NCBI GenBank assembly: GCA_963721805.1
Contig: CAVRJY010000001.1
Location: 352,001 to 416,000, forward strand
Direction: 5' to 3'
From: Nitrospirota bacterium
GTDB lineage: Bacteria > Nitrospirota > Thermodesulfovibrionia > Thermodesulfovibrionales > JdFR-86
Length of the DNA: 64,000 nt
The notes below the pieces were generated by a model. It was not told where the DNA came from and searched no databases. It worked only from the letters and a program-made list of their open reading frames with translations. Position 1 is the stretch's first letter; each line of letters opens with the position of its first letter. Positions 1 through 64,000 of the stretch are shown here, in pieces. The position numbers and the translations under genes are program-made.

Positions 1-160
1 GCTTGATACGTCGTTGGGCATCAAAGACTCGCCCTCTATGTACGTCACAGTACACCATCGGGCGGTCTTCTCGCCCTGCCTAGTCTGAAGACGATTTGGG
101 CGCGCTTTGCGGGGAGTAGAGTAGCCCCCGCGCCCCCGTGGTCAACGGCTTTGATTAGAT
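1..160. repeat. Dispersed palindromic repeat family (GTAC-hairpin element), short copy cut by the window edge
   Basis: GCTTGATAC...AAGACTCGCCC..TGTAC-N6-GTACA..GGGCGGTCTT...CGATTTGGGCGCGCTTT...GGTCAACGGC; matches copies at 30893, 32203, 52897, 58083. Confidence 0.9.
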
Positions 161-225
161 GGGCCGGGCGCGTCCGCTTGACTGTTGAATGTAGCGATGT
201 TTATTATATCAACTCGTTTTTTCAA

Positions 226-301
<76 letters not shown>

Positions 302-314
302 CTCTTTCTTCCCA

Positions 315-365
315 GGTGACATAGTCACCCCTCCCTATTCGCAGGGCCAAGGCACTGCTCATCAG
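315..365. repeat. REP-like palindrome plus CTATTCGC...GCTCA module
   Basis: GGTGACATAGTCACC then CCTATTCGCAG..GCTCA; same module at 1540, 5288, 13936, ~17200, ~31105. Confidence 0.6.
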
Positions 366-495
366 CTTTCCAAGAGTAAGTAGGGAATGTTGCTATAGTA
401 TATTTCCACCCGTTGTTTTTTGTTGACATCTCATCAGCGCAAATATAACCTAATAGTGGCAAGAAGATCCGTATAATGAGTCAGACCATGGGGGA

Positions 496-1476
496 TTGAT
501 GAGTAAGTTCGATGAAATGCAAGCCGAATTCATGAGAATCGACTATGGAGGGATGGTCGGAAACCTTAATAAGATCAGCGATCAGATGCTTACAGTTAAA
601 TGGTACTTCCTCGCAGCCATTGCCGCTATAGGGACAGGCTATAAGTTCTTGCTTGGTTCTAAATCATCAAATAATTGGTTGTCTATCGTTGCGATTTCCA
701 TCGTCGGCAATATTGTGCTTTGGCTTATCGGCGAATACGTCATATCGCATGGATTTCTTTTTAGATATATACAGACAAGAATGGCAAAAATTGAAAAAAA
801 TATGTATGGAGTACAGAATTGGTTCGATACGGCCCCTTTGATACGGTTGGCTCATGACCCAACAGATAAGAAAAAATTCATATCAGATGACAATAAGGCC
901 TCACTTGAAATTGATTGTTATATGCCTGATCAATTCAACCCGACATATTGGACCGCAATCTTTATGATTCTGATAAACACCGGATTAGGCATTGCTAAGA
1001 TTTGTTAGTTAGGCAACTTTGCAGATGACAAAAAGCGCTTCTTGTGCAGTCTGTTAGCGTTAAGCGGACTCTTTTTGCTGTTTAAATTGTGGTCATATAA
1101 TCTGCATAAATTTAGAGAACTGTTTAGGGGACGCTTGGATTTTGAAATTTTGGATGATGGGACTAAAGAAAACTTTTTTTCAAAACCTGAGACATTAAAC
1201 TCCTATGGAATAATAATAACCTTGGCTATTTCGCTTTCAATTTGGCCGACGTATATAGGCAACGATTCAAGCGTTTGGGATACATTGTTTATTGGATCTC
1301 TAGCAGTTTCAGGCTGGTTTTTCCTTCCTTTGTTATTCTGGCTGGCAGCTTTTGTTTGGAAGCATGTTTTATTGAAAAACATGGAACCCAAGATCGCCCG
1401 CCAAGAGAATGGGCGCTATTATGCAAAAAGTAGTTGGTTTTATAGGGAGCTTTACGTGATGTATTTAATGGCCTGA
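496..1476 (+). pseudogene. AT-rich multi-TM membrane protein split by one in-frame TAG (1006-1008), or two adjacent ORFs
   Basis: ORFs 496-1008 and 1042-1476 share a frame with only one stop between them; hydrophobic helices in both parts. Confidence 0.6.
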
Positions 1477-1539
1477 ATAATTTAAAAACAATCTGCCCAA
1501 CGCAGGGATATAGGGACTATGCCCGTTTCCCATCCCGGC

Positions 1540-1590
1540 AGTGAGCGGGGCGTCAGCCCTGCGAATAGGAAAGGGGGCCAGTCGGCCCCC
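1540..1590. repeat. TGAGCG..GCGAATAG module plus GGGGCCAGTCGGCCCC palindrome
   Basis: Matches ~17200-17243; abuts the hicB stop. Confidence 0.65.
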
Positions 1591-2021
1591 TATGCGAAGT
1601 CTAGGTGGAGTTCCCGGTCGAAGACCTTTGCGAGGCGTTCGAGGGTCTTTAGCGTGGGGTTGCCCTTGCCCGGCCTTTCAAGCCGCTGGTACGACTGGTA
1701 CGAAATCCCGAGCACCTTCGCAACGTCGCTCTGGGTGAGTTTTCGCGCCTCCCGCATCTTGCGCAGGTATATCGGCACCGCTACTTCGGCCTCGGGCTCG
1801 ACCATGTGGATGTCCCTGCCCTTTTGGTGCGAGGGCTCTGGTATCCTGACGTTACGCTCGAATACCGAGGCTAGGTATCCGGTCAGGGCCTCCCGCGCGT
1901 TAAGCAGGGCCTCATCCAGCGTGTGTCCCTCGGTCAGGCATCCCGGAAGATCGGGAAACTCGACGAGATAGGACTTGTCAGCCGCGATGTATTTAATCCT
2001 TGCCGGATAACTTACGTTCAT
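1590..2021 (-). CDS. hicB: HicB-family antitoxin with C-terminal XRE HTH
   Basis: YLVEFPDLPGCLTEGHTLDEAL motif plus LTQSDVAKVLG HTH. Confidence 0.9.
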   Translation of the reverse strand: MNVSYPARIKYIAADKSYLVEFPDLPGCLTEGHTLDEALLNAREALTGYLASVFERNVRIPEPSHQKGRDIHMVEPEAEVAVPIYLRKMREARKLTQSDVAKVLGISYQSYQRLERPGKGNPTLKTLERLAKVFDRELHLDFA

Positions 2022-2197
2022 TTCAGACCTCCCTGCTTCATCAAGGCATTAAGCAATCCCTTGCCCAGATCACTGCTGCCATGCACGGGGACGGATAGCG
2101 TCCTCTCGCCCTTCACCATGATATGGTGGCTTCCCTCGATCCTGTCCAGCCGCCAGCCCTGCTCGATCAAGAGCTTTATCAACTGCTTGCCTGACAT
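2018..2197 (-). CDS. hicA: HicA-family toxin (59 aa, not in ORF track)
   Basis: My translation MSGKQLIKLLIEQGWRLDRIEGSHHIMVKGERTLSVPVHGSSDLGKGLLNALMKQGGLK; GSH and VPVH motifs; ATGA overlap with hicB. Confidence 0.92.
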   Translation of the reverse strand: MSGKQLIKLLIEQGWRLDRIEGSHHIMVKGERTLSVPVHGSSDLGKGLLNALMKQGGLK

Positions 2198-2202
2198 CTC
2201 AC

Positions 2203-2231
2203 ATTATACAACATATATCCTGTATGGGCAA
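2203..2231 (-). promoter_or_regulatory. sigma70 promoter of hicAB with palindromic operator
   Basis: TTGCCC-17-TATAAT, 5 nt before ATG; ATACA-N10-TGTAT palindrome at 2206-2225. Confidence 0.75.
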
Positions 2232-2279
2232 GCACGTATTAATCCCGGTTAATCGAAGTTGAAGCGCCCGTGGCCCCCG

Positions 2280-2301
2280 ATTATAGCATTCGTGCTATAA
2301 T
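2280..2301 (+). promoter_or_regulatory. Extended -10 inside an operator palindrome for the RelE/HigB operon
   Basis: ATTATAGCA-TTCG-TGCTATAAT; TGnTATAAT 5 nt before ATG 2307. Confidence 0.75.
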
Positions 2302-2306
2302 CCATC

Positions 2307-2660
2307 ATGGCTTGGGAAATAGAATACTATGCCACGGAGAACGGCAAGTGCCCTATCAAGGACTTCTTGGATTCCCTTTCCCCTGAGAGCAAGGCAAAGT
2401 ACATCTTCATCGCTGATTTGCTGGAGGAGTACGGCATCCTTGTTAAAGAGCCATACGTCAAGCCGATTACAGGCAAGAAGAAGCTGTTTGAGATACGGAT
2501 AAAGGACAAGGCTAATATCCACAGGGTCCTCTATTTCGTCTTCACGGGCAAGAGGCTTGTCCTGTTGCATGGGTTCACGAAGAAGACACAGAAGACTCCT
2601 CAAGCCGAACTGGATATAGCCCAGATGCGGATGCATGATTACCTAAGGAGGCGGACATGA
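2307..2660 (+). CDS. RelE/ParE (HigB/Gp49-like) toxin
   Basis: YY.TENG.CP..DFL, LFEIRI, RVLYF, VLLHGFTKKTQKTP motifs. Confidence 0.9.
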   Translation: MAWEIEYYATENGKCPIKDFLDSLSPESKAKYIFIADLLEEYGILVKEPYVKPITGKKKLFEIRIKDKANIHRVLYFVFTGKRLVLLHGFTKKTQKTPQAELDIAQMRMHDYLRRRT

Positions 2661-2953
2661 ACTACAAGAGCCATAGAAAAGAGCTTCTGAAGGATAAGGC
2701 GGTCAAGGCGGAGTTCGACAGGCTCCGGCCTGAGTACGAGCTTGCCAAGAGCCTGCTAGAGCAGCGCATGAAACTGAAGATGACACAGGCTGAGGTTGCA
2801 CAGAAGGCAGGGATGCCCCAGTCCACCATCGCCCGCATCGAGGGGCTGACTCACGGGGTCCCGAAGATTTCTACCCTGATAAGAATAGCCGATGCCCTGG
2901 ACGCCAAGCTTGTGGTGCGCCTCGAATCTGTAAGGAAGGTTAAACACGCATAG
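2657..2953 (+). CDS. HigA-like XRE HTH antitoxin
   Basis: MTQAEVAQKAGMPQSTIARIE HTH; ATGA overlap with the toxin. Confidence 0.9.
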   Translation: MNYKSHRKELLKDKAVKAEFDRLRPEYELAKSLLEQRMKLKMTQAEVAQKAGMPQSTIARIEGLTHGVPKISTLIRIADALDAKLVVRLESVRKVKHA

Positions 2954-2958
2954 AAAAT

Positions 2959-3503
2959 GGCCCCCATTAACCAGAGTTAGTCGTAAGTTAGTAGAAAACG
3001 CACGAGCCTGAATTTTTCCTATGAACTACGGTTTATATATGAACCAAAGTTTGGTGTTCTTTGGTGTATAGTGGTGCGATGAGTAAGATAGGATCATATC
3101 TGATGGGCGGGGAGAGGGCGGCGGGATGCCGCGCCGCTTGTTCGGATAATGGGCCCAAAAACGCGTTATTTATCCGAACATCCGAACAAGGCAGCGCTGA
3201 TAAAATGAATAAATACGCAATGTTACGCCCAGTATTGTCCCAAACATCCGAACGGAACCGGCAAAAACGCGCGCGCACGCGCGCGGAATGCGTAACTATA
3301 CCTAAGCGCGGACATCAGAACATGCTTTTGACCTTGGGGGGTCTGGGGGGATCCGACGTTGGCCTCCCCACCCCCGGGAGCGCGAAAAATCGTCTTCAGA
3401 CTAGGAAGCATTTGAAAATAGCCCGCAAGTGTACTGAGACGTACTCTGGAGGGTTATTTTCAAATGGTGACGACGTATCAAGCGATTTGGCGCGCTTTCA
3501 AAG
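2959..3503 (+). repeat. Long (~545 bp) form of the GTAC-hairpin element
   Basis: Aligns along its length with the reverse complement of 58083-58619. Confidence 0.85.
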
Positions 3504-3621
3504 GCGGTTCCCCTTGAAATGGGAGGCTGTACTTGTGCTATAAATTTAGCTCTTTGCCGCTAGTCCCCTCGGGGCGGCGGCTTCCCGGTCTTTTGGGCTG
3601 GGAATCCACAAGGAGGTGTAA

Positions 3622-4068
3622 GTGAATATTTACGAGAACGTAGTTATCTTCAATGTCAGCCTCTCCGAAGAGGCCCTGGCAGCCGCGATCCAGAAGGTCC
3701 GCGACCAGCTCACCGCAGCCGGCGCCGAGATCCTCAAGGTCGACGACTGGGGCCGCCGCAAGCTCGCCTATGAGATCAACAAGAACTCCCACGGCCACTA
3801 TGTGCTCTTCACTTTCAGGGGACCCTCGACCGCATCGACCGCTATCGAGTCGTTCTACCGCGTGTTCGAGTCCGTGGTCAAGCAGATGATCGTGAAGCTC
3901 GAGAAGAAGCAGGCCGAGCACGTCCTGAACTCGATCAAGACAGCGGCGGCAGCGGCAGCAGCCGCGGCAGCGGCGCCCGCACCGGCCCCTGTAGCAGAGG
4001 CAGTGGCGGCACCTGCAGAGTCGGCCCCGGCAGGAGAGGGCCAGTCGGCCCCTGAGGCGACTGTTTAG
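3622..4068 (+). CDS. rpsF: 30S ribosomal protein S6 with Ala/Pro-rich tail
   Basis: [12 protein letters not shown] motifs; AGGAGG RBS. Confidence 0.97.
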
Positions 4069-4069
4069 C

Positions 4070-4470
4070 GTGTACAACAAGATCATCCTGATAGGCAACC
4101 TCACGAAGGACCCGGAGCTGCGCTACACGCCGCAGGGCACCGCGGTGGCCTCCTTCACCCTCGCGGTCAACTCGCGCATCAAGTCCAAGGACGAATCCAG
4201 GGAGGAAGTCGCTCTTCATGGACGTCGTCGTATGGGGCAAGCAGGGCGAGGTCGTGAGCCAGTACCTCTCGAAGGGCCGGCAAGCCCTGGTCGAAGGCCG
4301 CCTGCGCGAGCGCAAGTGGGAAGGCCAGGACGGCCAGCAGAAGAGGCGTATGGAGGTCGTTGCCGACTCGGTGAGGTTCCTTGGCAAGAGAGGACGACAG
4401 CAGCCGCGGCGCGGGCTCGGAGCAGTCAGCCCCGCCCCCGGACGAAATAACCGATATCGAACCGTTTTAA
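4070..4470 (+). CDS. ssb: Single-stranded DNA-binding protein (two apparent frameshifts)
   Basis: [23 protein letters not shown] in a second frame; [13 protein letters not shown] tail at 4441-4470 in a third. Confidence 0.9.
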
Positions 4471-4487
4471 TATAACAAGGAGAAGTC

Positions 4488-4715
4488 ATGCAACCAAGGC
4501 GTTTTCAGAGAAGGAAAAAGTTCTGCAGGTTCTGCGCGGAGAAGATCCCGTTTATCGACTATAAGGACATGAAGACCCTGCGCGCCCATATCACCGAGCG
4601 CGGCAAGATCCTGCCCCGCAGGATGACCGGCGCGTGCGCCTGCCACCAGCGCGAGGTCCAGACCGCGGTCAAGCGCGCGCGCAACATCGCGCTCATCTCG
4701 TTCATCGAGAAATAG
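4488..4715 (+). CDS. rpsR: 30S ribosomal protein S18
   Basis: CRFC, IDYKD, GKILPRR. Confidence 0.97.
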
Positions 4716-4719
4716 GGGA

Positions 4720-5001
4720 ATGCGCATCCCGAAGGAATGGATAGCGCCGATGGCCAGGCGCATAGTCGACACGCTTGTCAAAGAGAAGCTCATCACCGAG
4801 GACATGAAGCCCGACGTGGTCCTGAAGGCGATCGAGGAGCTCATCTACACCGAGCTCTCGGCCGAGGACAGGCTCAACGAGGAGGTCCGGCAGATGCTCC
4901 TGAAGTTCGACTTCGACATCAACCGCGGGAGGCTCGACTACCGCAAGCTGTTCGACCTGACGAAGCAGAAACTCGTTAAAGAGAGGAACCTGGTCATATA
5001 G
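4720..5001 (+). CDS. DUF507-family protein
   Basis: EDRLNEEVR..L, DYRKLF..K pattern. Confidence 0.75.
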   Translation: MRIPKEWIAPMARRIVDTLVKEKLITEDMKPDVVLKAIEELIYTELSAEDRLNEEVRQMLLKFDFDINRGRLDYRKLFDLTKQKLVKERNLVI

Positions 5002-5003
5002 CT

Positions 5004-5288
5004 ATGGCGACACTCTCTGACGAAAAGATCACGCACATGACGCACGTGATCCTGAAGGCCCTCCTCGACCGCGACCTCTTCGACATCACCGAGGAGGAGG
5101 GCGTAGTCAGGAAGGCCATGAAGAAGGCCATACAGGAGCAGCTCCGCATAGGCGGCGATATCGACGCCGCGGCGCGCAAGAAGATCGAGTCGCTTAGCAA
5201 GCACGTCCCGGAGGGCAGCCCGGAGTGGGAGATCCTCTATTCGAAATACACCAGGGAAGAAGAGAACAAGCGCGGCATGGGGGCATAG
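5004..5288 (+). CDS. DUF507-family protein (second paralog)
   Basis: LS..KI.H, VPEGSPEWEILY motif. Confidence 0.75.
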   Translation: MATLSDEKITHMTHVILKALLDRDLFDITEEEGVVRKAMKKAIQEQLRIGGDIDAAARKKIESLSKHVPEGSPEWEILYSKYTREEENKRGMGA

Positions 5289-5540
5289 GGGTCGACTGAC
5301 CCCTCTTCTATTCGCGCTGCCAGTGCAGCACTCACACGAAACTCAAAGGGGCTCTTCGGAGCCCCTTATTAATTAATGCCGTCGACCGCTCGCACGGTTA
5401 GGCATGGGATACATTAAAGCGCGATAAAGCGCGTCAGACTAGGAAGGGCGAGAAGACCGCCCGACGGTGTACTGAGACGTACTCCGAGGGCGCGTCTTTG
5501 AAGGCCTGACAACGTATCACGCGTATTTAGCGCGCTTAAG
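5288..5540. repeat. Diverged GTAC-hairpin element with REP module and terminator-like hairpin, between convergent genes
   Basis: GGGGTCGACTGACCCC, CTATTCGC, AAGGGGCTC-TTCG-GAGCCCCTT, then AAGACCGCCC..GTACTGAGACGTAC..GGGCGCGTCTT. Confidence 0.8.
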
Positions 5541-5541
5541 A

Positions 5542-6267
5542 CTAGGCCCACTTGTGGTTGAACTGGATCAGCACCCCGCCGTCGGAGAGGACCTTATACG
5601 GAAGCCCCTGTTCGCGGAGCTTGTCCACGTCGAGGTCCCTAAGCAGCCGCCGGCCGACCAGGACATAGTCGTTGCCGTCCGGGAGTTCGTGGCGACTGAG
5701 CTTCTCGTACGAGCGGTCTATCGAGATGTGCAGCTCGCTGTTCAGCACGCCGAAGACCGGCTGGCTGGAGTCGTAGACCGACTCGATCACCCTAAGCAGG
5801 AGCGTCATGTTGCGGACGTGGATCGCATGCGGCCCGGCGCCGGAGAGCAGGTAGTCCTCCCAGAGCGAGATCGTGGCCTGGGTGCGGCCCGTCTCCTGGG
5901 TATAGACGAAGCTGATCCCGATGTCCATAGCCCCGGTCCTGGACTCGGCCTCCTCTGCCACGACGTCCTCGAGGTCGTTTTCGTCGAGCTCGAAGTCGTG
6001 CTCGAACGTTATGCGGCCCCAGGCCGGGAAGGGTATGCGGGTGGCGCCGCGGGCGAGCATGTTTTCGATGTACGCCCCGGCGAGGTCGACGAACCCGGCG
6101 AGGTTCGACTCTCCGGAGAACGAATGGTGGGTCTTGCTCTCGGGGCTCTCCTGGAGCGTGGCGCGCTTGAAGCGGCTGCCGGAGGCGGTCATCCCCTCGA
6201 TGACGCCCCTGACGGCCGGGCCGAAGCCGCCTTCAAAGTACATGTCAGCGTAATAGAACGAAGGCAT
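5542..6267 (-). CDS. Hypothetical protein (241 aa)
   Basis: Long ORF with host-like codon usage; no recognised motif. Confidence 0.7.
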   Translation of the reverse strand: MPSFYYADMYFEGGFGPAVRGVIEGMTASGSRFKRATLQESPESKTHHSFSGESNLAGFVDLAGAYIENMLARGATRIPFPAWGRITFEHDFELDENDLEDVVAEEAESRTGAMDIGISFVYTQETGRTQATISLWEDYLLSGAGPHAIHVRNMTLLLRVIESVYDSSQPVFGVLNSELHISIDRSYEKLSRHELPDGNDYVLVGRRLLRDLDVDKLREQGLPYKVLSDGGVLIQFNHKWA

Positions 6268-6405
6268 AGCGCGCGTCCCGCCTCTCTGTGTATTGCCGGC
6301 CTGCTGGCTCGTATTATATCACGCTCGCGGGGCGCGCGCGTTGATTTTTAGCCCCTGAAATGGTATATTAAATTCGTACATAGACCGGGCCGCAAATTTT
6401 AAATT

Positions 6406-6428
6406 AAGAGTGGGACGCCCCACTCTTT
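6406..6428 (+). promoter_or_regulatory. rimP leader hairpin
   Basis: AAGAGTGGG-ACGC-CCCACTCTT just upstream of rimP. Confidence 0.6.
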
Positions 6429-6441
6429 GTGTTTTATGGGC

Positions 6442-6897
6442 ATGATGGAAGAAAAGATTGTCGCTCTGGCGAAGGATGCCGCATCGGGGCTGGGCCTTGA
6501 ACTCGACGAGATCGAACTCATCGGCCAGGGCCGCCACAAGAAGCTGCGGGTCGTGATCGACCGGCCCGGCGGCACGGTGACGCTCGGCGACTGCGAGGCC
6601 ATGAGCAACGACCTCAGCGCGGCGCTCGACGTGGAGGACCCGATTAAGGGCACATACGCCTTGGAGGTCTCATCTCCGGGGCTCGACCGGCCGCTTAAGC
6701 GGATCGAGACTTACAAAAAGAGCGTGGGCAAGCTCGCGCGTCTGGTGATGAAGGGTACCGCCCCGGTCAAGGGGGGCGTGCTGGTCGGCAGGATCGCGGC
6801 CGTCGAGGGCGAGAAGATAACGCTCTACACGGCCGAGGGCTCTGTAACCGTTGAATTTGGGGACATCTCCAAGGCAAGGCTCGAGGTGGAGATATGA
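6442..6897 (+). CDS. rimP: Ribosome maturation factor RimP
   Basis: YALEVSSPGLDRPL. Confidence 0.95.
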   Translation: MMEEKIVALAKDAASGLGLELDEIELIGQGRHKKLRVVIDRPGGTVTLGDCEAMSNDLSAALDVEDPIKGTYALEVSSPGLDRPLKRIETYKKSVGKLARLVMKGTAPVKGGVLVGRIAAVEGEKITLYTAEGSVTVEFGDISKARLEVEI

Positions 6898-8111
6898 TGG
6901 CGAAAGAGATTTTTTATGTCATAGATCAGCTAAGCAGGGAAAAGGGCATATCCCGCGAGGTCCTCATCGAGGCCATCGAGGGCGCGCTCGTCACGGCCGT
7001 GCGCAAGAAGTACGGCGGCCGCGAAAACGTCTTCCTCAAGATCGAGCCCTCGGGCCAGATTCGCCTGTTCGAGACGAGGCTCGTAATCGAGACCGACCCG
7101 CTGAACCCCGAGCTCGAGATATCGCTCGTCGAGGCCCGCAAGATAAAGCCCGACGCAACGGTCGGCGACGAGATCAGCTTTAACCTCGAGTTCACGGACT
7201 TCGGCCGCATCGCCGCGCAGACGACCAAACAGGTCATATTCCAGCGCGTGCGCGAGGCCGAGCGCGGCGTCATATTCAACGAGTTCAAGGACAAGATCGG
7301 GCAGGTCGTCAGCGGCTCGGTCATGCGCAAGGAGAAGGGCTTCTACTACGTCAACGTCGGCAAGACCGACGCTATGCTCCCGATCAAGGAGACCCTCCCG
7401 GGCGAGAACCTCAAGCGCGGCGACCATATCCGCGCCTATATCACGAGCATCAAGGACTCGGCGAAGGGGCCGCTTATAATGCTCTCGCGCACGGATTCGA
7501 ACTTCATCACCGCGCTCTTCAAGATGGAAGTCCCCGAGATCAACGACGGCCTCGTGATCATCAAGAGCATCGTCCGCGAGCCCGGGGAACGCACGAAGAT
7601 CGCGGTATACTCGACCAACAACTCGGTCGACCCCGTCGGGGCCTGCGTCGGGATGAAGGGCACGCGAGTGCAGAGCATCGTCCGCGAGCTCCGCGGCGAG
7701 CGCATAGACATCATCCCCTGGACGGACGACCTGCGCATGCTCATAGCCCGCGCCCTGAGCCCGGCCACTATCGAGCGCGTCGGCATCGTCGAGGAGGACA
7801 AGACCGCGATGGTCGTCGTCAGCGACCAGATGCTCTCGATAGCCATAGGCAAGAAGGGCCAGAACGTCCGCCTCGCGATGAAGCTCACCGGATGGGACAT
7901 CGACATCCTCAGCGAGACGGAATACTCCAAGATGAAGACCGACGAGGCCGAGCCCGGCGCGGCGGCCGCGAAGGCCGAGGCGGATGACGACGAGGCTATC
8001 GCCGAGGAGGATGCCGCCGAGGAGCGTGCTGCCGAGGAGTCCGCGGTAGCCTCCGAAGATGAGCCCGCCTCAGAAGAAGCATCGGCGCCCGACGATGCAG
8101 CCGCCGAATGA
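6894..8111 (+). CDS. nusA: Transcription factor NusA (acidic tail)
   Basis: FGRIAAQTTKQV, REPGERTK, GACVGMKG, AIGKKGQNVRLA. Confidence 0.97.
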   Translation: MMAKEIFYVIDQLSREKGISREVLIEAIEGALVTAVRKKYGGRENVFLKIEPSGQIRLFETRLVIETDPLNPELEISLVEARKIKPDATVGDEISFNLEFTDFGRIAAQTTKQVIFQRVREAERGVIFNEFKDKIGQVVSGSVMRKEKGFYYVNVGKTDAMLPIKETLPGENLKRGDHIRAYITSIKDSAKGPLIMLSRTDSNFITALFKMEVPEINDGLVIIKSIVREPGERTKIAVYSTNNSVDPVGACVGMKGTRVQSIVRELRGERIDIIPWTDDLRMLIARALSPATIERVGIVEEDKTAMVVVSDQMLSIAIGKKGQNVRLAMKLTGWDIDILSETEYSKMKTDEAEPGAAAAKAEADDDEAIAEEDAAEERAAEESAVASEDEPASEEASAPDDAAAE

Positions 8112-10251
8112 CGCTCCCGCTTTAGCGCTCCCGGTACGCTTCATCAAGGGCGTAGGCCCCAAGACCGCCTCGCTGCTCGGCCGCCTTGGGGTCATGACCG
8201 TCCGCGACGCACTCTACTACTTCCCGGCCAGATACGAAGACCGCGCCGCGAGCTCCCCGATAGGCTCGCTTACGCCGGGCGAGCTGCAGTCCATCACCGG
8301 CACGGTCGCGGACGTCAGCCTCAAGGCCCTCAGGCAAAACGCCTTCAAGTTCAAGGGCAGGGGCCGCGGGACCAGCAGCATCCTCGAGGTCGCGGTCACT
8401 GACGGCACCGGCGTGGTCAAGGCCAAGTGGTTCAACCAGCCGTTTTTAGAGAAGAACTTTACGCGCGGGATGAAGGTCACCCTCAGCGGCACCGTAAAGG
8501 CCACCGCATGGGGCCTCGAACTCGTCACCCCTGAATACGAGGTCATAGGCGAGGGCGAGCCTGATGCCGATACACACGTCCATACCGCGCGCATCGTGCC
8601 GGTATACGGCGTGACCGAGGGCCTGAGCGTCAGGCTCCTGCGCACGATCCTCTCTCGCGTCATCGAACAATACCTCGACCTCGTAGAAGACCCCCTGCCT
8701 GATGATATCCGGGCCCGCCACGGCCTGACGCCACTTAAGTCCGCGATACGCGCCTGTCACTTCCCGCCCGAGGGCACGAGCCTCGCGAAGCTTAACGACT
8801 GGGCCACGCCCGAGCAGCGCAGCCTGTCATTCCACGAGCTGTTTTTCTTCGAGATAGGCGTTGCGGCTATCAAACGCGACACCGCGCACGTGACCGGGAT
8901 CGCGTTCAACCCAAAAGGCGAGCTTGCAGGACGGCTCCGCGCCTCGCTCCCGTTTAAGCTCACCTCAGCCCAGGAGCATGCTATCGCCGATATCGAACGC
9001 GACATGCGGGGCCCCCACCCGATGCACCGCCTGATACAGGGCGACGTCGGCTCGGGCAAGACGATAGTGGCCCTGATCGCGATGCTCGGCGCGGTCGAGT
9101 GCGGGTATCAGGCCTGCCTCATGGCCCCGACCGAGATACTGGCCGGGCAGCACTTCATAAACATCCATGCCATATGCGAGTCCCTCGGCCTGCGTGTGCG
9201 GCTGCTGCAGGGCGGCCGCAAGCGAAAGGCAGAGCTTGCCGGGATCGCCTCCGGCGAGGCGGACATCATAGTCGGCACGCACGCCTTGATACAGGAGGGC
9301 GTGCAGTTCAAGGCCCTGGGCCTCGCGGTGATAGACGAGCAGCACCGCTTTGGCGTGATGCAGCGCGCGGTGCTCAGGCAGAAGGGCCGGCAAACCCCGG
9401 ACATACTCATCATGACCGCCACCCCGATCCCGCGCACGCTCGCCCTGACGCTCTATGGCGACCTCGACCTGAGCGTGATGCGCGGCCTCCCGCCCGGCCG
9501 GACGCCGGTTAGCACCCTCTTGTATTCCGAGACCGATAAGGCTATGGTATATAAGGAGATTGAGCGCGAAGTCAGCGCCGGGGGACAGGTATATGTGGTG
9601 TACCCTGTCATAGAGGAACAAGAGGACGAGCCCGACGCGATACGGCCCGCGCTTAAGAGCGCGGAGGAGGGGTTCGAGGGCTTAAAAAGGCTCTTCCCCA
9701 AATTCCGGGTAAGCCTCATACACGGCAGGATGAGGCCGGAGGAGCGCGAGGCCTCGATGGCCGCGTTTAAGGCCGGGGAGATCGACATACTGGTTGCTAC
9801 GACCGTCATAGAGGTAGGCGTGGACGTCCCTAACGCCTCGCTGATGGTCATAGTGCACGCCGAGCGGTTCGGGCTCGCGCAGCTCCATCAGCTTCGTGGC
9901 CGCGTAGGGCGCGGCCGGAGGGCCTCAAGATGCGTGATGCTCTCATACGGAGAGCCCGGCGAGAAGGCCCGCCGCAGGCTCGAGTCGATGGTGGCCACGA
10001 CCGACGGCTTCAAGATAGCCGAGGCCGACCTCGACATCCGGGGCCCGGGCGAGTTCGCCGGAGTGAGACAGTCAGGCATGCCGGAGCTGCGAGTCGCGCA
10101 CCTCGTCAGGGACGCCCTGCTGGTGGAGCCCGCGCGAGATGAGGCGTTTGCCCTGATGGCGGCCGACCCGGAGCTTTCAGCCCACCCGGCCATAAGGGCC
10201 GCGGCCGAGGCGTTGTGGCAGGGCCGGATGGAGCTGTATAAAACCGGATAG
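8095..10251 (+). CDS. recG: ATP-dependent DNA helicase RecG
   Basis: QGDVGSGKT, DEQHRFG, MTATPIPRTL, HQLRGRVGR. Confidence 0.96.
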   Translation: MQPPNDAPALALPVRFIKGVGPKTASLLGRLGVMTVRDALYYFPARYEDRAASSPIGSLTPGELQSITGTVADVSLKALRQNAFKFKGRGRGTSSILEVAVTDGTGVVKAKWFNQPFLEKNFTRGMKVTLSGTVKATAWGLELVTPEYEVIGEGEPDADTHVHTARIVPVYGVTEGLSVRLLRTILSRVIEQYLDLVEDPLPDDIRARHGLTPLKSAIRACHFPPEGTSLAKLNDWATPEQRSLSFHELFFFEIGVAAIKRDTAHVTGIAFNPKGELAGRLRASLPFKLTSAQEHAIADIERDMRGPHPMHRLIQGDVGSGKTIVALIAMLGAVECGYQACLMAPTEILAGQHFINIHAICESLGLRVRLLQGGRKRKAELAGIASGEADIIVGTHALIQEGVQFKALGLAVIDEQHRFGVMQRAVLRQKGRQTPDILIMTATPIPRTLALTLYGDLDLSVMRGLPPGRTPVSTLLYSETDKAMVYKEIEREVSAGGQVYVVYPVIEEQEDEPDAIRPALKSAEEGFEGLKRLFPKFRVSLIHGRMRPEEREASMAAFKAGEIDILVATTVIEVGVDVPNASLMVIVHAERFGLAQLHQLRGRVGRGRRASRCVMLSYGEPGEKARRRLESMVATTDGFKIAEADLDIRGPGEFAGVRQSGMPELRVAHLVRDALLVEPARDEAFALMAADPELSAHPAIRAAAEALWQGRMELYKTG

Positions 10252-10255
10252 GGTT

Positions 10256-10290
10256 CCGAACGAAATTTCGCTTCGCTCGTTTTCGTTCGG
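10256..10290. other. Hairpin after recG
   Basis: CCGAACGAAA...TTTCGTTCGG stem. Confidence 0.45.
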
Positions 10291-10336
10291 GAGCAATGTC
10301 GCGGTTTATCAGGGTTAAAATATAAAGGGAGACGAT

Positions 10337-10645
10337 ATGCTCGATAAGATAAAGCTCAGCTTCGATAACGGGATAGAGAGGCTCAAGTGGTTTTCGAGCA
10401 CCGTAAACGCGCGGCTCGGGGTCGAGATCGCGATGATGAAGCTCATGCGCGAGGCCCGCGAGCTGGAGCTCCGCAAGGCCGATCTCCTGAAGGCCGTAGG
10501 GGAGCGCGTATTCGAGCTCCGCACCCGCCACCCCGAGTACATGCAGGACGACGCGGTCCGCCGTACCGTATCCGAGCTTGACGGCGTGGAGCGCGAACTC
10601 AACGATATCAAGCGCCGCGCCTCGGATTTGGGCCGCATAGATTAA
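10337..10645 (+). CDS. Hypothetical coiled-coil protein
   Basis: RBS; stop overlaps the pilD start. Confidence 0.75.
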   Translation: MLDKIKLSFDNGIERLKWFSSTVNARLGVEIAMMKLMREARELELRKADLLKAVGERVFELRTRHPEYMQDDAVRRTVSELDGVERELNDIKRRASDLGRID

Positions 10646-11451
10646 TGCAGGTATATTCCGACCCAGCGTTCGTGATCACGGCGCTCGCGCTGGCCGGGCT
10701 CGTAGTGGGCTCGTTCCTCAACGTCTGCATCTACCGCATGCCGCTTGGCAAGTCCATAGTCACGCCGCGCTCGGCATGCCCCTCCTGCGCCACCCCGATC
10801 AGCGCGCTGGACAACATCCCCGTGCTGAGCTACCTGATCCTGCGCGGCCGCTGCCGGAAGTGCGGCGTGCATATCTCTATGCGCTACCCGCTCGTCGAGG
10901 CCCTGAACGCCGCGCTATTCGTGCTGATATACCTCCGCACCGGGATGGGCTGGCACCTGCCGGTATACCTCGCCTTCGCATCGGCGATGGTCGTCGTGAC
11001 GTTCATCGACCTGGACCACCAGATCATCCCTGACGAGATCACGGTGCCGGGAGTGATAATCGCGTTTCTGGCCGGGGCGTTCATCCTCCCGGACCCCTTC
11101 GACCGCATGGCGCTGCTGGGCTGGAAGCACTCGCTGATCGGGGCCGCGACAGGCTTCGGGCTTTTTTATTTCGTGGCATGGGCCGGGAGCCTGATATTTA
11201 AGCAGGACGCGATGGGCGGCGGGGACATAAAGCTGATGGCGCTCGTCGGCGCGCTCACAGGATGGCGGGGCGTGCTGCTGACCACGTTTATAGGGAGCTT
11301 GACGGGTTCTATAATCGGCATCTCGGTGATGAAGGCGCGCAAGCACGGCCCCCGGATGGTGCTGCCGTTCGGGCCGTTTCTGGCCTTGGGCGCGCTGGTC
11401 TCGATCCTCTGGGGCGGCGAACTCCTCAGGCTCTGGTGGCCTGAGCAATAG
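10645..11451 (+). CDS. pilD: Type IV prepilin peptidase
   Basis: GSFLNVCIYR, two CxxC, FIDLDH, MGGGDIKL, PFGPFL. Confidence 0.95.
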   Translation: MQVYSDPAFVITALALAGLVVGSFLNVCIYRMPLGKSIVTPRSACPSCATPISALDNIPVLSYLILRGRCRKCGVHISMRYPLVEALNAALFVLIYLRTGMGWHLPVYLAFASAMVVVTFIDLDHQIIPDEITVPGVIIAFLAGAFILPDPFDRMALLGWKHSLIGAATGFGLFYFVAWAGSLIFKQDAMGGGDIKLMALVGALTGWRGVLLTTFIGSLTGSIIGISVMKARKHGPRMVLPFGPFLALGALVSILWGGELLRLWWPEQ

Positions 11452-11453
11452 CG

Positions 11454-12680
11454 ATGGAAGGCATTCATGGCCTGATCATCCTGACCGGTGCGGTGGCCGT
11501 GGCCCTGCTTGCGCTCATCGTCTATTCCTTCGTCGGGATGGCCCGCAAGCTCCATTCCTCTGACCGTACCGGCGGCCCCGGCGAGGTCGGCTTTGTGGTC
11601 GATACCTTCCACGAACTCGTAGCGAAGCTCAAGGAGAAGGAGCGTGAGCTCGAGGCCCTGCGCGCGGCGGCCGAGGACAAGGCAAGCACCATAGAGGGCT
11701 ATAACGAGAGCATCCTTCAAAGCGTGCCCTCCGGGGTCATCAGCCTCGACGCAAGTGGCGCGATAGTCAAGGCCAACGCGGCCGCGGCCCGGATGATAGA
11801 GCGGCCGGCGGAGTCGCTTGCCGGGATGGGAATAACCGATGTGCTCGGGGCCGCGGTCGAGCCGGTCGAGCGCGGCGAGCTTCAGTACCGCTCGCCGTCG
11901 GGGCGGCTCAAGTGGCTGGGATACGGCGTTGCCCCGCTTACGGACGCGCGCGGAGGCGGGGCGCTCGGCCGCCTGATGGTGCTGACGGACGTCACGGAGC
12001 TAAAGGCATACCAGTCGCAGGCCGAGCTGCGGCGGAGATTGGAAAGCCTGGGCGAGGTCGCTGCCGGGATCGCGCACGAACTCAGAAACCCGCTAGGCGT
12101 GATCGCCGGATATATGCAACTGATTGAGAAGCGCGGCGACCCGGCCATCAAGTCTCAGGTCGAGGCGGCGCTGCGCGAGGTAAGCCTGATGGACGCGATC
12201 ATCGCGGACTTCCTGAGCTTCGCCCGCCCCCGGACGCTCGACCCGCAGGAGCTTGACCTCGGAGCGCTCGTGCGCGAGGCCGCAAACGCTGCCGCGCCGC
12301 CGGACGTAACAGTAAAATTCGACCTGCCCGGTACGGGGCTCCGCGTTCGGGCCGACGAGACTATGCTCAGGCAGGCGGTCTGGAACGTCATCCAAAACGC
12401 GGTCGAGGCCCTTGGGCCCGATCCCCGCGAGATCGCGATAAGCGGCAGGCAGGATGACGGCAGGGTCACGCTCCGCATCGCCGACACCGGCTGCGGCATA
12501 CCGCCGGAGGTCAGCGAGAAGGTTTTTCTGCCATTTTTTACCACCAAGGAGAAGGGCACCGGGCTTGGGCTTGCGATAGCGCACCGTGCGATCACGATGC
12601 ACCGCGGCAGCATATCGGCGGCCCGCCGCGAGCCGGTAGGCACGGTATTTACGATAACGCTCCCGGCGGGCGGGGTATGA
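11454..12680 (+). CDS. PAS sensor histidine kinase (PilS/NtrB-like)
   Basis: AHELRNPL H-box; N, G1, F and G2 boxes. Confidence 0.92.
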   Translation: MEGIHGLIILTGAVAVALLALIVYSFVGMARKLHSSDRTGGPGEVGFVVDTFHELVAKLKEKERELEALRAAAEDKASTIEGYNESILQSVPSGVISLDASGAIVKANAAAARMIERPAESLAGMGITDVLGAAVEPVERGELQYRSPSGRLKWLGYGVAPLTDARGGGALGRLMVLTDVTELKAYQSQAELRRRLESLGEVAAGIAHELRNPLGVIAGYMQLIEKRGDPAIKSQVEAALREVSLMDAIIADFLSFARPRTLDPQELDLGALVREAANAAAPPDVTVKFDLPGTGLRVRADETMLRQAVWNVIQNAVEALGPDPREIAISGRQDDGRVTLRIADTGCGIPPEVSEKVFLPFFTTKEKGTGLGLAIAHRAITMHRGSISAARREPVGTVFTITLPAGGV

Positions 12681-12955
12681 AGGCCAGCCGCGTGCATATG
12701 CTTATAAGCGGCCGGGTGCAGGGCGTGTTCTACCGCGCGACCGCCGAGGACGCGGCCCACAGGCTCGGGGTGCGCGGGTGGGTGCGCAACCTGCCTGACG
12801 GCAGGGTCGAGGCCGTGGCCGAGGGCGGGCGCGATAAGCTCGAGGCGTTCATCGCGGAGTGCCGTCAGGGCCCACCGTATGCGCGCGTCGACGATATCGA
12901 GCTTCAGTGGTCCGAGCCTACCGGCGAATTCAGAGAGTTCAGGATGAGGCACTAG
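12677..12955 (+). CDS. acyP: Acylphosphatase
   Basis: GRVQGVFYR, GWVRNLPDGRVE. Confidence 0.95.
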   Translation: MKASRVHMLISGRVQGVFYRATAEDAAHRLGVRGWVRNLPDGRVEAVAEGGRDKLEAFIAECRQGPPYARVDDIELQWSEPTGEFREFRMRH

Positions 12956-12956
12956 C

Positions 12957-13925
12957 ATGACAGGGCGAATACGCGAGCTTGCCAGGAGGGCATCCAAGGG
13001 AGAACACCTGGGCCGCGACGAGGGGCGTTTCCTCGCGTCCGTCGAGATGCCCGCGCTCTTTGAGATGCTCGCGCTTGGCGGGGCGATACGCGAGGCCCGG
13101 CGCGGCCGCAAGGCCGACCTCTGCGCGATCGTGAGCGCGAAGACCGGGGCGTGCCCCGAGGACTGCGCCTACTGCGCCCAGTCCTCCGCCTCGAAGACAG
13201 CGATCATAACTCACCCGCTGATGGACGAGGCGACCGTGCTCAGAAAGGCCGAAGAGGCCCGCGCCTCTGGGGCCCGAAGGTTCTCTATCGTCATAAGCGG
13301 GGCGCGGCCTTCTGCCGATGAGTTTCAGCGCATACTTAAGATGATCAGCGCCATACGGGCCATCGGCCTGAGCCCGTGCGCCTCGCTCGGGATGCTGCCG
13401 GTAGAGGAGCTCGTGGCGCTCAGGGATGCTGGCCTTCACCGCTACCACCACAACATCGAGACCTCGCCTGAGTACTTCCCGCGCATATGCTCGACGCATA
13501 GTTACGAAGACAAGCTCCGCACGATAGACGCGGTGCACCAAGCCGGTCTCTCGCTATGCTCTGGCGGAATCGTGGGGATGGGCGAGTCGTGGGCCGATCG
13601 CATAGAGATGGCCTTGGAGGCCCGGAGGCTCAAGGCCGACTCCGTGCCGATAAACTTTCTGCACCCTATTGAGGGCACACCGCTTGGCGAGCGTAAGCCG
13701 CTAGCGCCGTTCGAGGCCCTGAAGGTCGTGAGCCTGTTTAGGTTCCTGATCCCGGACTCTGAGGTGCGCCTCGCGGGCGGGCGATTACAGAGCCTCTGGG
13801 AGTTCAACTCGATGGTCTTCCTCGCGGGAGCGGACGGGTTGATCACCGGAGACTACTTAACCACCACCGGCCGCAATCCCGACGATGATATCAAATTAGC
13901 ACGCGCCTACGGGCTCGAATACTAA
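12957..13925 (+). CDS. bioB: Biotin synthase
   Basis: CPEDCAYCAQS radical SAM motif, YHHNIET, VRLAGGR. Confidence 0.95.
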   Translation: MTGRIRELARRASKGEHLGRDEGRFLASVEMPALFEMLALGGAIREARRGRKADLCAIVSAKTGACPEDCAYCAQSSASKTAIITHPLMDEATVLRKAEEARASGARRFSIVISGARPSADEFQRILKMISAIRAIGLSPCASLGMLPVEELVALRDAGLHRYHHNIETSPEYFPRICSTHSYEDKLRTIDAVHQAGLSLCSGGIVGMGESWADRIEMALEARRLKADSVPINFLHPIEGTPLGERKPLAPFEALKVVSLFRFLIPDSEVRLAGGRLQSLWEFNSMVFLAGADGLITGDYLTTTGRNPDDDIKLARAYGLEY

Positions 13926-13935
13926 AGCGCGCTAA

Positions 13936-13985
13936 GGGGGCAGCGCCCCCTCGCTCCTATTCGCAGTGACAAGCACCGCTCACTC
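13936..13985. repeat. REP palindrome plus CTATTCGC..GCTCA module
   Basis: GGGGGCAGCGCCCCC..CCTATTCGCAG..CGCTCACT. Confidence 0.6.
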
Positions 13986-14100
13986 CAGGCGATTTTCCCG
14001 CTTCCTAGGCGGTCAACAGTTTTTATGTAGTCTCGCGCTTTCGATAAATTGGCTCTGCCCCTAATTAATTTTATATGGAGTAAACCTCCCGTACCAGAAA

Positions 14101-14137
14101 AAAAGAGGAAAGGCCCTTGGAAGGCCCTCCCTCTTTT
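14101..14137. terminator. Intrinsic terminator between bioB and the lipoprotein gene
   Basis: AAAAGAGG..GGCC(C)TT/AAGGCCC..CCTCTTTT with A/T tails. Confidence 0.6.
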
Positions 14138-14165
14138 CGAAAGACGTCACGGGTAAAAAACTAAT

Positions 14166-14462
14166 TTAGCGTTGTGGTGCTTCAGGCGCAGGCGCTCCCG
14201 GTGCTCCCGGCGCTCCCGGCGCTCCCGGCGCTCCCGGTGCTCCTGGTGCTCCCGGCGCTCCCGGCATAGGTGCTGGCTCAGGTGCTGGCGCAGGTGTTCC
14301 CGGCGCACCTTGTGCTCCCGGCGCTCCCGGTGCTCCTGGTGCTCCCGGTGCTCCTTGTACTCCCGGCGCATGCGCAGGCGCCTCCTGGTTCTGGCAACCG
14401 ACAACAAGTGCCATTGCCAGGACCAGTATCATTGATAGCGTTATAGCCCAGAATTTCTTCAT
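14166..14462 (-). CDS. Small lipoprotein with collagen-like (Gly-Ala-Pro)n repeats
   Basis: MKK signal, lipobox LVVG-C, two GAP tracts from 9-nt tandem repeats. Confidence 0.85.
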   Translation of the reverse strand: MKKFWAITLSMILVLAMALVVGCQNQEAPAHAPGVQGAPGAPGAPGAPGAQGAPGTPAPAPEPAPMPGAPGAPGAPGAPGAPGAPGAPGAPAPEAPQR

Positions 14463-14472
14463 ATTGCTTAAC

Positions 14473-15068
14473 GAAAACCATGCCAGTATGCCCCGTGGCT
14501 TGCCACGGGGATGAATGGCATCCCTGCCGGGGGGATGTAAGGGGGGCTGGAAGTCCCCCTTTCCCGCCGAGGCAATTGCGGGCTATCATGAGGCATGGGG
14601 TTACGCAGGACGAGTCACGCTGTATATGACACCGGGTACCATCTGGTATGGTGTCCTAAGTATCGCAAGAGACTGTTCGCGCAAAGTTACATGCGCGAGC
14701 GGTGCGCGGAACTTTTCAGGGAGATAGCTGAAGAGTATGAATATGAGATAGTGGAGATGGAAGTGGCGGAGGACCATGTGCATATATTTCTATCGTTCCC
14801 GCCACGGTACTCGATAGGGGTGGTGGTCAGAACCCTGAAAAGTATCAGCGCCCGTGAGCTGTTCAAGCAATACCCATCGCTGAGGCAAAGACTATGGAAG
14901 GGTGAGCTGTGGGAGGATGGGTACTTTGCGCGGACAGTCGGGGACAGCTTGACCTCGGAAATGATCCGCAAATACATACGCGGCCACAGAGCAGAGAAGC
15001 AATTGCCTGCGCAGCTGGACTTATAGCTGCGCCACGGATGCCCCGTGGCTTGCCACGGGGAGCTTCAC
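14473..15068 (+). mobile_element. IS200/IS605-family element (tnpA only)
   Basis: Identical hairpins CCCCGTGGC-TT-GCCACGGGG at 14491-14510 and 15041-15060; right end TTCAC; left end after TTAAC is inferred. Confidence 0.85.
14595..15026 (+). CDS. tnpA: Y1 HUH transposase
   Basis: YHLVWCPKYR, DHVH, LWEDGYF, catalytic Tyr in KYI. Confidence 0.95.
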   Translation: MGLRRTSHAVYDTGYHLVWCPKYRKRLFAQSYMRERCAELFREIAEEYEYEIVEMEVAEDHVHIFLSFPPRYSIGVVVRTLKSISARELFKQYPSLRQRLWKGELWEDGYFARTVGDSLTSEMIRKYIRGHRAEKQLPAQLDL

Positions 15069-15120
15069 TCCTCCTTCTTTTGTTGAGGTGATAGAAAAAT
15101 CTCTACCCTGACTTATGAAA

Positions 15121-15149
15121 ATACTATAGCGTTATGCCTGTTATGTCAA
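15121..15149 (-). promoter_or_regulatory. sigma70 promoter of the lipoprotein gene, now separated from it by the IS
   Basis: TTGACA-17-TAGTAT on the minus strand; AAGGAGG RBS at ~15070-15076. Confidence 0.6.
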
Positions 15150-15244
15150 CGATACAGGAATAATAGGTGTGTTTCCAGTTTCCGCATCATCGAGAATTGC
15201 ATTGAGAGTTCGGCCTTCCGATTGCCCTCTTCCCACCCTGCCTC

Positions 15245-15407
15245 GAAAGCGCGCCCAAATCGTCTTCAGACAAGGGGCCGACTGCCCCTTACCTTAACAG
15301 GAGGGGTCAGTGACCCCCGAGGGTGTACTGTGACGTACATTGAGGACGGATTTCCGAGCCTTGAAAGGAGAGGGCCAGTCGGCCCCAAGCGATTTGGCGC
15401 GCTTTAA
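15245..15407. repeat. GTAC-hairpin element with three REP palindromes in its arms
   Basis: AAAGCGCGCCCAAATCG...GTACTGTGACGTAC...CGATTTGGCGCGCTTT. Confidence 0.85.
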
Positions 15408-15454
15408 TAGAAGATCCATTGCAAAGTGGTGGTTGTGGACAATATAATCAACCT

Positions 15455-16981
15455 ATGTTAGCGATGGCTTACAGCGCGGCGTTGGTGGGGATTGAGGCGC
15501 ATTGCGTCGAGGTCGAGGTCGACGTCGCCACGCGGGGGCTGCCGCATTTCTCGATAGTCGGGCTTCCGGATGCGGCGGTCAAGGAGAGCCGCGACCGCGT
15601 GCGCGCGGCGCTCAAGAACATCGGATTCCAGTTCCCGCTCAAGCCGGTCACGATCAACCTCGCCCCCGCGGACCTAAAGAAAGAGGGCTCCGCGTTCGAC
15701 CTCCCTATAGCGCTCGGCCTTGCGGCGGCAGAGGGCGTATTCCCGAAAAGTGCACTCGCGGGCGCGATGTTCCTCGGGGAGCTCTCGCTCGACGGCAGGG
15801 TCAAGCCGGTGCGTGGCTCACTGAGCGTCGCGATAGCCGCCAAGCGGCTTGGCTGGCGCGTCGTGCTGCCGGCTGAGAACGCCCCTGAGGCAGCGGTCGT
15901 AGAGGGCGTCGAGGTAATCGGCGCGGCCACGCTCTCAGAGGTGATAGACTTCCTGCGCGGCACGCTAACCCTCGCGCCCGAGTCGTCCGCCCACATGCGC
16001 GACCGGCTGGTATCCGCCTCATACGAGGACGATTTCTCTGACATCAAGGGCCAGGAGCATGTCAAGCGCGCGGTAGAGGTCGCTGTAGCCGGCGGGCATA
16101 ACATGCTGATGATCGGCCCCCCGGGCTCCGGCAAGACGATGATCGCACGAAGGCTCCCGACGATCATGTCCCCGATCTCGTTTGGCGAGGCGATAGAAAG
16201 CACCCGCATCCATAGCGTCGCCGGCACGCTGCGCTCCGGCGAGCCGCTCGTCTCAGTCAGGCCGTTTCGGAGCCCGCACCATACGATCTCGGACGTCGCG
16301 CTCGTTGGCGGCGGCACGGTGCCCCGCCCCGGCGAGGTGAGCCTGGCGCACAATGGAGTGCTGTTTCTGGACGAGCTGCCGGAGTTCAAGCGCTCGGTGC
16401 TCGAGGGCCTGCGCCAGCCTCTGGAGAACGGCGAGGTCACGATATCGCGCGCCACGGGCTCATTAACTTTTCCTGCCTCGTTCATGCTCGTCGCGGCTAT
16501 GAACCCATGCCCGTGCGGGTTTTGGGGCGACGACCGACGACCGTGCGCATGCACCGCCGGGCAGATACATAGATACCGCGCCCGAGTATCCGGCCCATTG
16601 CTCGACCGCATAGACATCCATATCGACGTCCCGGCCGTGAAGTACCAGGCGCTCGCCGCTGACCGCTCGGGCGATACCTCGGACGTGATCCGCGGCCGCG
16701 TAGAGGCCGCGCGCGAGGCCCAGCGCGTTCGGCTCGGCCCTCACAAGCTATATTGCAACGCCCAGATGGGAACCCGATTAATAAAGAAGTTCTGCGAGAT
16801 CGGGGAGGACGGCCGCCGGATACTGGAACTTGCGCACGAGCGGCTGGGGCTGTCGGCCCGAGCCTATGCACGCATCCTTAAGGTATCCCGCACCATTGCC
16901 GACCTGGAAGGCTCCCCGGACATCCAGACACCGCACGTAGCGGAAGCAATACAGTATAGATCCTTAGATAGGCAAATTTGA
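15455..16981 (+). CDS. comM: YifB/ComM Mg-chelatase-like AAA+ ATPase
   Basis: [43 protein letters not shown]. Confidence 0.93.
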
Positions 16982-16984
16982 CCT

Positions 16985-17243
16985 TTTTCAAAGCGCGGGA
17001 AACTCGCGTGATACGTCGTCAGTTCTCAAAAACTCGCCCTCCATGTACATCACAGTACACCATCGGGCGGTTTTATCGCCCTTCCTAGTCTGCACGATTT
17101 CTCGCGCTTTCGGGGGTGTGGAGGCCAACTGACGCCCCCCGGCCCCCCAAGGTCAAGGGCATTAATTAATAGTGAGCGGGGCGGGGGACCTGCTCATAAG
17201 TGAGCGCTTTGGGCGAATAGGAAAAGGGGCCAGTCGGCCCCCC
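16985..17243. repeat. GTAC-hairpin element plus REP module
   Basis: TTTCAAAGCGCG...TGTACATCACAGTACA...GGTCAA...GCGAATAGGAAAAGGGGCCAGTCGGCCCC. Confidence 0.88.
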
Positions 17244-17316
17244 GCTTGATATTTTTGTGGCGGATGCCTATAATTATTGTTTCGGGGTCGCGTAGGGTGA
17301 GTTGCGCCCTATCGAA

Positions 17317-17393
17317 GCCACCGTAGCTCAGACGGCCAGAGCAGCTGATTTGTAATCAGCGGGTCGGGGGTTCGATTCCTCTCGGTGGCTCCA
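17317..17393 (+). tRNA. tRNA-Thr(TGT)
   Basis: Cloverleaf, anticodon TGT, CCA end. Confidence 0.95.
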
Positions 17394-17459
17394 GCTCGTG
17401 CTGTCCGGGGCGCTCTTAGAGGGCGGCTTTTTTAATTTACGTTGAAGTGGCCGCGCATA

Positions 17460-17544
17460 GGAGGGGTACCCGAGTGGCCAAAGGGGACGGGCTGTAAACC
17501 CGTTGGCGTAGCCTACGAAGGTTCGAATCCTTCCCCCTCCACCA
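17460..17544 (+). tRNA. tRNA-Tyr(GTA)
   Basis: Long variable arm, anticodon GTA, CCA end. Confidence 0.95.
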
Positions 17545-17616
17545 TCGCACCGGTGCAGCGGGGCCGGGCAGGGCGCGGAGTTAGAGCGGTGAGTTGCAGT
17601 ACGGGACGGCGATAAC

Positions 17617-17688
17617 GCGGGAGTAGCTCAGTGGTAGAGCGTCAGCCTTCCAAGCTGAGGGTCGCGGGTTCGAATCCCGTTTCCCGCT
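17617..17688 (+). tRNA. tRNA-Gly(TCC)
   Basis: Cloverleaf, anticodon TCC. Confidence 0.95.
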
Positions 17689-17708
17689 CTGGACGTCGGT
17701 TTTAATGT

Positions 17709-17781
17709 GCCCATGTGGCTCAGTCGGCAGAGCACATCCTTGGTAAGGATGAGGTCACCGGTTCGATTCCGGTCATGGGCT
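17709..17781 (+). tRNA. tRNA-Thr(GGT)
   Basis: Cloverleaf, anticodon GGT; canonical Thr-Tyr-Gly-Thr-tuf order. Confidence 0.95.
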
Positions 17782-17843
17782 TTATCAGACGGTTAAGGGA
17801 TTTAATATAAAAGATATAGCAAGGCCACCGGAGGTGACGCACT

Positions 17844-19039
<1,196 letters not shown>

Positions 19040-19043
<4 letters not shown>

Positions 19044-19192
19044 GAATAATCATCCTTCTGCAGTGCGGCGAGTGCAAGAACCGTAACTACTCGACGATGA
19101 AGAACAAGAAGAACACGACCGAGAAGCTCGAACGCAGCAAGTACTGCAAGCACTGCAGGAAACACACGCCGCATAAGGAGACGAAGGCATAG
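19040..19192 (+). CDS. rpmG: 50S ribosomal protein L33 (50 aa, not in ORF track)
   Basis: [50 protein letters not shown]. Confidence 0.95.
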
Positions 19193-19200
19193 TCGTGATA

Positions 19201-19277
19201 AGGCCAGTAGCTCTAACGGCTAGAGCGTCGGACTCCAAATCCGAGTGTTGGGGGTTCGAATCCCTCCTGGCCTGCCA
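19201..19277 (+). tRNA. tRNA-Trp(CCA)
   Basis: Cloverleaf, anticodon CCA; between rpmG and secE. Confidence 0.95.
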
Positions 19278-19288
19278 TCGGAAAAAAC

Positions 19289-19474
19289 ATGCTCGATAAC
19301 GCGAAGCAGTTTATGAAGGAAGTCAAGGTGGAGGCCAAGAAGGTCGTCTACCCGAACCGCGAGGAGCTGATAGGCTCCACGTGGGTGGTGATCATCGCGG
19401 TGCTGATCGTATCGGTCTACCTCGGGGTCATAGACCTCGGGCTCTCGAAGATCGTCCGGGCATTGCTGCAGTAG
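19289..19474 (+). CDS. secE: Preprotein translocase SecE
   Basis: EAKKVVYP.REE plus TM helix; synteny. Confidence 0.93.
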   Translation: MLDNAKQFMKEVKVEAKKVVYPNREELIGSTWVVIIAVLIVSVYLGVIDLGLSKIVRALLQ

Positions 19475-19489
19475 AAAGGGAACTCCGAG

Positions 19490-20008
19490 ATGAACTGGTA
19501 TGTCGTGCACACGTATTCGGGGTTCGAGGCCAAGGTTAAGCTCTCCATAGAGGAGAAGGCGGTCAAGGACGGCCTGCAGGACCGGGTCGGCCGCATACTT
19601 ATCCCGAGCGAGAAGGTCATGGAAGTCCGGGGCGGCAAGAAGAAAGAGGCCGAGAAGAAGTTCTACCCCGGCTACATACTCATGGAGATGGTCCTGGACG
19701 ACGAGACCTGGCACCTGGTGCGGAACACCCCGCGCGTTACGGGGTTCGTGGGCGGCATGAAGCCCGTGCCGGTCTCGGAGGACGAGATCCAGCAGATACT
19801 CCTTCAGCTCGAGCGCGGCCCCAAGGCCAAGGTCAAGACCCAGTTCGAGCAGGGCGAGCAGGTGCGCATCACCGACGGGCCGTTTACGAACTTCACCGGA
19901 GTGGTCGAGGACGTGGACATGGAGCACGCGAGGCTCCGCGTCATGGTCAGCATCTTCAGCCGCCAGACGCCGGTGGACCTTAATTTCTTCCAGGTAGAGA
20001 AGGTTTAG
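19490..20008 (+). CDS. nusG: NusG
   Basis: WYVVHTYSG, PGYI, KOW domain. Confidence 0.97.
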   Translation: MNWYVVHTYSGFEAKVKLSIEEKAVKDGLQDRVGRILIPSEKVMEVRGGKKKEAEKKFYPGYILMEMVLDDETWHLVRNTPRVTGFVGGMKPVPVSEDEIQQILLQLERGPKAKVKTQFEQGEQVRITDGPFTNFTGVVEDVDMEHARLRVMVSIFSRQTPVDLNFFQVEKV

Positions 20009-20066
20009 CTTTACGCACCTCGGGGCGCTCCCTCGCCCCGTGACAGAATAGGAGGCATTGAAACAG

Positions 20067-20495
20067 ATGGCTAAGAAGGAAGTTCAGGCGCTCGTAAAGC
20101 TTCAGATACCGGCTGGCAAGGCCAACCCGGCCCCGCCGATAGGCCCGGCGCTCGGCCCTCACGGCGTCAACATAATGGAGTTCTGCAAGGCGTTCAACTC
20201 CCAGACCGGGCAGATGGGCGACACCATCGTGCCGGTGCTGATGACGATCTATAACGACCGCAGCTTCACGTTCATCCTCAAGACCCCGCCGGCCTCGCAG
20301 CTCGTGAAGAAGGCCGCCGGCGTCGCGAAGGGATCGGGCAAGGCCGGCAAGGAGAGCGCCGGGACGATCAAGACCGAGCAGGTGCGCGCCATGGCCGAGA
20401 CCAAGCTCCCGGACCTCAACACCAAGAGCGTCGAGGCCGCGATGAGGACGATCGTAGGCACCGCGCGCTCGATGGGCATACAGGTCGCAGATTAA
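20067..20495 (+). CDS. rplK: 50S ribosomal protein L11
   Basis: [16 protein letters not shown]. Confidence 0.97.
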
Positions 20496-20529
20496 TCATT
20501 ACCATCCCCCTGGGGGGATGTCAATATAT

Positions 20530-20653
20530 TCTCCATTCATAAATCAGGATGGAAACGCGAAGGCAAGCGAGCGGCGACGAGACAGTACTGATAGTACGGA
20601 GAGGAGCCGCGCAGCGAAGCCGACAAAGTTAACGCCTGATTTGGGAATGGAGA
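20530..20653. repeat. 124-bp ERIC/MITE-like palindromic element between rplK and rplA
   Basis: Terminal IRs TCTCCATTC..AAATCAGG / CCTGATTT..GAATGGAGA; inner GCGGC..GTACTGATAGTAC..GCCGC. Confidence 0.7.
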
Positions 20654-20672
20654 TTGCGGGAGAGCTAAAATA

Positions 20673-21371
20673 ATGGCTAAACTAGGCAAGAAGCTTGCCG
20701 AATCTTTAAAGCTCGTGGACCGCGCGCGCGAATATCCGCTTGCTGAGGCCGTCGCGCTCGTAAAGAAGGCCAAGTGCGCCAAGTTCGACGAGACCGTCGA
20801 TCTGGCGATCAACCTGGGCGTTGACCCCAAGAAGTCAGACCAGATGGTCCGCGGCACCGTGCAGCTTCCGCACGGCACCGGCAAGACCGTCCGCGTGCTC
20901 GTCTTCGCCAAGGGCGAAAAAGAGAAAGAGGCCGAGGCGGCCGGCGCGGACTTTGTCGGCGGCGACGACCTCGTCGAGAAGATAAAGGGCGGCTGGATGG
21001 AGTTTGACAGCGCGGTCGCGACCCCCGACATGATGGGCACCGTAGGCAAGATCGGCAAGATCCTGGGCCCTAGAGGCCTTATGCCGAACCCCAAGCTCGG
21101 CACCGTCACGATGGACGTCGGCAAGGCCGTGAAAGAGATCAAGGCCGGCAAGGTCGACTTCCGCGTCGAGAAGGGCGGGATCATCCACGTCATGGTCGGA
21201 AAGTGCTCGTTCAGCGAGGCCGCGCTCGAGGAGAACACCCGCTCGGTCGTAAGCGCCCTCGTCAAGGCCAAGCCGGCCACGAGCAAGGGCAGGTACATGA
21301 AGAAGTTTTCGATCTCATCGACCATGGGCCCCGGCATCAAGGTCGACCTCTCAAGCGTATCGGAGAAATAA
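20673..21371 (+). CDS. rplA: 50S ribosomal protein L1
   Basis: [18 protein letters not shown]. Confidence 0.97.
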
Positions 21372-21576
21372 CCCGCCGCCCCTGCGAGGGGGCCAGGGTT
21401 TTTCATATAAGCTGTAGCGGCAGGGGCAAGGTGAGCGCAACAGACACCAGCCCTACAAGTTGGCGGGGTACCGGATCGGGCCTCTGCAAAAAATCCCCCC
21501 GGCGGGACCGGGTGGATTTTGTCGTTTCGCGAGTATCGCCGTCCGGCCTGGCCGGGCGTTATACAAATACTGAGTC

Positions 21577-21660
21577 AGAGACAGCAGGCGGGTGGGGCCG
21601 GGGCATCCGGTGAACCCCACCTTTAATTGCCGGAAGTTCAGGGGCGGCCTGCCGAGACGC
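21577..21660 (+). promoter_or_regulatory. L10 leader RNA
   Basis: AGACAGCAGG...TTAAT...CCTGCCGAG upstream of rplJ. Confidence 0.75.
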
Positions 21661-21691
21661 TGCTTTCCCGCGTCTCAGACGGGAAAGGAGG

Positions 21692-22222
21692 ATGGTTCTG
21701 AAAAACAGGGTAGAGAAAAAAGCGGACCTCGATTCGCTTAAGGAGAAGTTTTCGCGCGCCAAGGGCATAGTCCTGGCCGAGTACAAGGGCATGACCGTGG
21801 CCGAGGTGAGCGAACTGCGCGACAAGTACCGCGCGCTCGGCATAGAGTACAAGGTCGTCAAGAACACGATCGCCCGCATCGCATCGGAAGGGACCTCGGT
21901 GGAGTCCGCGAAGGCTTCATTCAAGGGCCCGCTCGGCGTGGCCATCGGTTACGACGACGCGGTGACGGTCGTGCGCGAGGCGCTCGAGTACGCAAAGAAG
22001 AACGAGAAGTACGTGGTCAAGTGCGGCGTAGTCGACGGGATGTTCTGCGATACGGGCAACATCAAGAAGATCGCGAGCCTGCCGACGAGGCCGGTTCTGC
22101 TCAGCATCCTGGCCGGTACGATGCAGGCTCCGGCCACCAAGATGGCACAGCTGCTTTCGGCCACGGTCACGCGTTTTGCGTACGCGATGACGGCCCTCAA
22201 GGACAAGCGCGCCGCCGAGTAG
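21692..22222 (+). CDS. rplJ: 50S ribosomal protein L10
   Basis: YKGMTV, KVVKNT; synteny. Confidence 0.95.
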   Translation: MVLKNRVEKKADLDSLKEKFSRAKGIVLAEYKGMTVAEVSELRDKYRALGIEYKVVKNTIARIASEGTSVESAKASFKGPLGVAIGYDDAVTVVREALEYAKKNEKYVVKCGVVDGMFCDTGNIKKIASLPTRPVLLSILAGTMQAPATKMAQLLSATVTRFAYAMTALKDKRAAE

Positions 22223-22289
22223 TCCGCCTTGCGGATGCCGGAATGGCGATTATACGACTAACGAAATACAGCCTCAGGAGGACACATAA

Positions 22290-22670
<381 letters not shown>

Positions 22671-22730
22671 CGGCCCGTCATTGCCGTGTGGTTAAGTTGT
22701 TAACAAACAACCGGAGGGCAAGGGGTAAAT

Positions 22731-30832
<8,102 letters not shown>

Positions 30833-30855
30833 GTAACCGCTATTAGCTAGCGATC

Positions 30856-30896
30856 AACGGGGGAGGGCTTTTCAGCCCTCCCCCGTTTTCTTTTTT
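30856..30896 (+). terminator. Rho-independent terminator of rpoC
   Basis: AACGGGGGAGGGCT-TTTC-AGCCCTCCCCCGTT plus T tract. Confidence 0.9.
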
Positions 30897-31190
30897 CAAA
30901 GCGCTCCAAATCGCTTGATACTGCGTTGGGCATTGAAGACTCGCCCTCTATGTACGCCCAAGTACACCATAGGGGTGCCACGGGCACCTCTCCTGAAGGA
31001 AAGGGCCAGTCGGCCCCTTGTCTGAAGACGATTTGGGCGCGCTTTCGGGGGGCACGGACGAAGGACGCCCCCCGCGCCCCATGAGGTCAACGGCTTTAAC
31101 TAGAGATGAGCGCTGTGGCGCGAATAGTGAAAGGGGTCCATGACCCCGCGAATAGTGAGAGGTGCCCGTGGCACCCGTGGCACCCCAGTG
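30893..31190. repeat. GTAC-hairpin element with inserted REPs and REP module
   Basis: Near-identical to 32203-32412 and 52897-53105. Confidence 0.9.
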
Positions 31191-31285
31191 AATATCGGGC
31201 GCTCAGCACGTTGGGTCCGGCCTATTAATTATAACTTGAGCATAAGGCCCCACCGGTGTATAATACCCGCAATGGGGGATTTGCC

Positions 31286-32176
31286 GTGAAGCTCACGCAT
31301 GATGTTGTGACCATCGATGGCAAACTGTTGTTGCCTGCCGGGACAGCGCTCTCGGATTCTGTGCTTGACGGGCTCTCATCCGGGAAAAAGGCATCCGGGG
31401 TCAAGACGTTCCCCCTTATGGAGCACAATAATGTCGAGGAGAACCTCCTTACTTTCTTGTGCTCATATCCCTACAATAACCTCTTTCGTGAGGAAGACGA
31501 CATCTCCTTGCTGCTGGATGAGATGCGCGAGGTGCGGCTTTCCATCGAGGTGCTGGAATCTCTCGACTATTTTATCGCGCGTGACCCGTACAGCTACAGG
31601 CATTTCCTCCTCGTGTTCGCGGTATCCACGCTCCTGGCGAAAGACCTTGTCCCGGACAAGGAGGCCCGCATAATGCTGACGGCCACGGGACCTGCGCACG
31701 ATATAGGGAAGACGTGCGTTCCGATAGGCGTGCTGAAAAAGGTCGCGCCCCTCACCGCTGAGGAGAAGGGCATGATCGACAACCATTCTCTGGCCGGGTA
31801 TGTGCTGCTCGGATATTATATCGGAGACTTCGGGCACCTCGCGCCCATAGTCGCCAGAGACCACCATGAACGCCGGGACGGCTCCGGCAAGCCCTCCGGC
31901 AAGAGGCTGGACAATTTCATGACGGAAATAATAGCGGCCTGCGATGTTTATGATGCCCTGATATCGCCGAGGCCGTACAGAAACGAGGCGTATAATAACA
32001 GGTCGGCGTTGGAGGTTTTGACGGAGATCGGCGAAAAGCAGCAGATAAGCCTTGATATCATCAGGGCGCTTATAGCCAGAAACAGAAAGTCCAAACCTGA
32101 TTACAGGGACTTCGTGCTGTCGTCGTACAAGCGGGGGATCGAGCCGAAGGTTAATTCGTATGGGGTAGTTCAGTAG
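31286..32176 (+). CDS. HD-GYP domain protein (GYP reads GKP)
   Basis: HDIGK, HHERRDGSGKP, DVYDALISPRPYR. Confidence 0.88.
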   Translation: MKLTHDVVTIDGKLLLPAGTALSDSVLDGLSSGKKASGVKTFPLMEHNNVEENLLTFLCSYPYNNLFREEDDISLLLDEMREVRLSIEVLESLDYFIARDPYSYRHFLLVFAVSTLLAKDLVPDKEARIMLTATGPAHDIGKTCVPIGVLKKVAPLTAEEKGMIDNHSLAGYVLLGYYIGDFGHLAPIVARDHHERRDGSGKPSGKRLDNFMTEIIAACDVYDALISPRPYRNEAYNNRSALEVLTEIGEKQQISLDIIRALIARNRKSKPDYRDFVLSSYKRGIEPKVNSYGVVQ

Positions 32177-32202
32177 ATATTCATATTCTTTTTTGTTTCT
32201 TT

Positions 32203-32412
32203 TTTGAAAGCGCGCCCAAATCGCTTGATACTGCGTTGGGCTTCAAAGACTCGCCCTCCATGTACGTCTCAGTACACCATCGGGGTGCCACGGGCACCTC
32301 TTTCCAAGGAGAGGGGCCAACCGGCCCCCCTTGCCTGAAGACGATTTGGGCGCGCTTTCGGGGGCACGGAAGAAGGTCGCCCCCCGCGCCCCGGTGGTCA
32401 ACGGCATTGATT
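32203..32412. repeat. GTAC-hairpin element between convergent genes
   Basis: Same consensus, with two REP palindromes in one arm. Confidence 0.9.
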
Positions 32413-32414
32413 GG

Positions 32415-33143
32415 TTATCGCGCGTGCGGATCAGCGCCTTTTGATATCAGAAACCGTGCGGTTTCAGCTGCTCCCATAGTCGATGCCAGCATCCAGGCGG
32501 TTATCCCATAATCGTTCGAGGCATTTACATCAGCGCCATTTGAGAGGAGAGTTTCCGCAATCTCCGCATATGCCATTGAGGACGCCATCATTAATGCGGT
32601 CGTGCCCGTTTTCGATTTTGTATTTACATCAGCGCCGCCTGATATGAGAGCCAATACGATGTCATGTTTCCCCATGCCGACCGCCATAAATAATGCGGTG
32701 TTACCAACTCTATTCTTGGCTTCCAGATCAGTGCCTTTTGATATGAGGGCCTGGACAACTTCAGGATGCCCGGCAAAGCACGCCAAACTTAAAGATGTTT
32801 CACCATCGCAATTCTTGGCATTCACGTCGGCACCATTTGATATAAGAGCCTGCATAATTGCGATGTCCCCAACCGCTGCTGCCAACATCAGGGCAGTTCC
32901 ACCATCCGTGTCCGCGGCATTCACGTCAGCGCCGTTTTCTATCAGGATACGTACAACGTCAGGATGCTCCATGACTGATGCGCACATCAAGGCCGTCTTC
33001 CCGAAATTGTCGGCGGCATTCACGTCAGCGCCACTGGAAATAAACTTTTGTACGGTATCGGCAAGCCCATCCAGGGACGCGGCCATAAGGACAGTCTTGC
33101 CCAGATTGTTTCGGCCATTGACGCCCGTAACCGGTCCCTTCAT
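32415..33143 (-). CDS. Ankyrin repeat protein (~7 repeats)
   Basis: Repeated G.TALM.A...G....V..LI..GADVNA units. Confidence 0.93.
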   Translation of the reverse strand: MKGPVTGVNGRNNLGKTVLMAASLDGLADTVQKFISSGADVNAADNFGKTALMCASVMEHPDVVRILIENGADVNAADTDGGTALMLAAAVGDIAIMQALISNGADVNAKNCDGETSLSLACFAGHPEVVQALISKGTDLEAKNRVGNTALFMAVGMGKHDIVLALISGGADVNTKSKTGTTALMMASSMAYAEIAETLLSNGADVNASNDYGITAWMLASTMGAAETARFLISKGADPHAR

Positions 33144-33151
33144 CGCGCCGC

Positions 33152-34759
33152 CTACTGCTTGAACAAATCTTTCTGCGTCGTCTTCGTTTCCTTGGCCGCC
33201 TGTTTGAAGGTCAGCCCCCCGGCCCCGAGGTCGGGATAGACCGGCCTCTCGGTCCCATCTAACAGACCCTGTATCGTAAGGATCTGGATCTTGGGGAAGC
33301 TCCGGCCAGTCAGCTCAGAGAGGTAATACCCGGCCTTCGTGGCCTCGACCTCCATGGGCTTGGTTTTTTCGGCGAGCGTGACGAACAGCCCTATCTGGGC
33401 CTTGTCGCGCTCGATCACGCCTACGAGGTCGCGCACCATAGCGACCGAGACGTTCTCGCCGCCCTTGACCGAGACTATGATCTTTCCGGTCGTCTTCTGG
33501 TCTTCATGGAAGTAGATGATCCCGTCGATGCCGCTGTCAGCGCCCTTCTTCTTGCCCTGATACGGGATAGCGCCGACGAGAGAGCAGGCCCACCATTGGA
33601 ACTGGTACTTGTCGCGCTCGGCGAGATTGCGCGCTCCGTCATAGTCCTTGGGCGTGCCGTGTATCTCGAACTTGATGCCGGGGAACGCGTCCTTCATCCG
33701 CTTCTCTATGAGCGAGATAGCGAGGTGCGTAACGTCTATGCCTATCCACTTGCGATTCAGCTTCTCGGCCGCGTGGATCGCGGTGCCGCATCCGCAGAAC
33801 GGATCGAGCACCACATCACCCTCGTTGGAAGAGGCCTTGAGGATGCGCTCAAGCAGGGCAAGGGGTTTTTGGGTTGGATAGCCAAGGCGCTCTTGTGCCT
33901 GTGAGTTTATAAAGGGTATGTCATCCCAAATTGTCGTGACAGTAGTGCCTTTCATCTCATCTAGATACCGCTTATATCTTGGCATCCCTGAACTTGTATA
34001 AACCAAGCGGCCCTCGTCATGATTATGCTGCATTCTCTCTTTAGTCCAACGCCAAACTTTCATTATTCCATTCCATTCGTATGTCAAGTTAGGACGATTT
34101 TTGTTTGGATTTGTGCAATCGCTTAAAGTGTATCGTCTGCCTGATTCTGGATCGACATTAGAATAGTGGCTATCCAAATAGTCGGTATCATAAGAAGAAA
34201 ACTGAGTATTCCATATCGTATTACTGCTTTTTGAGTAAAACAGAATTACATCATGAGTAGAAGGAAAGCGAGTAAAGGCGTGCCCTTTGGGGTCTGAGCG
34301 TTTCCATATTATCTCATTTCTGAAATTCTCTTTCCCAAACACACCGTCCAGCACGATCTTGAGGTAATGGCTTGCGGTGGGGTCGCAGTGGAGATAAAGG
34401 CTTCCGGTAGGCTTGAGCACGCGGTGGAGTTCGATCAGGCGGTTAGCCATCATGGTAAGGTAGGCCATCATGTCGTTTTCGCCGAGGAAGCGGCGCAGGG
34501 CCTGAATCATCTCGGCGACATTGGTGTTGCGGCCATGGATGATCTGGGCGAACTCGGCCTCGGCCTGATGGCCCCAGTGCCACGTGTCCTCGAAGGCCTC
34601 TATCTGGGCATGGCTCTCGTGGCCCTTGGGGGACTTAAACAGGACGTTGTAGGTGGCCGAGCTGTTAAACGGCGGGTCGAGGTATACGAGGTCGACGGAC
34701 TCGTCCTTTATCTCGTCCCGGAGCACTTGGAGGTTGTCGCCGAAATATAGCGCGTTCAT
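33152..34759 (-). CDS. Beta-class N4/N6 DNA methyltransferase fused to a C-terminal Mrr-like domain
   Basis: DPPF, YPTQKP, DPFCGCGT; C-terminal ADSGIDG..IVSVKGG. Confidence 0.9.
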   Translation of the reverse strand: MNALYFGDNLQVLRDEIKDESVDLVYLDPPFNSSATYNVLFKSPKGHESHAQIEAFEDTWHWGHQAEAEFAQIIHGRNTNVAEMIQALRRFLGENDMMAYLTMMANRLIELHRVLKPTGSLYLHCDPTASHYLKIVLDGVFGKENFRNEIIWKRSDPKGHAFTRFPSTHDVILFYSKSSNTIWNTQFSSYDTDYLDSHYSNVDPESGRRYTLSDCTNPNKNRPNLTYEWNGIMKVWRWTKERMQHNHDEGRLVYTSSGMPRYKRYLDEMKGTTVTTIWDDIPFINSQAQERLGYPTQKPLALLERILKASSNEGDVVLDPFCGCGTAIHAAEKLNRKWIGIDVTHLAISLIEKRMKDAFPGIKFEIHGTPKDYDGARNLAERDKYQFQWWACSLVGAIPYQGKKKGADSGIDGIIYFHEDQKTTGKIIVSVKGGENVSVAMVRDLVGVIERDKAQIGLFVTLAEKTKPMEVEATKAGYYLSELTGRSFPKIQILTIQGLLDGTERPVYPDLGAGGLTFKQAAKETKTTQKDLFKQ

Positions 34760-34835
34760 CGTGGGGATATGTTAACGCAACTTGAAGCAGGGTTGCCAAT
34801 ATATTTTCATTGAACTGGCACGGTTTCCCCTTATC

Positions 34836-35254
34836 ATTAACCGCTGTTTATAAATATTTTCGAGGGCCGCACTTTTTTACAAACCTCTGTTATTAATATA
34901 AACCGTAGTTGGATCGACATTTGCGCCGGGGTATGCTTCAATACGTGATGATGCTCGGATGGGTATTTTTGAGAGCGCGGAAAGGGCGGCCGGAGCCGAT
35001 GGGATACGCGGAAAACGTTTCTGAACGCCTGAACACGGGGGTCGAGAAAAAGCGATGAATTCCGCTGTGTTAGATCATGTTTTCTTCGTTCATTTGAACG
35101 CTCTAAAAAAATACGCGCGGCCGTGCGCAGTAAGTACATATATAACTAAGCCGTTGACCGCTCTAATCATGCCGTTGACCTTGGGGGCGCGGGGGGCGAC
35201 CTTTTTCCGTGCCCCCCGAAAGCGCGGCCAAATCGGCTTCAGACAAGGCAGGGC
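34836..35254 (+). repeat. Diverged long-form repeat element, left part (interrupted by IS30)
   Basis: ATATAAACCGTAGTT, CTGAACGCCTGAACA, GCCGTTGACC...GAAAGCGCGGCCAAATCGGCTTCAGAC. Confidence 0.75.
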
Positions 35255-36349
35255 CGCGGATTGTAATGTGAAGTGCAACACCTGTGAAAGAAAAAGCCCA
35301 TCGTCATCCTGTTCTGTTAGAGTCAAGTACCAACCAGACGAAACAGAGAGGGAGGGACGATGGGCTACAGTCATTTTAGCATTGATGAGCGGGAGGGCAT
35401 CGCAAGGATGCGTTATGCGGGGGTGAGCATACGTGAGATCGGGCGCCAGCTTGGCCGCTCGCCATCGAGCGTGAGCCGGGAGCTGCGGCGCAACACGAAG
35501 AAGTCTTTCTATGGCGCGCACGCCGCAACCGTGCTCTATGTCCGCCGAAGGCATTTTGCGAGCAGACGCCTGAAGCGCTGGCCGGACGGCCTGATCGGCT
35601 ATGCGATGGCGGGACTTTGCAGGCGTTGGTCGCCGGAGCAGGTGTCGGGCCGCCTTAAGCTTGACCATCCACATAGCACAGAGATGCGGATATCCTTTGC
35701 CACGCTATACAGATGGATACGGCAGGACAGGGCGATGGGGGGCTCGATGCATCGCATGCTGAGGCGTAAGGGAAGGAGCTACAGAAAAGCCCGGGGGCCT
35801 GAGACCAGGGGCCGGTTCAATGGGGCGTTGAGCATCAGGCAGCGCCCCGAGATCGTGGTCCGGAAGGGACGCTTCGGGGATTGGGAGGCGGATACCGTCT
35901 ACGGGTTCGACGGGAAAACGTGCATCGCAACGTTTAACGAGCGCAAGAGCCTCTACCTTATATCGAGGAAGATGCCGAGGCCCGGCTCGGAGGCGTTGAG
36001 GGAGGCCGCCGTATCGGCGCTGGGAGGCCTGCGGCAGGGCATGCGTATGACCATGACCGTGGACAGGGGCAGCGAGTTTGCATGCTACAGGGACTTAAAA
36101 TACATGATGGGGATCGACGTATACTTCGCCGACCCCTATTGCTCATGGCAGCGCGGCCAGAACGAAAACCTCAACGGGCTGCTGCGGCAGTACTTTCCGA
36201 AGGGGATCGACTTCAACACAGTAACGCAGGAGCAGCTGGATCGCGTCGTTGATGAGATTAACAACAGACCAAGAAAAACGCTGGACTACAGGGCACCCGC
36301 CGAGGTTGCGGCAAATGCGCGCCTGTTGCACTTGGCTTGACAATCCACT
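35255..36349 (+). mobile_element. IS30-family insertion sequence (1095 bp)
   Basis: Imperfect 26-bp IRs (GGATTGT...AAGTGCAACA); probable 2-bp GC duplication. Confidence 0.92.
35360..36340 (+). CDS. IS30 DDE transposase
   Basis: HTH LGRSPSSVSRELRRN, WSPEQ, GDWEADT, DRGSEF, QRGQNENLNGLLRQYFPKG. Confidence 0.96.
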   Translation: MGYSHFSIDEREGIARMRYAGVSIREIGRQLGRSPSSVSRELRRNTKKSFYGAHAATVLYVRRRHFASRRLKRWPDGLIGYAMAGLCRRWSPEQVSGRLKLDHPHSTEMRISFATLYRWIRQDRAMGGSMHRMLRRKGRSYRKARGPETRGRFNGALSIRQRPEIVVRKGRFGDWEADTVYGFDGKTCIATFNERKSLYLISRKMPRPGSEALREAAVSALGGLRQGMRMTMTVDRGSEFACYRDLKYMMGIDVYFADPYCSWQRGQNENLNGLLRQYFPKGIDFNTVTQEQLDRVVDEINNRPRKTLDYRAPAEVAANARLLHLA

Positions 36350-36443
36350 GCGAGAAGACCGCCCGATGGTGTACTGTGACGTACATAGAGGGCGAGTCTT
36401 CGATGCCCAACGACGTATCAAGCGATTTGGAGCGCTTTGAAAA
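36350..36443 (+). repeat. Right part of the IS30-interrupted repeat element
   Basis: GCGAGAAGACCGCCC..GTACTGTGACGTAC..GCGATTTGGAGCGCTTTGAAA. Confidence 0.9.
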
Positions 36444-36449
36444 GGGGAG

Positions 36450-38306
36450 TTATTTGCGCGAAAGTTTCAGGTTGTCGGGGAAGGTGATGGTAAACGCCGC
36501 CCCCCCCTTGTCTTCGATCGAGAAAGTGCCCCTGAGCTGTTCGGCCAGTATCTCGACGAGCTTCAGCCCGAGCCCCCCGGCCCTCACTCGCCCGAAGCCC
36601 TCCGGCAGCCCGTTTCCGTTGTCCGCGACCGTCACCGAGATCATCTCCTCAGAGGTCCGTCGGATCTCGACCGAGACCTCGCGCTGGTGCTCGACGCCCT
36701 CGAAGGCGTACTTGAAGGCGTTCGTCAGGAGTTCGTTTATCAGCAGCCCGCACGGTATCAGGAGGTCGATGTCGAGGTCTATCTGCTCGACCTCGACGCT
36801 GGTGCGGACCATGCTGCGGGGGCCGAAGGTCGCCTTGACGTTCCGCACGAGCGCCGAGACGTAGTCCTGGAGGTCTATGCGGGTGAAGTCCGCGCTCTGG
36901 TAGAGCCTCTCGTGCACGAGCGCCATCGAGCGGATGCGGCTCTGGCTCTCGCGAAACATCGTCCGGTCGTTTTCGTCCTTGACGTACGAGGCCTGCAGCT
37001 TCAGGAGCGAGGAGATGATGGCCATGTTGTTCTTGACCCGGTGGTGGATCTCCCGGAGCAGGACCTCCTTCTCCCTTAGAGAGCCGAGGATCGCGCCCTC
37101 GGCCGTGACCTTCATGATCGCGAGCGCGAAGACGTCCGCGACGCGCTCGATGGCCGAGAGCGCCTCGGGCGTGAAGCCCTCATGTGCGTTGGCGAGCGCT
37201 ATCTGCCCGATCAGCTCGCCGCCGTGCAGGACAGGCACCGAGAGGAAGCTTTGGATCGCAACGTGGCCCTCGGGCAGGCGGCCGGAGGAGCCCTCGTGGC
37301 CTGCCGCGTCGTTCGTGAAGAGCGATTTTTTCGTGTTGAGGACATGGCCCCAGAGGCCGGGGAACCTGCCCTCGGCGTCGGGGCTGAACGCGTACCTGCG
37401 GTCGCCGGACTCCGGGATGCCGGACAGCATCTTCTCCAGCGTGTAGGCGACGTTCTGCCCCGTGCGCCTGTCGATGACCGATACGAAGCCGTGGCCGGCC
37501 CCGGCCAGCAGCTTTGCGTGCAAGAGCGTGGCCTCCGATACCTCGCCAAGCGTGGTCTCGCCGAGGCAGGCCCTGGAGAGCTCGCTCAGGGCGCGGTTGA
37601 TCGCGAGTTCGCGCTCGAGGTGCGAGAAGGTGCGCGATACGCTCTCCGACAGAGAGTTGATCGTCGAGCAGAGCACGTCAAGCTCGTCGCCCTCGGCCGA
37701 GTGCTTCCGCTTGAGGTCGATGCAGGTGATCCCGTGGCCGTCCTCGTCCCTGCCGGTGAGCTGGCCGGCCATGCGCTCCAGCGGCGAGGTGACGTTTCGC
37801 TTTATCACCATGAAGCAGAACAGCGAAATGCCGAAGATCAGGAGCGCCTGAAACGCCACGCGGTACTTGGCGTGCTCCCATATCCTGGCCGGGCTGAACA
37901 TCTCCAGATTCGCGTCGACCCTGAGCGTGCCGAGGTTGATCTCCCTGCCGTCGTGGAGGAAATAGATCGGGTACTCGCGCGATTTAAGCGCCGAGGCGTG
38001 GCCCTCGGTGGCCTCGACGAGCTTCCTGCCGTCGACGTATACCGCTGCCCCGGTGAGGTTTGTATTGTGGACTATGCCCTCGAGCTGCGATTTCAGAAGG
38101 TCGGTGTCCATGACCCAGAGGCTAAGGGCGATAGAGGGCAGGTTTTGGTCCTGCACCCGCTGCAGCAGCCTGTCGATGGTCCCGGCCTCCTCACGGTAGT
38201 TGATATAGAGCTGCAGGGCCGAGACGAGCAGGGTCGCGGCGAGGCTGAAGGTGAATATCTTCAGCAGGAGCCTGTAGGCTATCGAGCGGGTGTTTATGCG
38301 CATCAT
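36450..38306 (-). CDS. Membrane sensor histidine kinase (GAF, HisKA_2-type)
   Basis: [21 protein letters not shown]; likely start MMRINT overlapping the upstream stop. Confidence 0.9.
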
Positions 38307-39046
38307 TCGGCCTTGATCGCCCCGGCGAGGATGCGCCGGTATGTGCCGTCTTTTTTCATCTGCCTGATCGCCCCGGCTATCCGGGGGACGAGCGCGGCGT
38401 GCCTCTTGTTGAGGTACAGATACATATCCCGCGTCTCGATCGGGGGCTCGTATATGTGCAGGCCGGTATACCCGTTTTTGCGGATCAGGTACTCGGCCTG
38501 CCTCCTGTCGTATACGATCACGTCCACCCTGCCCGTGACGAGGAGCCTGAATAGCAGCGGGTCGTCCGAGACTTTTGTAATGGACTTGGCCTTCTTGAGG
38601 TTGACCTCGGGCAGCTGCCAGCCCCTGATGAATGCGACGTCGTATGGCTCGAGCGAGGCCCACCCGCTGATCGGCAGGTCCGCCTGCCTTGAGACCGCGA
38701 CGAACTCGAAGGCCGTTACCGGCTCCGGGACCATGACGAGGTTCGGGTATGACATCTGCATGCCCGCGATGCGCGCGTAGATGCCGTCATCGATCCCCTT
38801 GTCGACGTTAATCAACGCGCGCTCCGAGGGCAGCGACACCAGCCTCACGCCGATGCCCAGCCTCCGGCACGCCTCGGCGACGGTCCTGTCGGCGATGCCG
38901 GCGTGCGATTGCGTTGAGTTCGGCGGGTCGTTCGCAGTGTTTATGGTCAGCGTCCCGGCCGCGGCCGCAAGCGGGGCCGCGAGCAGCAGCGATACGCAGA
39001 TCAGACATGGCAAGAAGCGCTGTCGCAACTGTTCCCCCCTCCCCAC
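38303..39046 (-). CDS. Family-3-like extracellular solute-binding protein
   Basis: Signal peptide, ERAL, GRVD, MKKDGTY; coupled to the kinase. Confidence 0.85.
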
Positions 39047-39160
39047 GCAGATGCCCGACCATGATTCGGCAAGTCCTTCCTATTGTATATGGGGGCAGCG
39101 CTCACTTTCAATCAATGCCGTTGACCCCAAGGGATCGGATTTCTGCTAATATACTTTGTT

Positions 39161-39928
39161 ATGCGGACGTTGGTGGTGCTACCTACATATAATGAGGTCG
39201 AGAACTTGCCGGTGGTGCTCGAAAAGCTCCTCGCCATGGACATCTGCGACGTCCTGGTCGTCGACGACAATTCCACCGACGGCACGCGCGACGTCGCCCG
39301 CCGGTGGATGGAGCGCTCAAGGCGCGTGCACATGCTCGAGAGGCCGGGGAAGCTCGGGCTCGGCACCGCGTACATAGCCGGATTCAAGTGGGGGCTCGAG
39401 CGCGACTACGGCGTCATGGTCGAGATGGACTCGGACCTCTCGCACAGGCCGGAGGACCTGCCGCGCTTCCTCGCCGAGGTCCACGGCAACGTGGGGCTCG
39501 TGATCGGCTCGCGGTACGTGGGCGGGATCATCAGCGTGGTCGGCTGGAACTTCAAGCGGCTGCTGCTTTCGAGGTTCGGCAACTTCTACGCGGCGTATCT
39601 GCTGAAGTCCCCGCTTTCGGACATGACGAGCGGGTTTCGCGCTTACAGCCGCGAGGCGCTGATGCTGCTGGACCTCGACGCGATACGCTCCGAGGGCTAC
39701 GCGTTTCAGATCGAGATGGCGTACTACGTCTGGCGCAGCGGCCTGCGCGTGATAGAGATACCGATAGTGTTCACCGAGCGTCTCAGGGGCGTGTCGAAGA
39801 TGCACGGAGCGATTGTGAGCGAGGCCATCCGGCTCCCGTGGCGCATCAGGGCGCTGGAGCTGTTCGGCCTGAACCCGGGCGGCAGGGTCCGCCGCAACAA
39901 GACAGGGAGGGCCGATGGCTCCGGCTGA
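39161..39928 (+). CDS. Polyprenol monophosphomannose synthase (GT2)
   Basis: PTYNE, VDDNSTDGT, KLGLGTAY, MDSDLSH, GYAFQIE. Confidence 0.9.
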   Translation: MRTLVVLPTYNEVENLPVVLEKLLAMDICDVLVVDDNSTDGTRDVARRWMERSRRVHMLERPGKLGLGTAYIAGFKWGLERDYGVMVEMDSDLSHRPEDLPRFLAEVHGNVGLVIGSRYVGGIISVVGWNFKRLLLSRFGNFYAAYLLKSPLSDMTSGFRAYSREALMLLDLDAIRSEGYAFQIEMAYYVWRSGLRVIEIPIVFTERLRGVSKMHGAIVSEAIRLPWRIRALELFGLNPGGRVRRNKTGRADGSG

Positions 39929-41375
39929 GGCAGAAGGGCTTTCTGGTATCTACGTGGTCATCATGGCCGGAGGGAAGGGGACCCGCTTTTGGCCCCTCAG
40001 CCGCGAGACGTTCCCGAAGCAGTTTCTGAAGATCGTCGGGGAGCGCACGCTCCTTCAAGACACCATACACCGTCTGGGCGAGGAGGTCTCGCCCTCGCGG
40101 ATCACCTTCGTGACGACCGCCGCGCAGCGCGACCTCGTCAGCTGGCAGGTGCGCGACCAGATAGGCGAGGCCGAGGTCATAGTGGAGCCCGAGGGCCGCA
40201 ACACCGCCCCGGCCATAGCGCTCGCGACCTATAAGATCTTCAAGCGCGACCGCCGGGCGATGATACTCGTGCTGCCCTCCGACCACCATATCGCCGAGCC
40301 CGGGAAGTTCCGCGATACGATGAGGGAGGCTATCCCGGTCGCGGCCAAGGGCAGGCTCGTCACCTTTGGGGTGGTCCCGTCAAGGGCCGAGACCGCATAC
40401 GGCTATATCAAGCGCGGCAAGCCCCTGGGCCCCGGGGGCGCGTATCTGGTCGAGAGGTTCGTCGAGAAGCCCGACCACAAGACCGCGGCGCAGTACCTCA
40501 AGGACGGCTCGTATTACTGGAACGCCGGGATGTTCCTGTTCCGGGCCAAGGACATGATAGAGGAGTTCGCGGCCCACATGCCGGAGCTCCACAAGGCGAT
40601 GAGCGCACTCTCGAAGTCCTTTGACACCGACGGCGAGACCGAGGCGCTCAAGAAGGCCTACCCGAAGCTGCCCGAGGACTCCATAGACTACGGCGTGATG
40701 GAGAAGTCCACGCGCGTCGCGGTCGTCGAGGCAGGGTTCGCGTGGTCTGACATCGGGAGCTGGAACGCGCTTGAAGACGTGCTGGAACGCGACGCGGCCG
40801 GAAACGTCAAGATCGGCAACGTGACAGAGATGGGCTGCGAGGGATCGATATTCTTCGCTGGCGGAAAGCTGATCGCGGCCATCGGGCTTAAGGACACCGT
40901 AGTGGTCGACACCGTCGACGCCACGCTGATCGCGCCCAAGGACAAGGTCCAGCAGGTCAAGGAGCTGGTCGGCCTGCTCAAGAAGGAAGGCAAGGGCGAA
41001 TACCTTTCACCCGCCATCGAGGAGAGGCCCTGGGGGTATTTCTCGGTGCTCGAGCACGGCTCTTCCTACAAGATCAAGCACATATACGTCAAGCCCAAGT
41101 GCAAGCTGAGCCTCCAGATGCACAACCACCGGAGCGAGCACTGGATAGTAGTGGCCGGCTCGGCCCTGGTGCAGCGCGGCGAGGAGACGTTCTTCGTGCA
41201 CCGAAACGAGAGCACCTACATACCGCCCACGGTCAGGCACCGGCTCGAGAATACCGGCATGATACCGCTGCGGATCATCGAGATACAGAGCGGCGAGTAC
41301 CTGGGCGAGGACGACATAATGCGGTTCGACGACTCCTACGGCAGGCTGCCACAGGCCGGGGAGAAGGAAAAATGA
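39915..41375 (+). CDS. manC: Mannose-1-P guanylyltransferase / mannose-6-P isomerase
   Basis: AGGKGTRFWPLSR, PKQFL, WSDIGSW, RPWG, cupin HRSEHW. Confidence 0.95.
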   Translation: MAPAEAEGLSGIYVVIMAGGKGTRFWPLSRETFPKQFLKIVGERTLLQDTIHRLGEEVSPSRITFVTTAAQRDLVSWQVRDQIGEAEVIVEPEGRNTAPAIALATYKIFKRDRRAMILVLPSDHHIAEPGKFRDTMREAIPVAAKGRLVTFGVVPSRAETAYGYIKRGKPLGPGGAYLVERFVEKPDHKTAAQYLKDGSYYWNAGMFLFRAKDMIEEFAAHMPELHKAMSALSKSFDTDGETEALKKAYPKLPEDSIDYGVMEKSTRVAVVEAGFAWSDIGSWNALEDVLERDAAGNVKIGNVTEMGCEGSIFFAGGKLIAAIGLKDTVVVDTVDATLIAPKDKVQQVKELVGLLKKEGKGEYLSPAIEERPWGYFSVLEHGSSYKIKHIYVKPKCKLSLQMHNHRSEHWIVVAGSALVQRGEETFFVHRNESTYIPPTVRHRLENTGMIPLRIIEIQSGEYLGEDDIMRFDDSYGRLPQAGEKEK

Positions 41376-41400
41376 CCGGCGGGATGATATAATACCCGTT

Positions 41401-43269
41401 ATGAAAAATATCATGCCATGGATATCCGAACACCGCACGGTGCTCCTGTGGTGGCTGCTGCCGCTTGCGATTTTCATGTTCATGTACGGGGCCATGCTCA
41501 ATTTCCCGCTCAACGACCCGGACATCTGGTGGCACCTGAAGACAGGCGAGTACATCGTCACCCACTGGGAGGTGCCGAGCGTCGACCCCTTCGCCTACAC
41601 CACCGTAGTCCCGATGGACCACGACAAGCTCCTGGGGATGCGATCTCAGTGGCTCGGGCAGGTGATATTCTACGAGGTATTCAGATTTTTCGGGCTGCCG
41701 GGGCTGGGGATGTTCCGAAACCTGCTCGTGCTGATGCCGATGCTGATAGTCTATCTGTGGCTCATAAGCAGGGGGGTCGGCCATCTGCGGGCCTCGGCTG
41801 TCACGTTCTTCCCGCTGTACATATACGGATACCAGATATTTTACTCCTTTGAGCGTCCGCAGGGGCTGTCGTTCGGGCTGATAGCGCTCGTGCTGGTCCT
41901 GATCGAGCGCGTGCGCGAAAAGAGCCTCAAGCCTGGGATGGACTTCTCTTACTGGCTGCTGCCTCTGGCAATGGCGCTCTGGGCCAACATCCACGGAGGC
42001 TACGTCATCGGCGTGGCCGTGATAGGCATATATCTGGGCTCGGAATTCGCGGTCGAGCTTTATCGAAAGGTGCGCAAAAAGATCAATTTCCAGAGGGGCA
42101 GGGCCTTCTACGCAGCGGGCATAGGCTCGATAGCCGCCACGATGCTGACCCCTAACGGTCCATACCTGTTCCTGTCATATATGTTCGGCGGGATCGACAT
42201 GCTCCAGCGCGACCTGGCGAAGGTCACCTCCGGGATGGTCGGCGGACAGTCGGCGGCCAGCGGCCAGTGGGTCGAGAACATCGTGCTGGAGTTCCGCCCG
42301 CTGAGTTTCTTCTACCACGACCTGGGCTATACGTGGCTTAGGTACTACTGGGCGATGGTCGTGATCGCGATCGCCCTGATGCTGCTGAAGTTCATCCTGC
42401 GCCGCAGGGTCGAGCTGGCGCAGCTGCTCGTCTTCAGCCTGATAGCGTTCATGGCCGAGCAGCACGCGAGGATACTGATGTTCGCCCTGGCGGTGGTGCC
42501 GTTTTATATCGGCAAGGACCTCTCGGAGATCAAGGACCTGCCCGGCAAGCTGTGGGTATCGCTGAGGCTCGGGGCATACGCCTCTATGGTCATCCTCGCG
42601 GTCGGCTTCATGACTTATATGAAGGAGGCCGGCATCTCGCTGAAGCCCAACTTCAAGGCCACCGACCAATGGATAAGCCCGTGGTACCCGTTTGACCTCG
42701 CGCAGTTCATCGAGCAGAACAAGATACCCGGCCCGATGTACAACTACTACACATGGGGCGGGTTCCTCATCTGGAGCCTCTATCCCGACTACCGCGTGTT
42801 CATCGACGGCCGGGCGCTGGACGACCTGGTCAACCGCACCGCGGACAGCATCCTGAAGACCGCGCCCGGATGGGACCAGCAGCTTGACGTCTACGGGATC
42901 AACTTCGTCGCGATACCGGTCATATACCGCGAATCCGGCCATATCATCCAGCTCGCCCCGGCCCTCGCGGAAAACCCGAACTGGAAGCTTATCTTCCTGG
43001 GCAACAACAGCGCCCTGTTCATACGCGACGTGCCGATGAACAAGGACCTGATAGACAAGTACAGCATCGACAAAAACGCGGTCTTCACCGAGATCATCGA
43101 CCTCGAGAACATGTTTTTGAGGGGCAACCCCACCAGCCCGGTCTACAACTTCGCCAAGGCCGACAGCCTGTTCCTGCTCGGCAAGTACGACGAGGCCAAG
43201 GCGATCTATTCGAGGTTCCCCGACTTGGCAGCCCCGGCGCTGCAGCGTCTCAAGGAGATGGGGCACTAA
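41401..43269 (+). CDS. Polytopic membrane protein, putative GT-C glycosyltransferase with TPR-like tail
   Basis: DPDIWWHLKTG, ERPQ, LWANIHGG, YTWGGFLIW, VFIDGR. Confidence 0.7.
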   Translation: MKNIMPWISEHRTVLLWWLLPLAIFMFMYGAMLNFPLNDPDIWWHLKTGEYIVTHWEVPSVDPFAYTTVVPMDHDKLLGMRSQWLGQVIFYEVFRFFGLPGLGMFRNLLVLMPMLIVYLWLISRGVGHLRASAVTFFPLYIYGYQIFYSFERPQGLSFGLIALVLVLIERVREKSLKPGMDFSYWLLPLAMALWANIHGGYVIGVAVIGIYLGSEFAVELYRKVRKKINFQRGRAFYAAGIGSIAATMLTPNGPYLFLSYMFGGIDMLQRDLAKVTSGMVGGQSAASGQWVENIVLEFRPLSFFYHDLGYTWLRYYWAMVVIAIALMLLKFILRRRVELAQLLVFSLIAFMAEQHARILMFALAVVPFYIGKDLSEIKDLPGKLWVSLRLGAYASMVILAVGFMTYMKEAGISLKPNFKATDQWISPWYPFDLAQFIEQNKIPGPMYNYYTWGGFLIWSLYPDYRVFIDGRALDDLVNRTADSILKTAPGWDQQLDVYGINFVAIPVIYRESGHIIQLAPALAENPNWKLIFLGNNSALFIRDVPMNKDLIDKYSIDKNAVFTEIIDLENMFLRGNPTSPVYNFAKADSLFLLGKYDEAKAIYSRFPDLAAPALQRLKEMGH

Positions 43270-43324
43270 GGCCGCCCCCGCAGGCGCGCGGTTGGGGGCG
43301 ACGGGAGACAGCGGGGCCATCGGC

Positions 43325-44972
43325 ATGCGCTTGGGCCCCCTGTTTGACAGGATACTCCCAGCTGCGTTTATTGCCGCCTGCGCGCTGTTTTATCTCGGCC
43401 CCATCGTAGAGGGCGATTTCTTCTGGCACCTGAGGGCCGGGCAGCAAATTGCCCTCAAGGGCATACCCTCCCATATACCAATACCCACCGAATGGGCCGG
43501 CCAGTGGCTCCTTTATGATATCTGGCGCCTGGGGGGCGGGGCCGCGGGGATAGTCCTGTTCAGGGCCACGGCGTACGTGCTGCTGCTGTGGCTGCTCTAT
43601 GCGTGGATGAGGCGCGGGGGGGCGGGGCGGTACGCCTCGCTGTTGCTGCTGTTTTTCCCTGCCGCGCTGTTTATGTCCTTCCCCAACGAGAGGCCGCAGC
43701 TCTTCACCTTCCTGCTATTCCCGCTCTGCGTGCTGCTGCTTGAACGGCACCGCGTTCGAGGCGGGCTTTGGCCCGCCGTCCTCCTGGGCCTGATGCTCCT
43801 CGTCTGGGCCAACGTGCATGCCGGGTTCCTGCTCGGCTACGCGGCCGCCTGTGTCTACTTCGCCGTCGCGGCATGGAGGGCGGCCACAAGGACCGCTCCG
43901 CCGTCGAGGGCCGTATCGCTCGGCGTCGTGCTAGTGCTGCCCGTGCTGCTGATGCTGTTTTACGGGGTCGATATCCCGGGGCTGGCGCGCCTGGTATGGG
44001 CGCAGGTCTTCAGCCCGACCGGCTATAGCGAGAGCCTCCAGGAAAACCTGCCCCCGCTTGTGGCGGCGCGGGCGATGGGCGAGTATTACCCCGCTTACTG
44101 GGGCTCGCTCCTGATGGTCGCGCTCGGGCTCTGGCATGGCCGCAAGCACCGCAGCATGCAGGCCGAGCACGCACTGCTGCTGATAATGTTCAGCGCCCTG
44201 TCGCTTCGGTCGCTGCGGTTCATGCCCTATCCGGCGATGCTCCTGCCGCTTGCGGCCGCGCAGGTCTCCGGCGCACTTGAAATCGACGGACGCCGCCTCT
44301 CGAAGTTCATGGGGCCCGCGGTCTTGGGCGCGGTGCTGGCCGCATGGTTCATCCTCGCCCACCCGGTGATAAGCCTCGATGCCAGCCCGGAGTTCCCGCG
44401 CGGGGCGGTGGAGTTCCTGGGGACGGCGCAGACCGGGGGCGATCTGTTTGTCTACCACGGCTGGACGGGGTATCTCTACTGGATGCTCCCCGGAGAAGCG
44501 GCAGCTGATGCGCGTCGAGGGCATCACGGAGGCGATGGACGAGGCTTACGACAAGATACTCTGGGCCGACGGGACGGACGTGATGGGCGAGCCCCAGTGG
44601 AGCGCGACGCTCGACGCCTACGGCCTCGACGTGATCGTCGTGCCGGCCATGAGCCCGGTATCGGGCGAGCGGTTCCCGATAGTGGACGCGCTGCTTCAAA
44701 GCGCGCATTGGTATCTCGTCTACCAGGACGATGTCGCGAACGTATATCTGAAGGACACCCCCGAAAACGCGGCCGTCATACGCCTGGATTCCCGGCCCAA
44801 GGCCAACGCGTATCTGCAGGGCGTGGAGCAGGCCCGGCGTGAGCTTGCAGGCGAGCCGCGCCGCGCCGCCGCATGGCGGAGCCTCGAGGAGCTTTACCTT
44901 AAACTCGGCCTGAAGAACGAGGCCGCCAGGGCCGCGCGGCGCGAGCTTCCGCCCCCGCTTGTACGGCGCTGA
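43325..44972 (+). CDS. Paralogous putative GT-C membrane protein (frameshift near 44495)
   Basis: DFFWHLRAG, ERPQ, WANVHAG, WTGYLYW; C-terminus continues in ORF 44379-44972. Confidence 0.68.
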
Positions 44973-45054
44973 GTGCGGTTAAATACCGTTGCGCCGGATG
45001 GCCCCCGGGGGGCCCCCTGCACGCGGCGCGGTATTTTGTTAGAATAATAGCCTT

Positions 45055-45534
45055 ATGAAGAAGAAAGCCAAAATCGCGGAGCGTCCGGGCTGGGACAGGT
45101 ATTTCCTGAACATCGCGCGCGAGGTCTCGAGGCGCGCCACGTGCTTCCGCCGCCGCTACGGCGCGGTCATCACCAAGGACAACAGCATCGTGAGCACCGG
45201 GTATAACGGCGCACCGCGCGGCATGACCGACTGCCTTACGGCAGGCGTATGCACCCGCAAGGAGCTGCAAGTGCCGCACGGCGAGCGCTACGAACTGTGC
45301 CACAGCGTCCATGCCGAGGCCAACGCGATTATCCGCGCCTCCATGCTCGAGATGAACGGCTCGGTGATATACATTAACGGCGCGGACGATGCCGATGCCG
45401 AGTGCGACTCGGCCCCGTGCATGATGTGCAAGCGCATGATCCTCAACGCCCGCATAGGGCGCGTGGTATACGCCGACGGCAAGGGCGGCATCATCGACGT
45501 CGACCCAGCCGACTGGCTGAATGAACGGATATAG
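45055..45534 (+). CDS. dCMP deaminase / ComEB-like
   Basis: STGYNG, HAEANA, PCMMC. Confidence 0.92.
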   Translation: MKKKAKIAERPGWDRYFLNIAREVSRRATCFRRRYGAVITKDNSIVSTGYNGAPRGMTDCLTAGVCTRKELQVPHGERYELCHSVHAEANAIIRASMLEMNGSVIYINGADDADAECDSAPCMMCKRMILNARIGRVVYADGKGGIIDVDPADWLNERI

Positions 45535-45569
45535 ATGAATGAGCGGATACAGATGAGAGGACGCCCCCG

Positions 45570-46347
45570 GTGGAGATGATCGACACGCTGATGCACATCG
45601 GCTGGCGCGACGCGCTCGACATCGCGCTCGTGGCCGCGATCCTCTACCGCCTGCTGCTGATCATCCGCGGCACGAAGGCCGCCGAGATGCTGATCGGGCT
45701 GCTCGGTGCTGCTGGTGGCCTCGATCGTCGCCAAGATGGTGCCGCTCCACACGCTGGACTGGCTCCTGCACGGGTTTTTGGGCTATATCATCATAGCCAT
45801 GATCGTGATCTTCCAGCCCGAGATCAGGCGCGCGCTGGCGCACATGGGCCAGACCTCGTTCCTGCAGGCCTTCGCCTCGGCCGAGGAGCTCAAGGGGCTC
45901 GAAGAGATCGTCAAGGCCGTCATATCGCTTGCGGACCGCAAGATCGGGGGCTTGATCGTGATAGAGCGCGAGACGAGGCTCCAGGACTTCGTGGAGCTCG
46001 GCACGCAGCTTGACGCAAAGGTCTCGCGCGAGCTGCTGATGAGTATTTTCCACCCGACCTCTCCGATACACGACGGCGCGGTCGTGATCAGGGGCAACCG
46101 CGTGGTCGCGGCCGGGTGCTTCCTGCCGCTCGCGGTGGCCGGAAACCTCAGCTCCACGATGGGCACCCGCCACCGCGCCGCGCTCGGCATAACCGAGGAG
46201 ACCGACGCGGTCGTGCTGATCGTCTCGGAGGAGACCGGCGGCATCTCGATGGCCATGGACGGAGAGCTCACCACGCACCTCGACATGGGCACGCTGCGCG
46301 ACGTCCTGCGCGACCTGTTCGCCGACAAGAAGGCGGCCCGGAAATGA
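45570..46347 (+). CDS. cdaA: Diadenylate cyclase (frameshift near 45700)
   Basis: FQPEIRRAL, HDGA, GTRHRAA, VSEETG. Confidence 0.92.
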
Positions 46348-46985
46348 CGAAGAACATCTGGCTTAAGATAGCTTCCGTACTCCTGGCCCTGACGCTCTGG
46401 GTCTTCGTGATGTCCAAGGGCCGCACGGAGGTCCTGATGGAGGTCCCGCTGATCTTCAGGGACGTGCCGGTCGGCCTTCAGGTCAAGGAGGCCAACAACA
46501 TGAACGTGACCGTGCACCTGCGCGGGGCCGAGAGCGCCGTGACCGCGGTCAAGAGCGGCGACATAAAGGCATACGTCACCCTCAGCGACGCCAGAAGCGG
46601 GGTCAACGCCATAAACATCTCCCCCTCGGACATCAAGAGCCCTCCCGAGGTCTCCGTCGTGATGGTCAACCCCTCGCAGGTCAAGGTCGAGCTCGAGGCC
46701 GTCCTGAAAAAGACCCTGCCGGTCGATGCCGTGGTCACCGGCGAGCCGATCCCCGGCTATGAGGTCACGAGCGTAGTGGTCACCCCGGCCAAGGTCGAGA
46801 TCGAGGGGCCGCAGTCGGTCGTGAAACCCATGAAGGAGATCAAGGCCCGCCCGGTGGACATCACGCTCGCCTCGGGCAGCGTGGCCGAGCGCGTGGCGCT
46901 CGACATACCGGCCGAGGGCGTCAAGACATCGGTCCGCAACGTGAGGGTCATCGTGAGGATCGCCAAAAAGGAAACCGGCAGATGA
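46344..46985 (+). CDS. cdaR: CdaR/YbbR-domain protein
   Basis: [14 protein letters not shown] helix; position between cdaA and glmM. Confidence 0.85.
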
Positions 46986-48332
46986 GGCTCTTCGGCACGG
47001 ACGGGATAAGGGGCCGCGTAAACCACCAGCCGATGAGCCCCGAGACCGTGCTCAGGGTCGGGATCGCGGCCGGACGAGTGCTGAGGCGGCCCAAGGGCCG
47101 CAACATGGTCATCATCGGCAAGGACACCCGGCGTTCGGGCTATATGATAGAGAGCGCGCTGACGTCCGGCCTCTGCTCGATGGGCATGGACGTCACGCTC
47201 GTGGGCCCCGTGCCCACGCCCGGCATCGCGTACCTCACGCGCGCGCTGCGGCTCGATGCCGGCATAGTGATATCGGCCTCGCACAACCCGTTTGAGGATA
47301 ACGGGATCAAGATATTCTCCCCGGAGGGCTTCAAGCTCCCGGACGATGTAGAGGCGCGGATCGAGGCCCTCGTACTCGACGACGAGGCCCTGATGGGGGG
47401 CCGCCCCACCGGAGACGCGATAGGGCGCGCCTACAGGCTCGAGGACGCGACCGGGCGGTACATCGAGTACGTGAAATCCACCGTGCCCAAGGGCATGACG
47501 CTCGAGGGGCTGCGCGTGGTCGTTGACTGTGCAAACGGCGCGGCGTACAAGGTCACGCCATGGGTCCTGCGCGAACTCGGGGCCGAGGTCATCTCGATCA
47601 ACGACAAGCCCGACGGCGTCAACATCAATGCCGGCTGCGGCTCCCAGCACCTTGAGGGGCTCGCCCGTGCCGTCAAGCTCCACAAGGCCCATGTGGGAGT
47701 GGCCCACGACGGCGACGCGGACCGCACTTTATTCGTGGACGAGCGCGGACGGGCCGTGGACGGCGACCGCATACTCGGGATGTGGGCCGTCGAGATGAAG
47801 GCGCAGGGCAGGCTAAAGGGCGATACGGTAGTGGCTACGGTCATGAGCAACCTCGGGCTGGAACGCTATCTTGAACAAAACGGAATACGATTAATCCGCA
47901 CGAGGGTCGGCGACCGCTACGTTACCGAGCGCATGATCTCGGGCGGGTATAACCTCGGAGGGGAGCAGTCGGGGCATATCGTGTTTTTCGACTACAACAC
48001 GACCGGCGACGGCCCGATCACCGCCCTGCACGTCCTGCACCTGATGAAGATGCGCGGCAGGCCGCTCTCGGAACTTGCCGGGCGCGATAAAGACATACCC
48101 GCAGGTGCTCATCAACGTGCCGGTAAAAAAGAAGGAGCACCTCTCGGAGCACCCCGAGATCGACGCCGCGATCAAGAAGGCCGAGGCCGGGATGGGCAGC
48201 TCGGGCCGCGTGCTCGTGCGCGCCTCCGGCACCGAGCACAAGATACGCGTTATGCTCGAGGGCAAAAGCAAAAAGCAGATTGATGCGCTTGCCGATTCGA
48301 TAGCAAAGGTCATAAAGGACAAGATGTCGTGA
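46982..48332 (+). CDS. glmM: Phosphoglucosamine mutase (frameshift near 48080)
   Basis: [33 protein letters not shown]. Confidence 0.95.
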
Positions 48333-50630
48333 CCCCGCTTCTGTGCCTGCTTGCCGGGGGAGCGTCCCCGTGGGCCGCACAGTGGTTTCCGTTCTCGATA
48401 GCGATCCTCGTCACCCTCGCCGCGATATACCTGATCAGACACCGCCGGTACGCCGCGCTTGCGTTCATGGCGCTCGGCCTCATCATAGGATTCATTCAGT
48501 TGCAGTCACCCGGCCCGAGGGTCGAGTTCGGGGACAGGCCGGTGCAGGGTCGAGGGGTATTTCGTCTCGCCGGCCGCGCGGCGCATGACCGGATACTCGC
48601 AGGAGTTCCGCGCCGTCAGGCCCGAGGGGCTCTTAAGCGCGCCTGTGCAGGTGCTCGGTGAGCGGAGGTATGACATGGGCCGCTGGCATGAGATGGCACT
48701 TGAGATCCACGGCCCCGCCGCGAGGCTCAACCCCGGCGAGCTTGACCGCAAGCCATACGCGCTGGTGCATGGCGAGCGCGAGCTGGAGCTGCCCGACCCC
48801 GGCGGGGTGGGGCTCGCCTTCGGCAGGATGCGCGAGCGCATAGACCGATACTTCGAGACGCGCTACGCGGCGGACGAGGCCGCGCTCCTAAGCTCGGTTA
48901 CGACGAGCGGCAGGGGCCTGATGAGCCCGGCGGTGCGCGCGGCGTTCTCAAACTCCGGGCTCGCGCACATGCTCAGCATCTCGGGCTCGCACTTCGGGCT
49001 CCTGATCGGGGTGCTCTATTTCATGTCGCTTCAGGGGATGAGGCTCCTTCCTGGACGGGCCCTGGAGCGCATGGCGCTATACGTCTCGGTCAGGCAGGCC
49101 GCGGCCCTGCTCACGCTCCCGGCGCTGGCGTTTTATCTGGGCCTGAGCGGGGCGAGCGTCCCGGCCCTGAGATCGGTCATGATGGTCGGGCTTACGATAT
49201 TCGGGCTGTTTCTGGGCCGCCGGGGGGACTGGCTCAACATGCTCCTGCTCGCGGCCTCGCTGATCGTGCTGTGGGACCCATCCGAACTAGGCTCACTCTC
49301 GTTCGAGCTCTCGTTTCTTGCGGTGTTGTTTATATGCATGTTCATAAAAGACAGAGAACCGGTCGAACCCGGAGAGACCGGGATCCACTGGGCGGGGCGC
49401 GCGACAATCAAGCTCAGGGACATGCTCATAGTCGGGGTCGCGGCGGTGCTCGGCACCGCGCCGCTTACCGCATACCACTTCCATAACTTCTCGGTCGTCT
49501 CGCCGGTGGCGAACCTGTTAATAGACCCCCTGATGGGCATGCTGATGGTCCCGCTGGCCCTGTTCGGCTCGATTGCCTATCTGCTGACCGGCTGGTTTCC
49601 CCTGTCGGACCTCCTTGGGCTGGTGGCCAGGTGGAGCCTGGACGCCACGCTCTGGATGGGGACGCTCAAGTACGGGGCGCTCCGGGTGCCGAACATCCCG
49701 CCCATAGCCATAGGGCTGTATTATGCCGGGTTCGTCGCGGCGTGGGCCACGCGGTTCAGGCCACGCGCATGGCTGTATGCGCTTGGCTCCGGGCTCTGCC
49801 TCGCGGCATTCGCGGCCCTGGCTCCGGCGCCGCGCATGAGCGTCACGTTTCTGGACGCCGGGCAGGCCGACGCGGCTGTCATCGAGACGGCGCGCGATAC
49901 CGTGGTCGTGGACACGGGCCGCACAGGCCGCGAGGTCGGGCGGTACCTCAGATGGCGGGGCATCGGGCATATCGACGCCCTGGCCCTGAGCCACGGCCAC
50001 GTCGACCACTGCGGCGGGACGGGATACCTTGCCGAGGCATTCGGGGTGGACGAGATATGGGACAACGGGATGCTCCAATACCCCGATGCGGTCCTCAGGA
50101 CCGCGCGCATCAGGGGCCTCAGCCGGGGCGACGTGATCAGTTCTACGGGTGGCGCGGAATTCAGCGTGTTTCACCCGCCCGTGGGGTATGAGGCCGCCGC
50201 CCGCGACGACAACAGCGATACGAACGACCACTCCCTCGTGCTCAGGCTTCATACAGGGGCGCTCTCGGTGATGTTTGGGGGCGACACCGAGGACGATGCG
50301 CTGGGGGACATGCTCTCTATAGGGCCTGACCGGCTCCACTCGCTCGTGCTCAAGGCCCCGCACCACGGGCATGTCAATTCAGAGACGGACGCGTTCCTCG
50401 ATGCGGTCGACCCGGGCTTCGTAGTGGTAAACGCCAAGATCCGGGAACCGATCGAGGACAGGCTGGCAGGTGCGCGCGTGCTGTATCCCCCGCTGGACGG
50501 CGCGGTGCGCATAGAGGAGGCCGCGTCCGGCCGCATCTCGGTGCGCGCTTACGGGGATTATCTTGTACAGCCGGCGAGTTCCGCGAAAATGGAATGGGCG
50601 AACCTCAGGCGGCTGTTCATGGCATGGTAA
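48329..50630 (+). CDS. comEC: ComEC/Rec2 competence protein (frameshift near 48570)
   Basis: HMLSISGSH, FLDAGQAD, SHGHVDHCGG, KAPHHG. Confidence 0.9.
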
Positions 50631-50652
50631 TGCTGGCGTTATTTCCCGATCA

Positions 50653-50764
50653 TGACAAAAAAATACAATGAATGTGACATAATTTGTCAGTTACAGGACC
50701 GAGCGAAAAACTTTTCCTTGATTTTAAAGCTGATTTCTGTTAAGTTCAATGGCATGGAACTTGT
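50653..50764 (+). promoter_or_regulatory. sigma54 promoter with upstream activator (PilR-like) sites
   Basis: TGACA-N5-TGTCA at 50675-50689, weaker copy at 50653; TGGCAT-N5-TTGT at 50750-50764. Confidence 0.65.
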
Positions 50765-50957
50765 ACTATACTGACCGGACCGGAAAGACCGGGGAGGGTG
50801 ATAAGGCGTAAAATTCAGCAATATAGATAGCGCAAGTATACGCAAAGGGGGTGGTCTTAAGAAGCAGGCTCTGGTATCAGGCGGGGGACTGACTGGAAGC
50901 TCAAACCCACCTGTGGCGCAGGTTCATAAAAATCCAAATTCCTCAAAAGGAGGCAGC

Positions 50958-51665
50958 ATGTTCAAGATGGTTAACAAAGTAAGGGAGCGCAAGGGTTTTA
51001 CCCTGATCGAGCTCCTCATCGTCGTGGCGATCATCGGCATTCTCGCCGCTATCGCTATCCCGGCATACCTCGGCCAGCAGAAGAAGGCCAAGGCCCGCGC
51101 GCTCGAATCCACCTGCTCCAACACCGCGAAGGCCGCATCCGCGCTGGTCACTTCGGCCAACACCCTTGACGTTTTCGTTCTTAACGTAGACCCGTCCACT
51201 CAGGCCTGTTACGCGAACATTAACAGGCAGACTGTCGACACGACCGGGACCGGCGTACAAGGTCCCGCCTGTACGGCCAAGTATTCGGCGATCGTTACTA
51301 CGGGCACATACGGCACCGTCGGCGGGGGCGCTGACCCGCACGGCGTGATGGGCATCGCTTTGGGACTCCATGCCCAGGCCTGCGGCACCCTCGCCGCTGG
51401 CGACCTCGATGCCACCGCCCCGATAGCCGATGGCGGTGCGTTCGCCGGCCTCATGGAGGTCAGCCCGTACGATCCCGGTAGGTGCATTTTACACGACGGA
51501 GTCGATACTACGGCCGCTCCATACACCGTAACAGATGCCGACGCTGGCACCTGCGTTGTCGGCTACGATGCGACCGCCGGCTCGATGCGCGTCCTGATGG
51601 TCGACGATGACGGTACCGGCAAGAAGGGCGAAGTCACGGTGTTCCCGGTCGTCGGGAGCAACTAG
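50958..51665 (+). CDS. pilA: Type IV pilin, probable major pilin
   Basis: AAGGAGG RBS; KG|FTLIELLIVVAIIGILAAIAIP; own promoter and terminator. Confidence 0.88.
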   Translation: MFKMVNKVRERKGFTLIELLIVVAIIGILAAIAIPAYLGQQKKAKARALESTCSNTAKAASALVTSANTLDVFVLNVDPSTQACYANINRQTVDTTGTGVQGPACTAKYSAIVTTGTYGTVGGGADPHGVMGIALGLHAQACGTLAAGDLDATAPIADGGAFAGLMEVSPYDPGRCILHDGVDTTAAPYTVTDADAGTCVVGYDATAGSMRVLMVDDDGTGKKGEVTVFPVVGSN

Positions 51666-51688
51666 TCTCTTATCTACAAACAACCTTA

Positions 51689-51724
51689 CGGGGCAGGGGT
51701 ATCGTACCCTGCCCCGCTTTTTTA
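51689..51724 (+). terminator. Terminator after the major pilin
   Basis: CGGGGCAGGG..CCCTGCCCCG plus T tract. Confidence 0.8.
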
Positions 51725-51743
51725 TAGGGGGACGCGCGTATAG

Positions 51744-52289
51744 ATGAAACACTCAAAGGGCTTCACCCTGATTGAACTCCTCATCGTCATAGCGATCATA
51801 GGCATACTCGCGGCCATTGCCATCCCCGCTTACCTCGGCCAGCAGAAGAAGGGCGCAAACCAGGAGGCATACGCCAACCTCCAGAGCCTCCGCGTCCTGC
51901 TCGAGCAGCGCTACGCCGAGAGCGGGAAATATCTGGACCCGCCCGACGGCACGGTATATAACTATAACGTCACCGACACCAAGCTCCAGATGCTCCAGTC
52001 CTCCGGAGGAGCCGGGCTCACCGGGTTTCAGCCCGGCAACCCCCGTGACCTGAAATTCGACTACGCGGTTGTGAGCTGCCCGACCGACAACCCGCCGGTA
52101 CCCAACAAAGGCTACGGCAAGTGCGACGCCACCGGCCTTCCGTCATGTGTCGGCGGAGGCACGCTCGCCGGACAGGCGTTCATCGCATGTGCTGTCGGCA
52201 GGGCGGGCACGCTCGTCGGGGGCTCGGGGGCTGCCAACACCGGGGCCGAGGTCTTCTGGATAAACAACTTCAACCAGAACGATTTCTGA
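51744..52289 (+). CDS. Second type IV pilin (PilE-like)
   Basis: KG|FTLIELLIVIAIIGILAAIAIP. Confidence 0.9.
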   Translation: MKHSKGFTLIELLIVIAIIGILAAIAIPAYLGQQKKGANQEAYANLQSLRVLLEQRYAESGKYLDPPDGTVYNYNVTDTKLQMLQSSGGAGLTGFQPGNPRDLKFDYAVVSCPTDNPPVPNKGYGKCDATGLPSCVGGGTLAGQAFIACAVGRAGTLVGGSGAANTGAEVFWINNFNQNDF

Positions 52290-52299
52290 TCCGCCAGCT

Positions 52300-52890
52300 G
52301 TGCGGATCGTCGTAGCCACACGCAACCGTAAGAAGGTCGAGGAGATAGCCCGCATCCTCGAAGGCACCGGTGTGCAACTGCTCTCGCTGGACGATTGCCC
52401 GGGCTGCCCCGAGGTAGTGGAGGACGCACCGGACTTCAGGGGCAATGCGGTCAAAAAGGCGCTCTCTATCATGGAGCATACCGCAGAGGCCGCGCTTGCG
52501 GACGACTCCGGCCTTGCCGTCGACGCCCTCGGCGGCGAGCCCGGCGTATACTCGGCCCGGTACTCCGGCGAGGGCGCAACGGACGCAACCAACCTGCAAA
52601 AGCTGCTCAAAGAGCTGCAGGGCGTGCCATACGACCATCGTACCGCGAGGTTCGTGTGCGTCATCGCGCTCGCTGTGCCGGGCGCACAGGCCATCACGTT
52701 CGAGGGCAGGGTCGAGGGCCGGATAGGCACAGCGCCCCGTGGCTCCAACGGGTTTGGTTACGACCCGGTGTTTTTCCCCGAAGGCCACACCCGCACTTTT
52801 GCCGAGATGTCGGCCGCTGAAAAAGACTCGATGTCGCACCGGGGCCGGGCGCTAGAGGCACTCAAACGATACCTTATAACTCTTTTGTGA
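52300..52890 (+). CDS. rdgB: XTP/dITP diphosphatase
   Basis: ATRN..K, DDSGL, FGYDP, SHR. Confidence 0.95.
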   Translation: MRIVVATRNRKKVEEIARILEGTGVQLLSLDDCPGCPEVVEDAPDFRGNAVKKALSIMEHTAEAALADDSGLAVDALGGEPGVYSARYSGEGATDATNLQKLLKELQGVPYDHRTARFVCVIALAVPGAQAITFEGRVEGRIGTAPRGSNGFGYDPVFFPEGHTRTFAEMSAAEKDSMSHRGRALEALKRYLITLL

Positions 52891-52896
52891 TACCTC

Positions 52897-53175
52897 TTTG
52901 AAAGCGCTCCAAATCGCTTGATACTGCGTTGGTCATCGAAGCCGCGCCCTCTATGTACGCCCAAGTACACCATCGGGGTGCCACGGGCACCTCTTTCCAA
53001 GGAGAGGGGCCAACCGGCCCCCTTGTCTGAAGCCGATTTGGGCGCGCTTTCGGGGGGCATGGACGAAGGACGCCTCCAGCGCCCCACAAGGTCAACGGCA
53101 TTGATGAGAGTTTAGCTAAAAAGGAAAGGGGCCTATCGGCCCCTTTTAAGTGAGAGGTGCGATTTGCACCTCGAA
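52897..53175. repeat. GTAC-hairpin element plus REPs, between convergent genes
   Basis: Same consensus; extra GGGGCCTATCGGCCCC and GAGGTGC..GCACCTC. Confidence 0.9.
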
Positions 53176-53198
53176 TATTTGCTGGGGGGCGCTGCCCG

Positions 53199-53927
53199 CT
53201 AGGCCATGCGCGTGTCGTTTATGAACAGCTGGAACTCCGCGTTGAGGGCGAGCGCGGCGCGGCGGCAGCCGGTCATGCGCGTAAGGAAGATCTCGAAGTA
53301 CTCGATCACGCGCGTGATGCGCATGTCGATCATGAGCGACAGGGTGATGGTGCGCAGCTCGGGGTCCACGGTGAGGTCGCTTTTCGTGGCCGCGTAGTTT
53401 ACGCGGTCGTGGATGTCCTCTTCGATGGCCGAGAGGGCGCGCACGCGGCTGCGGTGCACGTCGGATTTGTCAGCTATCAGGAGGGCCGCGGCGACCGGGT
53501 CAGGCTTGACGATGCCCTCGTCCTCCTCGTGCATGACGATGGCGGTCATCACCCGCCCGATTTCGGGCATCGAAAAACCGAGCTCTCCCATCAGCTCCTT
53601 GGCGATCATCGCGCCGAAGCGGTGGTGCTGGGCCCGGCCTGTCATGTTGCCGGTGTCATGGAGCATCCCGGCGCAGGCGGCGAGCTCGGCGTCGCGCGCG
53701 CTGTAGCCCAGGACCTTGAGTATGTGCTGAGCGGTCTTCGAGACTATGTCCACGTGGCGGTAGCCGTGCTCGGTATACCCGATGCCCTCGAGGTACGCGT
53801 CGGCCATCGCGATATACTGGCGGGTCTTCTCATACCGCCTGAGGTCGTCTATGCCCGGCAGGTGCGCCGTTGCCTCCGGCGCGCCGCCGGGGCTAGTCTT
53901 CGTCTGCGTCTGTTCTGATTGCTGCAA
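53199..53927 (-). CDS. HD-domain phosphohydrolase
   Basis: GYTEHG.RH, LHDTGN, ADKSDVHRSRVR, DIHDRVNYA. Confidence 0.9.
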   Translation of the reverse strand: MQQSEQTQTKTSPGGAPEATAHLPGIDDLRRYEKTRQYIAMADAYLEGIGYTEHGYRHVDIVSKTAQHILKVLGYSARDAELAACAGMLHDTGNMTGRAQHHRFGAMIAKELMGELGFSMPEIGRVMTAIVMHEEDEGIVKPDPVAAALLIADKSDVHRSRVRALSAIEEDIHDRVNYAATKSDLTVDPELRTITLSLMIDMRITRVIEYFEIFLTRMTGCRRAALALNAEFQLFINDTRMA

Positions 53928-54273
53928 TTGCGCTCCGCTCGAACTTGATCTTGACGTTCTCGGCGACCTTGACCGTGATGGTCCTTGCGCCGACCTGCTC
54001 GACGAGGCCGAATATCCCGCTTGAGGTCATGACCTTGTCGCCCTTCTTCAGGGTCTCGAGCATGGCCTTGTGTTCCTTGGCCCGCTTCTGCTGCGGCCTG
54101 ATGAGCAGGAAGTAGAAGATAACGAAGATCACTACGAGGGGCAGGAAGCTCATTAGCGAGTTCGCCGTCCCGCCCTGAGGAGCGCCCCCGGCCTGCTGCG
54201 GCGCCTGCCCCATCGCCCATAGCGCGGCGGGCGTGCAAAGCAGAGCGCAAATCGATGCGAGTATCCTTTTCAT
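53893..54273 (-). CDS. yajC: Preprotein translocase subunit YajC
   Basis: FYFLLIRPQQKR, LKKGDKV.T; GGAGG RBS before ATG 54273. Confidence 0.95.
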   Translation of the reverse strand: MKRILASICALLCTPAALWAMGQAPQQAGGAPQGGTANSLMSFLPLVVIFVIFYFLLIRPQQKRAKEHKAMLETLKKGDKVMTSSGIFGLVEQVGARTITVKVAENVKIKFERSAIAAIRTDADED

Positions 54274-54379
54274 AAACGAAAACACCTCCCGTTGGTTGGT
54301 CATGTATATTAATCGCAAACACCGGCCATAATCAACGGGGGGCCGACTGGGGGGCCGACCGGCCCCTCCTCCTATGCTT

Positions 54380-55774
54380 TTATCGCCCAGCCGCCGACAA
54401 GTTCAGAAGGGCTGTGGTGACATCGGCGATGACTTGTGTCCAGTCCCCCATTGAAGACTGGTGGAAAAGCCGCATGGTTCCCGGATACCACGGCGAATCC
54501 TCACGGTCCGTGAGCCAGCGCCAGTCAGCCATGTATGCAGGCAGCAGGACCCAGCACGGTTTCCCCATCGCACCGGCCAGATGCGCGACTGCCGTATCGA
54601 CACAGATGACCAGATCGAGGTTCGCCACCACGGCGGCGGTATCCGCGAAGTCGCCCAGCTTCGACCCAAGCTCGACGAGGGGCTGCTCATCGCGCAGCCT
54701 TGCGGCCTCATCCTCGCCGCCTCCCTTTTGGAGGCTGATGAAACTCACGCCGGATACGGTCCATAGGGGCGCAAGCAGCCGAAGCGTCGGCAGGGACCGC
54801 TCCGCGTCGTTTTCGAACCTCGGGTTGCCCTTCCATACCAGCCCGGCCCGGAGCCCGTGCGAAGGGACCATCGGCTGCCACTTTGCGATGCGCTCGGCTG
54901 TGGCATGCAGATAGGGGATTGCCGCCGGGATAGTATCGATGCGCGTATCGCAATAATATGGGATGCTCAGCGGCGGGCTCCAGAAGTCCCAGCCCGATTC
55001 CGGGATATGCTCGTCCAGTGCGATAACGGCGTCCACGCCATCGAGCGTCTCAAACAGCGCCTTCAGGGCCGGGTGGCAGAGGATCGTGACCGATGCCGCC
55101 CCCCGCCCCCTGAGCACTGCCGCATACCGGCTAAACTGGATCATGTCCCCGTGGCCGGCCTCGATGCCGATGAGTATGGATTTTCCGGTGAGGGACTCGC
55201 CCCGCCAGCGCGGGCAGCGCATGCGTGCGGCCAGGGCCGCATACCAGTCGCGGGCCTCAAGGCAGCGCCAGCCTTCCTCGAACCTGCCCTGTCTAAGCAG
55301 AAGATAGCTCAGGTTGTAGCGGGCCTTCGCGTATGACTCATCGAGCTGCAGGGCTGTGCGAAAACAACTCTCGGCATCGTCCTCGCGCTTCATGCAGGCA
55401 TACAGCACCCCGAGGTTCGACCAGCCCGCGCCCGATGAGGCAGGGCCGAGCGCGATAGCCTGCCTGTATGCCGCCTCTGCCTCGCTGAAGCGTTTATTCA
55501 GCGCGAGCAGGGCCCCGAGGTTTAGGTGGGTTTGCGGGTTCGTGGGGTCAAGCTCGATGGAACGCCGATACCCTGCCTCTGCGGCATCCGTCATGCCCCG
55601 CTTGCCCAGGAGATAGCCCAGGTTGGCATGGGCCTCGGCAAGCTCCGGCGCGATCCGCACCGCCTTGCTGAAGCGGTCTTCTGCGCCGGCGTCATCGCCC
55701 GCCTGCATCCTGCGGACACCCTCGAAGAACAGGGCCTCTGCGCGTCTGACCGAGGCGCTATCGCGGCTTCCCAT
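54380..55774 (-). CDS. TPR protein with C-terminal GT9-like glycosyltransferase domain
   Basis: TPR repeats; G.GD.IQF.RY, DLVICVDTAVAHLAGA, DWRW, SPWY. Confidence 0.88.
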   Translation of the reverse strand: MGSRDSASVRRAEALFFEGVRRMQAGDDAGAEDRFSKAVRIAPELAEAHANLGYLLGKRGMTDAAEAGYRRSIELDPTNPQTHLNLGALLALNKRFSEAEAAYRQAIALGPASSGAGWSNLGVLYACMKREDDAESCFRTALQLDESYAKARYNLSYLLLRQGRFEEGWRCLEARDWYAALAARMRCPRWRGESLTGKSILIGIEAGHGDMIQFSRYAAVLRGRGAASVTILCHPALKALFETLDGVDAVIALDEHIPESGWDFWSPPLSIPYYCDTRIDTIPAAIPYLHATAERIAKWQPMVPSHGLRAGLVWKGNPRFENDAERSLPTLRLLAPLWTVSGVSFISLQKGGGEDEAARLRDEQPLVELGSKLGDFADTAAVVANLDLVICVDTAVAHLAGAMGKPCWVLLPAYMADWRWLTDREDSPWYPGTMRLFHQSSMGDWTQVIADVTTALLNLSAAGR

Positions 55775-55956
55775 TACAATTACCCTCTCGCCGTTCCTTG
55801 TGAGCGGAATGGGCCTTCCGGTCCCACGTGGCGCCCTCCAGTTTCAAAATAAAGGGCAAAACCTGTAAAATAGTGAATCGCGCCTGTACCGGATACTGCG
55901 GGCGCGTTGATAGCGGGGGCGTATGAATCTTTTTTCTGCATGGAAAGAGGTGCCTC

Positions 55957-56426
55957 ATGGTTCAAAGAGTCGTTGCGTTGTTGCTTGCCTTTGTCATCAT
56001 GATCCCGGCCATCGCGTTCGCGGCCGATGAGACTCCCCCCCGATCGCTCCTCTCGCCCCTGTCGGAGGCGCGGTCGAGCCCGGTGGCGGAGAGATAAACA
56101 AGCCCGCGGTCCGCAGGGTCGAGGTGCAGGAATCCCATGATATCTATCGCGAGCTGGCAGGAGGCTTTCTCCTCGGCGCGCTTGTCGGCGGCGGCATCAA
56201 CCAGATCGGCCGCATGGATGCGATGGCGCCGATGATACTCGGCGGCGCGGCAGTCGGCACGCTGGTTGGACTGATCTATCATTACACCGGCCGCAGCGCC
56301 CTTATGACGGTCGACAGCGGCCAGATGAAGCTGGCGATGCCTGTGGTGCTCCCTGACGACCAGAGGATGACCTTCGGAAGCAAGGACGTCGCGGTCAGGA
56401 TGAACCTGCTCACTATAAATTACTAA
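55957..56426 (+). CDS. Exported glycine-zipper-like protein (apparent frameshift near 56040-56100)
   Basis: Signal peptide MVQRVVALLLAFVIMIPAIAFA; continues in ORF 56124-56426. Confidence 0.55.
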
Positions 56427-57046
56427 TCAGCCCCCTGACGAGGGCCAGGATCGAGGCGGCGACCTCATCCGGGTTAGCGGAGGCATCCACGCGTCTGACG
56501 CGCGCGGGCTCGGACTCCATGATATGCAGAAACCCCTCGCGCACCTTGCGGTGAAACTCCAGCGGCTCGGCCTCGAAACGGTCGTGCTTCCCGGCCGCCC
56601 GGTTCCTGGCGGTGCCAGCCTCCGGCGCCATGTCCAGAAGTATCGTGAGGTCCGGCCTGAGCCCACCGGTCGCTATGCGGTCGACCTCGGCTATCAGCGC
56701 CGCATCGAGCCCCCTCGCATGGCCCTGATACGCGAGCGTCGAGTCCGAGAACCTGTCCGAGACCACTACCTCGCCGCGCCCGAGCGCCGGGCTTATCAGC
56801 TCCTCGACGTGCTGCCTCCGGGCGGCCGCGTACAGCAGCAGTTCTGCGACCGGGTCCATCGCCCCATGAGCAGGATTTAACAGCACCGCCCTGATCTCGC
56901 GGCCTATCGGCGTGCCGCCCGGCTCTGACCGTATGCACCGCCTTGATGCCCTCGGCCAAGAGCGCCTCCACGAGCCTCCGGGCCTGGGTCGATTTCCCCG
57001 CGCCCTCGATGCCCTCAAGCGTTATGAGCAGCCCCCGGCGTGGCAT
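56413..57046 (-). CDS. tmk: Thymidylate kinase (frameshift near 56930)
   Basis: EGIEGAGKST, EPGGT, DRFSDSTLAYQG. Confidence 0.93.
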
Positions 57047-58053
57047 CAGCCCAGCGACTCCCGGAGCCGCATCAGGATCTGAAAGGCCTTGAGCGACTGC
57101 GCGACGCTCAGCGAGCCTGTGCCGCACGAGGGCGTAAGCAGGATGCGCTCGCGGAGCAGCGACTCAGGCACCTTGCGGCTGAGCGCTCCCATGCGTTCGT
57201 CGAATATCCTGCGGATCGAGTCCGGGTCCTCCGAGTCGATAGCCTCGGTCGTCGGCACTATGCCCCAGGCCAGGTACCCCCCGCCCTTTAAAAACCCGGT
57301 GATCTCATCAGGATATATCGCGAGCGTGTCGCCGTAGCCGTAGGCGTCGAAGTTCAGTATCGAGATCCCCGTCGAAAGCAGCATGCCCCAGTCCGCGCGG
57401 CCGCAGCAGTGGATGGCCGGGATGCCTCCGGCCTTCTTTATCGCCTCCGAAAGCGAGCTTATCAGCCTGACCGTCTCCGCCTCTTCCACGCCCATGTAAG
57501 CGGTGCTCCCGAGCGCCGAGACTATTGGCTCGTCGATGAAGATGATGACCTGCGAGGCATGCCGCCCGAGGGCCTCGATCTGCCAGCGGGCCTTGGCCTG
57601 AAGCAGCATCAGCGCGATCTCCCTGAGTTCCTCGTCAAAGTATATCGCCCGGCCCTCGCGGTCCGTAAGCCCCAGCGTGAAGGTCAGCGGCCCGGTGACG
57701 TGGCCCTTCAGGAAATCGAACCGCCGCGTCTTTATAAGGTCCAAAAAGGCATAGAGCCCCTGCGCGTGGTCGCGCGATATCGCTATCCTGGCCCCCTCGC
57801 CGCAGTTCTCGTGAAAGCGCGCGATCTGCTCCTCGTCGCGCTCGACCCAGACCGAGCCCTTCGACTCGTCGCTGCGGAGCGAGGGCATGCCCTCGCTGTA
57901 CTGCGGGATCATCTGCTCTCTGAACGATACCGCGGGCAGCTGCGGCCAGAACGGTATGTCGAAGCTCTTCAGGCAGAACTCGGCGGCCTGTACGGGATCT
58001 TTCACGGGGAGGGTGCCGATGCCGGTCGTACTATATGGGGGAATAGTCATCAT
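57046..58053 (-). CDS. Single-domain (core) methionine synthase-like protein
   Basis: TGIGTLP, PFWPQLP, GPLT, DEP, HCCG, TPSCG zinc ligands. Confidence 0.75.
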   Translation of the reverse strand: MMTIPPYSTTGIGTLPVKDPVQAAEFCLKSFDIPFWPQLPAVSFREQMIPQYSEGMPSLRSDESKGSVWVERDEEQIARFHENCGEGARIAISRDHAQGLYAFLDLIKTRRFDFLKGHVTGPLTFTLGLTDREGRAIYFDEELREIALMLLQAKARWQIEALGRHASQVIIFIDEPIVSALGSTAYMGVEEAETVRLISSLSEAIKKAGGIPAIHCCGRADWGMLLSTGISILNFDAYGYGDTLAIYPDEITGFLKGGGYLAWGIVPTTEAIDSEDPDSIRRIFDERMGALSRKVPESLLRERILLTPSCGTGSLSVAQSLKAFQILMRLRESLG

Positions 58054-58082
58054 CGGGTATTTTATCCTATCGCGAGGCTTTC

Positions 58083-58619
58083 TTCAAAGCGCTCCAAATC
58101 GCTTGATACTGCGTTGGGCATTGAAGACTCGCCCTCTATGTACGCCCAAGTACACCATCGGGCGGTCTTCTCGCCCTGCCTAGTCTGAAGCCGATTTGGG
58201 CGCGCTTTCGGGGGGCACGGAAGAAGGTCGCCCCCCGCGCCCCACAAGGTCAAAGGTGTGTTCGGATGCTCGCGCTTAGGTATAGTTACGCATACCGCGC
58301 GCGCGCGTTTTATTTTATGTGTTCGGATGTTTGAGGCAAATACGCGGATAAGCCCCTGGAAAACATCGTTTTTCCGAGTCCGGCGCTGTTCGGATGTTCG
58401 AATAATTCGCGCGGTTTTCGACCCTGCCTCCGAAAACGCGTCGATGCCCGCTTCATTCGTTGCCCCGCCCATTGGATATGCGATTATCTTGCTCATAGCA
58501 CCACTATACAACAAACAATGCGATACTTTGGTTTATATATAAACCGAAGTTGATAGTAAAAATTGATGCCCGTGCGTTTTCAACTAACTTACGATTAACC
58601 AAAGTTTATGAGTGAGGCC
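58083..58619 (-). repeat. Long (~535 bp) form of the GTAC-hairpin element
   Basis: Reverse-complement homolog of 2959-3503. Confidence 0.88.
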
Positions 58620-58879
58620 GGCAGAGAGTTCGAACCAACCGAATCCGGCAGGATATCCGCGCAGTGATAATGAGAATCACAGTCGCCCGCAGCGGGTTAA
58701 CTGCGCTTTCCCAATAAGCCATTGATGTTACCCCATCCCCGGCGGACATTACGATTTGTAACATAAGCTGATTGCCCTCCCCAAATATTCCTTTAAAATC
58801 AATGGATAGCCCTCTGGCAGCCTATTTGCTTGGTTTATCGCATGGTTACGTTACATTCATCCGGGGCTCTGAGTTGCTG

Positions 58880-60783
58880 ATGCCTAAAGAGCAGCACGAT
58901 ATGTGCGAAAACATCGGGGAGATGCCGCCCTTCAGGTTCATGGAGCGCGGGATGCTCAAGCGGCTCTGCCGGGGCATGGAGGCCGAGCAATACGCAATAG
59001 GCGAGGAGGTCCCGGCCGCTGACGAGTCGGTCGTAGGCAACCTGCGCGTCGTACAGTCCGGCGCGATCAAGCGCTATCTCGTAGGCCAGAACGGTGAGCT
59101 CATCCCTGTGGACGTCCTCGGCCCCGGCGACAACTTCGGCTTCATCCAGAGCCTGCACGAGGAGTACCGCAAGGTAAAGGCCATAGCGACCGAGCCCACG
59201 GTCTGCTGCATGATACCCATGGAGGACGTGTTTGCTGTCCTGAGCGAGAAGCCCTCGCTGCCTGAGCTATCTGACCGCCAAGGGACAGGCGGTATACGAG
59301 GCAGCGGCCGAGCGAGCGCGCCATGAGGGCAACGCCCTGATGGGCGGCGAGAAGCTCCTGTTCATCACGACCGTCGGGCGAGATACTCACGCGCGAGGCG
59401 GTCACGGCGCGCGAGTCCGTGACGGTAGGCGAGGCCGCAGCTATGATGTCGGAGCACGGCATCAGCTCGCTTGTCGTGCTCGACGCCGGGGGCGCACCGG
59501 TCGGCATCGTCACGGACCGCGACCTCAGGGACAAGGTGCTCGCTCGCCGCCGTAGCCCTGAGGAGCGCATCACGTCGGTTATGACCTCGATTGTCGTGAA
59601 GGCCGAGGCCTCCGAGTACTGCTACGAGGCCCTGCTTCGGATGATCCGCTATAACGTCCACCATGTCGTCGTCTTGGAGCACGGGGAGTTAAAAGGCGTG
59701 GTGACGAACCACGACTTCATGCTCCTGCAGGGCGTCTCTCCGCTTGCGATACTCAAGGAGATGGAGGCCCAGCTCCGGGCCCGCACCGCGGTGACCGCAT
59801 CGCGCGGGATAGAGCAGCTCGTCGGGCTGCTTGCCCGCGACGGCGCGCGCGCCACGAGCATCACGCGCATCATCGCCGAGATGAACGACCGCCTCGTGAT
59901 ACTTGGCGCTGGAGCAGGCCGAGGCCCGCCTGGGCCGGCCGCCCGTGCCCTACTGCTGGATAGCCTTCGGCAGCGAGGGCCGCAAAGAGCAGACCTTCCG
60001 CACCGACCAGGACAACGGGATCATCTACGCCGACCCCTCGTCCGAGGCCGAGGCCGGCCGCTGCGAGGAGTACTTCGAGGCGCTCGCCGAGGCGATGGCC
60101 GAGACGCTCGAGCCGCATAGGGTTCCCGCCCTGCCCGGCCGGGTACATGGCGACTAATCCGAAATGGCGGCGTCCGCTTAGTCAGTGGAAGCGGTCCTTC
60201 ACGGACTGGATCGAGACCCCGACGCCCGAGGCCGTGCTCTCCTCGCTGATATTCTTCGACTTCCGCGGCATAGGCGGCGACCTCTCGCTTGCCGCCTCAC
60301 TGCGCGAGCACCTGCACCACGCTATAGAGGACAAGCGCATATTCCTGGGCGCTATGGCCAACGTGATCACCAAAAACGCCCCGCCCGTGACGATCTTCGG
60401 GGCGCTAAAGCTGGAAAATACGCCCAAGGGCACGTTGAACCTCAAGATCAAGGGCTCGGCCCTCGTAATCGATATCGTCAGGCTGCTGAGCCTGGAGCTC
60501 AAGACCGAGGGCCACTCCACGGTCGAGCGCATTGCACGCGCTCCGCGGCAGGCACTCGATCATCGACACCTATGGCGACGAGCTCGAGCAGGCCTTCGAG
60601 CTCACGATGATGCAGCGCATCCTGCACCAGCACCGCGCGATACAGGCCGGGCTCCAGCCGGACAACTTCGTCAGGCCCGAGGAGATGGGGCAGTTCGCTC
60701 TAAAGCAGCTCAAGCAGGCCTATTCGCTTATAGGCCGCGTGCAGCAGGAGATCATGGACCGCTACAAGTTCATGATCGTATAG
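58880..60783 (+). CDS. cNMP-binding/CBS/DUF294 nucleotidyltransferase-like protein (several frameshifts)
   Basis: cNMP domain, GIVTDRDLR, FGSEGRKEQ..TDQDN, MATNPKW, IFFDFR across frames. Confidence 0.85.
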
Positions 60784-60940
60784 GGAAACGGTCAAGGTTT
60801 TTTTGTATCACATAAACCGAAGGGTTCGGGCGCGGCTGGATGGCCGGCTCCGGGAAGGGGAGGTGTGCGAGGGGCAGCATGCAGTGAAGTTAACCGTCGG
60901 GGTTTGATCACCGTAGAAATAGTGAAAGGGAGGAAGTTCA

Positions 60941-61255
60941 ATGACGACAAAGAAGACGACTCAGGAAATCATGGATGACCCTGATTTCAAGGAAATCGTA
61001 GTGACGAGGGGCACGGTATCGTGGATACTTACGATCCTCGAGCTCGTGCTTTATTTCGGGTTCGTGGCCCTCATCGCGTACAACAGGGAGTACCTCTCCC
61101 AGAAGCTGACGCCGGGCAAGGCCATGACGATCGGCATCCCGATAGCCGTTGGGGTTATAGCGCTCTCATGGGTATTCACCGGGATCTATATCTGGTGGGC
61201 TAACAGCAAATACGACGCCCGGGTCAAAGCGATCCGGGAGAAGATAGGAGGGTAA
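60941..61255 (+). CDS. DUF485 (YjcH-like) membrane protein
   Basis: Two TM helices, YIWWAN..YD; precedes actP. Confidence 0.88.
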
Positions 61256-61259
61256 CGCG

Positions 61260-63152
61260 ATGGGCGCAGCCGCACAGACGTCGATTGGCACGGCCAATCC
61301 GGTCTCGATAATGTTCTTCCTTGCCTTCGTCGCCGCCACTCTCGTAATAACCTACTGGGCCGCGAAGCGCACGCGCACGACCAAGGACTTCTACGCCGCC
61401 GGACGCTCGGTCACCGGTTTCCAGAACGGCCTCGCGCTCGCGGGAGACTACATGAGCGCCGCCTCGTTTCTGGGCATCGCCGGGCTCGTCTCGCTCAAGG
61501 GCTATGACGGCCTGATTTACTCCGTCGGCTGGCTCGTAGGCTGGCCGGTCATCATGTTCCTGATCTCCGAGCCGCTTAGGAACCTCGGCAAGTACACGTT
61601 TTCGGACGTCGTGGCCTACCGCCTGAAGCAGCGCCCGATCCGGGGCGCGGCCGCCGCGGGCTCGCTCGTGACGGTGCTTTTCTACCTGATCGCACAGATG
61701 GTCGGCGCCGGGACGCTCGTGAAGCTCATGTTCGGTCTCCCGTTTGAGGTCGCGGTCATAGCCGTAGGCATACTGATGATCTCCTACGTCCTGTTCGGAG
61801 GCATGATCGCCACGACGTGGGTCCAGATCATCAAGGCCGGGCTGCTCCTTGGGCGGCGCGACCCTGCTCGTATTCCTGACGCTCTCGAAGTTCGACTTCA
61901 GCTACGCAAACCTCTTCGGGCAGGCCGAGAAGCTCTACACCAACAAGTTCCTCGAGCCCGGCGGCCTGATCTCAAGCCCGCTTGAGGCCTTCTCTCTGGG
62001 CCTCGCGCTGATGTTCGGCACGGCCGGGCTCCCGCACATCCTCATGAGGTTCTACACCGTGCCTGACGCCAAGGCCGCGCGCAAGTCCGTGTTCTACGCA
62101 ACCGGGTTCATCGGGTATTTCTACATCCTCACCGTGACGATCGGCTTTGGCGCGGCGGTGCTCGTCGGCCAGAAGTTCATCATGGGCATCGACGCCGGGG
62201 GCAACATGGCCGGCACCGCTGCTGGCCGAGGTCTTGGGCGGCAACGTATTCCTTGGGCTTCCTCGCGGCCGTCGCGTTCGCGACGATCCTCGCGGTCGTC
62301 TCGGGCCTGACGCTCGCCGGGGCATCCGCGCTCTCGCACGACCTTTACGTCGGCGTGATCAGGCGCGGCGAGGCCTCCGAGCGTGACGAGGTGCGCGTGG
62401 CCAAGGGCGCGACCGTGCTGCTCGGCATCACGGCCATGGCGCTTGCGATACTGTTTAAGGGCCAGAACGTCGCGTTCATGGTCGGCCTTGCGTTTGCGGT
62501 GGCATGCAGCGCGAACTTCCCGGCCCTCCTGATGTCGATCCTCTGGAAGAAGTTCACTACCGCCGGGGCGGTCCTGAGCATCATCACCGGCCTCGTGCTC
62601 GCGGCCGGGATGATCTTCCTGAGCCCCACGGTCTGGGTCGAGGTCATACACAAGGCAGACGTGGCGGCGGTCGGCAAGAATGTCGCTGGCATCGACGCCG
62701 CAATGAAGGCCAAGGTCGCGGATATCGAGAAGCAGACCGCTTCCGCCAAGGCGGCGGTCGAGCAGGCGGACAAGGACATGGCCGCGATGATGGCCCCCGC
62801 GGCACCGGCAGCAAAGGGCGCCAAGACGATGAAGAAGTCCACAAAGGCAGAGGCTGAGGCCAAGACAAAGATGGCCGCGATCGATAAGCAGAAGGCCGAC
62901 GCGACCGCACTCATCGCCAAGGCTGACGCCGATACAAAGGCGGCCAAGGACGAAGCGTTATCATTGACCACCGAGGCCAAGAAGGCCATGCCCAAGGCGA
63001 TCTTCCCGTACCGCAACCCGGCCATCTTCTCGATGACCGCCGCGTTCCTCATAGGCATATTCGCCTCGCTGATCGCCCCTGACAAGGAGGCGGAGAAGAA
63101 GTTTGCGGGACAAAAAGTTCGCGAATATATCGCATTAGGAGCTGAGGACTAG
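61260..63152 (+). CDS. actP: Cation/acetate symporter (two frameshifts)
   Basis: [43 protein letters not shown]. Confidence 0.92.
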
Positions 63153-63176
63153 TCGTAGCTCACCACCGCTAGCATC

Positions 63177-63209
63177 AAACAAGGGGGCCGACTCTGGCCC
63201 CCTTGTTTT
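63177..63209 (+). terminator. Terminator built on a REP-like palindrome
   Basis: AAACAAGGGGGCC..GGCCCCCTTGTTT. Confidence 0.7.
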
Positions 63210-63213
63210 TCCT

Positions 63214-63255
63214 TTTTCAAAGCGCTCCAAATCGCTTGGGGCCGACCGGCCCTCT
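63214..63255. repeat. Truncated GTAC-hairpin element end fused to a REP
   Basis: TTTCAAAGCGCTCCAAATCGCTT-GGGGCCGACCGGCCC. Confidence 0.8.
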
Positions 63256-63311
63256 TCACATTGAACATTGTCGCTGTAACTTTTCTATTGGTTGTTTTAT
63301 ACTTTATTACC

Positions 63312-64000
63312 ATGACCGATTTGGATGCCATATGCCAGGACTTTGAAAAGAAGCTCTCGCTTTTCAGGGCAGAGGTTTCATCGGCCGAAGACTGCTACTA
63401 CTTGCAAAAGACGATCCATGGGCTGATCCTCAAAAACGACAAGATATACGCAGAGCTCTACAGGAACGGTTTTTTCTGGCAGAGCGTATTGAACGCAGCC
63501 CGCGATAACCTGATCGGCACCCTTAGCAGGATATTCACCAGAAGGCAAAAGGATTTCTCCATTGGCGAGCTTTTAAAGACCTGCCGCCTGCACAGGGAAA
63601 TCTTTTCGAAAGCAGAGCTTAGAAAAAGGAAGTCAAAGGACCTGTCGCCGGACGTCCTCGTGAATATCTTGCGAGACATCCCCGAGGAGCCTGCATCTGA
63701 GGACGACATCATGCTGCTCGAAAAACAGATCGAGTCCTGTACCGATATCTTCGACAAGAACTACCGGGAAATCAGGGATGAGTTTTCGGCGCAGCGGGAT
63801 CTGAAATTTCTGGGCAAGGAGGGCGAACTGGCAAGCGGTGCCGCAGTTGGAGAGATCGAGGCCATACTCGACCTGCTCGACAGGGTGCACAGCTCGCTTT
63901 ACATGCTCTACTATAACGGCTTCCCGCTGGACGTGAATGTGGCGGAATCGACGAACTTTAAATATAAGCTGATTAAACAGACCGAGAGTGTGCTTCTAAC
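63312..64000 (+). CDS. Partial ORF, AbiU2-like HEPN-type helical protein (runs off the window)
   Basis: Open to the window end; FW..VL, LSRIF, IFSK..L..RK, YREIRDEFSAQ. Confidence 0.55.
   Translation, partial: MTDLDAICQDFEKKLSLFRAEVSSAEDCYYLQKTIHGLILKNDKIYAELYRNGFFWQSVLNAARDNLIGTLSRIFTRRQKDFSIGELLKTCRLHREIFSKAELRKRKSKDLSPDVLVNILRDIPEEPASEDDIMLLEKQIESCTDIFDKNYREIRDEFSAQRDLKFLGKEGELASGAAVGEIEAILDLLDRVHSSLYMLYYNGFPLDVNVAESTNFKYKLIKQTESVLL

Follow-up and report, generated by a model that had tools for sequence, protein, structure and literature searches.

The head of the long repeats in this 64,000-nucleotide window may well be, on sequence grounds, the promoter-operator of a helix-turn-helix (HTH) gene cassette that has lost its gene and become fused to a hairpin repeat. 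The window corresponds to G000:C1:352001-416000, part of a 2.78-Mb assembly with nine contigs and 60% G+C, and the long form is a ~540-base repeat with ~35 copies in this genome. The long form appears to be a composite, in which a non-coding module of ~350 bp has been fused to the head of a ~185-bp hairpin repeat. The first ~115 bp of the module would serve as the promoter-operator. This part would comprise two 5-6-5 dyads (ACTAA-N6-TTAGT at the edge and GGTTT-ATATAT-AAACC further in) and end in a -10 box located 6 nt before a near-invariant ATG, which is the layout of native leaderless genes. The module probably descends, without the gene, from a small cassette that is present once in the genome and also in related Nitrospirota. 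The putative parent cassette consists of operator repeats, a leaderless 127-aa HTH gene, GAAC iterons overlapping the gene end, and an A-run with a hairpin.

From this layout, we infer a transcription start, a regulator, and a role of translation. A candidate dimeric DNA-binding protein would bind the dyad, RNA polymerase would start at or beside the A of the ATG, and the transcript would run through the hairpin repeat towards the adjacent gene. Ribosomes would translate the stop-free frame, and selection would favour the process of translation, which would spare the long leader premature termination or folding, and not a protein product.

Architecture and copy number of the heads

Two type-A long forms in the window share one plan, GGTTTATATAT(G/A)AACC followed by TATAGT, six bases, and ATG (Table 1). 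The earlier note had described this arrangement in both copies with the palindrome centred 41.5 bp upstream of the A of the ATG, and all of its elements are present at those places. In copy 1, the core dyad is self-complementary at 14 of 16 positions and has its centre at 3037.5. The A of the ATG is at 3079, and the spacing is therefore 41.5 bp. A consensus scan finds no sigma-70 -35/-10 pair at the head of either copy, consistent with the claim that there is no good -35. Sigma-54, ECF-type, and conventional -35 readings of the head were dropped by eye because the spacings do not fit. The diverged copy at 34836 retains half of the dyad with a different, type-B-like spacing, also as claimed; at ~35254, a transposase-like insertion truncates its hairpin repeat. 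A 326-aa transposase-like ORF (35255-36340, start ~35360) interrupts the hairpin repeat there, and near-identical ORFs of this type interrupt or follow two other heads.

In alignments, block 1 is where the repeat begins abruptly on its 5' side and meets upstream genes that vary from copy to copy. In copy 1, a third GTTAGT half-site lies 11 bp on from the block-1 dyad and is followed by AGAAAACGCACG. On the minus strand, 3264-3285 reads as a G+C hairpin followed by TTTTT, a terminator-like feature that is kept in all long copies. The abundant hairpin repeat (SRE) consists, in order, of ATGC-TTTGACC, a G+C hairpin, and a ~120-nt long hairpin with inverted termini.

Table 1 Features of the long forms in the window, and positions of type C heads.
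Feature	Position	Strand	Remarks
Copy 1, type-A long form	2966-3503	+	From sequence reading and alignment
Block 1 of head, copy 1	2966-3004	+	Dyad ATTAAC-CAGA-GTTAGT; family consensus ACTAA-N6-TTAGT
Extended dyad ACTacGGTTTATATATGAACCaaAGT, copy 1	3025-3050		From sequence reading
Core dyad GGTTT-ATATAT-GAACC, copy 1	3030-3045	.	16 bp, 5-6-5; candidate operator/activator site
-10-like hexamer TATAGT, copy 1	3067-3072	+	TG directly 5'
ATG, copy 1	3079-3081	+	Six bases after TATAGT
ATG plus 154-codon frame, copy 1	3079-3543	+	Spans whole repeat; stop 40 nt past repeat
Inverted pair GTTCGGATAA ... TTATCCGAAC, copy 1	3140-3187	+
Tandem iterons ATCCGAAC ATCCGAAC, copy 1	3172-3187	+	End of inverted pair
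Third iteron CATCCGAAC, copy 1	3245-3253	+
A-run plus CGCGCGCG-CA-CGCGCGCG, copy 1	3264-3285	-
Degenerate fourth iteron CATCAGAAC, copy 1	3313-3321	+
Abundant hairpin repeat (SRE), copy 1	3322-3503	+
Diverged B-like long form	34836-35254	+	Half-dyad ATTAATATAAACC
Copy 2, second type-A long form	58610 to ~58084	-
Core dyad, copy 2	58545-58530	-	16/16 self-complementary
TATAGT, copy 2	58508-58503	-
ATG, copy 2	58496-58494	-	Dyad centre 41.5 bp before A
Type C heads	G000:C1:664106, C1:1455870, 12 further loci; also L065:2093-2186

Copy 1 is followed by rpsF and comes after the HicA/HicB and Gp49/XRE pairs of an AT-rich island (303-2953) that lies directly behind tRNA-Pro (228-302). The island also contains two TTG-start membrane-protein ORFs, one with a sub-cut-off 8xMP match, and no integrase is seen in it. 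A divergent gene (58772-59323, plus strand), 163 nt from the head of copy 2, encodes a 184-aa protein that has a cyclic-nucleotide-binding domain and lacks a recognised HTH; this is probably a coincidence, though notable given the CRP/FNR idea. Elsewhere in the window, 9-nt tandem repeats at 14158-14388 (GCTCCCGGY and variants, 12 registers) probably encode a Gly/Ala/Pro-rich repeat.

BLAST of 2940-3560 against the genome returns 218 HSPs, and the copies are 67-85% identical. Profile searches of the genome place the 5' module at 35 loci, a count that misses some diverged B-like heads such as 34836. The module is joined to the hairpin repeat 282-580 nt downstream at 31 of these loci, stands without it at three, and is a fragment at one. 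The 3' hairpin repeat is found at 230 distinct loci genome-wide. The 16-mer dyad, scanned genome-wide as the earlier note had proposed, occurs with up to two mismatches at 31 sites in the 2.78-Mb genome (25 exact and six with one mismatch). All 31 sites lie within 5' modules and none elsewhere, against ~0.0001 exact matches expected from base composition. Therefore, the dyad arrangement is real and above chance, and, since it is confined to these repeats, it does not mark an ordinary regulon.

Alignment of 34 heads and a script count define the head types. The 17 type-A copies are only 67-77% identical overall, and all 17 have TATAGT or TATATT as the -10 box. The spacing from box to ATG is 6 nt in 15 copies, 7 in one, and 5 in one, and the -10-box/6-nt/ATG arrangement is kept in 16 of the 17. 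The dyad centre lies 41.5 bp before the A in 15 copies (two of them without the left half-dyad), 42.5 in one, and 40.5 in one. Type B (~14 copies) contains a 10-nt insertion and no canonical -10; its box, TTCAAT, is located 5-6 nt before the ATG and lacks the key A at position 2. The dyad centre of type B is at 50.5 in six copies and at 51.5 in three by script, and five more have ATGATG at the aligned place. The spacing that was predicted to be conserved in other long copies is thus conserved in type A and altered in type B. The ATG is the most constant feature of the 34 aligned heads, with an invariant G and an A and T that are each conserved in at least 90%. It is accompanied by a 5' box, ATGAnnnnGATAnnnnCATATTTGA, that is common to types A and B and has a similar counterpart in type C, and the AUG sits in a possible 4-5-bp stem.

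The organism's own genes use the same architecture. In a set of 246 well-scoring genes that each have one possible start, TANNNT ends 6 nt before the start codon in 11 genes and 7 nt before it in 10, compared with a mean of 2.5 genes at the other 38 offsets. These genes (21/246, ~8%) mostly have no Shine-Dalgarno sequence, which suggests that leaderless transcripts are common in the lineage. Many of the genes with the leaderless signature have TATAAT without an obvious -35. Type A, with TANNNT 6-7 nt before the start, fits the native pattern exactly; type C comes near it, and type B does not fit.

At 29 of 34 long-form loci, the next gene past the tail runs in the same direction as the repeat (median gap 45 nt), and at the other five it is convergent. 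Of 185 short copies, 140 face a convergent gene past the tail, mostly with the repeat abutting its stop. At least one gene downstream of a long form keeps a conserved, plausible promoter of its own in the gap, which speaks against the head being necessary. The proposal that the long form is an expression unit draws partial support from the box/6-nt/ATG geometry, its recurrence in an unrelated head type with a real gene behind it, the match to native leaderless genes, the orientation, and the open frame described below; the type B spacing speaks against it.

The HTH cassette and the 5' junction

A third and unrelated head type, type C, is found in 14 copies, in repeats of medium length. It presents three to five tandem GGAAC-N2-GTTCC dyads in 14-bp steps, and in 12 of the 14 copies TATCAT is followed by five bases and ATG. 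At C1:664183-664563, the ATG of type C opens an intact 127-codon HTH gene, with TGGACG-N18-TATCAT-N5-ATG upstream. A second copy of the gene in the genome has two in-frame stops. The product of the intact gene combines a helix-turn-helix at the N terminus with two long helices, and its AlphaFold model (pLDDT 73.5) consists of a three-helix HTH plus two long helices. Four database homologues from other assemblies share 50-77% identity with it. Matches to the gene are present in 17 of 301 genomes of the order, this genome included, often several per genome; they occur in five of 10 genomes of the same family and in seven of 12 of another. The outside homologues, the recurrence across these genomes, and the shared 3' block downstream show that the 127-aa HTH gene is a real gene.

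In all relatives of the HTH gene, the last codons read the first GAAC iteron (SERLN or SEHPN), and tandem GAAC iterons, a third iteron, and an A-run lie downstream. The long form in the window has the same 3' block, including the tandem iterons, the third iteron, and the A-run with its CG hairpin (Table 1), and no gene, which points to the long forms as gene-less descendants of the HTH cassette.

The HTH family is uncatalogued. Its protein matches sub-threshold HTH families only in Pfam, weak DNA-binding families only in PHROGs, and the HTH part only in a PDB profile search. The AlphaFold model has no Foldseek matches at E <=0.001, and no relatives are found in viral_contigs. Look-alikes in the Atlas are small, mostly phage HTH proteins, which we take as a lead only; a small terminase would be a guess. 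The proposed link between the heads and this cassette with iterons makes the HTH protein a concrete candidate for binding.

Nine identical 344-aa rve/HTH transposase genes lie 76-152 nt from tandem dyads, in either orientation, upstream of nine of the 14 type C heads (e.g., L066:945-1977). We suspect that this transposase targets CTAG in CCTAGG inside the heads. The genome also contains six identical copies of a 603-bp IS200-type element that encodes a Y1 transposase, one of them in the window (14622-14981, plus strand). Each copy is located directly after TTAAC or CTAAC, and the target of this insertion sequence is TTAAC. Three copies adjoin a repeat head, two of them right after the GTTAA half-site in block 1. 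Mobilisation of the repeat by the Y1 or rve transposases was considered and rejected, because both belong to ordinary insertion sequences that have ends and targets of their own.

A BLAST-type search for the long form in 40 relatives gives no matches. The exact dyad pattern is absent from genome_contigs, and its sole match in metagenome_contigs is AT-rich and unrelated. A scan for the block-1 pattern gives one match, in a Nitrospirota MAG, which is the only DNA match outside the genome. A sequence-only covariance model of the head, run on 100 relatives, gives one believable partial match, to block 1 only; four further hits (E 0.002-0.004) are left out of this count.

This property of block 1, which follows the same arm-N6-arm plan and is the only part present in another genus, is also what would be seen if the head were chiefly a recombination or docking junction acting at the DNA level. 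In that case, the dyads and iterons would bind a recombinase or accessory protein, accessory genes would be exchanged at the 5' edge, and the -10 box and ATG would be a leftover of the cassette's former gene. We consider this possible but doubtful, and it is compatible with promoter activity.

The junction can be viewed in a homeologous pair. Contig C9 (13.7 kb) is a ~85%-identical homeologue of G000:C1:854000-858500 with different accessory genes between, and stems either from a second lineage within the bin or from an old duplication. The DNA to the left of ACTAAC is unrelated in the two, and homology starts exactly at block 1. The module is ~95% identical compared with 85% for the flanks, the hairpin repeat is swapped for another variant, and the frame is open in both. 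Therefore, the head is old, conserved, and a junction with variable DNA.

The neighbours of the 35 heads bear on the junction reading in both directions. Toxin-antitoxin-type pairs, among which we count some DUF-family pairs that we regard as toxin-antitoxin-like, lie at most 70 nt from the edge at seven heads. Other neighbours include three IS200 copies, DUF559, SRAP, and pentapeptide-repeat genes, and unannotated small ORFs. In the 34836 copy, the module end GCCGTTGACC is followed by a complete short-repeat head with the same 10-mer. However, several heads are located beside housekeeping genes (BioW, ArgG, and FMN reductase), no recombinase gene is seen among the nearest upstream genes of the 35 heads, and the Y1 and rve genes nearby belong to the insertion sequences described above. 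In addition, a junction leaves the orientation bias, the match to the native leaderless geometry, and the avoidance of stops unexplained.

Frame, putative transcript, and short copies

In 11 of 16 type-A copies, frame 0 stays open all the way from the ATG to the tail, whereas the other frames contain 4-13 and 1-9 stops. The ORF reaches or passes the tail in 13 of the 16, and in four of 11 type-B copies. Rare stops, meaning those confined to one or two copies, are absent from frame 0 and number 13 in frame 1 and 19 in frame 2, although the mutational opportunity to create a stop is equal (363, 402, and 386 for the three frames). In the first ~260 alignment columns, the corresponding numbers are 0, 7, and 17, and these columns provide the sole independent evidence for the open frame. 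Further downstream, that frame, anchored at the tail, also lacks stops across the final 231 nt of 10 of 15 type-C/medium copies whose own ATG frame has already ended, and across the final 126 nt of 78% of 106 short copies. This openness weakens the translation reading.

The frame avoids stops yet is not protein-like. Diversity is flat across codon positions (0.247, 0.269, and 0.252), with no third-position or synonymous excess. The frames of different copies are out of phase over 30% of aligned pair-columns, and gap events number 13, 7, and 4 for lengths 1, 0, and 2 modulo 3. The codon-usage score is negative in 16/16 copies. In the C9/C1 pair, differences in the frame are distributed 15, 13, and 14 by codon position (5 synonymous versus 22 non-synonymous), compared with 19, 17, and 44 (29 versus 33) in the neighbouring gene, where the third position is in excess.

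It is accordingly improbable that type A encodes a leaderless protein, which would have ~140-160 residues, be very basic and probably disordered, and act on the repeat in trans or in cis. The near-invariant ATG, the frame open to the tail in most copies, the rare stops (0 versus 32 in the other frames), and a recurring N-terminal pattern, M-x-x-I-x-x-Y/I-L, are what such a protein would leave. Against these stand the flat third position, the phase changes, the foreign codon usage, a stop codon that falls in unrelated flanking DNA, and the equal openness of the 3' part in copies without the ATG frame. In addition, all six database hits at E <=0.001 come from the genome's own contigs, and no Pfam family is found for the frame.

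A non-coding RNA gene with its start at the ATG and its end at the hairpin repeat would agree with the conserved 5' box and with the compensatory pairs; the latter are found only in the hairpin repeat. Between the ATG and the hairpin repeat, predicted helices are invariant and show no covariation. The long form has no plus-strand terminator, its sole terminator-like site being on the opposite strand. Rfam returns only tRNAs at the gathering score, and zero credible matches on 2900-3620 with E up to 10. We regard such a gene as decidedly improbable. In the promoter-operator reading, translation of the leader would instead be the selected property.

The short copies share the 3' end of the long ones, with 216 of 242 profile hits ending at the same point. 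The earlier note took the ~200-bp copies to be 3' portions of the long ones, which does not hold. The profile hits start in discrete classes (35 at 0-19, 17 at 190-209, 120 at 340-359, 21 at 390-409, and 18 at 450-469). The main short class (120 of 242 hits) has a conserved head terminus of its own, TCTAATCAATGCCGTTGACC, and differs from the long form upstream of ATGCC. Because the ~185-bp copies have their own terminus, fall into discrete classes, and show the opposite orientation preference, they are not pieces of the long form, and the short copies are complete units. For the same reasons, and given the age of the copies at 67-85% identity, it is most improbable that the long copies are masters of a retro- or transposable element and the short ones their 5'-truncated offspring, for all that they share a 3' end. 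A ~60-nt module recurs before a subset of short copies and consists of a G+C hairpin, GGGGCCACGGGCCCC, followed by TCTCACTATTCGCGCCACAGCGCTCATCTC.

Implications and comparison with known systems

If the head is an active promoter, ~30 core genes would stand behind one repeated, possibly co-regulated switch. They would include rpsF-ssb-rpsR in the window, and, as putatively identified by N-terminal sequence, murA, ychF, and an alanine dehydrogenase gene. Active heads would constitute a large example of repeat-borne promoter spread, and the frame, free of stops yet not protein-like, would offer a clean natural example in which translation itself is under selection. A broader picture, which we offer tentatively and think rather unlikely, combines control and junction: the heads would form the ends of a platform for gene capture that is dispersed over the chromosome and specific to this Nitrospirota lineage, with hairpin-bounded slots, accessory genes swapped at ACTAA-N6-TTAGT, and an operator-promoter derived from the HTH cassette that fires a translated non-coding leader into a core gene. 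Such a platform would be a functional parallel to the integron, without a known integrase.

At class II CRP/FNR-dependent promoters, the dyad is centred 41.5 bp before the start and the -35 is poor. The CRP site follows a 5-6-5 half-site plan, and the half-sites of CRP and FNR are TGTGA/TCACA or TTGAT/ATCAA. The heads resemble these promoters in the dyad 41.5 bp before the presumed start, the poor -35, and the 5-6-5 plan. They differ in that the half-sites are GGTTT/AAACC, which do not match the CRP/FNR consensus as generally known, in that the type B dyad is at -50.5/-51.5, and in that no dyad is found outside the repeats. The genome encodes two PF13545 (HTH_Crp_2) proteins above the cut-off and one below, which says nothing about specificity.

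The integron platform consists of attI plus Pc. As in an integron, a conserved module with a putative promoter meets variable small genes at a fixed junction; many of these genes form toxin-antitoxin pairs, and hairpin repeats are located nearby. Unlike an integron, the system described here shows no integrase among the nearest upstream genes of the heads and no cassette array, its sites are dispersed, and its putative promoter points away from the variable genes.

Like REP/REPIN sequences, the hairpin repeats number in the hundreds, are intergenic, and lie mostly at gene ends, and the genome contains Y1 genes. In the REPIN/RAYT system, a Y1 gene is flanked by the repeats that it mobilises; here, the six Y1 genes lie in the 603-bp IS200-type element, which has its own end hairpins and is not flanked by the repeats. 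The family resembles MITEs in being small, non-coding, and multi-copy, with 35 heads, 230 hairpin-repeat loci, and no protein-like signal. The long form has no terminal inverted repeats, as its start (ACTAAC...) and end (...GCGCTTTCAA) are unrelated; the hairpin repeat itself has inverted termini.

Some subtypes of Correia (CREE/NEMIS) elements have sigma-70-like promoters, IHF sites, and RNase III-sensitive hairpins, and RPEs keep open frames, as described in PMC10969869. The Correia elements of Neisseria and other promoter-bearing MITEs are, like the present family, abundant non-coding intergenic repeats with inverted termini, often just 5' of genes (PMC10969869). In contrast to Correia elements, the promoter-like part here is a separate 350-bp module at one end, outside the inverted termini, and the long form, taken whole, lacks terminal inverted repeats. 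In addition, the module comes in three exchangeable head types, has a leaderless geometry with a stop-free frame, and probably derives from an HTH-gene cassette. Reused or 'mobile' promoters are near-identical upstream regions before unrelated genes in one genome, according to PMC3575422. In contrast to these, the putative promoter described here is linked both to a structured repeat and to an accessory-gene junction.
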